Origin: a virus
Taxonomy: Duplodnaviria; Caudoviricetes
Direction: 5' to 3' (one strand)
IMG/VR virus record: IMGVR_UViG_3300022181_000002
Coordinates: 1-45,370 of that record
DNA: 45,370 nucleotides
The notes under the pieces: model-generated
Databases searched by the model: none
Told to the model about the DNA's origin: nothing
Seen by the model: the letters and a program-made list of their open reading frames with translations, nothing else
Shown here: positions 1 through 45,370 of the stretch, one piece after another
How positions within the stretch are numbered: the first letter of the stretch is position 1
How the letters are laid out: the number at the start of each line of letters is the position of its first letter
Position numbers and translations under genes: made by a program

Positions 1-435
1 GTTCTCTAATTTTATGTAACCCTGCTTAATCAAAAGCTCCACGACTTCACTGAACACGTCGAGAATTACCTCTTTCATTCGTTCTCCCCGGAAGCTGTTG
101 ATGGTTTTAAAGTCTGGTGCATTACCCCCGCATAGCCACATATACATGATGTTTTCTCTAGCTGCTTTTTCAATGCGCCGGCTTGTATATATTTTGTCTG
201 CATAGGCATAGACTATGAGTTTTGTCATCATGACGGGATGAAAACTGGAGCGTCCACCGCCTGGATATTGAGCTATTAACGGTTTCAGATTCATTTGATC
301 AATGGCCGAATTTATGACTCTTACCATATGGTTAGGAGGGATCAAGCTTTCCAGATCCATCGGTAGGCTTAGCTGTTGTTGATTATATTCTTTGAAGACG
401 ACTTTATCGTGTACTTTTTGCCCTGGCTTTGACAT
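1..435 (-). CDS. IS1182-family transposase, N-terminal part (runs off the window edge)
   Basis: Manual translation from ATG 435, not in the ORF track: MSKPGQKVHDKVVFKEYNQQQLSLPMDLESLIPPNHMVRVINSAIDQMNL...YPGGGRSSFHPVMMTKLIVYAYADKIYTSRRIEKAARENIMYMWLCGGNAPDFKTINSFR, a typical IS1182 (DUF772) N-terminus. Confidence 0.9.
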   Translation of the reverse strand, partial: MSKPGQKVHDKVVFKEYNQQQLSLPMDLESLIPPNHMVRVINSAIDQMNLKPLIAQYPGGGRSSFHPVMMTKLIVYAYADKIYTSRRIEKAARENIMYMWLCGGNAPDFKTINSFRGERMKEVILDVFSEVVELLIKQGYIKLEN

Positions 436-562
436 CCATTCACACCCGCCTTGGTTATCCTCTTTATGTATATTTTACCATTTACTCTTCCCTTAATATG
501 AAAAACCGCCTAAAACTCATTGTCTTAAACGGTTTCTCTTTGCTGTGTTTTCACACAGCCCC
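1..562 (-). mobile_element. IS1182-family insertion sequence, left end
   Basis: Transposase plus a terminal segment GGGGCTGTGTGAAAACACAGC on the minus strand (542-562). The other IR lies outside the window, so the end position is approximate. Confidence 0.7.
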
Positions 563-573
563 TTTACTTTCTC

Positions 574-619
574 TGGAGCCGATGGCCGGATTTGAACCGG
601 CGACCTGCTGATTACGAAT
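574..619. repeat. att core, left copy (displaced 3' half of tRNA-Thr)
   Basis: TGGAGCCGATGGCCGGATTTGAACCGGCGACCTGCTGATTACGAAT, identical to 45218-45263; identity ends just past the anticodon loop. Confidence 0.96.
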
Positions 620-787
620 TGTCTTTTGCCGATTTTATGGGGTTTCATAAGGTTTTATTCAATAAAATTTCGGTTAATCAGCAGTTCTTTTTATCTCAAA
701 GAAGTGATTATTTAGCCGTTCGTGTTCTAATTGTAATTCATAATATATCCAAAATATTAATTTGGAAGATAATTGCTTTAAAAATTC

Positions 788-806
788 TGTGAGCAAAATG
801 TGAGCA
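788..806 (+). promoter_or_regulatory. Putative integrase arm-type binding sites (2x TGTGAGCA)
   Basis: TGTGAGCA at 788-795 and 799-806; the same tandem pair occurs at 45126-45144 near the other att site. Confidence 0.75.
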
Positions 807-898
807 TTTAACCTTCACCAATCTTTCCACACTACCTTTCATAGCTTTTGAAAACGTAGCCCTATGATGTCCAGAAATCTAAGCTTATTAAGTAATCG

Positions 899-1282
899 CT
901 AAGTCGCCTCTGACTGGCTTGTATCACTTGCCTTGGCATTAATAAATCCCTGGTCCGCACTTTCTTTTTCAACTAATTTCTGTTTCCGTCTTTCAGCCTC
1001 ATATAGAGATTTATCTCTCAATTTGCCAGCTGAAGCTGCGACAAGGAAAGAATTAAAAAATGCCAGACAGTATATCCTCCAATCCGAATAGCTTCCCGGG
1101 TAAGATGCAATATTAGCAACAACTAATATTACAAATGCCCATACTGCTGCGTATATATCTGTACCCCATTTCCATCCCCACGAGTCTACAATGCTGCCAG
1201 TATACAAAACAATTAAAAAGGTAATCATAGCAGCTCCAGATAATGTTACTAATGTTGACCATGATAACAAACTGTCTGTCAT
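899..1282 (-). CDS. Small membrane protein (about 3 TM helices), holin-like or unknown
   Basis: Three hydrophobic segments followed by a charged tail; AAGGGG RBS. Confidence 0.65.
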   Translation of the reverse strand: MTDSLLSWSTLVTLSGAAMITFLIVLYTGSIVDSWGWKWGTDIYAAVWAFVILVVANIASYPGSYSDWRIYCLAFFNSFLVAASAGKLRDKSLYEAERRKQKLVEKESADQGFINAKASDTSQSEAT

Positions 1283-1496
1283 AATGGCATCCCCTTGCGT
1301 TTAATTAATATTAATAGCTTCTACATTTTTCTTTTTATATCCTTCATAGACTAATTATGTAAATGATCCAGAATACTAAAAAGGCCCGCTTGAGCTTATT
1401 CTTTAATCCCACACCTTATAAAGCCACCAATCCCCATCGATAGCCCAGAACTGATAATGATGGTAAAATACCATTAACCGCAATGTGGAGGTTGTT

Positions 1497-1700
1497 ATGG
1501 CCGATTGGGATGTGAAGGTAGCAGCGGGTATAGAATTCTGGATCATGAGAAAGTCTCCTGAATCAGATGATTTTTGCATAATGCGTAAACCTTCCGGCCG
1601 GGATGGTTCTGGTGAGCCCATCCGATACTTTACCGCCGATTCCATAAATCAGGCAATTCAGAAGGGGTGGGAAATAGCGAAGCAGTATGGGCTGCCGTAG
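1497..1700 (+). CDS. Hypothetical small protein
   Basis: GGAGGT RBS before ATG 1497 (MADWDVK...). Confidence 0.6.
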   Translation: MADWDVKVAAGIEFWIMRKSPESDDFCIMRKPSGRDGSGEPIRYFTADSINQAIQKGWEIAKQYGLP

Positions 1701-1722
1701 GGGAGTGGCATTTCGTGAAAAG

Positions 1723-2334
1723 TTAACCAGCAATACGATAACATGAATATATGTTAATTAAATCTGATTCTTTAACTATTTTTAAATCTCGTACGTCCGT
1801 GGTAATTATATCTTCAATCCCTGCATCTAGCATGGTGGCCAATATAAATGCATCCATAGCGCACAGATTATATTTCTTTATAAGAGACAATGCATTTTTT
1901 TCAACGTCAGTTTCGGCTCTATGAATAAACACAGGCGTTTTGTCAATTATCTCCATCATGGAGTCTAAAAAAGGTATAGCATTAGTAATTAACTCCGGAT
2001 GATCTTTGTATAATGATGTCCAATTAAGGTATTTATCAGGTTCCTTTTTGTTAATCTTGATTCGCTCAATATCATAAAATCTAGAAATAAAATGATTGGC
2101 AACTTCTTCTAACACAAAATCACAAGTTACACTTATAGTATCATTTGAATCCCTAAGAAGTTGATGGAAGGCCTTGCACATTAAAACATCATTAGGCTGA
2201 GGCTTGGCTGAATTCATTAATCTAATGAAGAATCCAGAATCCCAGAAAATAAAGTCTACTGACTCAAGTCTTTTGGTCAGAAGTTGCCATTTAAACTTAT
2301 CTCCTGGATTAAAGTGATAATAATTTCCGCCCAT
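1723..2334 (-). CDS. PIN-domain (VapC-like) ribonuclease
   Basis: Acidic PIN residues in FWDSG, VLEEV, MDAFILAT and TTDVRD; likely start ATG 2334, just after the upstream stop. Confidence 0.85.
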   Translation of the reverse strand: MGGNYYHFNPGDKFKWQLLTKRLESVDFIFWDSGFFIRLMNSAKPQPNDVLMCKAFHQLLRDSNDTISVTCDFVLEEVANHFISRFYDIERIKINKKEPDKYLNWTSLYKDHPELITNAIPFLDSMMEIIDKTPVFIHRAETDVEKNALSLIKKYNLCAMDAFILATMLDAGIEDIITTDVRDLKIVKESDLINIYSCYRIAG

Positions 2335-2335
2335 T

Positions 2336-2815
2336 TTAACAGTCATCGTCTCCATTATCATCATTGAATAGATACTTAGCCGTTTCTTCATCCACTTCCG
2401 GCAAATTGATTGGCTGCCCCTTCTTCTTTTTTGCTTCTTCAAATTTGTGAGACTGCTTCATTATTGTATCTCTAAGGCTTTTAGTTTTTGCCTTTCGATA
2501 AATCTTATTTATATCGTTTTTATCCATAGGAACCTCCGCTTGAATACCCTTTGATTTATAAATATTTTGGGCCACGGAGCTAAATTCTAAACCAAATCCA
2601 TCAAAATCACCCATATATGATCTTACTATTATCTTTTTCAGCTCAGTTCCAGTAAATGAATATGTTTGTCTTGAATCAATTTGAGAAATAATATCAACCA
2701 TATTCGCTTGAACTACCGTTTGTTCTGATTTTGCAGTTTGTTTCCAAATATTACTGTAAGCCGTCCATACTGGAGTTATATATACATTATTTTCGGACAA
2801 AGCAAAAGCCATCAA
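2336..2815 (-). CDS. Hypothetical protein, possible antitoxin partner of the PIN gene
   Basis: Operonic (ATGA overlap upstream, 1-nt gap downstream); basic segment then a very acidic C-terminus (EVDEETAKYLFNDDNGDDDC). Confidence 0.7.
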   Translation of the reverse strand: MMAFALSENNVYITPVWTAYSNIWKQTAKSEQTVVQANMVDIISQIDSRQTYSFTGTELKKIIVRSYMGDFDGFGLEFSSVAQNIYKSKGIQAEVPMDKNDINKIYRKAKTKSLRDTIMKQSHKFEEAKKKKGQPINLPEVDEETAKYLFNDDNGDDDC

Positions 2816-3387
2816 CCATCTTCCTCCATAAAAGATATTTGTTGTAACTGTTTATCCATTATTTCTATGGCATCCCGTATTTGTTCCAACGAACGAATAA
2901 ATTTATCAATATAATCCGGATTAACTTCAACATTGACCTTTTTATCTGCTCCACTACCATCAGAATATTGAATAATCATATTTACGGTTATCATATTTAG
3001 TTCACTTGTGATTCCGGGTTTAATAATTGGGTAAGCTGTAATAGATTTTAGTGGGTTAATAACTGGTGAATTAAAAAAACGATATTTTCTTATAAGTTTG
3101 TCATTAATCAAGCCATTTTTTACCGCTGCTACTTTATCTAGATAATCTGCATCCCCCTGAGGCTCAAAATTGGATAAATGAGAATTATTTAATAACATTA
3201 AGGTTATGTTAACGATGTCATTCATTATTAAATTAACTTCAGTTTGGTTAATATTTAAATTATTGTTTGGAAATTGTCCTTTAAATTCAAGGCTAACTGA
3301 TCCGTTTTCAAAAACAAACCGTGCTTGGTCTTGCTCTAATGAGTTTTTAACTATTTCTAAGACATTTTGAAAATTCATATTGCTCAA
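2812..3387 (-). CDS. Hypothetical protein, first gene of the low-GC PIN operon
   Basis: Long AT-rich ORF (track 2812-3420; TTG 3387 or ATG 3378 is a more likely start) overlapping the next gene by ATGA. Confidence 0.75.
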   Translation of the reverse strand: MSNMNFQNVLEIVKNSLEQDQARFVFENGSVSLEFKGQFPNNNLNINQTEVNLIMNDIVNITLMLLNNSHLSNFEPQGDADYLDKVAAVKNGLINDKLIRKYRFFNSPVINPLKSITAYPIIKPGITSELNMITVNMIIQYSDGSGADKKVNVEVNPDYIDKFIRSLEQIRDAIEIMDKQLQQISFMEEDG

Positions 3388-3678
3388 AATAATCACTCTT
3401 TCCTTGAAAATCGCTTGCAATAAAAATAACCCGGCTACTATCTGAAAACGTAGATTTTAAATGTTTTCATCGAAAATTACCCGGTGTTTCCTAATATTTA
3501 GGTATATTTACAATTTGACTAGTACTTATATTAATATAAATATCGAAATGACGTCACAGAGCGTCAAGTGCCATTTTAGTAAATTATGGCATGCAATTAT
3601 CAGAAGCCGTTAAATAACGTTAATTTGTATCTATTTTAATTAATATTAATTTTCTTGGCACTTATTTTGCATAAATGC

Positions 3679-3705
3679 AAAAACCCCCGGGGCATTTCCG
3701 GGGTT
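3679..3705 (-). terminator. Intrinsic terminator
   Basis: GC-rich hairpin (AACCCCGG...CCGGGGGTT) followed by a T-run on the minus strand. Confidence 0.6.
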
Positions 3706-3803
3706 GAATTTATGCTCATATATTTCCTAATCAGATTGTAGCACACCATTAAGTACAGTTGTGTCCTTTAAATGTCCGCATATGGTTCGGTTGCCAAAAC
3801 GGC

Positions 3804-3828
3804 AAAAAGCCCGGGGGTTCCCCCGGGC
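3804..3828 (-). terminator. Intrinsic terminator ending the lysis operon
   Basis: GCCCGGGG-N4-CCCCGGGC then TTTTT on the minus strand, 21 nt after the holin stop. Confidence 0.8.
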
Positions 3829-3849
3829 CCGGTTCTTTGAAAAACATAT

Positions 3850-4182
3850 CTATTCCTGTTTAAATGCTCTATTGGCTTCGGCCAGCGCCGATTCTATGAG
3901 GCCTTTGATCTCATCATCAGTAAAAGACAATCCAATCTTCAACGCTTGTCCCTGTATCCAGTCCACCGCGGCGTTGTACTTTGCCGCTCCATGCAAGTCT
4001 TTATAGGCCTGCTCCACGAAGGCGATGCCTAAACCAACCAGGTCCCTTTTCATCCAAAGTTCCTGATTGATCTTCGCGACCTTTTCATTCCCGATTTTCC
4101 GTCTTAACAATTCTATGCCGACACCAATTAAGCCGGTAGCGGCCACCAGGACAATGTTTGCCAATACTGCATTAATATCCAT
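3850..4182 (-). CDS. Phage holin, LL-H family
   Basis: One N-terminal TM helix; motif IAFVEQAYKDLHGAAKYNAAV...EIKGLIESAL; position at the end of the lysis cassette. Confidence 0.85.
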   Translation of the reverse strand: MDINAVLANIVLVAATGLIGVGIELLRRKIGNEKVAKINQELWMKRDLVGLGIAFVEQAYKDLHGAAKYNAAVDWIQGQALKIGLSFTDDEIKGLIESALAEANRAFKQE

Positions 4183-5290
4183 TACTTACTCCTCTCCGCA
4201 AGACAACTTGCTTTGCCTTTTCAACCCACTCTACGCTGATGCCAAACGGTTGAAATACCCCATGCACCGGTATCACAGACCGGTTGCTGCCCACCATGGC
4301 CACAGGGGCTTGCTCGACGGCCCTTTCCTCGCCGTCCACGAAAATGACGTTGCTGTTTAAAGTCAGTACAATTTCTTCGGCGTGCCAGGCGTTATCGTCC
4401 CAGGTCAGATCCAGGACGCCGTTTCCGACAAACCGGTGGTCGGCATCCACCTTGCGGATATGCTTCAACAAAGTGTCAACTGCCTGCTCCTCGGTCGGCC
4501 ATTCGCCCTTCTTCTGCCGCCAGGCCGCGCATATGAGAGCCATGGCTCCGGTGATGTGCGGAGTGGCCATGCTGGTACCAGAGAGCAGTTTATAACCCCC
4601 GCCTGGCCAGGCGCTGTATATCTGCGTCCCGGGGGCGGCTATGTCGATGCCGTCATAACTTGAGCTATAACCAGCCGGCTGCCCGTCCTGGTTCAGCGCC
4701 CCGGTGGTCAGGCACTCCCAAATGTACCCGGGGAACATAAAAACCTCTTCGGTGTCCGGCTTGCCATCGCCCTGGTTCCCGGCCGCAACACAGACGGTTA
4801 CCCCGGTACTTACAAGCCGCCGTATTAGCCAGGCCTGTTCTATGTCGTAGGCGCCGGAGCCAAAGGAGCAGTTTACCGCGACTACCCGCTCGGACTCTGA
4901 ATGCTCCGCGTTCCACTTATATATGTAGCGGAACGCCTCCTTGATCGCCTCCCCGGTATCAATAGGGCCACCAAACACCTTCAGAGGCATTATCCTTGCT
5001 CCCGGAGCTACGCCGCAGGTTGCTCCAGATGCTATCCCGGCCACATGGGTTCCGTGGCCGTCAGAATCCTTCAGATCGTCATAGCGGCCGCCGTTAAAAT
5101 TCCATCCGCCGATGAGCCGGCCGGAAAACTCCGGGTGCGATACATCCAGGCCGGTGTCAACAATTGCTATTATGGTCCCGGCACCTTTGGTTTTACTCCA
5201 AAAAGAAGGGGCGTTCACCTGGGATATATTCCACGGGATACCGAGTAATTTTGGCGCATCAAGCTTTTTATAAGGAAATAAATTTGGCAT
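4172..5290 (-). CDS. S8 subtilisin-like serine peptidase with C-terminal copper-amine-oxidase-N-like (stalk) domain
   Basis: Triad motifs IAIVDTG, GHGTHVAG, GTSMATP and oxyanion AAGN; C-terminus VDGEERAVEQAPV...NRSVIPV...FGISVEWVEKAKQV; no signal peptide. Confidence 0.93.
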   Translation of the reverse strand: MPNLFPYKKLDAPKLLGIPWNISQVNAPSFWSKTKGAGTIIAIVDTGLDVSHPEFSGRLIGGWNFNGGRYDDLKDSDGHGTHVAGIASGATCGVAPGARIMPLKVFGGPIDTGEAIKEAFRYIYKWNAEHSESERVVAVNCSFGSGAYDIEQAWLIRRLVSTGVTVCVAAGNQGDGKPDTEEVFMFPGYIWECLTTGALNQDGQPAGYSSSYDGIDIAAPGTQIYSAWPGGGYKLLSGTSMATPHITGAMALICAAWRQKKGEWPTEEQAVDTLLKHIRKVDADHRFVGNGVLDLTWDDNAWHAEEIVLTLNSNVIFVDGEERAVEQAPVAMVGSNRSVIPVHGVFQPFGISVEWVEKAKQVVLRRGVSNGY

Positions 5291-5571
5291 TATTCCACCT
5301 CCACCGGCTCGTATGTAGCCTCAAAAATATCAGGCTTGCAGGGGTATATTTCGTCCTTAATACCGCGGATTATATAATCACCTATCTCGGCTCTCATGGT
5401 TCCTTCAAGCGTTTCAATCTCAGCCCACCTTATGGAACCGCCGTATTGCGAGAACGGCTTAATATACCCCTCTTGGATAGCTTCTTTTGCCCATATAGGC
5501 AAATCTGATTTATCCTGCATTCCAAATTGAAATGCCTCAATAACAACCGGCTTCTTCCTGAATTTCGGCAT
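5290..5571 (-). CDS. Conserved phage protein (KPVVIEA...TLEG...GDYII...YPCKPDIF, PGDYG-like family)
   Basis: Recognisable widespread phage motif; translationally coupled on both sides. Confidence 0.8.
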   Translation of the reverse strand: MPKFRKKPVVIEAFQFGMQDKSDLPIWAKEAIQEGYIKPFSQYGGSIRWAEIETLEGTMRAEIGDYIIRGIKDEIYPCKPDIFEATYEPVEVE

Positions 5572-6230
5572 TATTTCACCTCCACGGTATGGGCGATTTC
5601 ATCCCATTTTATTTTCCTGTTGAAAGCGTCCACCAGGTCCCGGACCGGGGGGTTCAGCAGATAGCTAATGCCCCTGTACAGGTATCCGTCAAACACCTTG
5701 TCACCAATGGTAATTTTCGTCGGGGTAGCGCCTTCCGGCATGGTTCCCTCTCCTTTCAAGTCGGCAAACAACCTTTGCCAGGGGAATGCTGGCCCTGGGC
5801 AGTTCGCCCGGTCAACTGAATTGATCCGATAATGGCCAATGATGTGATCGTTGTCTATCGGAACTCCCCAACGGGCGATCAGCTGCCGGTGCAGCCACAG
5901 GGTGGCTTGGTATTGAGCTTCTGTCAGCGGCTCATTCGGCCACCCTTCATGTTCAATGCCGATAGTCAACCAGTTCGGGTTCGTACCATCGTAGAAGCTC
6001 CAGGATGGTTTCTTGACGTCTCCGGCGTGCCAGGCCGAATTCAGTTCATCCACCAAGTTGTATATCTCCCCTGCCCTGGTAACCAGGTAGTGGGCGCTGG
6101 CTTTACTCTTTGGATCTGTCATCCATGACAAACAGCCGGTCATTAAGCCGGCTGTAATATGGTCCACTATTGCGATTCGGCCATAATTGCCAAACCAATA
6201 ATTCGGGCTTCTTGCTTTTTGGATATCCAT
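5571..6230 (-). CDS. Endolysin, N-acetylmuramoyl-L-alanine amidase (Amidase_2)
   Basis: IVDHIT, ASAHYLV, AWHAG, TIGIEHEG, IIGH and CPG motifs; GGAGG RBS before ATG 6230. Confidence 0.93.
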   Translation of the reverse strand: MDIQKARSPNYWFGNYGRIAIVDHITAGLMTGCLSWMTDPKSKASAHYLVTRAGEIYNLVDELNSAWHAGDVKKPSWSFYDGTNPNWLTIGIEHEGWPNEPLTEAQYQATLWLHRQLIARWGVPIDNDHIIGHYRINSVDRANCPGPAFPWQRLFADLKGEGTMPEGATPTKITIGDKVFDGYLYRGISYLLNPPVRDLVDAFNRKIKWDEIAHTVEVK

Positions 6231-6243
6231 AATTCCTCCTTGC

Positions 6244-6546
6244 TTAGTTCCTGGCAGCAGTAGCTGCACACACCTTCCCTTTCAGCTCCTTGATATCTCC
6301 CTTGATTTCGTTTACATCCTCCCTAACTTCATCTACCTCCCGGCAGAGGCCAGACAGTTCTCCCAGGTGGGACATGATCTTTTCCTCTCTGGCCGCAGCT
6401 TTTGCCTCGCTCTCCTTTCTTTCGGCCACCAATCGTTCTTCCCTGGCCTGGCTGTTCCGAAGGACATAAAAAAGCAATGCCACAAAGAGCACTGCCCATA
6501 TGCCTTGGGATGCGGCCATTTCGATTAAGGTTTTTTCCACTCCCAT
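6244..6546 (-). CDS. BhlA/UviB-family holin-like protein
   Basis: SQGIWAVLFVALLFYVLR...REER motif, directly upstream of the endolysin. Confidence 0.88.
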   Translation of the reverse strand: MGVEKTLIEMAASQGIWAVLFVALLFYVLRNSQAREERLVAERKESEAKAAAREEKIMSHLGELSGLCREVDEVREDVNEIKGDIKELKGKVCAATAARN

Positions 6547-6561
6547 CTCCTCCCGCTGAAA

Positions 6562-6589
6562 ATAATAAAGGCGGGCAATTTACCCGCCT
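6562..6589 (-). terminator. Hairpin/terminator upstream of the lysis cassette
   Basis: AGGCGGG/CCCGCCT stem with a T-rich tail on the minus strand. Confidence 0.55.
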
Positions 6590-6597
6590 GACCGGCT

Positions 6598-6626
6598 TTG
6601 ACTATTATGTTCTTGCGTGCTATCAT
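6598..6626 (+). promoter_or_regulatory. Sigma-A promoter for a type I antitoxin RNA
   Basis: TTGACT-17 bp-TGC-TATCAT. Confidence 0.8.
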
Positions 6627-6632
6627 ACAATT

Positions 6633-6714
6633 ATAAAAGGAGTTGCCGCTTTTGGAACGGCGGCAGGTCCTAAATGGCTTTAGACCGCCTTATCCAAGGC
6701 GGTCGCTTACTTTC
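6633..6714 (+). ncRNA. Putative type I antitoxin RNA, convergent on the toxin mRNA 3' end
   Basis: Promoter at 6598-6626; hairpin TGCCGC/GCGGCA; terminator GACCGCCTT-ATCC-AAGGCGGTC (6683-6704). Confidence 0.7.
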
Positions 6715-6787
6715 TGAGCAAGATACTCAGAGAAATAACCCCTATGAGTACCAGACAGAACTGAAACAATTCGCCATATGTAATCAT
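6707..6787 (-). CDS. Type I toxin-like 26-aa membrane peptide MITYGELFQFCLVLIGVISLSILLRK
   Basis: Manual translation; GGGGAGGTG RBS; single hydrophobic helix with a basic C-terminus; convergent sRNA. Confidence 0.8.
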   Translation of the reverse strand: MITYGELFQFCLVLIGVISLSILLRK

Positions 6788-6912
6788 AGGCATCACCTCC
6801 CCTCGCGGGAAAGTGACCAACCGCCAAGCGGCAACTCCGCTTTCTATATTAGCACATCGCCTATTCTTGCGATCCCCCCCAATGGGTAATATTGGGTATA
6901 ATTAGGGGTGAG

Positions 6913-7128
6913 GTGATTTATATTTTAGAGTTATTTGACATTATTGCCGACATAGCCATAATTGCCGGGGTCATATTGTTTGTTCAATATCTTTATTATC
7001 GCTATCACGATGGACATGTAGAATTTATCCTTTGGAAACGCCAGCAAAAAGAGCAGCAAGTAAGAGCCGCCAAGCTTGAAGAAAGCCCCAATGTAATCCG
7101 CTTATCCGAACGCCGCCAAGCCAAGTAA
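6913..7128 (+). CDS. Small membrane-anchored protein, convergent with the ejection gene
   Basis: N-terminal TM helix (IIADIAIIAGVILFVQYLYY); stop codon abuts the stop of the 1792-aa gene; start uncertain (6892 or 6913). Confidence 0.6.
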   Translation: MIYILELFDIIADIAIIAGVILFVQYLYYRYHDGHVEFILWKRQQKEQQVRAAKLEESPNVIRLSERRQAK

Positions 7129-10100
7129 TTACTTCTTCCGCTTAATCCCTCTCGCATTTAAAATCGTATCTTTGGCCCTGTCGCTTGCATCGGATATTAT
7201 CCCGTTCATCTTTTTAACCATCGTTGCTGCATCCCCGGTTACATTTAATTTTGCTATTTGTTGTCTTGCGTAATCCCCGGCTATTTGCTGATAGATTGCG
7301 TATTCATTAGGGGTTAGGTCTATGCGTTCGCTCTTTTTGCCCCCTGCTGGAGTATAAGTAATATACCTTTGTTTGACCGGGGGGAGCACCGCATTTTCAC
7401 CGGATAAATTGTAAATGTCCAATACCTTTTGAGCTTCAGGCATCGGGTTATACCGGTTCACAAACGCCGGATTAATAAGAGCATTGAAAGGGTTGTTTTC
7501 TGTCAATCCACTGCCTTCCTGGTAAGTCTTTAGAGGCTGCCCAAAGGTGCCGTATTGTTGCGGTAATGTTTCGGATAGCCCAGGTATTTTGTTAATTGCT
7601 TTGTTTTTTGTTTCGGCAAAATAATCCGGGCTGTATGTTGAGCGTTTATCATTGTCCATCAGTTGCTTAATCTGGTTAAATAGTGTGGGCACGAACGACG
7701 CTGGGACGCCTTGAAGGGCATTGGCAAGTCCAGCGAATAAATCATTATATCCGGTTATTTGCATAAGACCAGATATTACCGGCTGCTCGGCGAAGGCGTT
7801 TATACCAGTCGATAGTCCATTTATTAATAGCGAAGGCATACCAGCTAAATTTCCCACGATCCCTTTCTTCTGGTTTTTGTTCTTATCAATGTCCGCACCC
7901 ATGGCAAGGCCTATGGAATTAGGTTGAAACCAGTCATAAGACACGGTGATATCCCCGGATCTCAATTTCGCCTCATTTGGATTAAAGCCACTGGCAATAA
8001 ATCTTTTTAGTCCAGAAACATTAATGCGATACTGCCCAAATCCGGCCTGAGTTTTCAGATTTTCAACATCCCTGTCTTCATCTGGCCCGCCAGTTATTAT
8101 GCCAAGCTCATGAAGTATCGCTCCGGTTCCTACTAAAGCGGTACTACCGACGAGTGCCCGGCTGGTTACTTCTACAAAAGCCTTCTGGTTAAATTCGCGC
8201 CCAAATAAAGGCCGGCCTAATTCAATGACAGATTTAATAAACCCGGCAGGTGAATACTCAATGCCTCTCATGAGCAAATTAGCAGGTGTTTTTGGATACT
8301 TCAGTACAAAGTCGCCAAGGCCAAAGCCTTTGCCCAAGTTGAGTGCGTTTTTAACCTTTGTAAAGGCTTGGGCTGCTAAACTATCATCCTGGAATGTACG
8401 ATAAAGAGCATCATGGTGAGCCTGTTCCTCCATGGCTTTCATTTCCCTCGGCGCCTTTGATTTTGCGGCTGCTGCTATTTGCTGTCGTAGACTTTCATTG
8501 TAAGCCGCCTGGTAAAAGGCTCTATCCGGTACCCTTAGTTCGTAATTCATAGCCTTTTCAAGCTTTGATAATGGTCCTCTTGTAAACACCCTTTGAGTAG
8601 GTATATCAAACTTGCCTGCTCCCATATTGCTTGTATCAATACCTAAGTTTGCGTCCCTGATGCCCTTCTTGCCGCCCTCAATAAACCCTTTGCTTTGCGT
8701 TATCAACGAAGGGAAAACTTTGGTTCTGTTTTTGGTTGCGCCGCTTATAAGTTTATCAATCCCGCTTCCCACAACGTCGCTAAGATTATCCATCACACCA
8801 AAACCCAGGTTGCCAATGATATTCCTGGTTGCAGTTTTAAGATTAAGCAGCTGCATCATCGTTTGGAATGTTGCTATCTTTTTACCAACACTAGGCGGCA
8901 CCTGTTCGGCAATTATTCCTAAGGCTTGTTGTACTTTTACGTTTTTGGCGTCACCTTCGAGTTTTTCAGCTTCTTTCATGTATTGTAATATCTTGTTGGC
9001 CGCATCTTCGTCCAGTTTTATAGGCTTCTTGACACCCTTTTTAAGCAGTTCCTGGTTGGCCCGGGCGATAACTTTCTGCCCATAAGTAAGCATTCCTTCA
9101 GGGGTAAGCTTACCCCACATAGAAAGGGCCTGGATAGCTTGACCTGCTTCAGTGGCTTTCTTCGCCAGAGCTTCGGTAATATCTACCGCAAGGTTAATGT
9201 CTCCTGAATTATTGGCTGCTTTAACCAGCATAAGCCCAGCGGTATTATCTACCCTATCTGATGCCCAGCTCTCGTCAAGTATTCTTCTGACTACCGCGCC
9301 GGGGTCTTTCGCTAAAGCCGCCTGGGCGTCAGCAATCGTCTGTTTATTGGTTATAGGATCGTAGGCCCCTATTTCATTGGGGGCTATATCCTGCGCCAGC
9401 CTGTCAACATATTCAGGGCTTGCCCACGGAGAGTTAGCCGCCGACACATCCAGGGAACGAGGCTTTTGCCCGTTTTCAAAAGGAACCCCTTTAACTATCG
9501 GTACTTCCTGACCCTGGTATCTCAAGACGGTCTGTGCGGACTGCGGCACCCCCGGGCGCGGTGCCGGCGCATTTAACTCCGCCCTGGTTATCGGCACTTC
9601 CTGTCCGCCAAACTTTACAGAAGTCTGCCCAGTTTTCTTCAATTCCCGGGCCTTGTACCATACGTCGCCCAGAAGCTTTTCGCTATAGGACCGGTTAAAG
9701 GCTTCGGGGAAATCCTTCTCCATCAATTTCAGCCAGTGAGAGTATCCGCCCTTATAAACATGCTCGGCTCCTTTAATAATCATAGAGCGAACATCATCCA
9801 CCGGCGAGGTAGAACCTTGTTCGGAGAACTTGAAAGCCATGTCACGCTTTGCAGCTATTTCAGTTGGACGGCTAACTTTGCCGGCTTTCATATCGGCCAA
9901 ATAGCCTCCATACTCGTCGGCTAGGCGGTTGCGCATTATCTCGACGTCACGTAGGTACGGAAGGATTGTCATATCCTCGCCTATCGCTTGCCGGAACCGG
10001 TTTATAAGGCTATCCAGGGCATCCAATAAAGGCTTTAACAGTTCGGGGCTTTGCTGACGTACCCTGGCCCAGAAGGAACTATCCATCATGCTCTCGGCCA

Positions 10101-12507
10101 TGGCATCAGCGGTAAGCTCACGGTGTAATTGTTCCGGAGTATAGCCCTGCCGCTTGTAGTGGGCGCTCAAGCCCTCGCTGTCGGCTATATGCTCCCTGGC
10201 TATGGCCTCCAGCCTTGAATACACCTCCGGGGAGCGGGTTTGTAAATCGTGCGTTAGTTCATGCCCGGCGACGTATAGCAGGGGTTGTTTTGATTCAGCA
10301 TTAAGCCATATGTTTTGACCATCGCTTGCCCCGTGAACATCTTCCCTGCCTTTAAAAGGTATAACTTCGCGGCCAGATAATGACTTTGATAAATTATTTG
10401 CCGCAACAAACTCGGGGTTTTGCATGGCTTCAGGGGCGTGTTTAACTTTGCCGGTTTTTATTAACCCAAAAAAGTGGCTGTCAGCAACCTCTTTATTAAG
10501 GGTCTTAATTTCACGGGGTTGGAGCTTTAAGTCAGATCCCTGTCCGCCGTTGCCTTTTGTTATATCAGGTGGTATATTTTCAGTAAGGGCATCTGCTCCC
10601 TCTCCGGGACGAGTACGCATAGGCCCGGATTGCGTAGTTCCGAGCAAGCCATCACCCTTGCCGGTTACATCGGATGCCCTTTTGCTATTTTCCCATCCTG
10701 TTAATAACCACGTTTCTTTATTTAAATCCCGGTATAATGACAACACTGCGGTATGCCCGTCATGGGTTATATTTACCCTGGTCCAACCTTCCGGGCCATA
10801 GAAAGGCCCGCGTTCTCCCCTGGCAATTACATCCACCATTTTTCTTGCAACTTGTTCCCCGTTGAATCCCTGTTTGTTTCGCCCCTCAATAATATGTCTT
10901 ACTCCGCTCTTTGAATCACCCCAATAAAAAGAGATATCTCCAAGATCGGGCCTGTACATTGCATTTAGGGCATCGGCTTGGCTTCCTATTACTTTGTCCA
11001 TCGCGGCTTGCCCGGACGCGATGTTTTTAATTGTTAATTCTTCGTCAAACCCGCTCCGTTTTAGATTTATGGTTTGTCTCGGCACGTTTGCCACCTCGGC
11101 CATGCGGGTTCTTTCAGCAGCATAGCCCGGGTCTGCTTCCATCCGGTAGAGGTTATCCAGATCGTAACCCTTTTTCCTGGCTAAATCTCTGGCCAGGCCG
11201 TATAGATCGGCTTTCCGCTGGTTCGCTATGTCCTGGGCCAGGCTAGACAGTTGAGCGTATTTCATGCGCCGTATTTCATTCTTACTGATCGCGCCGTCCA
11301 GGCCGTCATAGATATAGCCCACCAGAACCTTGCTGCGCTCCCTGGGCGGGGTGATTAGTTCCTGTATTTCGGGTCGAAGTTCTTCCATCAACTCATAATA
11401 GGTTTTAGGCTTAGGACCAGTATACCTGCCAACCTCGCCGGCGTTAAAAGACAGATCAACATCGGCTAACCCCGCAACCGGTTTTTTATTTGTGATAGTA
11501 TCCGGGCCCAAAGTGCTCCGAAGGGCCGATTGTATTTCTTGAGGCGTAGCCGACCGGCCAGCCGGGTTATATAGGGCGCCGCCTGCTTCTTCTCCAGAAA
11601 CATCTGCTAAATCCAGGTAATCAAAACTCTCTGAAGCTTGGACCGGGGCTTTGGCGCCTCTGCCTTTAACTGCGCTTGCCGCTTTGCCCAGTCCTTTAAA
11701 CGCCAGGTTCGGCGCCATCCACATAGCTGCAAACTCCGGGAGGCTTTCACGTTCTTCGGCCGTTTTGGGGGTTTGTGTTATCGCATAGTTTTCAAGCATG
11801 AGAGCCGCATCACCAGCAAGGTATTTAGCAGCCGCATTTTCAGCCAGTTTAGGCGCAACTTTGGTCAATGCCCGTTCCCCTACTCCAACTGCACCGGCCC
11901 CCGTTAAAATAGAAGGCAAAAACTCTCCAAAAACGCCCAGTGTTTTTTCAAGATTGGTATCTTTTAAGCCAAGTAATTCATTGGCGGCAGGCTCTATTTT
12001 CTGATCCCAATATTGGTCCATTGCCCTAGCTGTCGGAGTTAAGTTTGTGCCGGTAGACTTTAGATTAAAGTGATCTTTTATAATTATTCCTGGCAGACCG
12101 CCCATCATGGGATTGGTGTCAAAGTTTTCTGCCGCTAGTATCCCCAAGCCTTTAATGGCCCCCTTGGCCGAAGAAATGGGCAACCGCCAGGCTTTGCCTG
12201 CGTCCCATTCCCCGGTATCAGAGACCATCTCCTTCGCTACTTCCCCAACCACTCCCAGCTTCTCCCCCAAAGTCAACTTAGCTGGAGTCTTAGCCGCCTC
12301 AATCATGGTATTGGCTATATCAATACCTTTATTAGCCAACGTTGCGTTTTGGCGAATGGTTTCAATAGCTCGTATCTTCTCCTCGTCAGTTGTTCCATCT
12401 GCCCAATCAAAGGAGTCGAATAGGGCCTGTTGCTGCTGTTGCCTTATTTCTTCCGTTCTGTCAGGGATACCGTATTTAGCCATTACTTCTTGTAAATATT
12501 TGCCCAT
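7129..12507 (-). CDS. Large polyvalent virion/ejection protein with PBECR-type nuclease and zincin metallopeptidase domains
   Basis: 1792 aa, last structural gene. PBECR1-like segment (AMYRPDLGDISFYWG..GVRHII..WLLTGWE, ~10690-11010); HELTH plus ELTAD zincin (~10090-10320); helical LPD38-like C-terminus. Confidence 0.85.
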   Translation of the reverse strand: MGKYLQEVMAKYGIPDRTEEIRQQQQQALFDSFDWADGTTDEEKIRAIETIRQNATLANKGIDIANTMIEAAKTPAKLTLGEKLGVVGEVAKEMVSDTGEWDAGKAWRLPISSAKGAIKGLGILAAENFDTNPMMGGLPGIIIKDHFNLKSTGTNLTPTARAMDQYWDQKIEPAANELLGLKDTNLEKTLGVFGEFLPSILTGAGAVGVGERALTKVAPKLAENAAAKYLAGDAALMLENYAITQTPKTAEERESLPEFAAMWMAPNLAFKGLGKAASAVKGRGAKAPVQASESFDYLDLADVSGEEAGGALYNPAGRSATPQEIQSALRSTLGPDTITNKKPVAGLADVDLSFNAGEVGRYTGPKPKTYYELMEELRPEIQELITPPRERSKVLVGYIYDGLDGAISKNEIRRMKYAQLSSLAQDIANQRKADLYGLARDLARKKGYDLDNLYRMEADPGYAAERTRMAEVANVPRQTINLKRSGFDEELTIKNIASGQAAMDKVIGSQADALNAMYRPDLGDISFYWGDSKSGVRHIIEGRNKQGFNGEQVARKMVDVIARGERGPFYGPEGWTRVNITHDGHTAVLSLYRDLNKETWLLTGWENSKRASDVTGKGDGLLGTTQSGPMRTRPGEGADALTENIPPDITKGNGGQGSDLKLQPREIKTLNKEVADSHFFGLIKTGKVKHAPEAMQNPEFVAANNLSKSLSGREVIPFKGREDVHGASDGQNIWLNAESKQPLLYVAGHELTHDLQTRSPEVYSRLEAIAREHIADSEGLSAHYKRQGYTPEQLHRELTADAMAESMMDSSFWARVRQQSPELLKPLLDALDSLINRFRQAIGEDMTILPYLRDVEIMRNRLADEYGGYLADMKAGKVSRPTEIAAKRDMAFKFSEQGSTSPVDDVRSMIIKGAEHVYKGGYSHWLKLMEKDFPEAFNRSYSEKLLGDVWYKARELKKTGQTSVKFGGQEVPITRAELNAPAPRPGVPQSAQTVLRYQGQEVPIVKGVPFENGQKPRSLDVSAANSPWASPEYVDRLAQDIAPNEIGAYDPITNKQTIADAQAALAKDPGAVVRRILDESWASDRVDNTAGLMLVKAANNSGDINLAVDITEALAKKATEAGQAIQALSMWGKLTPEGMLTYGQKVIARANQELLKKGVKKPIKLDEDAANKILQYMKEAEKLEGDAKNVKVQQALGIIAEQVPPSVGKKIATFQTMMQLLNLKTATRNIIGNLGFGVMDNLSDVVGSGIDKLISGATKNRTKVFPSLITQSKGFIEGGKKGIRDANLGIDTSNMGAGKFDIPTQRVFTRGPLSKLEKAMNYELRVPDRAFYQAAYNESLRQQIAAAAKSKAPREMKAMEEQAHHDALYRTFQDDSLAAQAFTKVKNALNLGKGFGLGDFVLKYPKTPANLLMRGIEYSPAGFIKSVIELGRPLFGREFNQKAFVEVTSRALVGSTALVGTGAILHELGIITGGPDEDRDVENLKTQAGFGQYRINVSGLKRFIASGFNPNEAKLRSGDITVSYDWFQPNSIGLAMGADIDKNKNQKKGIVGNLAGMPSLLINGLSTGINAFAEQPVISGLMQITGYNDLFAGLANALQGVPASFVPTLFNQIKQLMDNDKRSTYSPDYFAETKNKAINKIPGLSETLPQQYGTFGQPLKTYQEGSGLTENNPFNALINPAFVNRYNPMPEAQKVLDIYNLSGENAVLPPVKQRYITYTPAGGKKSERIDLTPNEYAIYQQIAGDYARQQIAKLNVTGDAATMVKKMNGIISDASDRAKDTILNARGIKRKK
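10550..10578 (+). promoter_or_regulatory. Antisense sigma-A promoter inside the polyvalent gene
   Basis: TTGCCT (10550-55), 17-bp spacer ending TGG, TATATT (10573-78): extended -10. Confidence 0.7.
10585..10691 (+). ncRNA. Putative ~100-nt structured RNA (candidate antitoxin for the PBECR nuclease domain)
   Basis: Closing stem 10585-95/10671-81; TCCGGG/CCCGGA; TACGCA/TGCGTA; GCAAG/CTTGC; T-rich tail; predicted +1 coincides with the first stem base. Confidence 0.6.
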
Positions 12508-12519
12508 ATTGCACCCCCT

Positions 12520-13512
12520 TTAAGAAGAACTATTATCATAATTAGTGGTGTTGTTTATCAACGCAAGCACTCTCGCTTTATCGGTAGCGCTTATCCGATC
12601 CCATGCCCCGGCCACTTGGGCTTCATAAATTGATTGAGCCATATATTGCGAAAGGTAGTTTTTGTCTCCTCCATTGTTAATTAAATACAGTTTTTTATTC
12701 TGCATATCGGCAATAATGCCATCTGCCAGCTCTTTGCTTATTTTTGATGATGAAGCGCTGCCGCCCCCGCTGCCTCTCGACAAAGAAGCGTTATACTTTG
12801 CCAATGCCAATTCATTCTCAAATTGCTGCTGCGCCATGGTGTCGGCATACTTCTGCTCATTATAGGTCCGCTCCCAGGACGGCATGCCGGCCTGCGTCAT
12901 TCTACCCGCGGTCAGTGAGCCATCAGCGCCGCCAGAGCCCCAGCCGGCTTGCTGCCGTAAAGCCTCGTTCGCCTGGTGATACATATTTGCCAGTTCATAA
13001 TTACCGGCATCATAGGCTTGTTTCCACAAGGCCCCATTGAGATTTAATTTCCAAGACGGATCATCTAAAGACGATGCCGGGATTAAGCCTTGCGCCGTCA
13101 GTTGCGTATTCAAGTTGGATAAATCATACTGTTTTTGCTGGCTCTCCCGCGTAAGTTTATCCTGGTTGGCCTGATAATCAAGCTGCTTCAGCTTCAGCAT
13201 ATCTTCCCAGTTGCCTAAATCCAGCTGGTAGCGCTGCAAAACGTCGCTGGCCTTTTGATTCTGTTCCTCATCCCATAACCTGCGGGAATTGAGATTCTTG
13301 GTCCAGGTCCAGTTCTCCGTCCCCGCCGGCCGCTCGTTTATTGGTACGGTTGGATTAAATTCCTGCCTGGTATACGGCGTATACGTGGGCCGGTAAGGGA
13401 GTAGGGATGAAAAATCCCCGCTCTGGCTTGTCGTAGTATCTGCCGGCGCCGGGAGCAGGGAAGCATTTCTTTTGTTTATAATCGCTTGCGCCATTGCGTT
13501 AATATCCGCCAC
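12520..13512 (-). CDS. Putative internal virion/DNA ejection protein
   Basis: Q/A-rich helical protein between the tail fibre and the polyvalent protein; GGGGAGGTG RBS before GTG 13512. Confidence 0.65.
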   Translation of the reverse strand: MADINAMAQAIINKRNASLLPAPADTTTSQSGDFSSLLPYRPTYTPYTRQEFNPTVPINERPAGTENWTWTKNLNSRRLWDEEQNQKASDVLQRYQLDLGNWEDMLKLKQLDYQANQDKLTRESQQKQYDLSNLNTQLTAQGLIPASSLDDPSWKLNLNGALWKQAYDAGNYELANMYHQANEALRQQAGWGSGGADGSLTAGRMTQAGMPSWERTYNEQKYADTMAQQQFENELALAKYNASLSRGSGGGSASSSKISKELADGIIADMQNKKLYLINNGGDKNYLSQYMAQSIYEAQVAGAWDRISATDKARVLALINNTTNYDNSSS

Positions 13513-14410
13513 CTGCCACACCTCCCCGGAATTGCTGGTAGAGTTCAAAACGTTCTGCTGGCGTCATTTGCGCCATAAATTCTGTACTCAGACCAGCATT
13601 CATCAAATTTTGATCAATGCTCGACACCTGCCCGGTATGCGTGGGGGCTGAACCCACCCAGGGCGTTATTGAGTAATTGCCCGGCAACAAATTGTCGTAT
13701 TCTTTTGGCATTTCCAGCATATTTGCTTCGTACCAGTTCTTGGTGTTCTCGTAAGCTTTCGCATTTACTGCCGCCTGAGTCCGCCCTTTATCTGCATCCA
13801 CTCTTTGAAGCGCCGCCTGCGCCAGCTGTTGCACCGTGGGGCTTACGGGAAGGCTTTGCCCTTGCGGATTTGTCAATGTAGCATTGTGCGCCGCTTGCTG
13901 GCTCCATATCATAGGGTTGCTGTTTGTATAGCCAGCGGTTCGGATGTCCTTGCCTATATTGCTTAAATTGGTGCTATCGGTGACTATCTGATTCCCTGCG
14001 CCCCACAAAGCGCTCCAGGCCGGCTGCCAATTTGACGCGCCAAAGTTAACCGCTGTAGGGTTGCCCTGCGCGTCGTAATAATAGGCGTCGCCAAACTGCA
14101 ATAAGTCTTTCGATGTTGGCTTAAGGCTCGGCAGCAAGGCTGAAGAAACCTTGTCGTTTTTTGTCTGCTGCGAAGTCTGCCCACTCTGAAGGCTGGCCGG
14201 CATCAGCGAAGAATATTGCGAGGCATAGGGGCTGCCATAATCCACATTAGCATGCGACACGCCACCGGAATCGTTGAAATAATCGTACCCGCTTTGCCCG
14301 GTTGCTGCCGAAGCCGCATTATAAGCGTCGGCATAACTGCCCCCATTTGCCATAGCGTCAGCAAAAGCTGCCGCATAACCACTTAACCCGACTGCATCAC
14401 TCCATCCCAT
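13499..14410 (-). CDS. Putative internal virion/DNA ejection protein
   Basis: G/A/S/Q-rich; position in the operon; GGAGGGGGTG RBS. Confidence 0.65.
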   Translation of the reverse strand: MGWSDAVGLSGYAAAFADAMANGGSYADAYNAASAATGQSGYDYFNDSGGVSHANVDYGSPYASQYSSLMPASLQSGQTSQQTKNDKVSSALLPSLKPTSKDLLQFGDAYYYDAQGNPTAVNFGASNWQPAWSALWGAGNQIVTDSTNLSNIGKDIRTAGYTNSNPMIWSQQAAHNATLTNPQGQSLPVSPTVQQLAQAALQRVDADKGRTQAAVNAKAYENTKNWYEANMLEMPKEYDNLLPGNYSITPWVGSAPTHTGQVSSIDQNLMNAGLSTEFMAQMTPAERFELYQQFRGGVAGGGY

Positions 14411-14424
14411 ATTTCACCCCTCCC

Positions 14425-15042
14425 TTAAGAAAACATGGAATTAATCCAAGTTGATACGCCCGAAGGCAGGGCGGCATTACCGCTGTTCTCCAGATAGCTG
14501 GCCAAGATAGCAGCCGCCAGCTGGTTGGTATTGAGCTTGCTGGATAGTATAGGGGATCCGTTATATGTCCCGGTTAGGCCGGCCTCTGCAAACTGGTTAG
14601 AAAGCCTGCTGTTAACCAAATCTGATAACTGGCTCACCTGGGTATTGGCTTGATTCTGATGCATCTGTTGTTCGTTCAGTCCCAGGTTGGCCAGGGAAGG
14701 GGCTGCACTCATAGCCGCACTAACGAGGTTGCCGTAAGCCGTGGCCTTCTGCTGGTTGCCGTAGTTTTGCAGGCCGATTGTGCGGTTAATGCCTACGCCT
14801 CCCCGGTTCTGTCCAGTAGAGGCCAGGTATTCATTAAGCCCCCGTTGGCTATTGTAGGTGTTCTGGTCAATCTGATCGTTTGTCGCCTTCAGCGTCGGGG
14901 CCATGCTGGAAAGATAGTTCTGCGCTATCTGCCCTGCGTAATTGGCATCCTGGTACTTGGGTGTGCCGAGAGTATTGGAAGCCGAAGTAATCTTACTTTG
15001 TAAGGTTGTATAATCGTTTGTCGGATCATAATACGTTGCCAA
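14425..15042 (-). CDS. Putative DNA ejection/pilot protein
   Basis: N/Q/A-rich, with LASTGQNRGG and AEAGLTGTYNG motifs of the kind seen in podoviral ejection proteins. Confidence 0.65.
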   Translation of the reverse strand: MATYYDPTNDYTTLQSKITSASNTLGTPKYQDANYAGQIAQNYLSSMAPTLKATNDQIDQNTYNSQRGLNEYLASTGQNRGGVGINRTIGLQNYGNQQKATAYGNLVSAAMSAAPSLANLGLNEQQMHQNQANTQVSQLSDLVNSRLSNQFAEAGLTGTYNGSPILSSKLNTNQLAAAILASYLENSGNAALPSGVSTWINSMFS

Positions 15043-15065
15043 AGGGACTTCCCCCTTTCTTCAAT

Positions 15066-15088
15066 AAAAAAGACCCCCTCAGGGTCTT
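15066..15088 (-). terminator. Intrinsic terminator within the late operon
   Basis: AAGACCC/GGGTCTT stem with a T-run on the minus strand. Confidence 0.7.
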
Positions 15089-15097
15089 CGTGTTTTG

Positions 15098-15208
15098 TTA
15101 TTCAGCAAGTGCGTCCCGGTATTCCTGAAGCTTAATTTGCTCTACGGGTATTTCGCCAGATGCAATTTTTCGTTTCAGGATAGCCAGCAATATAGGATTT
15201 ACGGTCAT
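15098..15208 (-). CDS. 36-aa XkdX-like small protein MTVNPILLAILKRKIASGEIPVEQIKLQEYRDALAE
   Basis: Manual translation; GGAGGTG RBS; TGATG overlap with the upstream gene; typical position after the tail-fibre chaperone. Confidence 0.7.
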   Translation of the reverse strand: MTVNPILLAILKRKIASGEIPVEQIKLQEYRDALAE

Positions 15209-15510
15209 CAGATCACACCTCCCAATTGAAGGACCAACAATTCAAGATCATTAATTCTTTGGGCATAATCGTCCGCTTTCTCTTCTAGCGACAGTTGCCG
15301 CGCGATCTCGTTTCCCTCATGGATAAACACGCCATCAACATAGGTATCGCCGATGGTTACAAAATACATGTCAGTACAAACCGCTAAATCATACCCCAAC
15401 TGTTCAGCCAAATTATTGGCAGTTAATGCGCTATCGAATAGACATATATTATCAACAACACCGTTTTTGATCATTGCATAACGAGACGTATAAAACTGTT
15501 CACCTGCCAT
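15208..15510 (-). CDS. Tail-fibre-associated/chaperone protein
   Basis: YAMIKNGVVDNI...IGDTYVDGVF motif with a coiled-coil end; AGGAGGT RBS; follows the fibre gene. Confidence 0.7.
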   Translation of the reverse strand: MAGEQFYTSRYAMIKNGVVDNICLFDSALTANNLAEQLGYDLAVCTDMYFVTIGDTYVDGVFIHEGNEIARQLSLEEKADDYAQRINDLELLVLQLGGVI

Positions 15511-15524
15511 TACACTTACCTCCT

Positions 15525-16928
15525 TTACCACCAAATATAAACCAAGCCTTGGGAGCCAGGGCCACCAGCGTACGATGCATAAGCACCCCCGCCACCAGCT
15601 CCATAACCGCTAGCAGCGTTGCCGGGTCCGGCCGAAGTTCTGTAAGCTCCCCCTGTACCAGTCAGTGAATTGGCTCCGCGATTCGCGGGGCTATGACCGG
15701 TTGTATTTGCGGCTCCGCCAAAAGAGTTGTTCCCGTAAGTAGCACCCGATGCAGCAGGATACGCATCCACACCGCCATAACCACCTGCGCCATCATTACT
15801 TCCATTGGCACCACCAACGCCGCCCCCAACGCTAATCAAAGAACCAACCGAACTCGCTCCACCTTGACCAGGATATCCACTTGGATAAGATGCACCAGCA
15901 CCAGCAGCACCAACTGTTACCGCATACTGTGTTCCAGGCGTTACAGCAACAATTTTAATCCCGTAATAACCACTGGCCCCGCCTCCACCTGGGTACGATG
16001 TGTCCCACCCACGACCTCCGCCGCCTCCACCACCAACACATAGTATGAATATAAGAGTGACTCCAGTTGGGACAGTAAAAGTACCTCCTGAAGTGAAGGC
16101 TTGGGAGCCGTGTGCGGGTGCTGCGTCCAAGGAACCTGCCACGCCAAATAGATTCACACCCGATTTGATATTGCTAGCAATCAAATCCGAATCCCCGGCT
16201 ACCGTCCCTCCTATAGTGTATCCTGCCGGGATGCTTTGATTGGTAGTTGTTGGGGTATATGTTCCCAAGCCCCCATTATTAGCCATAGTGCCTGTGACTT
16301 TTGTTTTTGCGTCCGTGCCATAAAAGGTTTTGCCGCTTAAAACGTTTGCGGCAACCGCATCCCCGGTTAAGCTTAATGTCCCGGTTATTTTGGTTTCCGG
16401 GTCATTGTTATAAAAAGTCTTGCCGGACAAAACATCTCCTGCCGTTGCGTCACCTGATAATATACTCCCCCCTTCACCCAACAATTGAAAATTTTCAGCT
16501 GACGCATTATATCGAACACCCACAATGGTATTCGCCTTCAGCTTTCCGGCAGTTAAAGCAATACCCTTTCCATCCACAATTGCCTTTACTCCTTTGTCGT
16601 CCCAATTGAGTGTAGAAGCTCCCGTATTATCCGCGTGAATATCCAGATAAACGCTTACTCCGTCAACCAGGGCCGGCAGCGCGGGAATCGTTGAAACAGT
16701 GTAGGCATTTGCCGAACCGGCGGTGGGGCCAAACCCAGGATTGCGGACATAATCCGTAGACTCCACCATTGCGGGTATTATTGTATTATTTATATAGTCC
16801 CTTATTTGGTTGGGGATGCTTTGGACTTGAGCCCTGGCTGCTCCAGCTGCAGGATTGGGAAATGAATTGGTGTCTTCAAATCCTGTTGCCGGTGTAAATG
16901 CAAAAGGTGATATAGTCAACTTATCCAC
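15525..16928 (-). CDS. Tail fibre / receptor-binding protein
   Basis: Tandem GDAxAxxVLSGKTFY repeats, GDSDLIASNIKSGVNLFGV, and a glycine-rich C-terminal domain (FTVPTGVT...GGGGGGG). Confidence 0.85.
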   Translation of the reverse strand: MDKLTISPFAFTPATGFEDTNSFPNPAAGAARAQVQSIPNQIRDYINNTIIPAMVESTDYVRNPGFGPTAGSANAYTVSTIPALPALVDGVSVYLDIHADNTGASTLNWDDKGVKAIVDGKGIALTAGKLKANTIVGVRYNASAENFQLLGEGGSILSGDATAGDVLSGKTFYNNDPETKITGTLSLTGDAVAANVLSGKTFYGTDAKTKVTGTMANNGGLGTYTPTTTNQSIPAGYTIGGTVAGDSDLIASNIKSGVNLFGVAGSLDAAPAHGSQAFTSGGTFTVPTGVTLIFILCVGGGGGGGRGWDTSYPGGGGASGYYGIKIVAVTPGTQYAVTVGAAGAGASYPSGYPGQGGASSVGSLISVGGGVGGANGSNDGAGGYGGVDAYPAASGATYGNNSFGGAANTTGHSPANRGANSLTGTGGAYRTSAGPGNAASGYGAGGGGAYASYAGGPGSQGLVYIWW

Positions 16929-16929
16929 C

Positions 16930-18792
16930 TCATTTCACTTTTCGATTGAGCGAAAAATATATCTTCACATCAAGTATTGATAAATCCTCATTTGCCGAAC
17001 TATTGCTAAACTCCATTTGTAAATATTTAATTTTTTTCATTTTGGCTTTTAACCGAAAAACCGGGTCAAACACATTAACATCCCACGTAAACGTGTCCCA
17101 GTTGAACGTATCCCAGTTAAAAGAATCGCTTGTAACTGTCCTGATAAACGTCAGCTCTGCTAAATCATCATAAGCAGTTACTGTAATATTCCCGGCGTTG
17201 GTAACGTTGGTCCTGAAGTAAATCAGGTTGATTGTCTTCAAGTACTCCTGATAGTCAAAATGGAATAGCCTGGTTAAGTGCCTGCCGTCAATGGCGGCGC
17301 CATCGTCGTTCTTATTGTCAATAAACTTCCAAAGGTGCCCGCTGCTCCGATCTCCAAAGCAAGTCACTCCGGCTTTCTGAATCCAGCAATTAGCGTTAAT
17401 GTTCTCCCAGTACCACCACTGTAAAGCGTCAGGATTACCTTGCCAGGGGGTATCCCGATAATTCCACACCCAGGCATGATTGCCAACGCACAAGACATAA
17501 TACTTGCCGTCGTCAAAAGAGGTAGCCGCTCGTAAAGCATCTTCGTTTTCGTCAAGCAGACCGGGCCGGCCGGGCCCCCGGTTGATAAGATCGCTTATGG
17601 ACCGGACATTTTTTTCAGTTCGGACGTCGGTCCGTTCTACAATCTGTACCCCCTTTTGAGAATTGAGGAATACGATGTAATTATCAATGATCTGAATGCT
17701 GCCGGGGCAGTCGCAGCCGATACCTGCATTCAGGGGGTAAGCTAAAAATTCCGCTGCATTGGCCGTCTCATTGAAATAATATTCGATTCGGTGCAAGGAC
17801 CGCTCTTTCAGGGCTACCATCTGGTCATATTGAAAAGCCAGGCCCCGGTTAAAGTCGGCGTCAGAACCAACGTCATTAAAATTGTTAACCGGCCAATTGG
17901 CAGGATTTAAAATATCGCACCACCATACCCGGGACGGATAATCCGGATTACCGGTTATAAATATCCGGGTGTCATTCTTGCCGCCGAACAAGGAAGCATA
18001 GCGGCACTTCCGTACCTCTGTGGCGTCATTCAGCCCCGCTTTGGCGCAGGTAACCGCTACCGTGTGCACGCCCGGGGCGGTTCCGAAAGTAATTTTTGCG
18101 TAATCGTCGCCGGTCGGGAATGTATAGCTCTCCAGCGGCACGGTCACGCCGTCTTTTGCAATCGTTACCGAATCAGCTTCCATAGAAAGCACATATACCG
18201 TATCGCCTGCCGTCCCGGCAAACTCTTCAATCCAGGAATCGGTCAGCAGGTTTAATTCTTCTTCCACTACGCCCCCGGTGCCGTCCGGGTTCTTGGCCGT
18301 AATCATAGTCGGTACATGCGGGGTGACTGCCGCAAAGGCTGCGCCGTCGTACTGCCAGTAATTTGTACCGTCAAGGTAATACCAAACATCACCCATCACC
18401 CAAGCTATACCTTTTGCGTCGGCCAGGCCGGAGCCTATCTCCACAGGCTGGCTGCCGCCGCTCTGGGTATACAGCTTGGCTCCCCAATGCATCAACCTTA
18501 TGGCGGTGCCGTCGTATTTGACGTAATCCCAAACCCCATGCACAGCCCCGGCGCCTAAAGAAGCATCATATACCTTGGCAACGCCGTCCCTTTTTTTAAC
18601 GCCCCCGATGCCATCAGAAACCATATTGACGCTGCCGGGTTTGCCGGTACGGTAATTGTAAGGACTCTGGCCGTTTTGTATTTGGCTGTGTTCGTCCCGC
18701 AGGTTTAACCCCAAGTCAATACGGGGGATTTCAAACGGGGCGGGCTCTGCGGCCGTGGGCGGGACTTTGAAGGTTACTGCCTTTACCGCCAT
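16930..18792 (-). CDS. Tail nozzle / DNA stabilisation protein (P22 gp10-like beta-propeller)
   Basis: 620 aa, beta-rich; GLN near the N-terminus, IGCDCPGSIQ and ISDLI motifs; position after the adaptor. Confidence 0.75.
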   Translation of the reverse strand: MAVKAVTFKVPPTAAEPAPFEIPRIDLGLNLRDEHSQIQNGQSPYNYRTGKPGSVNMVSDGIGGVKKRDGVAKVYDASLGAGAVHGVWDYVKYDGTAIRLMHWGAKLYTQSGGSQPVEIGSGLADAKGIAWVMGDVWYYLDGTNYWQYDGAAFAAVTPHVPTMITAKNPDGTGGVVEEELNLLTDSWIEEFAGTAGDTVYVLSMEADSVTIAKDGVTVPLESYTFPTGDDYAKITFGTAPGVHTVAVTCAKAGLNDATEVRKCRYASLFGGKNDTRIFITGNPDYPSRVWWCDILNPANWPVNNFNDVGSDADFNRGLAFQYDQMVALKERSLHRIEYYFNETANAAEFLAYPLNAGIGCDCPGSIQIIDNYIVFLNSQKGVQIVERTDVRTEKNVRSISDLINRGPGRPGLLDENEDALRAATSFDDGKYYVLCVGNHAWVWNYRDTPWQGNPDALQWWYWENINANCWIQKAGVTCFGDRSSGHLWKFIDNKNDDGAAIDGRHLTRLFHFDYQEYLKTINLIYFRTNVTNAGNITVTAYDDLAELTFIRTVTSDSFNWDTFNWDTFTWDVNVFDPVFRLKAKMKKIKYLQMEFSNSSANEDLSILDVKIYFSLNRKVK

Positions 18793-18796
18793 GCCA

Positions 18797-19780
18797 TCAC
18801 CATCCTGTCACATTTAAAATCGTCCCCTGCTCCTCGGTTTTATTGCTTATAATTTCGGATTTGCGCGCTTCATAGATGTTTAACAGCGTCATTCCTACAG
18901 TCACTCCGTTGGCCCCACCCTCGGAAAGCAGAATATTCCCGGCCACGTAGTACGGAATGACCATAGCTGCATCATCCGAAACCCGGTACGTGCCGTTTAT
19001 GCGATCAATGCCGTATATTTGGGCGTCGTTGGTTTCTTCCACGTCGGTATAAACAAACAATGTTGGCATGCGCCAGTAATTTACAACAAACTCAGCTGGA
19101 GCGTCATAGCGGTTAAACCCTATTCGTTTATTGGGCAGCAGCACATATTTGGCGTAGGGGATGAACTGCCTGACATCCTTCTTTGCCATCACATTGTTTA
19201 ACTCAAGGCAATCGGACGGCAAGTCATACTCAAAAAACGGCCGGTGTTGCTGGACATCTGCTTCGCTTTCCCAGGCGTAAGGATAAAGAATATAATTCCT
19301 AACATGAAAAACATAAGACCCCGTGAATCGGAGTCTTATCATGTTGGTTAATTGAGTTGGATTGATCAATCGTCGATATTCGGTGAACTCTGTCACCGAA
19401 CCCGGCACCGCGATTGTCTCCAGAGGGGTGTACGTTGTGCTGCCCGCCGTCGCTTCTTCAATGTGCACCGTAGCCGGGCCTATAATCTCAAAATAGCAGG
19501 ACCTGGCATTAGTAAGCGTGATAGATATGTCCGCCCCGCCGGGCTCAAACGTCTTAATGGCGCTGGTGTCGTATGCCAGGGTGTTTCGCACCGGGGCATT
19601 GATAATATGTTTCACCCCAGGGATCCGGGCGGTTGTCTCAGCCAGGTTCTTCATCGCATCGTTGGTAAAATCCTGAATTTTGATATTGACATCGGTGGTG
19701 GACTGAATCACGCCGGTCGTGTCGTATTCGTCCAGCAGTTTTAAAGCCCGTTTCTTGGTATCGCCGTAGGTTAAGGCCAC
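18797..19780 (-). CDS. Head-tail adaptor (P22 gp4 / T7 gp11-like position)
   Basis: MALTYGDTK N-terminus, YDLPSDC motif and AMVIPYYVA helix; synteny. Confidence 0.65.
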   Translation of the reverse strand: MALTYGDTKKRALKLLDEYDTTGVIQSTTDVNIKIQDFTNDAMKNLAETTARIPGVKHIINAPVRNTLAYDTSAIKTFEPGGADISITLTNARSCYFEIIGPATVHIEEATAGSTTYTPLETIAVPGSVTEFTEYRRLINPTQLTNMIRLRFTGSYVFHVRNYILYPYAWESEADVQQHRPFFEYDLPSDCLELNNVMAKKDVRQFIPYAKYVLLPNKRIGFNRYDAPAEFVVNYWRMPTLFVYTDVEETNDAQIYGIDRINGTYRVSDDAAMVIPYYVAGNILLSEGGANGVTVGMTLLNIYEARKSEIISNKTEEQGTILNVTGW

Positions 19781-19795
19781 GGGGAAGCACCCCCT

Positions 19796-20065
19796 TTAAA
19801 TATCGAAATACATCACCGAAACACTGGTTCCGGTCGCGTTGCTTATGACTGACAAATCCCCTTTAACCCGCATCTTGAAAGGCGGCATGATGCCCGCCGG
19901 AATTAGAAATCCGTTGGCTGCCGTTGCGGTTTCTTCGGGGTTAATATACAATGGCTGCGCTCCGGTATTCGCTATCACAAACGGCCTGCCTTGCGTTTGA
20001 ATATTTTGGGCTGTGTTTTTAAGGCTTGCGATCACCGAAACACTTCGCGCTGTTCCGTGGCTCAT
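19796..20065 (-). CDS. Small putative virion protein
   Basis: Tight operon packing; GAAGGTG RBS. Confidence 0.7.
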   Translation of the reverse strand: MSHGTARSVSVIASLKNTAQNIQTQGRPFVIANTGAQPLYINPEETATAANGFLIPAGIMPPFKMRVKGDLSVISNATGTSVSVMYFDI

Positions 20066-20305
20066 TTAAGCACCTTCTTTCAATAGTCGCTTTAATTGCT
20101 CGTTGCTTAGCCTGCTCCATTCCGGGGGCTTGTCGGGCAGGGATTTGACTAATGCCATCAATTCGGCTCTTTTCAACTCTCCCAAGTTGGAATCTTGATC
20201 CTGCTCAGCCGGCACAGGCTCTTTTTGTCTTTCAAGCGTTTGCCAGATGTTATAAAGGAGTTTGTTAGTCTGGCCAACTACCTCAGATTTGTTTATTTTA
20301 AACAT
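20066..20305 (-). CDS. Small helical protein (Rho-N/HeH-like C-terminus)
   Basis: LGELKRAELMALVK...SRLSNEQLKRLL; GGGGAGG RBS. Confidence 0.6.
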   Translation of the reverse strand: MFKINKSEVVGQTNKLLYNIWQTLERQKEPVPAEQDQDSNLGELKRAELMALVKSLPDKPPEWSRLSNEQLKRLLKEGA

Positions 20306-20320
20306 AAAAGCCTCCCCGTT

Positions 20321-20566
20321 TTAGCTGCTGGCCACAATTCCAAACGCCTGCAAGGCATCGATAATGCTGCTTATCGCCGCCCGCGCCTCAGTGTCGGCGG
20401 TGGTTCCGCCGTCCGGGTCGGAAATCAGCGCGGCCTGGGTGCCGCTGGCGACCACCTCGCCTGCGTCGCTTAGCTTGTTTAATTCGGCGGCGGTGGATGT
20501 AATTTCCGTTCCGTTAATATATAAACGTTCAGCATCTATTCCCTTATGATGAGTACAATCAGACAT
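20321..20566 (-). CDS. Head fibre/decoration-like protein
   Basis: TSTAAELNKL repeat and C-terminal AISSIIDALQAFGIV motif; directly after the capsid gene. Confidence 0.65.
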   Translation of the reverse strand: MSDCTHHKGIDAERLYINGTEITSTAAELNKLSDAGEVVASGTQAALISDPDGGTTADTEARAAISSIIDALQAFGIVASS

Positions 20567-20622
20567 TTTTTAACGCCTCCCTTAAATTGAGGAGGGGGGC
20601 TAATTAAAGCCCCCCGGTTAAT

Positions 20623-21627
20623 TTAGAAAGTTGATGCGCCAGACAGGCCCGGCGCAATTGCCAGGATGTGCCGCCAGTTGTTGGGGGCCGCTCCGTAACG
20701 CGCCCGGCCCTTGAATATGTTGTTGTCGGTATTCTCGTCAATGTAAGATTTAACCGACAGCGGAATCCTGTCCAGCCAGGGCATGCATTCATAAGCCTCG
20801 TTGTACTTGGAATCAACCAGGTAAACCACATCTCCGCCGCTTATTCCGCTCCAATTGGTCAGCAAGGGGCTGATTATGACATTCCACCGGCCAAACTGAT
20901 AATTGAACGAGTTGTCGGCGGTTCCCGGAATGCCCTCGCAGCCGATCGCATCAAAGACCAATTTTTTGGTTACGGCCTTGTCAGGAATGATAATGGTATC
21001 CGGTGAAACCGTCAAAATATTTCCATCATCATCTTTGAAGTAATGCATCTTTTCCTCGCCGTAGCAGAGGGTGTCATAGGAGAACACAGCATTATAAAGG
21101 TTGCTCTGATTTGCCGTGCCTCCTGTTTTGGACGGGTGAGCCGTTGAAAATAAGGCTTGCCCGTCGGCTGCGGCAATGTTGAACACCTTATTGTTTTTGC
21201 CGAAAGTCATAGTTGTAGCGTTTCCGGCATTGAGGAAGGCCAGGCCAAACAGTTCGCGGGTGCGCCCGTGGCTTCTCATAAAACCATGCGCTTTTCTCTT
21301 TACCTTTCCCATTCTCGCGTCTTCGATCATCGTCTGGGTTACAGGAAAGGACAATTTCCATTCATCAGGTTCTACCACTCGGTCGTACCCTTCTTGGAAG
21401 CCGCTTTCAGGGTATTTGCCGCCCTCGCCCACCGGCTCAAAATCGCCTAAACTGGTTTCATAGGAATATTTTTCAGCAAAATTGGAGGTCTTGTCCATGC
21501 AGAAGATGTACTTCAGTATGGATTGCTTCTGCCAGGCCTCCTCAAGCTCTTCGAGAAACATCTTGATGGGTTCCTGGCTTTTGCCGTAAACGGACTCATT
21601 CACTCCGCTCGCTTTGCTAAACAGCAT
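20623..21627 (-). CDS. Major capsid protein (HK97 fold, Mu gpT-like family)
   Basis: 334 aa; FEPVGEG..YP, F.VTQTMIED, ADGQALFSTAHP and GRARYG..NWR motifs; position after the scaffold. Confidence 0.88.
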   Translation of the reverse strand: MLFSKASGVNESVYGKSQEPIKMFLEELEEAWQKQSILKYIFCMDKTSNFAEKYSYETSLGDFEPVGEGGKYPESGFQEGYDRVVEPDEWKLSFPVTQTMIEDARMGKVKRKAHGFMRSHGRTRELFGLAFLNAGNATTMTFGKNNKVFNIAAADGQALFSTAHPSKTGGTANQSNLYNAVFSYDTLCYGEEKMHYFKDDDGNILTVSPDTIIIPDKAVTKKLVFDAIGCEGIPGTADNSFNYQFGRWNVIISPLLTNWSGISGGDVVYLVDSKYNEAYECMPWLDRIPLSVKSYIDENTDNNIFKGRARYGAAPNNWRHILAIAPGLSGASTF

Positions 21628-21648
21628 TTTATTGTCACTCTCCCTTCT

Positions 21649-22074
21649 TTAAGATTTGAAGTAGCCGCGAACCCTTGAAGACGTGGCCGCTCCGTCGGTT
21701 GCGGAGATTTCAAATACGCCCTTGGCGGTTGTCGCCGTCGGCTGCAGGGCTCCGGTATTGAGCGTGACTCTTGAGCCGATAACCGTAGAGGCTACTTGCG
21801 CGCTGGACATGGCTTCATACTCTACGTCAGAAGATATTCTCTCTACCGGGACAGGCGTGACGCTGGTTGATTCTGCGGCCTGCGTTTTTAGGGCTATAAA
21901 CATACGGCCGTTTGCATCGTCAGTGTCCAGGCCGCCGCTTGTCAATCTGCCGCTGGACAATTTTAAAACCTGGCCCAAAGTGCAGCCTTCGTTGTCCGTC
22001 ATTAAGCGGTATTCTATGGGGTTTTGGGAAGTTATTTGGCTCCCAACTCGTTTAAAAGCCATTTTGCTTATCAC
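21649..22074 (-). CDS. Capsid cement/decoration protein
   Basis: ~140-aa beta-rich protein between scaffold and capsid genes. Confidence 0.65.
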   Translation of the reverse strand: MISKMAFKRVGSQITSQNPIEYRLMTDNEGCTLGQVLKLSSGRLTSGGLDTDDANGRMFIALKTQAAESTSVTPVPVERISSDVEYEAMSSAQVASTVIGSRVTLNTGALQPTATTAKGVFEISATDGAATSSRVRGYFKS

Positions 22075-23136
22075 CTAACCTTTCAATGATTTCTTGTAAT
22101 GCTCCAGGTATTCCTTATGGGTTTTGCCCGGGTTAAGCTGTTTGTACATTTTCAGTGTTTCCTCGGGGATGGTTACGGTATCAACCTCTGAACGCCCGCC
22201 GCTTGGCTTTAGGTGAGCTCTGCCGTTTACCTGGTTCAGCGTCTGCTGTTTCACGGCGGCAGTTGCCTTTTCTTTCAACGCCTGCCGGTTAACGCTTTCA
22301 TAGGCATCCAGCAGAGAATACCCCAGCCCAAACTTCTGGCAAATCTTTTGCCATGTTTCAGGCCCGACCGATTGCGCCAAATCCTCCACCTTGGCAAACC
22401 CGGGATATTCTCCCTTTAATTCATCAAACTCAGTGGCCACCCGCTGCTGAACCGCTCTTTCCGCCTGTTGGACTTGAGCTTGCTGCTGTACCTGCTGCGC
22501 CTCAAGCTGCCGCCTTTCTTCGGATTGTTTTATTTGCAGTTCAATCATATTGGCTTTAAATAAAGCTACTTCAGAATTAACCGCCCGGCGTATTTCGGCA
22601 TCGCCATAACCCTCGGCTTTCATGTCTTCGACCATCTTGCCCATTGCCGCATTGAAATTTTGGATCTGGTTGTTGGTTTGCTGTTGCTGCTGTTGGGCCT
22701 GCTGCTCTATAGCTTTATCCCAGCCTGATACAACATCATCAAAGGTTTTGATGCCTTTTTCCCCAAAACGCTTGGCGATTTCATCGTCGCGACGTTTAAG
22801 CTCGGCCTGAAGCTTTTCGTTATCCTGCCTCATCTTCTTAAAGGCTTCATTGGCTTCGTGGCTCTGCTCTTTCTTAACCTCTTCCGGAATCTCTTCTTCT
22901 CCCTGATCGGCGGTGCCAGGATCGGCTTTTATATCACCGTCGCTTTCGCCTTCGATTTCATCAGAGAATCCATCAATAGGTTTATAGTCATACAGGGCGT
23001 CAAGCGGACTGGTTTCAACTGCGCTTTCGGGTGCTGCTGCGCCACCGCCAGCTTCTCCGCCGCCTTCGCCCTCTGCAAACATCTGGAAGTCTATTTGAAA
23101 GGCCGTGACCCTTTCCTGCCCGTCATTTACCGGCAT
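22075..23136 (-). CDS. Capsid scaffolding protein
   Basis: Acidic N-terminus and coiled coil; N-terminal IDFQMFAEG (LQxFA-type) motif; between portal and capsid. Confidence 0.8.
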   Translation of the reverse strand: MPVNDGQERVTAFQIDFQMFAEGEGGGEAGGGAAAPESAVETSPLDALYDYKPIDGFSDEIEGESDGDIKADPGTADQGEEEIPEEVKKEQSHEANEAFKKMRQDNEKLQAELKRRDDEIAKRFGEKGIKTFDDVVSGWDKAIEQQAQQQQQQTNNQIQNFNAAMGKMVEDMKAEGYGDAEIRRAVNSEVALFKANMIELQIKQSEERRQLEAQQVQQQAQVQQAERAVQQRVATEFDELKGEYPGFAKVEDLAQSVGPETWQKICQKFGLGYSLLDAYESVNRQALKEKATAAVKQQTLNQVNGRAHLKPSGGRSEVDTVTIPEETLKMYKQLNPGKTHKEYLEHYKKSLKG

Positions 23137-23181
23137 GCTTGAACCTCTCTTTCTGCCCTTGCGCCGGGCCGCGAAGTTAAA

Positions 23182-23313
23182 TTATTTCGCCCTCAGGTCT
23201 CCGCCTGTGGACTTCTTGGGGCTGTGAGTCTGGCCCAAAGGTTTAGGGGCTTTTACAACGCCCTGGCTTCCTGCGGGCTTTTTGTAACCGGCATTGCCTT
23301 TGTTGTCTGCCAC
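23182..23313 (-). CDS. 43-aa basic protein (M)ADNKGNAGYKKPAGSQGVVKAPKPLGQTHSPKKSTGGDLRAK
   Basis: Manual translation; AGGAGGTG RBS before GTG 23313. Confidence 0.7.
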   Translation of the reverse strand: MADNKGNAGYKKPAGSQGVVKAPKPLGQTHSPKKSTGGDLRAK

Positions 23314-23410
23314 TGGCTGTCACCTCCTGTTCGTTATTTGGGTAGATAGTCGTGGGACGGCGAAGTCCACGCATTGCGCCGCATAGGTGTTAGGGCCCGA
23401 AACGGGCATG

Positions 23411-23451
23411 AAAAAACCCCGCAACTTTCTAAAGTCAGAACGGTTCGGGGC
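23411..23451 (-). terminator. Terminator-like hairpin after the portal gene
   Basis: GCCCCG...CGGGGT stem followed by a T-run on the minus strand. Confidence 0.6.
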
Positions 23452-23474
23452 TAAGTTACATAAACTGTTCGCCT

Positions 23475-25475
23475 TTACATTTGGGCGCCGGGGCTCCCTC
23501 CCATCTGCGCTTGCTCCGCCTGCTTCATCTGCTCTAATGTCTGCGCCACCACCTGCTGAACATCTGGAGCCAGGCCATCAAAAAGAGCCTGCGCTTGTTC
23601 TGGCGGCAGGCTCAACATCTGCTGTATGATTTGCTGTATCTCGGGCGGTATCTGCGGCCCCTGGGGCTGCGGCTGTGGTTGCTCGGGGGGCGGCTGGTTC
23701 TTTGCCGCCTCTATTTCTTCCTGCATCTGTTTTTTTATCTCCCCAGCTCCAGGATAATGTAATTGCTCTACGATGCTCCAGAACCGGAGATTGGCCGGCG
23801 AAGTCTCAAAAGCCCGTGTTTGTAGGAATTTCTCCGCTTTGTCGAGAATAAACATTTTATCCTTTGGCAATCCTGCCCCGGCGTCCGCGGTGAATATAAA
23901 ATCTGTGTTGTAGTACCATTCGCCGCTTGAGTCTTGCACTAAAAAGGCGTATTTATTAAATTGCCCGTACTCGCGGGTGCCGTCCTCTTTCTGCCGGACG
24001 TACGGCCGGGGCTCATCGCAAAAGGCCAGTTTCATCTCAAACATGATTTCAAACATTTCTTTGAAGGCCGTATATTTATTCGTAACCTTGGATTGAAGCC
24101 GTCCCGTCGCCTGTTGTACCTGGATTTCTTTGGCCCTGCCGCTCTGCGCCGTGTTGTCCGGCTGTCCCTGGAAGGAGTTTGTTATCCCCAAAGTGTTTTT
24201 GGCTGATTGGTACTGCTCTTGAGCAAAAGAAAGCTCTGCCTGTATGTCGGCGCTTAGGCTTTGTATCCCCAGCATTTGCAGTTGTTCGGCTGTTCCTCTC
24301 ACAATTTGATATAACTCGTTGGTCAGCGTAAAATTATGCCCGGTTAAAGCCTTAACAATCGCCCCGCCGCGAATGATCTTTTCTTCAACAGAAGAAACCA
24401 CTTTCTTAATCGCGTCGGCCTGATCTTTTATTACCTCTATATCGCTCTGTCCGCCGAAGGTAAAGTTCTTAGGCACGTTTCGGCGTATGACCACCGGGAA
24501 CCGTTGCGGGGCAAAATAGGGCACTTCAGTTCCTGCTGGTATAGTTGTGCCGTCGGGCAGCATCACATCTTCGGCCAGTTTTTCAGTTTTTGCAATTTTG
24601 CGTTCAAACTTGGTTCCCCCGCACTGGATGCATATGCCGTCCGGGTCTATGGCCCCACCGCACTCGATGCAAACAGTTGGCCGGCGGTAGAAATATTTGG
24701 GCGTGTCCTCTAAAATGGTATCATTAGCCCATACAAAGCGGCCCACGTCGCCGTCCTTGTCCCTGTACCAGCAAACCACCTCAGTCACCTTATCCTTTTC
24801 GTTGCCGGTGCTGTAGCCGTCACCAGACAGTCTGTTGATTTCGGGGTATTCCTCGCCGTCGTCCGGCACGTCCACCCCATACCGCCGTTTGCAATAGGCC
24901 CGGGTGACGCTGGATAGGATGAACAGGTGATCCATCTCCTGCGCCTTCCATATGTTGGACTGCGGCACCAATTGCTTGGGGTGCAATCCGCGTAATATCT
25001 GCCGGCCAATGTATAAGGGGTGCTTGAAATCGCTATCCCAATCCACCAGGATAACTGAGTGCCCACACACCGGTGTATTGCGCTCGTTTTCGTCGTTTAT
25101 TTCATTGATATCAGACTCCATCAGATCGTTTTTAAGGCTGTCCTCAATCATCTGTGCCTGCTCGTCGTAGCCGTCAATCTTGCTCGTTACTGCCGGCTGC
25201 GGGATATTGGAATCAACCTGGCTTTCAATGAACTCATAACAGATATTTTGGACGTTATTGGCTTTATTGCGAGTCGCCGGACCGCTGGTTGAGTTTATGT
25301 TCGGGTATACTTCATGGGTGCCCAGGTATAGATATTCCAAATCATCGAATTTTGACAAATCCCAGTCATTGAGGGCGTTTGTCAGTTTATCTTGCCATTC
25401 TTTCAACTTGGCTGATTCGGCCACGGTTTCACCCCGCTTTTGAAATCGTTCTTTTATTTTCGTGAAGAGGCCCAT
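23475..25475 (-). CDS. Portal protein (P22-like size) with a zinc-ribbon insertion
   Basis: 666 aa after the terminase; GQSDI..IKDQAD and QSGRAKEIQ..QA.GRL motifs; Q/P-rich C-terminal barrel-like tail; internal CIEC...CIQC. Confidence 0.88.
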   Translation of the reverse strand: MGLFTKIKERFQKRGETVAESAKLKEWQDKLTNALNDWDLSKFDDLEYLYLGTHEVYPNINSTSGPATRNKANNVQNICYEFIESQVDSNIPQPAVTSKIDGYDEQAQMIEDSLKNDLMESDINEINDENERNTPVCGHSVILVDWDSDFKHPLYIGRQILRGLHPKQLVPQSNIWKAQEMDHLFILSSVTRAYCKRRYGVDVPDDGEEYPEINRLSGDGYSTGNEKDKVTEVVCWYRDKDGDVGRFVWANDTILEDTPKYFYRRPTVCIECGGAIDPDGICIQCGGTKFERKIAKTEKLAEDVMLPDGTTIPAGTEVPYFAPQRFPVVIRRNVPKNFTFGGQSDIEVIKDQADAIKKVVSSVEEKIIRGGAIVKALTGHNFTLTNELYQIVRGTAEQLQMLGIQSLSADIQAELSFAQEQYQSAKNTLGITNSFQGQPDNTAQSGRAKEIQVQQATGRLQSKVTNKYTAFKEMFEIMFEMKLAFCDEPRPYVRQKEDGTREYGQFNKYAFLVQDSSGEWYYNTDFIFTADAGAGLPKDKMFILDKAEKFLQTRAFETSPANLRFWSIVEQLHYPGAGEIKKQMQEEIEAAKNQPPPEQPQPQPQGPQIPPEIQQIIQQMLSLPPEQAQALFDGLAPDVQQVVAQTLEQMKQAEQAQMGGSPGAQM

Positions 25476-25479
25476 TTAC

Positions 25480-26505
25480 TCACCCCATTCCCCACTTCTT
25501 TAGTAAGTACGCCTGCTGCTCGGGCGTGGCGTTCATGTAATCCTCGCGCAAGTCCTCAGGCAGCCTAGACCAGTCGAGAGGCTTATTGTCGATTTGAATT
25601 GTTTTTCGCTGCTGGCCAGCTATATAACAGTTAATCGCCCTGGCCATTACGCAATCATCATGAAATCCCTCCGCGGCTTCTGGCCGGCCTTTTTCGTTTT
25701 TAATAAAAGTTGTCATTTCGTTTAGGGTGTCTATGTCTTTTACACGTTCGGGATGTTCCCTTATGATAGTTCTTAGCATCCCCAAAGCTACCGGGCGCGT
25801 AAGCTTGTTTGTATTGAATCCGAACCGCTTTGTCAGTTTGCCGGTGAAAGCATCCGGGGTTTCTTCTCTGACATATTGGTTCGGATAGTTCAGCCGGGTT
25901 AATTCTTTCATGGGATGCGTGCTGTAATTCGTTTCTACTCCGATCAGGGCGTCATTATAATAACACCCCAAGCAATACATTTGCCGGGCATATAAATCTT
26001 CATCAAAGTTAATGCGAAGGCTGGCCACGTCCTGCTCTGTGGTATTATCGGTAAATGCGCCTGTATTCCAGTCGCTGCCCTCTCCAGCTGTGTCGCCTCC
26101 CCCAACATATGGATATCCCTTTTTAGGTTCCTCGTAAATTTTGATATAGCCTTGATCATCGCCTACCCACTCATAGCCAATTATCTTATCATGTGTGCTT
26201 GCGTCATTCCATTTAATTTCGAAATAGCCCTGTTTAAGCGGCTTTTTTGTTCGTTCTTCTTTGATGCGCCTGGCTACATTTTTCTTGTTAAAAAAAGTGC
26301 CCCCGGGGATTCCCCAGAGGCCCAATGCGTATATATTATATTCATCCTCGTCGTATTTCTTTAGATCCTCCATTTCTTTGGCATATGCCGTATCAATAAA
26401 GGGATTGTCATGATAAGTTGAATGGATTATCAATGTATCATAATCATTTACATTTCCTTTAAATGCCGCGGCTTGCTTAGTTCCGTATATAATTAGTCTA
26501 CTCAT
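25480..26505 (-). CDS. terL: Terminase large subunit, C-terminal part (lid plus RNase H-like nuclease)
   Basis: STYHDNPF, YALGLWG, GGDTAGEGSD, VETN and GFHDDCVMA motifs; GAGAGG RBS before ATG 26505. Confidence 0.88.
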   Translation of the reverse strand: MSRLIIYGTKQAAAFKGNVNDYDTLIIHSTYHDNPFIDTAYAKEMEDLKKYDEDEYNIYALGLWGIPGGTFFNKKNVARRIKEERTKKPLKQGYFEIKWNDASTHDKIIGYEWVGDDQGYIKIYEEPKKGYPYVGGGDTAGEGSDWNTGAFTDNTTEQDVASLRINFDEDLYARQMYCLGCYYNDALIGVETNYSTHPMKELTRLNYPNQYVREETPDAFTGKLTKRFGFNTNKLTRPVALGMLRTIIREHPERVKDIDTLNEMTTFIKNEKGRPEAAEGFHDDCVMARAINCYIAGQQRKTIQIDNKPLDWSRLPEDLREDYMNATPEQQAYLLKKWGMG

Positions 26506-27058
26506 CGCCAAAGAACCTCTCATTGAGCCACGACAATTCGGATACCGGGTTAAAGGTCAGCATAAATTGCATATACTTGTCGCTTCCGTCTGCGTTTTTG
26601 CCCTTATAACCCCTTAACCGCCTGTTAAGTTCCCGAAAGTCTTCTGGGCTTATCTCGTTGGCTTCCTCTGCCCATATGCTTGTAATGTCATATATGGATT
26701 TTAGTTTTTCAACATCGTCGAGGCCTGAAAATATAATTTGGTTGCCGTTGGGCTTAAACGTTATTTTCTCATTTCCCATGGACTCGTTAATTTTAAATAG
26801 ATCGCTAAGCCCCCAGCGCTTTACCTCACCTTTTAGTAGGGGGAATTGTGATTTTGTTACACTTTTTCCGGTATCGCGAACGCAAAGTAAATTATGATTA
26901 TCCTCTTTAATGGTACGGATGAGAAACTTGTCGGCCGCAAAATAGCTTTTCCCCGATCCTGAGCCCCCGTATAAAATGAGAAACCGGCCTTTATATTTAA
27001 AAGCCGGGTAATATATGGGCGGTATCATTTTAGCTAAGTTAGTTAAGTCTATCTCCAC
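26498..27058 (-). CDS. terL: Terminase large subunit, N-terminal ATPase part (PBSX-type)
   Basis: Walker A YGGSGSGKS, Walker B IWAEEA, SGLDDVEKLKS and coupling motif TFNP. Confidence 0.9.
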   Translation of the reverse strand: MEIDLTNLAKMIPPIYYPAFKYKGRFLILYGGSGSGKSYFAADKFLIRTIKEDNHNLLCVRDTGKSVTKSQFPLLKGEVKRWGLSDLFKINESMGNEKITFKPNGNQIIFSGLDDVEKLKSIYDITSIWAEEANEISPEDFRELNRRLRGYKGKNADGSDKYMQFMLTFNPVSELSWLNERFFGDE

Positions 27059-27059
27059 T

Positions 27060-27509
27060 TCAATCGCTCAATTCTTCAGGCAGCTTTACAATTATCGGCC
27101 CGCCGCCTTTGCCTGCTATTTCATGTTCGCGTTTATCCCTCCACTCCTGCGGCCTGCGGTTCTTTAACCAGAAAATTGCTGCCGTGGTGTCGGGCGGGTA
27201 GTATTTCCTCACCTTTACCTCCTGAACCTCGGAGCCCATATTGCCGCCCAAAGAAACCACTTTTAGCTCAATATCATCATGTTCATAGCCCATGGCCCTC
27301 TGATAAAGCCTGTCAGCCACATTCGCATCCGCTATAACCTTACCTCTTTTTAAGGACTCAAAAAATGATGGATGATCCCTTTTCCAGTTATTAATCGTCT
27401 GCTCTTTGACGTTGAAAAAGTCAGCCAGGTCCTTATCGGTAGCTCCAAGCAAACAGAGTTTATATGCCTGTTCATCGTATTCTTTTTTATATCTGCTGGG
27501 CCTGGCCAT
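27060..27509 (-). CDS. terS: Terminase small subunit
   Basis: MARPSRY..HTH (LGATDKDLADFF) and PPDTTAAIFWLKNRRPQEWRDK; GAAGGTG RBS before ATG 27509. Confidence 0.9.
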   Translation of the reverse strand: MARPSRYKKEYDEQAYKLCLLGATDKDLADFFNVKEQTINNWKRDHPSFFESLKRGKVIADANVADRLYQRAMGYEHDDIELKVVSLGGNMGSEVQEVKVRKYYPPDTTAAIFWLKNRRPQEWRDKREHEIAGKGGGPIIVKLPEELSD

Positions 27510-27552
27510 GGTTTCACCTTCTCTCTGAATACGTTTTATTTCAGAGTCAAAT

Positions 27553-27579
27553 AAAAAAACCTCACCTAAAGTAGGTAAG
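27553..27579 (-). terminator. Intrinsic terminator just upstream of terS
   Basis: CTTACCTA-CTT-TAGGTGAG then G and T7 on the minus strand. Confidence 0.55.
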
Positions 27580-27754
27580 ATCATGGTTCTTTAGTTATGG
27601 ATAATACTTTCCATTACCATAATTGCAGTATTAAAATGTAGATAGTTTTACTATCTAGGCAGGTTTGCGCCTGTCTGAAGTAAAATTAAAATATAATAAA
27701 GTTTCAAAAACAGCAATGTCTATTTTTTTTGAAACAGCAACTCTAAAAGAACGA

Positions 27755-28186
27755 TTATAATTTATTTCTGATTTCATTCGCCACTTCTATAGCCTCATCT
27801 AACAATGCGTAGATCTTCTCATCTGTATAATCAGGTTGTTCACAAGCTATATTTATATTACTTATTTTTATCTCTAACATTGTAAGAGAGCCAGGATTAC
27901 ATATATCGTTTAATTCAGCAATTTTTGTCTCAATGTCTGAACCAATCAAGGTAAGCGTTAGGTCTTTATTAAATGAATATTTCGTTGCATAACCCATATT
28001 AAGGCTAATCTCAAATAATAGTTGCCTTCGTCTAGCGCGCCTAGTTTGTTCAAGTTCACTTATTAACTGATCTCCAGATTTAATGTAGTAGCGTTTTGAT
28101 ACCAAAACAGTTATAAGCCCGCCGATGACAATTCCTAAAACTGTGTTTAATAGCGAACTGTTGACTATTGTTACTATCGTATCCAT
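27755..28186 (-). CDS. Low-GC moron, membrane-anchored protein
   Basis: N-terminal TM helix LLNTVLGIVIGGLITVLVS; AAGGAG RBS. Confidence 0.75.
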   Translation of the reverse strand: MDTIVTIVNSSLLNTVLGIVIGGLITVLVSKRYYIKSGDQLISELEQTRRARRRQLLFEISLNMGYATKYSFNKDLTLTLIGSDIETKIAELNDICNPGSLTMLEIKISNINIACEQPDYTDEKIYALLDEAIEVANEIRNKL

Positions 28187-28242
28187 AGAAACTTTTCTCC
28201 TTGCAAATCGAAAAGCTCCCGCGGGGGCTAATAACTAGGAAT

Positions 28243-28425
28243 CTATTTTCTTAAACTTATTATTTCACGGGTAGTGTCTATTTCTATTTTTCCTGCATTA
28301 CTTAATTCATCAATAGCCTGCGAAAAATCTTCATGGCTAATTCTTAAGCTATCCGAAACAAAATCAAAATTAATTGGATTTTTATCGTTAAGTATTTCCA
28401 ATATTTTATCGGGAATATCATTCAT
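28243..28425 (-). CDS. Small winged-helix-like protein
   Basis: ILEIL..KNPINFDFVSDSLRIS...AIDEL...GKI pattern; AAAGGAG RBS. Confidence 0.6.
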   Translation of the reverse strand: MNDIPDKILEILNDKNPINFDFVSDSLRISHEDFSQAIDELSNAGKIEIDTTREIISLRK

Positions 28426-28518
28426 TGCCCTCACTCCTTTCATTTTTCCTAAATGGTAACAAAACCCGCCACATAGTGACGGGTAGCTATTTTGATTTTA
28501 GCATCTTTTACCAGGTTG

Positions 28519-28926
28519 TCAATACAGCAAATACTTCTGACTTATCACTCTGGGCATCGCCTTTTTCTTCTTACGCTTCCTACCGCCGCTGCTTTTGGAT
28601 CGCCCTGACCCCCTCCGGATCTCCCCGAGGTAAACCAGCCCCAGGCCTGCATATGAACCCCGGCCAAGCTCCGGGTCCTCTTCTTCCTCTGTTTCCTCCG
28701 GCGGCCAGAACTCGGAGCCGCAACCTGAACACTGGTGAAAACCCCGTAACTTGTTAAGCTTCATCGGCCGGCCACACCCCGGGCAGGGCATAGCTTTATC
28801 ATTCGGCCAGTATTGTCCTTTGCACACCGGGCAGCGGTAGAAACTATCCTCCTGGTCGTAAGCCATAGTCTCCCTGCAGTTTGGGCACCTTACATCATCC
28901 TGGCTCACCTGAGCGTTACAAGTCAC
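28519..28926 (-). CDS. Tandem zinc-ribbon protein (candidate late regulator)
   Basis: CPNC..CPVC and CPGC..CSGC, then acidic and basic tails; GGGGAGG RBS before GTG 28926. Confidence 0.7.
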   Translation of the reverse strand: MTCNAQVSQDDVRCPNCRETMAYDQEDSFYRCPVCKGQYWPNDKAMPCPGCGRPMKLNKLRGFHQCSGCGSEFWPPEETEEEEDPELGRGSYAGLGLVYLGEIRRGSGRSKSSGGRKRKKKKAMPRVISQKYLLY

Positions 28927-28949
28927 CTGGCCTCCCCCTCCCCTTACGC

Positions 28950-29168
28950 TTATAATCCAACCGCCATCTTGGCGGCTCTTTCTATCGGCTTCAAACGTTG
29001 CAGCTCCTCCCATTGCTGCTTACTGAACATGAGAAAAACAGCTTTTTCGTCAGCTGTACCGGTATTCTCCGAGATTATCAAAAGGACTTCGCCCGACACA
29101 AAACGTAATCCATCAATCTCGGAGCCTTGTTTATTTGAAAAATCAAAAAAGGCGTATCTGGTGTCCAT
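28950..29168 (-). CDS. Hypothetical phage protein
   Basis: GAGGTG RBS; packed directly after dnaB. Confidence 0.7.
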   Translation of the reverse strand: MDTRYAFFDFSNKQGSEIDGLRFVSGEVLLIISENTGTADEKAVFLMFSKQQWEELQRLKPIERAAKMAVGL

Positions 29169-29170
29169 GC

Positions 29171-30538
29171 TTAACTCACCTCGCGCTCAACGTAATTGCC
29201 AACTTTCAGCCAAGGATCATCTTTCGGGGTCGCGCTCCTTATCTGCTGAACCGGTTTATCATAGTGCAGGGCTATGTTCTTGTCCGGCTCCCCGTCCCGG
29301 TTCTTATCGATGTAGAGCTTATAGTTTGCATTTGTGTATCTCCCACTGTATTTATTTTTTATCTCTTCTTTGCTCAGCGGCCCGAGCTTTAGCAGCAGGT
29401 CGCATTCGTTTTTAATCCGTTTGGCCCCCTGCAGACTGCCGTCTTCGTTGAGCTGGGCCAGGACTAAAACCGGTATCTTTAGTTCCTGGGCCAGCAGCTT
29501 CATGGACTTGGCTACCTGCTCAAGCACCTGCCACTCCTGCATTTTCGGATCGTACTTTTCCATGCGGCCGATGTAATCGACGATAATCATCTCAACCTGC
29601 TTCTGGATTTTAGCCTTTTTCCCCAAAACCACGCATCTTACCGGGGTTAAGTGGGGTGAATAACTGTGAATAAACGGCGATGTTTTAATCGTCTCAATCG
29701 CCCGGGAGACTTTCGCCTGCTCGTCCGGCGCCAGGCTTCCCTGCCGGATGCGGTAATAAGGCACTCCGGATATCACCCCGCATAACCTCTGGTAAACCGT
29801 TTCCCTGGACATTTCGGTATTTATGTAAAGGACCGGGTTCCCCTGATCCACTGCTATGGTTTTGGCCGTCTGGAGAGCGAAGGCTGTTTTGCCGTGGCCG
29901 GTCTGGGCCCCTAAGACAATCAGGTCGCCCGGCTTATAACCCAGGGTAAGCTCATCAATTTTTTTAAACCCCGTGGCTAGTCCCTCCAGGACGGTATTTC
30001 CCGAAAGGTTGGCTTCGATAAAGCGGACAATCTTTTGAGCGATAAGCTCTTCCAGTTGGGCGCTGATAGCGGCGCCATCTTCGAATTCGTCCTTGGTCCG
30101 GCCCAGGTCGATTTGGGAAATGTCGTTTATGATGCCGGCCAGGTTCGTGTCTATGTCCTTTTTGCCGTGGTCGGCCAGCGTCGCCTGGTACCTGCGAAGC
30201 ACCGAATTAAAGGCCCGGGCTTTAGAAGCGCCGGTTAATTCGTCAATCCAGTACTGGATGTTGTCAGTGTATCCCCAGTCTGTCAGCGCGTATTTGATTT
30301 CCTCCAGCCTGCCCAGTGAGGCAAGCAGCCCGGCACCCTGGGCCTCCTTAAGAAAGATGCCGTAACTGGGGAAGGTGCCTTTTTTGTATATATCAGCAAT
30401 CAATTCGAATAAGGCCCGGTGGAGCTGGTCCGTAAAGTCATCCGCCTCCAACTGACTAATAACTTCAATGCAGAACGGCTCTGAATGCGTAGCCCCGGAT
30501 AATACTTTTCTTTCGCTCAAAAGGTCAGCGAGATTCAA
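29171..30538 (-). CDS. dnaB: Replicative DnaB-family helicase
   Basis: Walker A GAQTGHGKT, NTEM, IIVDYIG, PVLVLAQLN and KNRDG motifs; GGAGGGG RBS before TTG 30538. Confidence 0.93.
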   Translation of the reverse strand: MNLADLLSERKVLSGATHSEPFCIEVISQLEADDFTDQLHRALFELIADIYKKGTFPSYGIFLKEAQGAGLLASLGRLEEIKYALTDWGYTDNIQYWIDELTGASKARAFNSVLRRYQATLADHGKKDIDTNLAGIINDISQIDLGRTKDEFEDGAAISAQLEELIAQKIVRFIEANLSGNTVLEGLATGFKKIDELTLGYKPGDLIVLGAQTGHGKTAFALQTAKTIAVDQGNPVLYINTEMSRETVYQRLCGVISGVPYYRIRQGSLAPDEQAKVSRAIETIKTSPFIHSYSPHLTPVRCVVLGKKAKIQKQVEMIIVDYIGRMEKYDPKMQEWQVLEQVAKSMKLLAQELKIPVLVLAQLNEDGSLQGAKRIKNECDLLLKLGPLSKEEIKNKYSGRYTNANYKLYIDKNRDGEPDKNIALHYDKPVQQIRSATPKDDPWLKVGNYVEREVS

Positions 30539-30557
30539 AAGCTTGTCCCCCCTCCAG

Positions 30558-31355
30558 TTACACGACTTCGGCATCTGCGCCAAACATGGTACCGTTAACC
30601 CTGTGTTGCGGGCTGGCCCTGCTTGGCAGCAATCCCTTAAGCGCTTCGTCGACGGTGGTATTTCTAAGTATCCCAGCAAAGTAATTCTCTTTTTTGGCAT
30701 GCAGCTCAGGCTTAGATATAACTTTTTTGCAGGCATGCTCGACAATCAAAGGGTCGTATCGGTGCATGTCCTCATAGACCCCATGCTCAACACTGGGAGC
30801 CAATTTCCCGCTTACCCTGGTTGTGCGCAGGATTTCGAGATATTGTTCAATGGTTTCCAGCTGTTCAGGGGAATATCGTGAGCGAAATTTTTCAATTTCG
30901 AGAGAATAGTTTATGCTTTTCTTTTCTTTTACTTTCTTTTCTTTTATAGCATTGGGTGCGCATTGCGTTTGCTCTGCATTCGCATTGCGTTCTTTCTCCC
31001 ACCGTAACAGCGCCGATTCGCGAGCCTTGTTTGATTTCTCATCAGCCCTTTCCATCCTTCTGAGAAGTGAATTGCTCCAGAAATTTTTCCCGTCAGATTC
31101 AAATAAATGAAACTCGTTAATGCAGTCCATAATATATTTCTGCGCTTGTTCATCGGCGCATTGCATTTGCAATGCAAATGCATTCCATGCGTATTTGCCC
31201 TCTATGTTAAGCTGGTAGTCCTGCTGTTCTCTCATCATTTCTATAATCAACCAGTACCAGCCATAACCCTCCCAGCCATAAACGCTACGCATGGCCAGTA
31301 TTTTAGGATCTTGATTCGCATTACTATCATGGGAGAAATAATAGGTGTTTTTCAC
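30558..31355 (-). CDS. Replication initiator / replisome organiser (DUF4373-type N-terminus, DnaD-like C-terminus)
   Basis: YYFSHDSNA..DPKI..GWEGYGWYW, IKEKKVKEK linker and NYFAGILRN; upstream of the helicase. Confidence 0.85.
   Translation of the reverse strand: MKNTYYFSHDSNANQDPKILAMRSVYGWEGYGWYWLIIEMMREQQDYQLNIEGKYAWNAFALQMQCADEQAQKYIMDCINEFHLFESDGKNFWSNSLLRRMERADEKSNKARESALLRWEKERNANAEQTQCAPNAIKEKKVKEKKSINYSLEIEKFRSRYSPEQLETIEQYLEILRTTRVSGKLAPSVEHGVYEDMHRYDPLIVEHACKKVISKPELHAKKENYFAGILRNTTVDEALKGLLPSRASPQHRVNGTMFGADAEVV
30917..30991. promoter_or_regulatory. Putative phage replication origin (iterons plus AT-rich tract)
   Basis: CGCATTGCGTT at 30959 and 30981 (22-bp period) and further GCATT units next to a pyrimidine/AT tract (30917-30946), all inside the initiator gene. 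Confidence 0.6.
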
Positions 31356-31848
31356 TCCGGCGCCTCCATAAATCGAACTCTTGCGGGGTTTTATCTCGCT
31401 TTTTACGATTACAATTCATGCATGAGGTAACAAGGTTATCTAAATTATTTGTTCCGCCCCTAAAAACCGGAATGGCGTGGTCAACTTCAAGCTTCCCGCC
31501 AATTTTACCGCAATATTTACAGGTGAAATTATCCCTAAGAAAAACCTCACCCGTAATCTGGCGCCATAAATCAACGTCTAAGTTATATAGGCGGCTATTA
31601 ATGAATTTATTTACAAAAGTTGCAACTTCATCATTTATATCAGCTTCAAATATAACTCTCTCTTGGGCGCACCATTTAATGAATTTATTATAGAAAATAC
31701 CCAGTTTTTCTATTAAATCAGGACGATCGTTAAGGTCTTTTTCAATGTCATAACGAAGCGCCCCAATATAATAATCCATTAATGGCCTTGCCAAGCTTCT
31801 TCGCCCTCCTAACTCCTGCCAGCCTCTTATTTCACAATGAATAGACAC
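31327..31848 (-). CDS. HNH endonuclease
   Basis: RDNFTCKYCG..LEVDHAIP..RGGTNNLDNLVTSCMNCNRKK. Confidence 0.92.
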   Translation of the reverse strand: MSIHCEIRGWQELGGRRSLARPLMDYYIGALRYDIEKDLNDRPDLIEKLGIFYNKFIKWCAQERVIFEADINDEVATFVNKFINSRLYNLDVDLWRQITGEVFLRDNFTCKYCGKIGGKLEVDHAIPVFRGGTNNLDNLVTSCMNCNRKKRDKTPQEFDLWRRRSEKHLLFLP

Positions 31849-31877
31849 TCCGCCCCTCCAGGCTTACGGTCCGGCCG

Positions 31878-32288
31878 CTACGCGCTTAAAACGCAGCACT
31901 GGGTTGTTTCTTCGTCTGCTGCCTCATCTGCAAGCATATTCATATTTTCGAGGCAATTGTTGAGCAGGATATACATCATCACAGAATAGTACGTCCCTAC
32001 TCCGCTTCCATGCTCATTTTTAAAAAACTGATATAAATCGCGATATACGGTGTTTACTTGTCTCCAGTTATCCAGTACCAGGTTCATACGATGGACCTTG
32101 TCTCTGCCCAAGTTAGTCTTCTGGACCCATACATACTTTCCATCATGGCGCTTACAAATCGAAACTTCTGTCCTGTCCCAGGGATCACTTGGAAATAATC
32201 TAAAAACTGTAGACCCCAGCAGCCACCCGTCAAAAACCATCCGCTGCCCTTCCTCGCCAGCTATATGAAAGGTCTGCATTTCAACCAT
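31878..32288 (-). CDS. Hypothetical early protein (EXLDI-like; paralog of 32699-33172)
   Basis: F.G.LL...E......GKYV pattern; GGGAGGT RBS before ATG 32288. Confidence 0.65.
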   Translation of the reverse strand: MVEMQTFHIAGEEGQRMVFDGWLLGSTVFRLFPSDPWDRTEVSICKRHDGKYVWVQKTNLGRDKVHRMNLVLDNWRQVNTVYRDLYQFFKNEHGSGVGTYYSVMMYILLNNCLENMNMLADEAADEETTQCCVLSA

Positions 32289-32307
32289 GGCGTTTACCTC
32301 CCCGTTC

Positions 32308-32688
32308 TTAGTAATCTGAACCATCATTAAACACTGACATAAGCCGGATACCATCCATTATGCCTTGGCGATAGCATAATTTGTTAGTGGAACCCATCAT
32401 GGCGCTTTGAGCCTCATCAAGTTTGGATAGAGCCTTTAATCCAAAAGAATGGTCTTTTAATATCTCTTTCAATATCTCATCCGCTTTGATGGACTCATCC
32501 AAATCTTTTTCATATTCGGGAAACTCAGCAATAATTCTGTCAAGGGTTAAATTGCGGTCCCAAAATAAATTAATTAGATCTTTTGCAAATTGCTCCTGGC
32601 CTTCCTTTGCCTTTATAAACAGGCCCAACAATTCGCCTTCCCTACTCTTTTCCGCTAACATAAAATCCGCCTCCTTTATTACTCTCAT
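32308..32688 (-). CDS. Hypothetical early protein (DUF6809-like; paralog of 33227-33580)
   Basis: LD.....M......YRQGIMDGI C-terminal motif. Confidence 0.65.
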   Translation of the reverse strand: MRVIKEADFMLAEKSREGELLGLFIKAKEGQEQFAKDLINLFWDRNLTLDRIIAEFPEYEKDLDESIKADEILKEILKDHSFGLKALSKLDEAQSAMMGSTNKLCYRQGIMDGIRLMSVFNDGSDY

Positions 32689-32698
32689 TAAGCCTGCC

Positions 32699-33172
32699 TT
32701 AGGCTATTTGTCTGTCCATCCGGGTAGTTGACAAAACGCCGGCATTAAGCAACTTTAGTTTTATATCTATTGCCTCACGAAATATCTGGCTATAAAACAA
32801 CATAAAATACTGGCCTATCCCGTATCCCAATACTTCCTTTAAAGTTTTAGCCATAAAACTGATCAATTCTGCGACCACTCCTAGATTGTTTAACCCATCA
32901 AAGGCCGCTACTTGCCCTCTCAAATAAGGATTGTTTGACCAAAAAACTACAATATATTTGCCTTCAACCGTTAAATATATTTCCATTTTGTCTTTAATGT
33001 GATAATATTTAGGGCTTCTCCGCTTTGTCCCTGAAGCCATAAGCCTACCCGTAAACTCTACCGGGTTCCCCTCGGTTTGTTCGATTCTGTAATTGCACAA
33101 TGCGGGTAAATCCATCTGCTCGCAATTCATTGCTGAAACCGAACCATTATCCTCAATCTTGATAGCTGCCAA
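32699..33172 (-). CDS. Hypothetical early protein (EXLDI-like)
   Basis: FTGRLMAS...EIYLTVEGKYIV; AAGGAGG RBS. Confidence 0.65.
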   Translation of the reverse strand: MAAIKIEDNGSVSAMNCEQMDLPALCNYRIEQTEGNPVEFTGRLMASGTKRRSPKYYHIKDKMEIYLTVEGKYIVVFWSNNPYLRGQVAAFDGLNNLGVVAELISFMAKTLKEVLGYGIGQYFMLFYSQIFREAIDIKLKLLNAGVLSTTRMDRQIA

Positions 33173-33226
33173 TGCAATCCGCCTCCTTTATCTATCTCAT
33201 CCTTGAATAACAAATTGTACGCGCCT

Positions 33227-33580
33227 TTAGGCAACTCCGGATTTTTGAATAGCTATAATAAAATTCACTCCATCGGCGAAGCCGGTTTCATAGTAATTTT
33301 GCTCGTCTATTGATGCCATTTGGCCGTTGATTGAATCAAGGTTGAGCAGCAGTTTTTGTCCTTCTTCATTCCCTTCTAATATTTCCATTAACCTTTTATA
33401 ATCTTTGGAATAGGCATCTAGGATGGGTTTAATTTCATTTCTTTGTTTTGGAGTTAAATGGGCCAAAGACTCCAGACGCAAACCGAAAAACTCCTTGAGA
33501 TCTTTTTTAAATTCCTTGCCCGGGGGAATTAATTTAACCAGTTTACTCACTTCGGGAGCTTCTTTCTTTTGAACACGCAT
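33227..33580 (-). CDS. Hypothetical early protein (DUF6809-like)
   Basis: LDS...QM......YETGFADGV; AAGGAGG RBS. Confidence 0.7.
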   Translation of the reverse strand: MRVQKKEAPEVSKLVKLIPPGKEFKKDLKEFFGLRLESLAHLTPKQRNEIKPILDAYSKDYKRLMEILEGNEEGQKLLLNLDSINGQMASIDEQNYYETGFADGVNFIIAIQKSGVA

Positions 33581-33626
33581 ATTTTCCGCCTCCTTGGTAT
33601 CTATTGATTTCTTAAGTGGTTCTCGT

Positions 33627-33944
33627 TTAAAATAACTGTAGAAGTTTTTTGAAAATCCCCTGGGTTCCAGCCTGGGGATTCTTTCTTTTCTGGGCCCTTT
33701 TCAGGTTTAGCCTGGTTCTGGCCTTCCCCACCGGACATTCCCCGCAAAATTTCGGAAGCAGCCAGGGGGCTTTTAAAACGTCACTTAGTCGTACTACTGT
33801 GTCCGGCTGTAGGTGCTTCCCCTGGCGGTATCTATAGACGGTTGCCCGGTCTGCCGGCAGTTCCTTCTCCACTTCCTCGACTGTCATTCCTGCTTGTTGG
33901 AAAGCCAATTTAATCGCTTCTCCGGTCGCAATGTTTGCTATCAC
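33627..33944 (-). CDS. XRE-family HTH protein
   Basis: GMTVEEV...DRATVYRY..G...P and C-terminal FCGECPVG. Confidence 0.75.
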   Translation of the reverse strand: MIANIATGEAIKLAFQQAGMTVEEVEKELPADRATVYRYRQGKHLQPDTVVRLSDVLKAPWLLPKFCGECPVGKARTRLNLKRAQKRKNPQAGTQGIFKKLLQLF

Positions 33945-34067
33945 ACTCTACCCTCCTTCCGTTGCATAATACTTTCAGAGGCTACACAATTTCCGCTGTG
34001 TACTCCCCCCCTCTCCTCCATGACCTGGTCCGGGCGCCCGGGCCGGGTTGTCTCCCTTCTCGTATAA

Positions 34068-34289
34068 TTACTTGGCCAGCCATGCTATGAAAGCATCCCG
34101 GTTTACGCGGAGCTCCGGCCGTCGTTCGCCTACCCGAATAACCCGGAAAGCACCTTCACTTTCGCCCTGCCGAATCAATTTAATTGCCGCCGGGCGGCAG
34201 CACCGCACCAGTTTCATTACGTCCTTGGTCCCCAGAGCTATAGGCAACTGCTCCGGCTCTGAAATTATAGGCCGGTTCTTGACTCTCAC
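34068..34289 (-). CDS. Excisionase-like (MerR/HTH_17) DNA-binding protein
   Basis: LPIALGTKDVMKLV...FRVIRVG...LRVNRDAFIAWL. Confidence 0.7.
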   Translation of the reverse strand: MRVKNRPIISEPEQLPIALGTKDVMKLVRCCRPAAIKLIRQGESEGAFRVIRVGERRPELRVNRDAFIAWLAK

Positions 34290-34308
34290 CGTATGATCAC
34301 CACCTTAT

Positions 34309-34917
34309 TTATAAAACCTTAAGATATCGCGGCCTTCTCTCCTTAACCCCGAAGGTCTTCCCAGTTTCCCCGTCCAGAACGAACCGCTTGCCGTTGTCAT
34401 CTGTGAACAAGGTACGGGGTTTTGCCCAATATTCCGCAACCAACCCTTCTACCAATGAGGGCCGCCCATCCAGTCTTCGAAGGCTCTCTATGTACCAAAC
34501 TATTCTGACTAGAAATTGCGTGATTTCCGGGTTGTAATACTCCCATAAAAAGTCGAACACGCTGTCATTGTCACCTATTGGCTTATCAAGCAGTAAGGAT
34601 TTGATATAGTCCCTGGTATAAAAATAGTCTTTGAATCCATACCGGTGGCCATCATAATCCTTTGTTATGGGGAATAGGTTGACGAACTCCCCCGGGGTGA
34701 GAGTTCCTATCATGCTATTGATGGTCTCCGCAAAATCGAAATCATCACCTGCCTCTTCGCGATTTGTGTATTCCACCATCGGCTGAACGCTTACGGCCTT
34801 GATGCCGTAGAAGATGAGCTTTTTAAGCTGATCCGGATTATCAGCGTAGGCATGAGCCGTACGGTGAAAGGCCCTTAAATACCTTTCATATGCAACTTCG
34901 TCGCTGCACAGTTTCAA
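34309..34917 (-). CDS. Conserved hypothetical phage protein
   Basis: Long ORF with AAAGGAGG RBS; FPITKDYDG..YGFKDYF motif; typical RPRYLKVL end. Confidence 0.8.
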   Translation of the reverse strand: MKLCSDEVAYERYLRAFHRTAHAYADNPDQLKKLIFYGIKAVSVQPMVEYTNREEAGDDFDFAETINSMIGTLTPGEFVNLFPITKDYDGHRYGFKDYFYTRDYIKSLLLDKPIGDNDSVFDFLWEYYNPEITQFLVRIVWYIESLRRLDGRPSLVEGLVAEYWAKPRTLFTDDNGKRFVLDGETGKTFGVKERRPRYLKVL

Positions 34918-35009
34918 TATGTCGCCTCCTTTCTCTTTGGTAGGGTTTTCTTCTCCCAGGGTCGAACTTGGTAGTTGTCCAGACTATCAAATCGAAGGGA
35001 GGAGTAATA

Positions 35010-35327
35010 TTGGCTACTTGTAAATGGCCTTTGGGAAATGGCGAAACTCTTGAATTTACAATCTATGATTCTTCCACTACTTGGAACAACATTGCTGGGC
35101 TATACATTTTCGCCCGTAGCGACGGGCAGCGCTGGTACGCTTTGTATGTCGGCCAAACCGATGATTTCAGATCCCGGCTTCCGAATCACGAGCGCTGGGA
35201 TGAGGCGCGCCGCAACGGGGCCACGGCCGTTCATGCGGTTGTGGTTTCGCAGGCGGGTACCCGGGATAAACTGGAGAAGCTTCTGATTCGGCAACTTCGA
35301 CCGCCGTTGAATGATCAACTTCTGTAG
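35010..35327 (+). CDS. Stand-alone GIY-YIG nuclease
   Basis: GLY..YVGQT..RSRL..H, catalytic-position E (LEKLLI) and P.LN; GGAGGAG RBS before TTG 35010. Confidence 0.85.
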   Translation: MATCKWPLGNGETLEFTIYDSSTTWNNIAGLYIFARSDGQRWYALYVGQTDDFRSRLPNHERWDEARRNGATAVHAVVVSQAGTRDKLEKLLIRQLRPPLNDQLL

Positions 35328-35448
35328 GCGAACCTGGCCGGGTCGTGTTGTCTGGCTCGGCCTCATTTCTTCTAATAAAGTCTTTGTGCATCTTTTCACC
35401 TCCCCTGCTCGTAGAATTCCAGCCTGGGCCTCCGGTTGAGATGGGGGA

Positions 35449-35688
35449 TTAGCCATCGGTGCCAGAAGGCCGTTGGTTAAGCTGTTCAATAGTAGAAATG
35501 AATTCAGTAACATTCCTATTCAGAGCTTTAGCAATTCGCCCAACTGTGCTTAGACGTGGTGTTACTTTTCCACCCTCAATTTTTGATAGTGTTCCTCTGC
35601 CCACACCGGACCGTTTAGAAAGCTCATCAATTGTCAGTCCTTGGGCTCCACGTTCTAGGACAATCTTGTCAGTGTTCACTATTATCAT
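35449..35688 (-). CDS. XRE/Cro-like HTH protein (second switch)
   Basis: GLTIDELSKRSGVGRGTLSKIEGG...PRLSTVGRIAKAL; GAGGTG RBS before ATG 35688. Confidence 0.88.
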   Translation of the reverse strand: MIIVNTDKIVLERGAQGLTIDELSKRSGVGRGTLSKIEGGKVTPRLSTVGRIAKALNRNVTEFISTIEQLNQRPSGTDG

Positions 35689-35713
35689 TTTTTTCACCTC
35701 TTTGTGCCGCATA

Positions 35714-35778
35714 GTGCACATTTTTATTGTACGTTCTTTTTTGTGCACTTTCAAGTATTTTGTATTACTTTTGTGCAC
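35714..35778. promoter_or_regulatory. Operator array of the second switch (3x GTGCAC)
   Basis: GTGCAC palindromes at 35714, 35743 and 35773 (29-30 bp spacing) between divergent HTH genes. Confidence 0.6.
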
Positions 35779-35811
35779 ATAATTATATAATCAAGGAAAG
35801 GCGGTGGTTCT

Positions 35812-36390
35812 TTGTTTGGTCAACGGTTACGACAATTACGAAAAGAAAGAGGTTTGAGCCTCAGAGAGCTAAGCGAACATCTTGACCTTTCTTTTTCAAC
35901 GCTAGGTTACTATGAAAGGGAAGAACGACAGCCCGACTTAGATACTCTTGATAAAATCGCTTCCTTTTTTGATGTCAGACATGACTACCTACTTGGCCAT
36001 AGCGACATTAAAACTTTTGATGAATATGTTCTTAACAATGACTTTGATTTTATAAAAGAACAGTTTCAGGAACTTGATAAGGAAAACCGGAAATATATTA
36101 CTGATTCCATTGATTCCGTATACTTGTTGCTTATGGCAAATCGCAAAGACCCTAATGCTTTAAAGATCATCTCGAAGTTCTTTTATTTGCTCCATTTATG
36201 GGATGTTGAAATGCGAAAGCAAAATACCGATTTTGAAGACTTAATTAGTTCGTTTTCTTTTTATAAAGCCCAGTTTGATTATTTGTTAAATGGCTTGCTA
36301 TGCTTGAGGCACACTGGTAATATGCCTAACCCAAGGAATGCCTTCTTTATGAAACCTATTGATGATTCATTCTGGGATACTGAAAAATAG
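35812..36390 (+). CDS. XRE-family repressor (second switch)
   Basis: FGQRLRQLRKERGLSLRELS..STLGYYE..RQPD..L..IA.FF.V..DYLLG. Confidence 0.9.
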   Translation: MFGQRLRQLRKERGLSLRELSEHLDLSFSTLGYYEREERQPDLDTLDKIASFFDVRHDYLLGHSDIKTFDEYVLNNDFDFIKEQFQELDKENRKYITDSIDSVYLLLMANRKDPNALKIISKFFYLLHLWDVEMRKQNTDFEDLISSFSFYKAQFDYLLNGLLCLRHTGNMPNPRNAFFMKPIDDSFWDTEK

Positions 36391-36435
36391 GTACTATCCG
36401 TTTTCCTAAAAACCTACCCTCGGTACACCCAGGCA

Positions 36436-37269
36436 CTAAACAACCGCAAATTCCTTCCCCATGAGCTCCTTCTTCAGACGGTCAATAATATAGACCTGAC
36501 CTTTAGCCGTCACCCGGGTGGTCTTGAACAACCTGGTACCCTTGGCAGTTTCCCTGGCACTCTGGACCACTTCAAAATACCCGCGGTCAACAAACTCCTG
36601 ATATGGCTCCGTACTCTTCGGGAAGATCATCTTCCAGGCCCGGAGTATTCTGTACAGCCGATGCTCACCGATATTAATACCCTGCTTGCACGCCACCTTT
36701 GCCAGCTCCCGGACCAGCATACTGTCCTGAGACGCAGCGCAGGTTTCGGCGAAGGCTACCAGGGGCCGGTCCTGCTCTATCTTGGCCTCCAGTGATAGCT
36801 TGGCAGCCCGCTCCGCTTTTAGATCTGTGGCTAATCGGATGATGGTATCCGGGTCGGAAAGTACTTCTTCAATTTTCTCCTGGGTGAGATACGCTCCGTG
36901 CTTACGGATGGAGGGAAGGACTTCATCGAAGATCCAGCGTTCAACCTTTTCAGCTTTCTCTGCTATGGTGGGGTTTTTGCTCTGGTCGGCGGCCTTGACG
37001 ATCAAGCGGAAGATATCTCCTTCGGGGATAACGTTAGTTTCCTGCATTCCTCCGCTTGAAGGTATCCCCGTCTTACGGATACCTTTACAATGGTCGATAA
37101 CCGCCTGACTTGGTTTCGCATATTCCAACATTCTCGCAACATCTACGCCCACTACATAAGGCTGACCGTCGATTATAACCGTTCTGACTTCACCGAACAT
37201 TTGGTGAGTAAAGATTTGAAGTGAGTTTGTTTCCCCGGGTGTGGGGAGAGAATAAGTTTGATGGTTCAT
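36436..37269 (-). CDS. Phage antirepressor, BRO-N plus KilAC
   Basis: FGEVRTV..GQPY..G.DVA..L.Y, WIFDEVLPSIRKHGAY and TTRVTAKGQ.YI motifs. Confidence 0.93.
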   Translation of the reverse strand: MNHQTYSLPTPGETNSLQIFTHQMFGEVRTVIIDGQPYVVGVDVARMLEYAKPSQAVIDHCKGIRKTGIPSSGGMQETNVIPEGDIFRLIVKAADQSKNPTIAEKAEKVERWIFDEVLPSIRKHGAYLTQEKIEEVLSDPDTIIRLATDLKAERAAKLSLEAKIEQDRPLVAFAETCAASQDSMLVRELAKVACKQGINIGEHRLYRILRAWKMIFPKSTEPYQEFVDRGYFEVVQSARETAKGTRLFKTTRVTAKGQVYIIDRLKKELMGKEFAVV

Positions 37270-37292
37270 AGTATTCCTCCTCACTTAATTGC

Positions 37293-37641
37293 TTGCGCGC
37301 ACGCAACGATTATGCCACAAAAAATAAATCCTCAAATGGATGCTCTGGAAAAGCTTTTAACACCGACGCAATAAAATCTGGTCCTGGAATCATTTTCCCT
37401 TTTTTTATCCTATATACCGTAGACCGATTTACGCCTATGTATTCGGCTATTGATTTGTCATCAGTCTTGCCAACTTGTATTTGAAGTTCTTCAAATCTAT
37501 CTAATTTTAACTTAATCATTTATTCACCCCCTTCGTTATCGCTTGCATTTGTATATATAGATTAACATGTCTTTCGCGCACTCGCAATATAAAATATCTT
37601 GTGCGCACAATCTTTTTCTTGCATCTGTTGCGCTTACGCAC
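37293..37641. promoter_or_regulatory. Operators of the main lysis/lysogeny switch (TTGCG-N4-CGCAA)
   Basis: TTGCGCGCACGCAA at 37293, TCGCGCACTCGCAA at 37574, TTGCGCTTACGCAC at 37628; related palindrome TTGTGCGCACAA at 37599. Confidence 0.7.
37310..37519 (-). CDS. Cro-like HTH protein
   Basis: IAEYIGVNRSTVYRI..G...PG..FI; divergent from the repressor. Confidence 0.85.
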   Translation of the reverse strand: MIKLKLDRFEELQIQVGKTDDKSIAEYIGVNRSTVYRIKKGKMIPGPDFIASVLKAFPEHPFEDLFFVA

Positions 37642-37675
37642 AGAAACAACTAAAATAAGGTTAGAGGTGAAAATT

Positions 37676-38107
37676 ATGGACCTAATTGAAGCCGGAAACT
37701 ATTTAAAAGGATTGGCTTTAGCAGAAGGGATTTCTGACGATTCTGAATTGGCTAGATTATCTTCATTATCTGCAAGTACAGTAAATAGAATTATGCGTGG
37801 AAAACAAAAAGCCACTCCTGAGACTCTAAAAAAAATGCATCCGCATCTCGGGGTTTCCTATGAACATTTAATGGTTAAATTCGGATATATTGAGGAGATT
37901 ATCGACCACGGCAAATATACAGAACATGTATTTACTAATATTGAAGGAGAACTAGTAGATATCGTCCAAAGGTACAAGGAACTTCCAGATGTCCAGAAAC
38001 AGTTAGTTAATACTGCCTTTAGGGCGGCCAAAGAATTGTCAAAAGAAGATATTGATAAATTGGATGAATATGCAAATATGCTATTAGAAAAAGCGAAGAA
38101 GAAATAG
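37676..38107 (+). CDS. CI/ImmR-like XRE repressor (no S24 peptidase domain)
   Basis: ELARLSSLSASTVNRIMRG...TPETL HTH; followed by an ImmA-type protease. Confidence 0.85.
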   Translation: MDLIEAGNYLKGLALAEGISDDSELARLSSLSASTVNRIMRGKQKATPETLKKMHPHLGVSYEHLMVKFGYIEEIIDHGKYTEHVFTNIEGELVDIVQRYKELPDVQKQLVNTAFRAAKELSKEDIDKLDEYANMLLEKAKKK

Positions 38108-38120
38108 AGGCCTGGAGGAT

Positions 38121-39155
38121 ATGAATAGCGAGCATTATAATCCCCGATACTACACTTTGCACTATATTCCAGAACATAGAAAATCATTCATAGAATTACG
38201 ACTAAACCAGTTTCTAAAGGATTATGATGTAAAACGTCCCCCTATAGATAGTGTTTCGCTGATAAAAAAGATGCAGCATAAGAAATTAATTAATTTTGAT
38301 TATACGTTTGTGCCAAATATTACAGCAAGTTTTGAAGCCCAAGCTAGATATTATTTAGAATATAACCTTTATGCTGTTCTCATCAATAAGACGAAAGCAA
38401 AAAAAAGTTATCCCTACAAAAAGCCTAGCGATCGTCGGTTAAATTTTACTTTAGCCCATGAATTCGGGCATATTTTTCTTGATCACTTGTTAATTTCTGA
38501 TCAGGACAAAACTCCCGCAATCCGTCGTATTGAGCATGAAGAAGCTAATGAATTTGCAGGAAGATTATTAATGCCTAGGGATATTTTGTTATCTTGCAAT
38601 TTTATATCACGCGACAAAGTATCTGACCAATTTATTGTTTCAAATCAAGCTTTATTTAAGAGGTTAAATCACCTTAAAAGGCTCGATTTGTATGGCTCCC
38701 CGACAATTCAAGTTTGCCAAAACTGTGAGAACAAAGAGATTTCTCCAGTAGCATATTACTGCAAAATTTGCGGTAGAGAGTTGTTAAATAGTTCTAAAGG
38801 AGTCCTAACAATGAAATATGATGGTTACGAGTTAGACGAAAACAACAGCTTCTCTGTTTGCCCACGGTGTGAAAATGAAGAAATATCGGGTAGCTATTGC
38901 AAGATATGTGGTATTTATGTCCGAAATGAATGTATTAATGATTATTGCTCTGCCCCTGCTGAAGGCAATGCCAGATATTGTGAAGAATGCGGGAGCATGA
39001 CGACATTTTATAATAATGGCCTTCTAAAGAGGTGGGATATAGCAAAAGCCATTATTGAAGGCCGTAATGAGGATGCTGAGGCTCTAGAAGAAGAATTAAG
39101 GGCACAAAAAGAGGCCGCTGCTGCTAGAAATTCCGAATGGGACATTCCATTTTAG
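38121..39155 (+). CDS. ImmA/IrrE-family metallopeptidase with zinc ribbons and an SSB-like tail
   Basis: RRLNFTLAHEFGH...EANEFAGRLLMP; multiple CxxC; ends WDIPF. Confidence 0.9.
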   Translation: MNSEHYNPRYYTLHYIPEHRKSFIELRLNQFLKDYDVKRPPIDSVSLIKKMQHKKLINFDYTFVPNITASFEAQARYYLEYNLYAVLINKTKAKKSYPYKKPSDRRLNFTLAHEFGHIFLDHLLISDQDKTPAIRRIEHEEANEFAGRLLMPRDILLSCNFISRDKVSDQFIVSNQALFKRLNHLKRLDLYGSPTIQVCQNCENKEISPVAYYCKICGRELLNSSKGVLTMKYDGYELDENNSFSVCPRCENEEISGSYCKICGIYVRNECINDYCSAPAEGNARYCEECGSMTTFYNNGLLKRWDIAKAIIEGRNEDAEALEEELRAQKEAAAARNSEWDIPF

Positions 39156-39179
39156 TGCTTTGAGAAAGAGGGAATATAT

Positions 39180-39734
39180 TTGAATAAATCAATAATAGGA
39201 AAGAAATACGGTGCCTTTCCCTCGGATGAAAACGACCGGTTTTCCTGGTGCATTAACTGCGGCTTTAGCGATTTCAGTCCTACCGCTACTTACTGTGAAA
39301 TATGCGGCCAAAAACTCTTTAACTATTGCTCTGGTGATGATTGTTGGCAGTCATGTGAACCTTACGCCAGGTACTGCGAGAAGTGTGGCAGCCCTTCCAT
39401 GCTCTTAAAAAAGGAACTTTTATGGCCGTATACCAAGCCTATAGAATATGACCTAGATACAATAGATACCCTATGGAAGAGCTTTTTCGAAGATCGGGCG
39501 AAAGTCATAGAAGATATAGCCTGGCTTGCCAAAGTTTTTGACACTGGCGACTACAACGAGTTTACGGGAGTATTGACTCTTTTAGTTAATAACGACAAAT
39601 CCAGCCCAGAAGGTCTTCCTCTATCTGAATTCTTCCCTAAGCTGGAGTGGGAGTTTTCAAGGTATCTAAATCAATCTATTACTCTGAAGATTGAGTATTT
39701 AATAGTGCCTGGAGATGATGATATTCCCTTTTAA
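39180..39734 (+). CDS. Double zinc-ribbon protein with an SSB-like tail
   Basis: CINC, CEIC and CEKC; N-terminus paralogous to the ImmA C-terminal ribbons; ends GDDDIPF. Confidence 0.8.
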   Translation: MNKSIIGKKYGAFPSDENDRFSWCINCGFSDFSPTATYCEICGQKLFNYCSGDDCWQSCEPYARYCEKCGSPSMLLKKELLWPYTKPIEYDLDTIDTLWKSFFEDRAKVIEDIAWLAKVFDTGDYNEFTGVLTLLVNNDKSSPEGLPLSEFFPKLEWEFSRYLNQSITLKIEYLIVPGDDDIPF

Positions 39735-40040
39735 TATCTTTATGACTTCTATCGGATGAGAACACCCAGGTCCCTCCAGAAACAAATGAAAAATCGTAAA
39801 ATACTATAAACATTTTAATATGCCCTGGCCCTGAACAAGAAACCATAGCCCGTCGGCCCAGGGGGGGGCCTGGTAAGCGGATGGGGAGATAATAGAAAAG
39901 GATTTTGACATTATGAGCCGAAATAGAACAAAATGAGGCAAAACTAGGATAATAGTGCATAAAAAAGTTAACAAATTGCGAAATTTTCAGCTTAATCGGG
40001 GTTGCGTTAAAAGTCAATTGGGCATAATATAATAATACAT

Positions 40041-40133
40041 CAAAGCCTAAACTTATTTAGTCAAGCTAATATGCCCATGGCAGTAAGCCTCCCACTATAC
40101 GGGAAGTGCCGAACCCTCGGGCTTTTGCTTTTT
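40041..40133 (+). ncRNA. Putative structured leader/antitoxin RNA upstream of the NYN gene
   Basis: Outer AAAGCC/GGCTTT, hairpin CTAAA/TTTAG, nested GGCA/TGCC and TCCC/GGGA, then a T-run; TATAAT at 40028. Confidence 0.5.
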
Positions 40134-40150
40134 AGGGAAGGAGCAATTTT

Positions 40151-40885
40151 ATGATTAAAACCGCTATATTGGTTGATGGAGGTTTTTATAGGTATCGAGC
40201 TCAATCTCTCTGGGGTGAAAAGCGCGCTACAGAAAGAGCGGATGAACTCATTAACTACTGCAATAGGCACTTATCCTATCATGGCAAGGAAAGCCTAAAA
40301 GCTGATCTTTATAGGATTTTTTATTATGATTGCCCTCCCATGAGTAAAAAAATGTATCACCCTCTATTGAAGCGTCAGATCGATTACGCAAAAACAGATT
40401 TATATACGTGGACTACTGAATTTTTCAATGAATTAAAGACCAAACGGAAAGTTGCCCTTAGATTAGGAACCTTAGCTGATAACCTAGCGCATTTCAACCT
40501 TAACCCTGAAATCACGAAAAAGCTTTGCCGAGGAATAATGAAATGGGACGAGCTAACACCAGAGGATTTTAAACTAGATGTTAAACAAAAAGGCGTAGAT
40601 ATGAAAATTGCTGTAGATATCGCGTCTCTTTCTTTCAAAAAGCAGGTTAATCAAATTATTTTAATTGCAGCTGATAGCGACTTTGTTCCGGCTTCAAAAT
40701 TAGCAAGAAGAGAAGGAATGGACTTTATTCTCGATCCAATGTGGGCCCCCATTAAGCCAGAACTACACGAACATATTGACGGTCTTAGATCATGCACTCC
40801 CAATCCCGGGATAAAAGCTCAAAGGCCGGCGAAAAAGTATACGGCAAAACCAGTGGCACCCAAGAAAGATGGCAAAAACCCGTAG
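40151..40885 (+). CDS. NYN/LabA-DUF88 PIN-fold ribonuclease
   Basis: AILVDGGF, RIFYYDCPP, KQKGVDMKIAVD and AADSDFVPA..AR.EG motifs. Confidence 0.92.
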   Translation: MIKTAILVDGGFYRYRAQSLWGEKRATERADELINYCNRHLSYHGKESLKADLYRIFYYDCPPMSKKMYHPLLKRQIDYAKTDLYTWTTEFFNELKTKRKVALRLGTLADNLAHFNLNPEITKKLCRGIMKWDELTPEDFKLDVKQKGVDMKIAVDIASLSFKKQVNQIILIAADSDFVPASKLARREGMDFILDPMWAPIKPELHEHIDGLRSCTPNPGIKAQRPAKKYTAKPVAPKKDGKNP

Positions 40886-41101
40886 AAGCAAAGTGGAAAG
40901 AATCTACCCGAGGGGTCGATGCCCTCCCGGAAGAGAACCCCGGCCTTACGTCCGAATGCAACTCGAGCCTCATCCTTCCACTGATTTAACTCTACTGCCT
41001 GGGGAGTAAAATGGCAACATGGCCCTTAACCTGTGGGGCGGAAGTGGATAAGGCCAATTAGGGTTCTTAATAACTTGAAATATTTTATTTATTAATGTAT
41101 T

Positions 41102-41124
41102 TTATTAACGGTAAGTGTTAATAA
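41102..41124. promoter_or_regulatory. Putative HigA operator
   Basis: TTATTAAC-N7-GTTAATAA inverted repeat 21 bp upstream of higB. Confidence 0.6.
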
Positions 41125-41145
41125 TATTGTTGACTGGGGAGTAAT

Positions 41146-41481
41146 ATGGAGATATACTTTATTACTAGGAAGATGTCAAAAACATTTAACTCAGAAAGAT
41201 CGCTTGTCAAAGAATATGGTGTTCTTGCATCGAAAATAGCCCAGCGACTTAGTGAGTTAAAGGCAGCTTCTAACCTGTCCCTCATCAGCCATCTTCCCCC
41301 ACCGAGATTACATCAACTTGAGGGGCAGCGAAAAAGTCAATACGCAGTTGATCTTAACGGCTCAATGAGGCTGATATTTACTCCAGCTGATGAGCCGTTG
41401 CCTGTCGTCAGCGATGGCGGGATAGACAAGGCTAGAGTAACTGAAATATTAGTAATAGGGGTGGAAAATTATCATGGCTAG
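41146..41481 (+). CDS. higB: HigB/RelE-family toxin (killer protein)
   Basis: RLHQLEGQRKSQYAVDL...RLIF...I.VENYH; toxin-first order overlapping higA. Confidence 0.88.
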   Translation: MEIYFITRKMSKTFNSERSLVKEYGVLASKIAQRLSELKAASNLSLISHLPPPRLHQLEGQRKSQYAVDLNGSMRLIFTPADEPLPVVSDGGIDKARVTEILVIGVENYHG

Positions 41482-42559
41482 AAAGAGATATGTATACGAG
41501 CCTGATTACGCAGTACCACCTGGGGATACTCTTCTTGAAACGATAGAATGTTTGAATATCTCTCAAGCCGAACTAGCTGAGAGAACAGGGCGTCCAACCA
41601 AAACTCTTAATGGAATAATTAAGGGTAAAGTTGCGATTACAGCAGAAACAGCTATTCAATTGGAAAGGGTTCTAGGGGTTGATGCTGGTTTTTGGCTTAA
41701 ATTAGAAAGCAACTATCAAGAAGCAGTCGCTCGAATAAAAGAAAAGGAAGCTCTTCAAACAGAACTTGAATGGTTAAAATCTATACCCATTAAAGAGATG
41801 ATTGCTTATAAATGGATTCCAGCATCCAAGGACAGCATAGAGCTTATTAGATCTGCTCTTCAATTTTTTGGAGTTGCATCGGTATCAGCATGGAAAAATC
41901 ATTGGGCTAATCCGGAAGTATCTTATCGCAAGTCGTTATGTTTTGAGAGTAATCCCGGTTCATTAACTGCATGGTTAAGAAAAGGTGAAATAACCGCACA
42001 GGCATTGTCATGTGGTCCATATAACCGCGCTAAGTTCCTCGAAGCCTTAAAGGAGATCCGCACTCTGACAAGAGAAGATCCTGGCGTATTTGTACCCAGA
42101 ATGATTTCTCTCTGCGCAGAGGCTGGAGTTGCATTGGTATTCGTTAGAGAACTTCCCAAATGTCCTGTTAGTGGAGCCGCTCGTTGGCTATCTCCTGATA
42201 AAGCGGTTATTCAATTAACTTTACGACATCGCTTTGATGATCATTTTTGGTTTAGCTTTTTCCATGAAGCTGGCCATATTTTAAATCCTCGCAAACGCGA
42301 TATATTCGTTGATTCCGATGCCGATCCAAACACAGCTGAAGAAGAAGAGGCCAATCGGCTCGCAAGAAATTCATTAATACCTGACGCCGCATATAGAGTA
42401 CTTCTTCAATCCAGACCTATCAGCCGAAAAAAAGTAATATCATTTGCCGAGCAACAGAAAATTGCTCCTGGAATTGTAGTCGGCCGCCTTCAGCACGATA
42501 AGGTTATTGAATATAAACATCTAAATAATCTCAAAAGAAAATTTGTTTGGGCTGATTAG
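41474..42559 (+). CDS. higA: HigA antitoxin fused to an ImmA/IrrE (M78) peptidase-like domain
   Basis: VPPGDTL..SQAELAERTG..AIT.ETA.QLE..FWL.LE; FWFSFFHEAGH...EEEAN. Confidence 0.9.
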   Translation: MARKRYVYEPDYAVPPGDTLLETIECLNISQAELAERTGRPTKTLNGIIKGKVAITAETAIQLERVLGVDAGFWLKLESNYQEAVARIKEKEALQTELEWLKSIPIKEMIAYKWIPASKDSIELIRSALQFFGVASVSAWKNHWANPEVSYRKSLCFESNPGSLTAWLRKGEITAQALSCGPYNRAKFLEALKEIRTLTREDPGVFVPRMISLCAEAGVALVFVRELPKCPVSGAARWLSPDKAVIQLTLRHRFDDHFWFSFFHEAGHILNPRKRDIFVDSDADPNTAEEEEANRLARNSLIPDAAYRVLLQSRPISRKKVISFAEQQKIAPGIVVGRLQHDKVIEYKHLNNLKRKFVWAD

Positions 42560-42685
42560 CTTACTTAAAAGGGTTTAACTATCGTATTTCTGTCTTCATG
42601 ATAGTTAAGGCTAAATTACTAGCATACAATCTTTCGATGTCTTTTAAAGGAAAGCCATTTTTAGTTCTTATTCGGGAGGTACACT

Positions 42686-42964
42686 ATGAATAACGAGGAA
42701 AAGATTCTAAAGGCACTTGAAACCATGCAGCAGGGGCAGAATATGGTTGCCCAGCAAGTTAATGACCTAAGCGTTGAGGTTAAAGCCATAGAAGAATCCC
42801 AGGTCCGCATGGAAAACGAGCTTACTGAAAAGGTCCGGGCCTTGTACGATGCCAGAGAGGTCCAGAACGATGTTAACGAAAGAATAATCAACGCCCTGGG
42901 CCGGATCGAGGCCAAGGTTGATGTCCTCCAGATGGAGACGGCCAGTATACGAAGAGTAAAGTAA
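42686..42964 (+). CDS. Small coiled-coil protein
   Basis: GGGAGGT RBS; heptad pattern; RMENE...KVRALYDA. Confidence 0.75.
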   Translation: MNNEEKILKALETMQQGQNMVAQQVNDLSVEVKAIEESQVRMENELTEKVRALYDAREVQNDVNERIINALGRIEAKVDVLQMETASIRRVK

Positions 42965-42998
42965 GGCCGCCAGTTGATCAATTTGCAGAGGTAATACG

Positions 42999-43211
42999 AT
43001 GAAATATTCTATAGTCATTGAAACCGCCGGCAAGAATTATTCAGCTTATTCCCCTGATGTTCCAGGCTGCATAGCAACCGGTAAAACCATAAACGAAGCG
43101 AAAGAAAATCTGCAAAAAGCCCTGGAGTTTCATATCCAAGGGCTGAAGGAAGACGGGTTGCCAGTACCGGAGCCCGCATCCCAGGTGGATTACTTGACGG
43201 TTTCGGTATAG
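42999..43211 (+). CDS. hicB: HicB-family antitoxin (short form, no adjacent hicA)
   Basis: YSAYSPDVPGCIATGKT..EA..N...ALEFHI.GL.EDG.PVPEP. Confidence 0.9.
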   Translation: MKYSIVIETAGKNYSAYSPDVPGCIATGKTINEAKENLQKALEFHIQGLKEDGLPVPEPASQVDYLTVSV

Positions 43212-43237
43212 TAGACACAACATTGATTGAGTTTAAG

Positions 43238-43264
43238 AAAACTGCTGCGTATGTGGCGGTTTTT
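43238..43264 (+). terminator. Terminator after hicB
   Basis: AAAACTGCTGC-GTAT-GTGGCGGTTTT hairpin with a T-tail. Confidence 0.55.
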
Positions 43265-43286
43265 GTTTAATGGAAGGAGATGTTCA

Positions 43287-43967
43287 ATGAGAGACAAAAA
43301 CAGAAAAGCATGGCTTTACAGCGTGGACAAGGAATTAGCCAAACAGCTTAAAAAAGAAGACTTCTCTGACATATTGGAAAATATCGATATTGAGGTACAT
43401 TTATCAATGTGCATGAACCCAATAGAGCCACAAGATAAATTCTATCGATACTTTATTAACGCAATCTATCGCCATTACAAGGATCCTGAAATGTTTGAAG
43501 AGCCCGAATTGATTAGAATCGCTTCTGCGGAAGCAATAATACTAGATCCATTTGAAAACGAAGATGAAGTCTTAATGGACATGTGTGATGCTGACTCAGG
43601 AGATTTATTGGCCGCCTATGTTGCTTTATTCGATGATGATGAATGCTTACGTGAACCGCTTGAAGACTATAGCCCTGCCCCAGTCTGTTACCTTGAGGAG
43701 TTCATAGTGACTGAGCAGCTCGAGTTCCTCCAAGCAGAAATATTAAGATGGATTATAAAATATTTAAGCTCTTTTTCATCCATCCTGGTTTTCCTGCCGG
43801 TGCCTTCGTATAGATCATACGATGAGGTAAATCAAATTAGCTGCTTAACCAGGGACTTTGACGATAAAAAGATAAAAAAGTTTAGAAAGTTCTTTACCAG
43901 CCAGGGGTTCTTCCCTTTACGAGATACGGACTATATGTACCATATTTACGACTATTCAATGGACTAA
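43287..43967 (+). CDS. Acidic hypothetical protein with a degenerate GNAT-like C-terminal half
   Basis: GGAAGGAG RBS before ATG 43287; YLEEFIV...LVFLPVP...RKFFTSQGF pattern, but no R/QxxGxG loop. Confidence 0.7.
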   Translation: MRDKNRKAWLYSVDKELAKQLKKEDFSDILENIDIEVHLSMCMNPIEPQDKFYRYFINAIYRHYKDPEMFEEPELIRIASAEAIILDPFENEDEVLMDMCDADSGDLLAAYVALFDDDECLREPLEDYSPAPVCYLEEFIVTEQLEFLQAEILRWIIKYLSSFSSILVFLPVPSYRSYDEVNQISCLTRDFDDKKIKKFRKFFTSQGFFPLRDTDYMYHIYDYSMD

Positions 43968-43980
43968 GAGGTATTCGCTT

Positions 43981-45120
43981 ATGAGCATTCGCAAGCGCGG
44001 CAAGGCGTGGGAAATCATTATCGAAATGGGTAAAGACGCCGACGGCAAACGCATCCAGGAGACCTTCACTTTTCATGGTAAAAAGGAAGATGCCAAACTG
44101 GAAGAGGCCCGGCTTAAGCATGAACTGTTTTACGGTAAATTCATCCCCAACAACAAGGCCACCGTCTCAGAGTACCTGAAGTATTGGCTTGAATGGGGAG
44201 AAACCGAGTGGAAATACAATACCTATCGCAGTTATAAGCAGGTAGTCGAGCAGTATCTGATTCCGGAGCTGGGACACGTTCCTCTTTTGAAGCTGGCCCC
44301 TATGAAGATTCAGGAGTACTACACGAAGCAGGTCAATAAAGGTGAACTATCCCGGGCCTCAATTCACTATCACCACCGGATCCTTAAATCGGCATTCAAT
44401 TACGCCATGAAGCAGCGGATCATGAGGGACAACCCTACCTTTGGCACAGAACCCCCTACCCCCGACAAATACCGGCCGCTGTTACTTCCGGACAAAGAGT
44501 ATATTAAGGTTTTCAGCCGCCTGCGGCCGGACCCCAGATATATATCTTACATCCTTTCCGTTCTCGCCGGAATGCGCCGCGGCGAAACCTGCGGGCTGCG
44601 CTGGCCAGATATTAACGAAGCGCTAAAATTCATTAAAGTTGAGCATGCTCTTAAGCGGGAAAAGGGTAAAGGGCTGGTATTAGACGACACCAAGACCGGA
44701 AAAGGGCGCATAGTCCCTGTATCGGTGCTTCTTTCTATGGAACTTGACTATCAAAAGCAGCGGCAGGAAGAATGGAAAGAAGTATATAAGACCGATTATC
44801 ACGACGAGGGCTATGTAGTGACCTGGCCGAAGGGCAACCCTATCGACCCGGACCAGGTTACAAAGAAATTTAACGAAGTCCTTGCAGAATTAAACCTGCC
44901 GAAAGAAACCCGGGTACACGACTTACGGCACGCTCACGCCACCTTTTTACTTGAAGGCGGCGCCGATATTAAAGATATCAGCGACGAGCTTGGCCACTCC
45001 AGCATTGCCGTCACCGGCGACATTTATCTAAACCCCAACGTAGAAAATCGAAGGCAGCATGTCGACCAGTTGGGCCAGCGCTTTATAGAAACAAGTGAGC
45101 AGCCGGAAGAGGAAAGTTGA
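43981..45120 (+). CDS. int: Tyrosine integrase
   Basis: GMRRGE, TKT, HDLRH, LGHS and DIY catalytic residues; N-terminal arm-binding and SAM-like domains; adjacent to att. Confidence 0.97.
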   Translation: MSIRKRGKAWEIIIEMGKDADGKRIQETFTFHGKKEDAKLEEARLKHELFYGKFIPNNKATVSEYLKYWLEWGETEWKYNTYRSYKQVVEQYLIPELGHVPLLKLAPMKIQEYYTKQVNKGELSRASIHYHHRILKSAFNYAMKQRIMRDNPTFGTEPPTPDKYRPLLLPDKEYIKVFSRLRPDPRYISYILSVLAGMRRGETCGLRWPDINEALKFIKVEHALKREKGKGLVLDDTKTGKGRIVPVSVLLSMELDYQKQRQEEWKEVYKTDYHDEGYVVTWPKGNPIDPDQVTKKFNEVLAELNLPKETRVHDLRHAHATFLLEGGADIKDISDELGHSSIAVTGDIYLNPNVENRRQHVDQLGQRFIETSEQPEEES

Positions 45121-45125
45121 AAATA

Positions 45126-45178
45126 TGTGAGCAAAAAGTGAGCATGATTCCAATAAATTGGTAAAATAAATGCTCACA
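45126..45178. promoter_or_regulatory. Putative integrase arm-type sites
   Basis: TGTGAGCA at 45126, AGTGAGCA at 45137 and inverted TGCTCACA at 45171. Confidence 0.75.
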
Positions 45179-45179
45179 T

Positions 45180-45203
45180 AAAAACCCCGCATCAAAGGCG
45201 GGG
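45180..45203 (-). terminator. Phage-supplied terminator for the reconstituted tRNA
   Basis: CCCCGC/GCGGGG stem with a T-run on the minus strand, 14 nt past the CCA. Confidence 0.75.
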
Positions 45204-45217
45204 CCGGGTTTGTAGAG

Positions 45218-45263
45218 TGGAGCCGATGGCCGGATTTGAACCGGCGACCTGCTGATTACGAAT
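45218..45263. repeat. att core, right copy
   Basis: Identical to 574-619. Confidence 0.96.
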
Positions 45264-45292
45264 CAGCTGCTCTGCCACTGAGCCACATCGGC
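45218..45292 (-). tRNA. tRNA-Thr(CGT)
   Basis: GCCGATG acceptor stem, anticodon arm GCTGA-TTCGTAA-TCAGC, GGTTCAAATCC T-arm and encoded CCA; 75 nt. Confidence 0.97.
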
Positions 45293-45309
45293 ATGTTGTC
45301 AACACATAG

Positions 45310-45338
45310 ATGATAGCAGGATAATCAAACGGCGTCAA
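45310..45338 (-). promoter_or_regulatory. Sigma-A promoter of the tRNA gene
   Basis: TTGACG-17 bp-TGC-TATCAT on the minus strand. Confidence 0.75.
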
Positions 45339-45370
45339 GTTCGGGGCTCTGAGTTTAATTGCCGCCCGAT

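Follow-up and report, generated by a model that had tools for sequence, protein, structure and literature searches.

The window, the whole 45,370-nucleotide stretch of DNA that was analysed, holds a temperate phage of 45 kb. An open reading frame in its virion module (7129..12507, minus strand) encodes a polyvalent protein of 1,792 residues, assigned from the reading frame and Pfam, and is flanked by head and tail genes on one side and by holin and amidase genes on the other. Residues ~495-610 (10678..11025, minus strand) form a PBECR1 domain, a predicted RNase of the BECR fold, as judged from Pfam, an AlphaFold model, structure matching and conservation. The PF18809 (PBECR1) match covers residues 516-610 with an E value of 3e-8 and 34.4 bits, against a curated cut-off of 27.6. 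It is the sole Pfam match on the entire protein, and the Pfam search of the 1,792 residues returned no match to the ToxN, CptN or TenpN families.

The domain is an α/β unit of ~115 residues and not a small hydrophobic peptide, and its model has a pLDDT of 92.8. The top match among solved structures is CdiA-CT 7m5f (Z 6.5, rmsd 4.2 over 93), with BrnT (Z 5.5), RelE and colicin D as further matches; all are BECR toxins, and all scores lie below Z 8, the level that the tool treats as clear. The Foldseek match of the model has an E value of 5e-3. Both predicted catalytic residues, His538 (GVRHII) and Thr603 (WLLTGW), are present, and the secondary structure of the model shows the PBECR1 arrangement of a His within the N-terminal helix, with Ser or Thr in the last strand. 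The His is conserved in 96 of 108 homologous domains and replaced in some others (nine by Lys, one by Arg, one by Gln), where the RNA described below is still kept; a Thr or Ser is found in 108/108, a count imposed by the domain search pattern. The median net charge of the homologous domains is 0. As far as the available text of PMC5512222 goes (section 19), the RNase activity of PBECR domains is a prediction, and inactive members are predicted to bind RNA; the same source counts up to 26% of phage polyvalent proteins as carriers of a PBECR domain.

A predicted antisense RNA in the linker codons

Direct reading of the plus strand reveals a predicted sigma70/sigmaA-type promoter at 10550..10578, comprising TTGCCT (10550-55), a 17 nt spacer with the extended -10 TG (10570-71) and TATATT (10573-78), with A10585 as the predicted start. 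On the opposite strand these bases are read as the linker codons ENIPPDITKGN. The promoter scores 9/12, and 14 such sites occur in 6.5 kb compared with 8.7±3.0 in shuffles.

The predicted RNA (10585..10691, plus strand, ~100-107 nt) folds as a three-way junction. A covariance model matches 10579-10691 with 84.6 bits, a score to be read with the window as a member of the training set, and finds one copy in the window. The closing stem P1 pairs AAGGGCATCTG (10585-95) with CGGATGCCCTT (10671-81) and includes a U10594·G10672 wobble on the plus strand; across the family P1 is 93.8% paired, with compensatory change in seven of eight pairs and a near-invariant G10595-C10671 pair. Junction J1, GCUCCC (10595..10600), is near-invariant, partly unpaired and exact in 96 of 117 parsed copies. 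Arm A (10600..10632) consists of the core helix 10603-08/10624-29 (TCCGGG/CCCGGA), the invariant pair C10600-G10632 and a 15 nt loop, ACGAGUACGCAUAGG, at 10609-23 (90.8% paired, compensatory change in 8/10 pairs). Junction J2, GCGUAG (10632..10637), exact in 100/117 and containing the invariant U10635 and A10636, leads into arm B (10637..10668), whose outer strands (10637-42/10662-68, one bulge) enclose an inner hairpin, GCAAG (10644-48)/CTTGC (10657-61), with its loop; this arm is 87.3% paired and shows compensatory change in 6/6 pairs. Junction J3, CAUC (10668..10671; CAYC in the family), reads CATC or CACC in 103/117. A U-rich tail 3' of P1, TTGCTATTTT (10680..10691), is weak in the window copy and likely marks the 3' end; it was not called by a terminator scan of the window, and transcription past it into the domain region is possible.

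The promoter, stem, helices and tail given in the original prediction were all found by direct reading, as was the in-frame passage of the minus-strand reading frame through the RNA region as KRASDVTG...ENIPPDITKGN. Its pseudoknot did not hold: the interleaved helix TACGCA (10614-19)/TGCGTA (10631-36) is 72.4% paired across the family, compared with 72.6% in shuffles, and shows no covariation. An H-type pseudoknot of this kind was rejected on that ground; it also needs T10631 and G10632, both paired in arm A, and competes with C10600-G10632.

Folding z-scores in the window are -2.9 for the plus strand and -1.2 for the minus strand. The combination of RNA and promoter is modestly beyond chance in the window alone and far beyond chance across homologues. 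Rfam 15 at gathering score yielded only a tRNA at 45221-92 in the window and nothing over the element; in eight homologous loci it gave three weak matches (E 2-5), none covering the element. A tRNA mimic was likewise rejected, with no ARAGORN or Rfam match on the element; the UAG linker resembles tRNA U8-A9-G10, which we take to be a resemblance and nothing more. Judged by its comparative record, the element is an RNA gene with a conserved three-way junction, equipped with its own predicted promoter and placed antisense to the linker codons that follow PBECR1.

Conservation across homologous loci

A domain-first search placed the RNA directly behind the domain in 115 of 116 distinct homologous loci (110 by nhmmer, five more by the covariance model), a set that includes two loci from an RNA-pattern scan and L161, which is identical to the window. 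In L117, the sole locus without an RNA match, the domain is frameshifted and the RNA is interrupted. Because this search used a pattern selective for a single clade and for the Thr, its RNA and Thr counts are both biased; L518, picked independently via Pfam, carries the RNA (65 bits) and a promoter, TTGACA-17-TACACT. In an RNA-first search, 137 of 152 distinct copies sit behind a domain, antisense in 137/137 paired cases and never on the same strand. A first scan with an RNA-only pattern gave about 1,200 matches, mostly chance, and among GenBank phages the only domains recovered were distant ones, from Helicobacter, Acinetobacter and Pseudomonas. Within the clade an intact domain is never seen without the RNA and the RNA is sometimes seen without a domain, a pattern that fits an antitoxin.

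RNA copies share a mean identity of 53% (range 33-89%). Pairing in the three helices reaches 90.9%, compared with 62.0% in shuffles and 33-47% in slid controls, and double changes number 626 versus 198 in shuffles. On the RNA strand G·U pairs outnumber A·C mismatches by 202 to 27, which favours the plus strand, as had been proposed; pairs chosen on the other strand by mutual information show the same wobble bias, and simple minimum free energy leaves the strand undecided (48/85). The same bias speaks against an mRNA-strand structure (k-turn, frameshift element or hammerhead-like CUGAUGA), a reading that was rejected; no GAAA core was seen by eye. Arm loops are conserved within clades and are not hypervariable, and loop type follows domain clade in a quick tree with many open forks and three frameshifted rows, a congruence that linkage alone can explain. 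A tentative contact joins loop A to arm B (61/72 paired, four pair types). Loop-loop kissing was rejected, with no uniform helix and a single tentative pair, and a short contact is possible.

A reverse promoter scoring at least 9/12 precedes the RNA in 47 of 85 homologues, compared with 6/626 and 0/85 in controls, and scores below 9/12 in the other 38; the spacer is 17 nt in 58/64. At least five T occur in the 8 nt after P1 in 55/85 homologues, a figure without a control. The original prediction was exposed to refutation by a search for conserved structure and promoter behind homologous domains; the search found both, together with covariation, and the tie between the antisense RNA gene and the domain stands.

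In 20 loci the protein stop precedes the RNA and the RNA persists. The codons over the motif CTACGC fall in two frames (72 and 14 cases), and L477 supplies the third. Conservation of the RNA is therefore not driven by the protein. Between stop and RNA in the 20 loci, a crude ORF rule applied to short flanks found no separate RBS-led ORF of at least 50 residues, and the two ORFs close by extend across the RNA itself. Portal and MuF head proteins carry the domain as a fusion in P0057, P0079, P0080, P0083, P0089, P0104 and L437, and MuF-PBECR1 fusions in L437 and L418 bear the same RNA. Comparison of these loci supports the predicted portability, in which the RNA moves with the nuclease domain among unrelated portal, MuF and polyvalent carriers. 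Tandem RNA copies occur in L102 (three), L058, L073, L213, L069 and L042, and orphan RNAs in records without a detected domain, two of which are 87-89% complete.

RNA-seq data were available for the relative L194, from the cultured Sporomusa ovata DSM 2662, with 10-28 reads per run over 3 kb. Antisense depth is 0.9-1.9 in the element bin and 0-1.9 in the remaining bins of that gene, a signal not separable from background with the strand convention calibrated on host genes, so that the reads give no sign of an abundant RNA. One antisense fragment lies upstream of the promoter, there is no start-site pile-up, and a few antisense reads continue across the domain as far as a site resembling a terminator (L194:1226-1204). 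Libraries of 151-nt paired reads would presumably lose an RNA of ~100 nt.

Proposed function and alternatives

From the comparative evidence, the RNA is, on a narrow balance, probably a type III-like antitoxin that binds the predicted RNase, holds it inactive and is made constitutively in lysogens. The promoter would supply RNA in lysogens and during late expression alike, independently of the silent late operon, and the invariant junction bases and loop A may form the protein-binding face. RNA-bound domain would then have no activity during virion assembly in the producer or, once injected, in a cell that carries a cognate RNA; injected into a naive cell, the domain, probably freed from the polyprotein, would cut host RNA. 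Since promoter, RNA and domain make up one in-frame block of ~480 bp, the domain could enter any virion protein by shuffling and take its own immunity along; a separate immunity gene cannot accompany an internal domain in this manner. Where the His is replaced the RNA is kept, and a purely binding role explains this retention equally well.

Inhibition of an RNase toxin by RNA is established for ToxIN (PMC3401426). As the type III systems (ToxIN, CptIN, TenpIN) appear in the available text of that source, the element resembles them in a small structured RNA adjoining a predicted endoribonuclease, a constitutive-type promoter of its own, an occasional multiplicity of copies and the inhibition by binding proposed here. 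In contrast to those systems, the RNA lies downstream and antisense, is often overprinted on codons and is not co-transcribed; it forms a three-way junction instead of an H-type pseudoknot, and its nuclease is a BECR-type domain of a virion protein. Lacking short tandem repeats with a terminator upstream of the toxin, and with a BECR-type fold, it is not a type III system as defined. AbiF is also inhibited by RNA: in the accessible part of 10.1101/2025.04.15.648962, the C. difficile prophage RNA RCd22 binds its nuclease directly and neutralises it in cis and trans. That pair shares the combination of prophage structured RNA and nuclease, and differs in its Abi_2/AbiF family linked to Cas13, its RNA motif and its role in anti-phage defence outside the virion.

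The MuF polymorphic toxins of temperate phages, in the portion of PMC5576092 at hand, are nuclease domains at the C termini of head proteins, for which injection has been proposed and whose producer needs immunity; an immunity ORF is found in 89%. Their immunity is a small downstream protein, whereas here the antisense RNA holds that place, including at the 20 stop-before-RNA loci. The window's His and Thr PBECR1 domain in a virion-module polyvalent protein agrees with the account of such domains in PMC5512222, the available text of which mentions no associated RNA gene or immunity. No RNA partner of PBECR was described in the openly accessible literature that was searched, and one 15-nt loop motif had no match in the searchable supplement files of two RNA screens. 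As a separate observation, 21 of 104 copies of HMP2_1418 (33 nt) lie within 5 kb of PBECR1.

Conservation and the pattern of one RNA per domain would also fit an RNA bound by the domain as activating cofactor, guide or cargo, in an RNP that is loaded at the portal or head and delivered by injection to act, for instance, on host RNAs or defence systems. The portal and MuF fusions, retention of the RNA beside a Lys or Arg in place of His, and the predicted RNA binding of inactive PBECR (PMC5512222, section 19, in its available text) agree with this; a sigma70-type promoter that is constitutive and does not depend on the late operon suits immunity better, as do the orphans, and guides would be hypervariable, whereas the loops are conserved by clade. 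The explanation is unlikely, if the most serious of the alternatives. Somewhat less probable is a type I-like mechanism, in which base pairing of the convergent RNA with mRNA sequence just 3' of the domain leads to the decay of leaky transcripts by RNase III, as for RatA/txpA and SR4/bsrG. By position and strand the RNA does resemble RatA and SR4, prophage antisense RNAs that overlap the 3' side of a toxin transcript in the available text of PMC4152353; it is antisense in every paired case, and the few L194 reads span the domain. The toxins of that source, however, are small hydrophobic peptides controlled by base pairing. Perfect complementarity in cis needs no conservation, yet the unpaired bases of the junctions hardly vary among copies of 33-89% identity; a cis target is lacking for orphans and for tandem copies that have diverged, and mid-gene loss of a virion-protein message would give no protection during assembly.

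Three-way junctions with an invariant core are typical of catalytic or ligand-binding RNAs. This core, the tentative loop A-arm B contact and the orphans would suit an RNA active alone (ribozyme, tRNA-like decoy or anti-defence RNA) with the domain as chaperone or co-travelling partner; the idea is improbable given the lack of Rfam matches over the element in the window (gathering score) and in eight homologues (E<=5), the lack of an ARAGORN match and the 137/152 copies that abut the domain. Least credible of all is a structure acting in DNA, such as a recombination site or single-stranded hairpin that makes the domain mobile, or else a side effect of linker coding. The element does mark one edge of the mobile domain, and single-stranded DNA could also show a G·T wobble bias; against this, a correctly spaced promoter ends within a few bases of the stem, which is followed by a U-rich tail, the single copy in the window leaves the other domain edge without a matching element, and conservation extends outside coding sequence and over three frames.

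Other PBECR clades and wider distribution

Of eight Pfam PBECR1 loci of another clade, five lack the window-type RNA family, and distant PBECR1 domains have different stem-closed RNAs at the same place. PBECR3 domains in long ORFs carry yet another stem-closed RNA at the equivalent position (5/5), with z-scores of -2.5 to -4.9 that are optimistic, the boundaries having been set after the fold was seen; solo PBECR3 genes showed no consistent antisense promoter. L384 blurs strict cognate pairing: its window-type RNA is located at a distance of 115 nt behind a domain of the PBECR3 type. A broader reading, which falls just short of an even chance, is that virion-delivered BECR nucleases are partnered by RNA and not protein in in-frame cassettes whose linker codons contain a whole ncRNA gene on the opposite strand, with orphan and tandem copies as immunity banks against RNases injected by other phages, or else with the RNP injected. 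A separate RNA family for every domain family would be part of this reading, and the clade-specific loops and the PBECR3 loci agree with it.

RNA-based immunity to a phage virion RNase, in phages of many bacterial phyla, appears likely and was not found in the literature searched. A covarying RNA at a fixed place bears both on the target of PBECR and on survival of the producer. If the antitoxin reading is true, a BECR-type fold joins ToxN and AbiF as the third kind under RNA antitoxins, which would then reach beyond defence loci to virion proteins that are injected; the shuffling of toxic domains inside polyproteins without an immunity gene would also be explained. The broader reading, if true, would describe a new class of RNA-controlled phage effector in >10 phyla, overlooked by intergenic RNA screens, which in the accessible text of PMC10690425 skip by design ncRNAs overprinted on coding sequence. 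The family is in itself a well-supported case of a structured ncRNA overprinted in this way. Some orphan RNAs adjoin endolysin-like genes, where the RNA could have a nuclease-independent role.

The PBECR1 domain and its antisense element

The window carries a 45-kb temperate phage with integrase, terminase, P22-like portal, capsid, holin and amidase genes. PBECR1 (residues 516-610) is the sole Pfam domain of its 1,792-residue virion protein, the product of ORF 7129-12507(-). The domain model is confident (pLDDT 92.8) and has BECR-fold toxins as its closest solved structures, at middling scores (7m5f, Z 6.5; Foldseek E 5e-3). Both His538 and Thr603 are present in the domain; the His and Thr are predicted catalytic residues of PBECR (PMC5512222).

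An RNA of ~100 nt had been predicted directly behind the domain on the + strand (~10585-10690), and direct reading found every promoter, stem and helix sequence of that prediction in place. Within this window alone, these features are weak evidence. The fold z-score is -2.9 on the + strand and -1.2 on the - strand; the promoter matches 9/12 hexamer positions, and 6.5 kb of sequence holds 14 sites of this quality, where shuffles give 8.7±3.0. An Rfam search of the window and eight homologous loci returned no match for the element.

A protein search of 1.84 billion sequences gave 712 matches at E ≤ 0.001; among the 150 listed, linkers behind the domain carry common motifs in shifting frames. DNA was retrieved with a pattern for the last two strands of the domain (29 viral, 118 metagenome and 89 genome loci, plus further retrievals). 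The resulting 379 loci yielded 116 distinct ones with a confirmed domain and at least 140 nt downstream, leaving out duplicates and two short loci; the set includes two loci retrieved by RNA pattern, and L161 is identical to the window. With a search pattern biased towards one clade, the element was detected in 110/116 loci by nhmmer and in five more by covariance model; in the single locus without a call, L117, the domain is frameshifted and the element interrupted. Unbiased Pfam picks carried this RNA in 3/8 loci of one class and 1/1 of one phylum sample; the five lacking it come from a more distant PBECR1 clade, and by eye other stem-closed units lie behind their domains. In L508-L512, from that clade, closing-stem and U-tail units follow the domain; L509 has a promoter-like site in reverse orientation, as do L508 and L511 when judged by eye. 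Hosts of titled records include Bacillota, Pseudomonadota, Thermodesulfobacteriota, Spirochaetota, Synergistota, Verrucomicrobiota, Elusimicrobiota, Melainabacteria, Bacteroidota and others.

Structure, strand and transcription

The structure alignment comprised 85 sequences, all under 90% identical, with identities of 33-89% and a mean of 53%. The three helices of a three-way junction are the top mutual-information pairs, and 21/24 consensus pairs show compensatory changes. Paired cells reach 90.9%, versus 62.0% in shuffles that ignore relatedness and 33-47% in slid alignments. There is almost no variation in the junction strands GCUCCC, GCGUAG and CAYC, and very little in the length of the arms. 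Of the two interleaved helices originally proposed as a pseudoknot, the first survives as conserved arm A, whereas the second (TACGCA/TGCGTA) pairs at shuffle level. On the antisense strand, G·U outnumbers A·C by 202 to 27 (72 sequences versus 5).

A reverse promoter of at least 9/12 lies in the 15-nt upstream window of 47/85 homologues, versus 6/626 control windows and 0/85 on the sense side; 38/85 score lower. The spacer is 17 nt in 58/64, and promoter-element distances group at 3-nt steps. Across loci, the conserved RNA motif occurs in each of the three reading frames. At 20 loci the protein ends ahead of the RNA, usually within ~30 nt of it, and the RNA is still present, with no separate small ORF between stop and RNA. 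The element is very probably a real antisense RNA gene.

Reads from RNA-seq runs X6-X8 are at least 99% identical to the L194 copy. With the strand convention set on host genes (first-mate-minus = + RNA), antisense reads span ~1225-1734 of L194, covering element and domain, in 3/3 runs and end near a terminator-like site. Reads of either strand are few (10-28 per run on the locus's 3 kb), antisense depth is alike in other bins of the gene, and one antisense fragment lies upstream of the promoter. Separately, an otherwise silent 11-kb polyvalent gene of the G001 prophage shows an internal sense transcript of depth 10-70 (L516:2184-4000) over what we take, from an NPPF motif, to be its methylase-like part, which suggests that internal promoters express single domains of the gene in the lysogen.

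Association with the domain and proposed function

An RNA-first scan (120 loci, then the covariance model) again led mostly to PBECR1. Among 152 distinct copies, 137 lie behind the domain, 11 have no recognised domain nearby and four lack flank; none shares a strand with the domain. Of the 11, two (L070) come after a domain that is broken or diverged, and another (L311/L384) lies 115 nt behind PBECR3. The domain was not detected in 9/10 records checked around candidate orphans; two of these records are 87-89% complete and the rest 13-75%. Orphans at L401, L436, L414, L479 and L481 (~885-997) stand just after peptidase/endolysin-like genes, labelled by eye; L461 has three diverged copies inside 678 bp. 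Some domains have tandem RNA copies behind them, several with their own promoter-like site. Carriers are diverse (portal, MuF, helicase, GGDEF, ART, LPD38). Loop type tracks domain clade (CUAA class, 2 changes versus 24 shuffled), an agreement that linkage alone can explain. An uncatalogued RNA family tied to a phage nuclease domain is strongly supported, and the literature searched yielded no description of it.

The RNA probably binds the PBECR1 domain: unpaired bases that do not vary, a separate RNA family for each domain family, and the orphans all point to a protein partner rather than base-pairing. As to the outcome of binding, we lean towards the RNA inhibiting the predicted RNase. Inhibition is preferred to activation of the domain or a role as cargo, which appear unlikely, for three reasons: every intact domain seen in this clade has the RNA, whereas the RNA also occurs alone; the RNA sits in the immunity position of MuF toxins (PMC5576092); and its predicted promoter would not depend on late-operon expression. 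An inhibitory RNA would work like those of type III toxin-antitoxin systems (PMC3401426) and AbiF/RCd22, although the element does not have the layout, fold and toxin family that define them; with RatA/SR4 (PMC4152353) it shares geometry but not logic. If this mechanism holds, it constitutes a new form of RNA-antitoxin control.

PBECR3-linked RNAs and other phage loci

Among 19 PBECR3 loci examined, all five in ORFs above 1,400 residues show a reverse promoter that scores 9-11/12, with 17 nt between its hexamers, and a different stem-closed RNA at its predicted +1; behind solo PBECR3 genes, promoter and RNA are not consistent. The five RNAs are a candidate second antisense family (L520:1818-1909, L530:1428-1518, L538:1323-1410, L532:1422-1508, L534:1377-1458), and UUUCGGACGU is common to several of them. 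Downstream of solo PBECR3 genes, L521, L522, L526 and L539 have in common non-coding motifs GGCGGCGTATCC and GGCAGATGCCTGTTCTGCCC-like, possibly another RNA family.

Elsewhere in the window, a 71-residue + strand ORF in 6913-7128 with a hydrophobic N-terminus abuts the polyvalent gene's stop. Next to the holin, 6598-6805 likely encodes a type I toxin-antitoxin pair: a 28-residue hydrophobic ORF (6707-6793(-)) with a strong RBS faces a + strand promoter, TTGACT-17-TATCAT (6598-6626). Neither ORF matched Pfam. The large terminase is seemingly split into two overlapping ORFs (186 and 347 residues, 25480-27058), each matching Terminase_3. A tRNA-Thr(CGT) at 45218-45292, the likely attachment site, adjoins the integrase. 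A cargo block (38121-42559), opposite to the lytic genes, encodes two IrrE/M78 proteins, an NYN-domain protein and, beside an HTH-M78 gene, a HigB-like toxin (41146-41481; match below cut-off).
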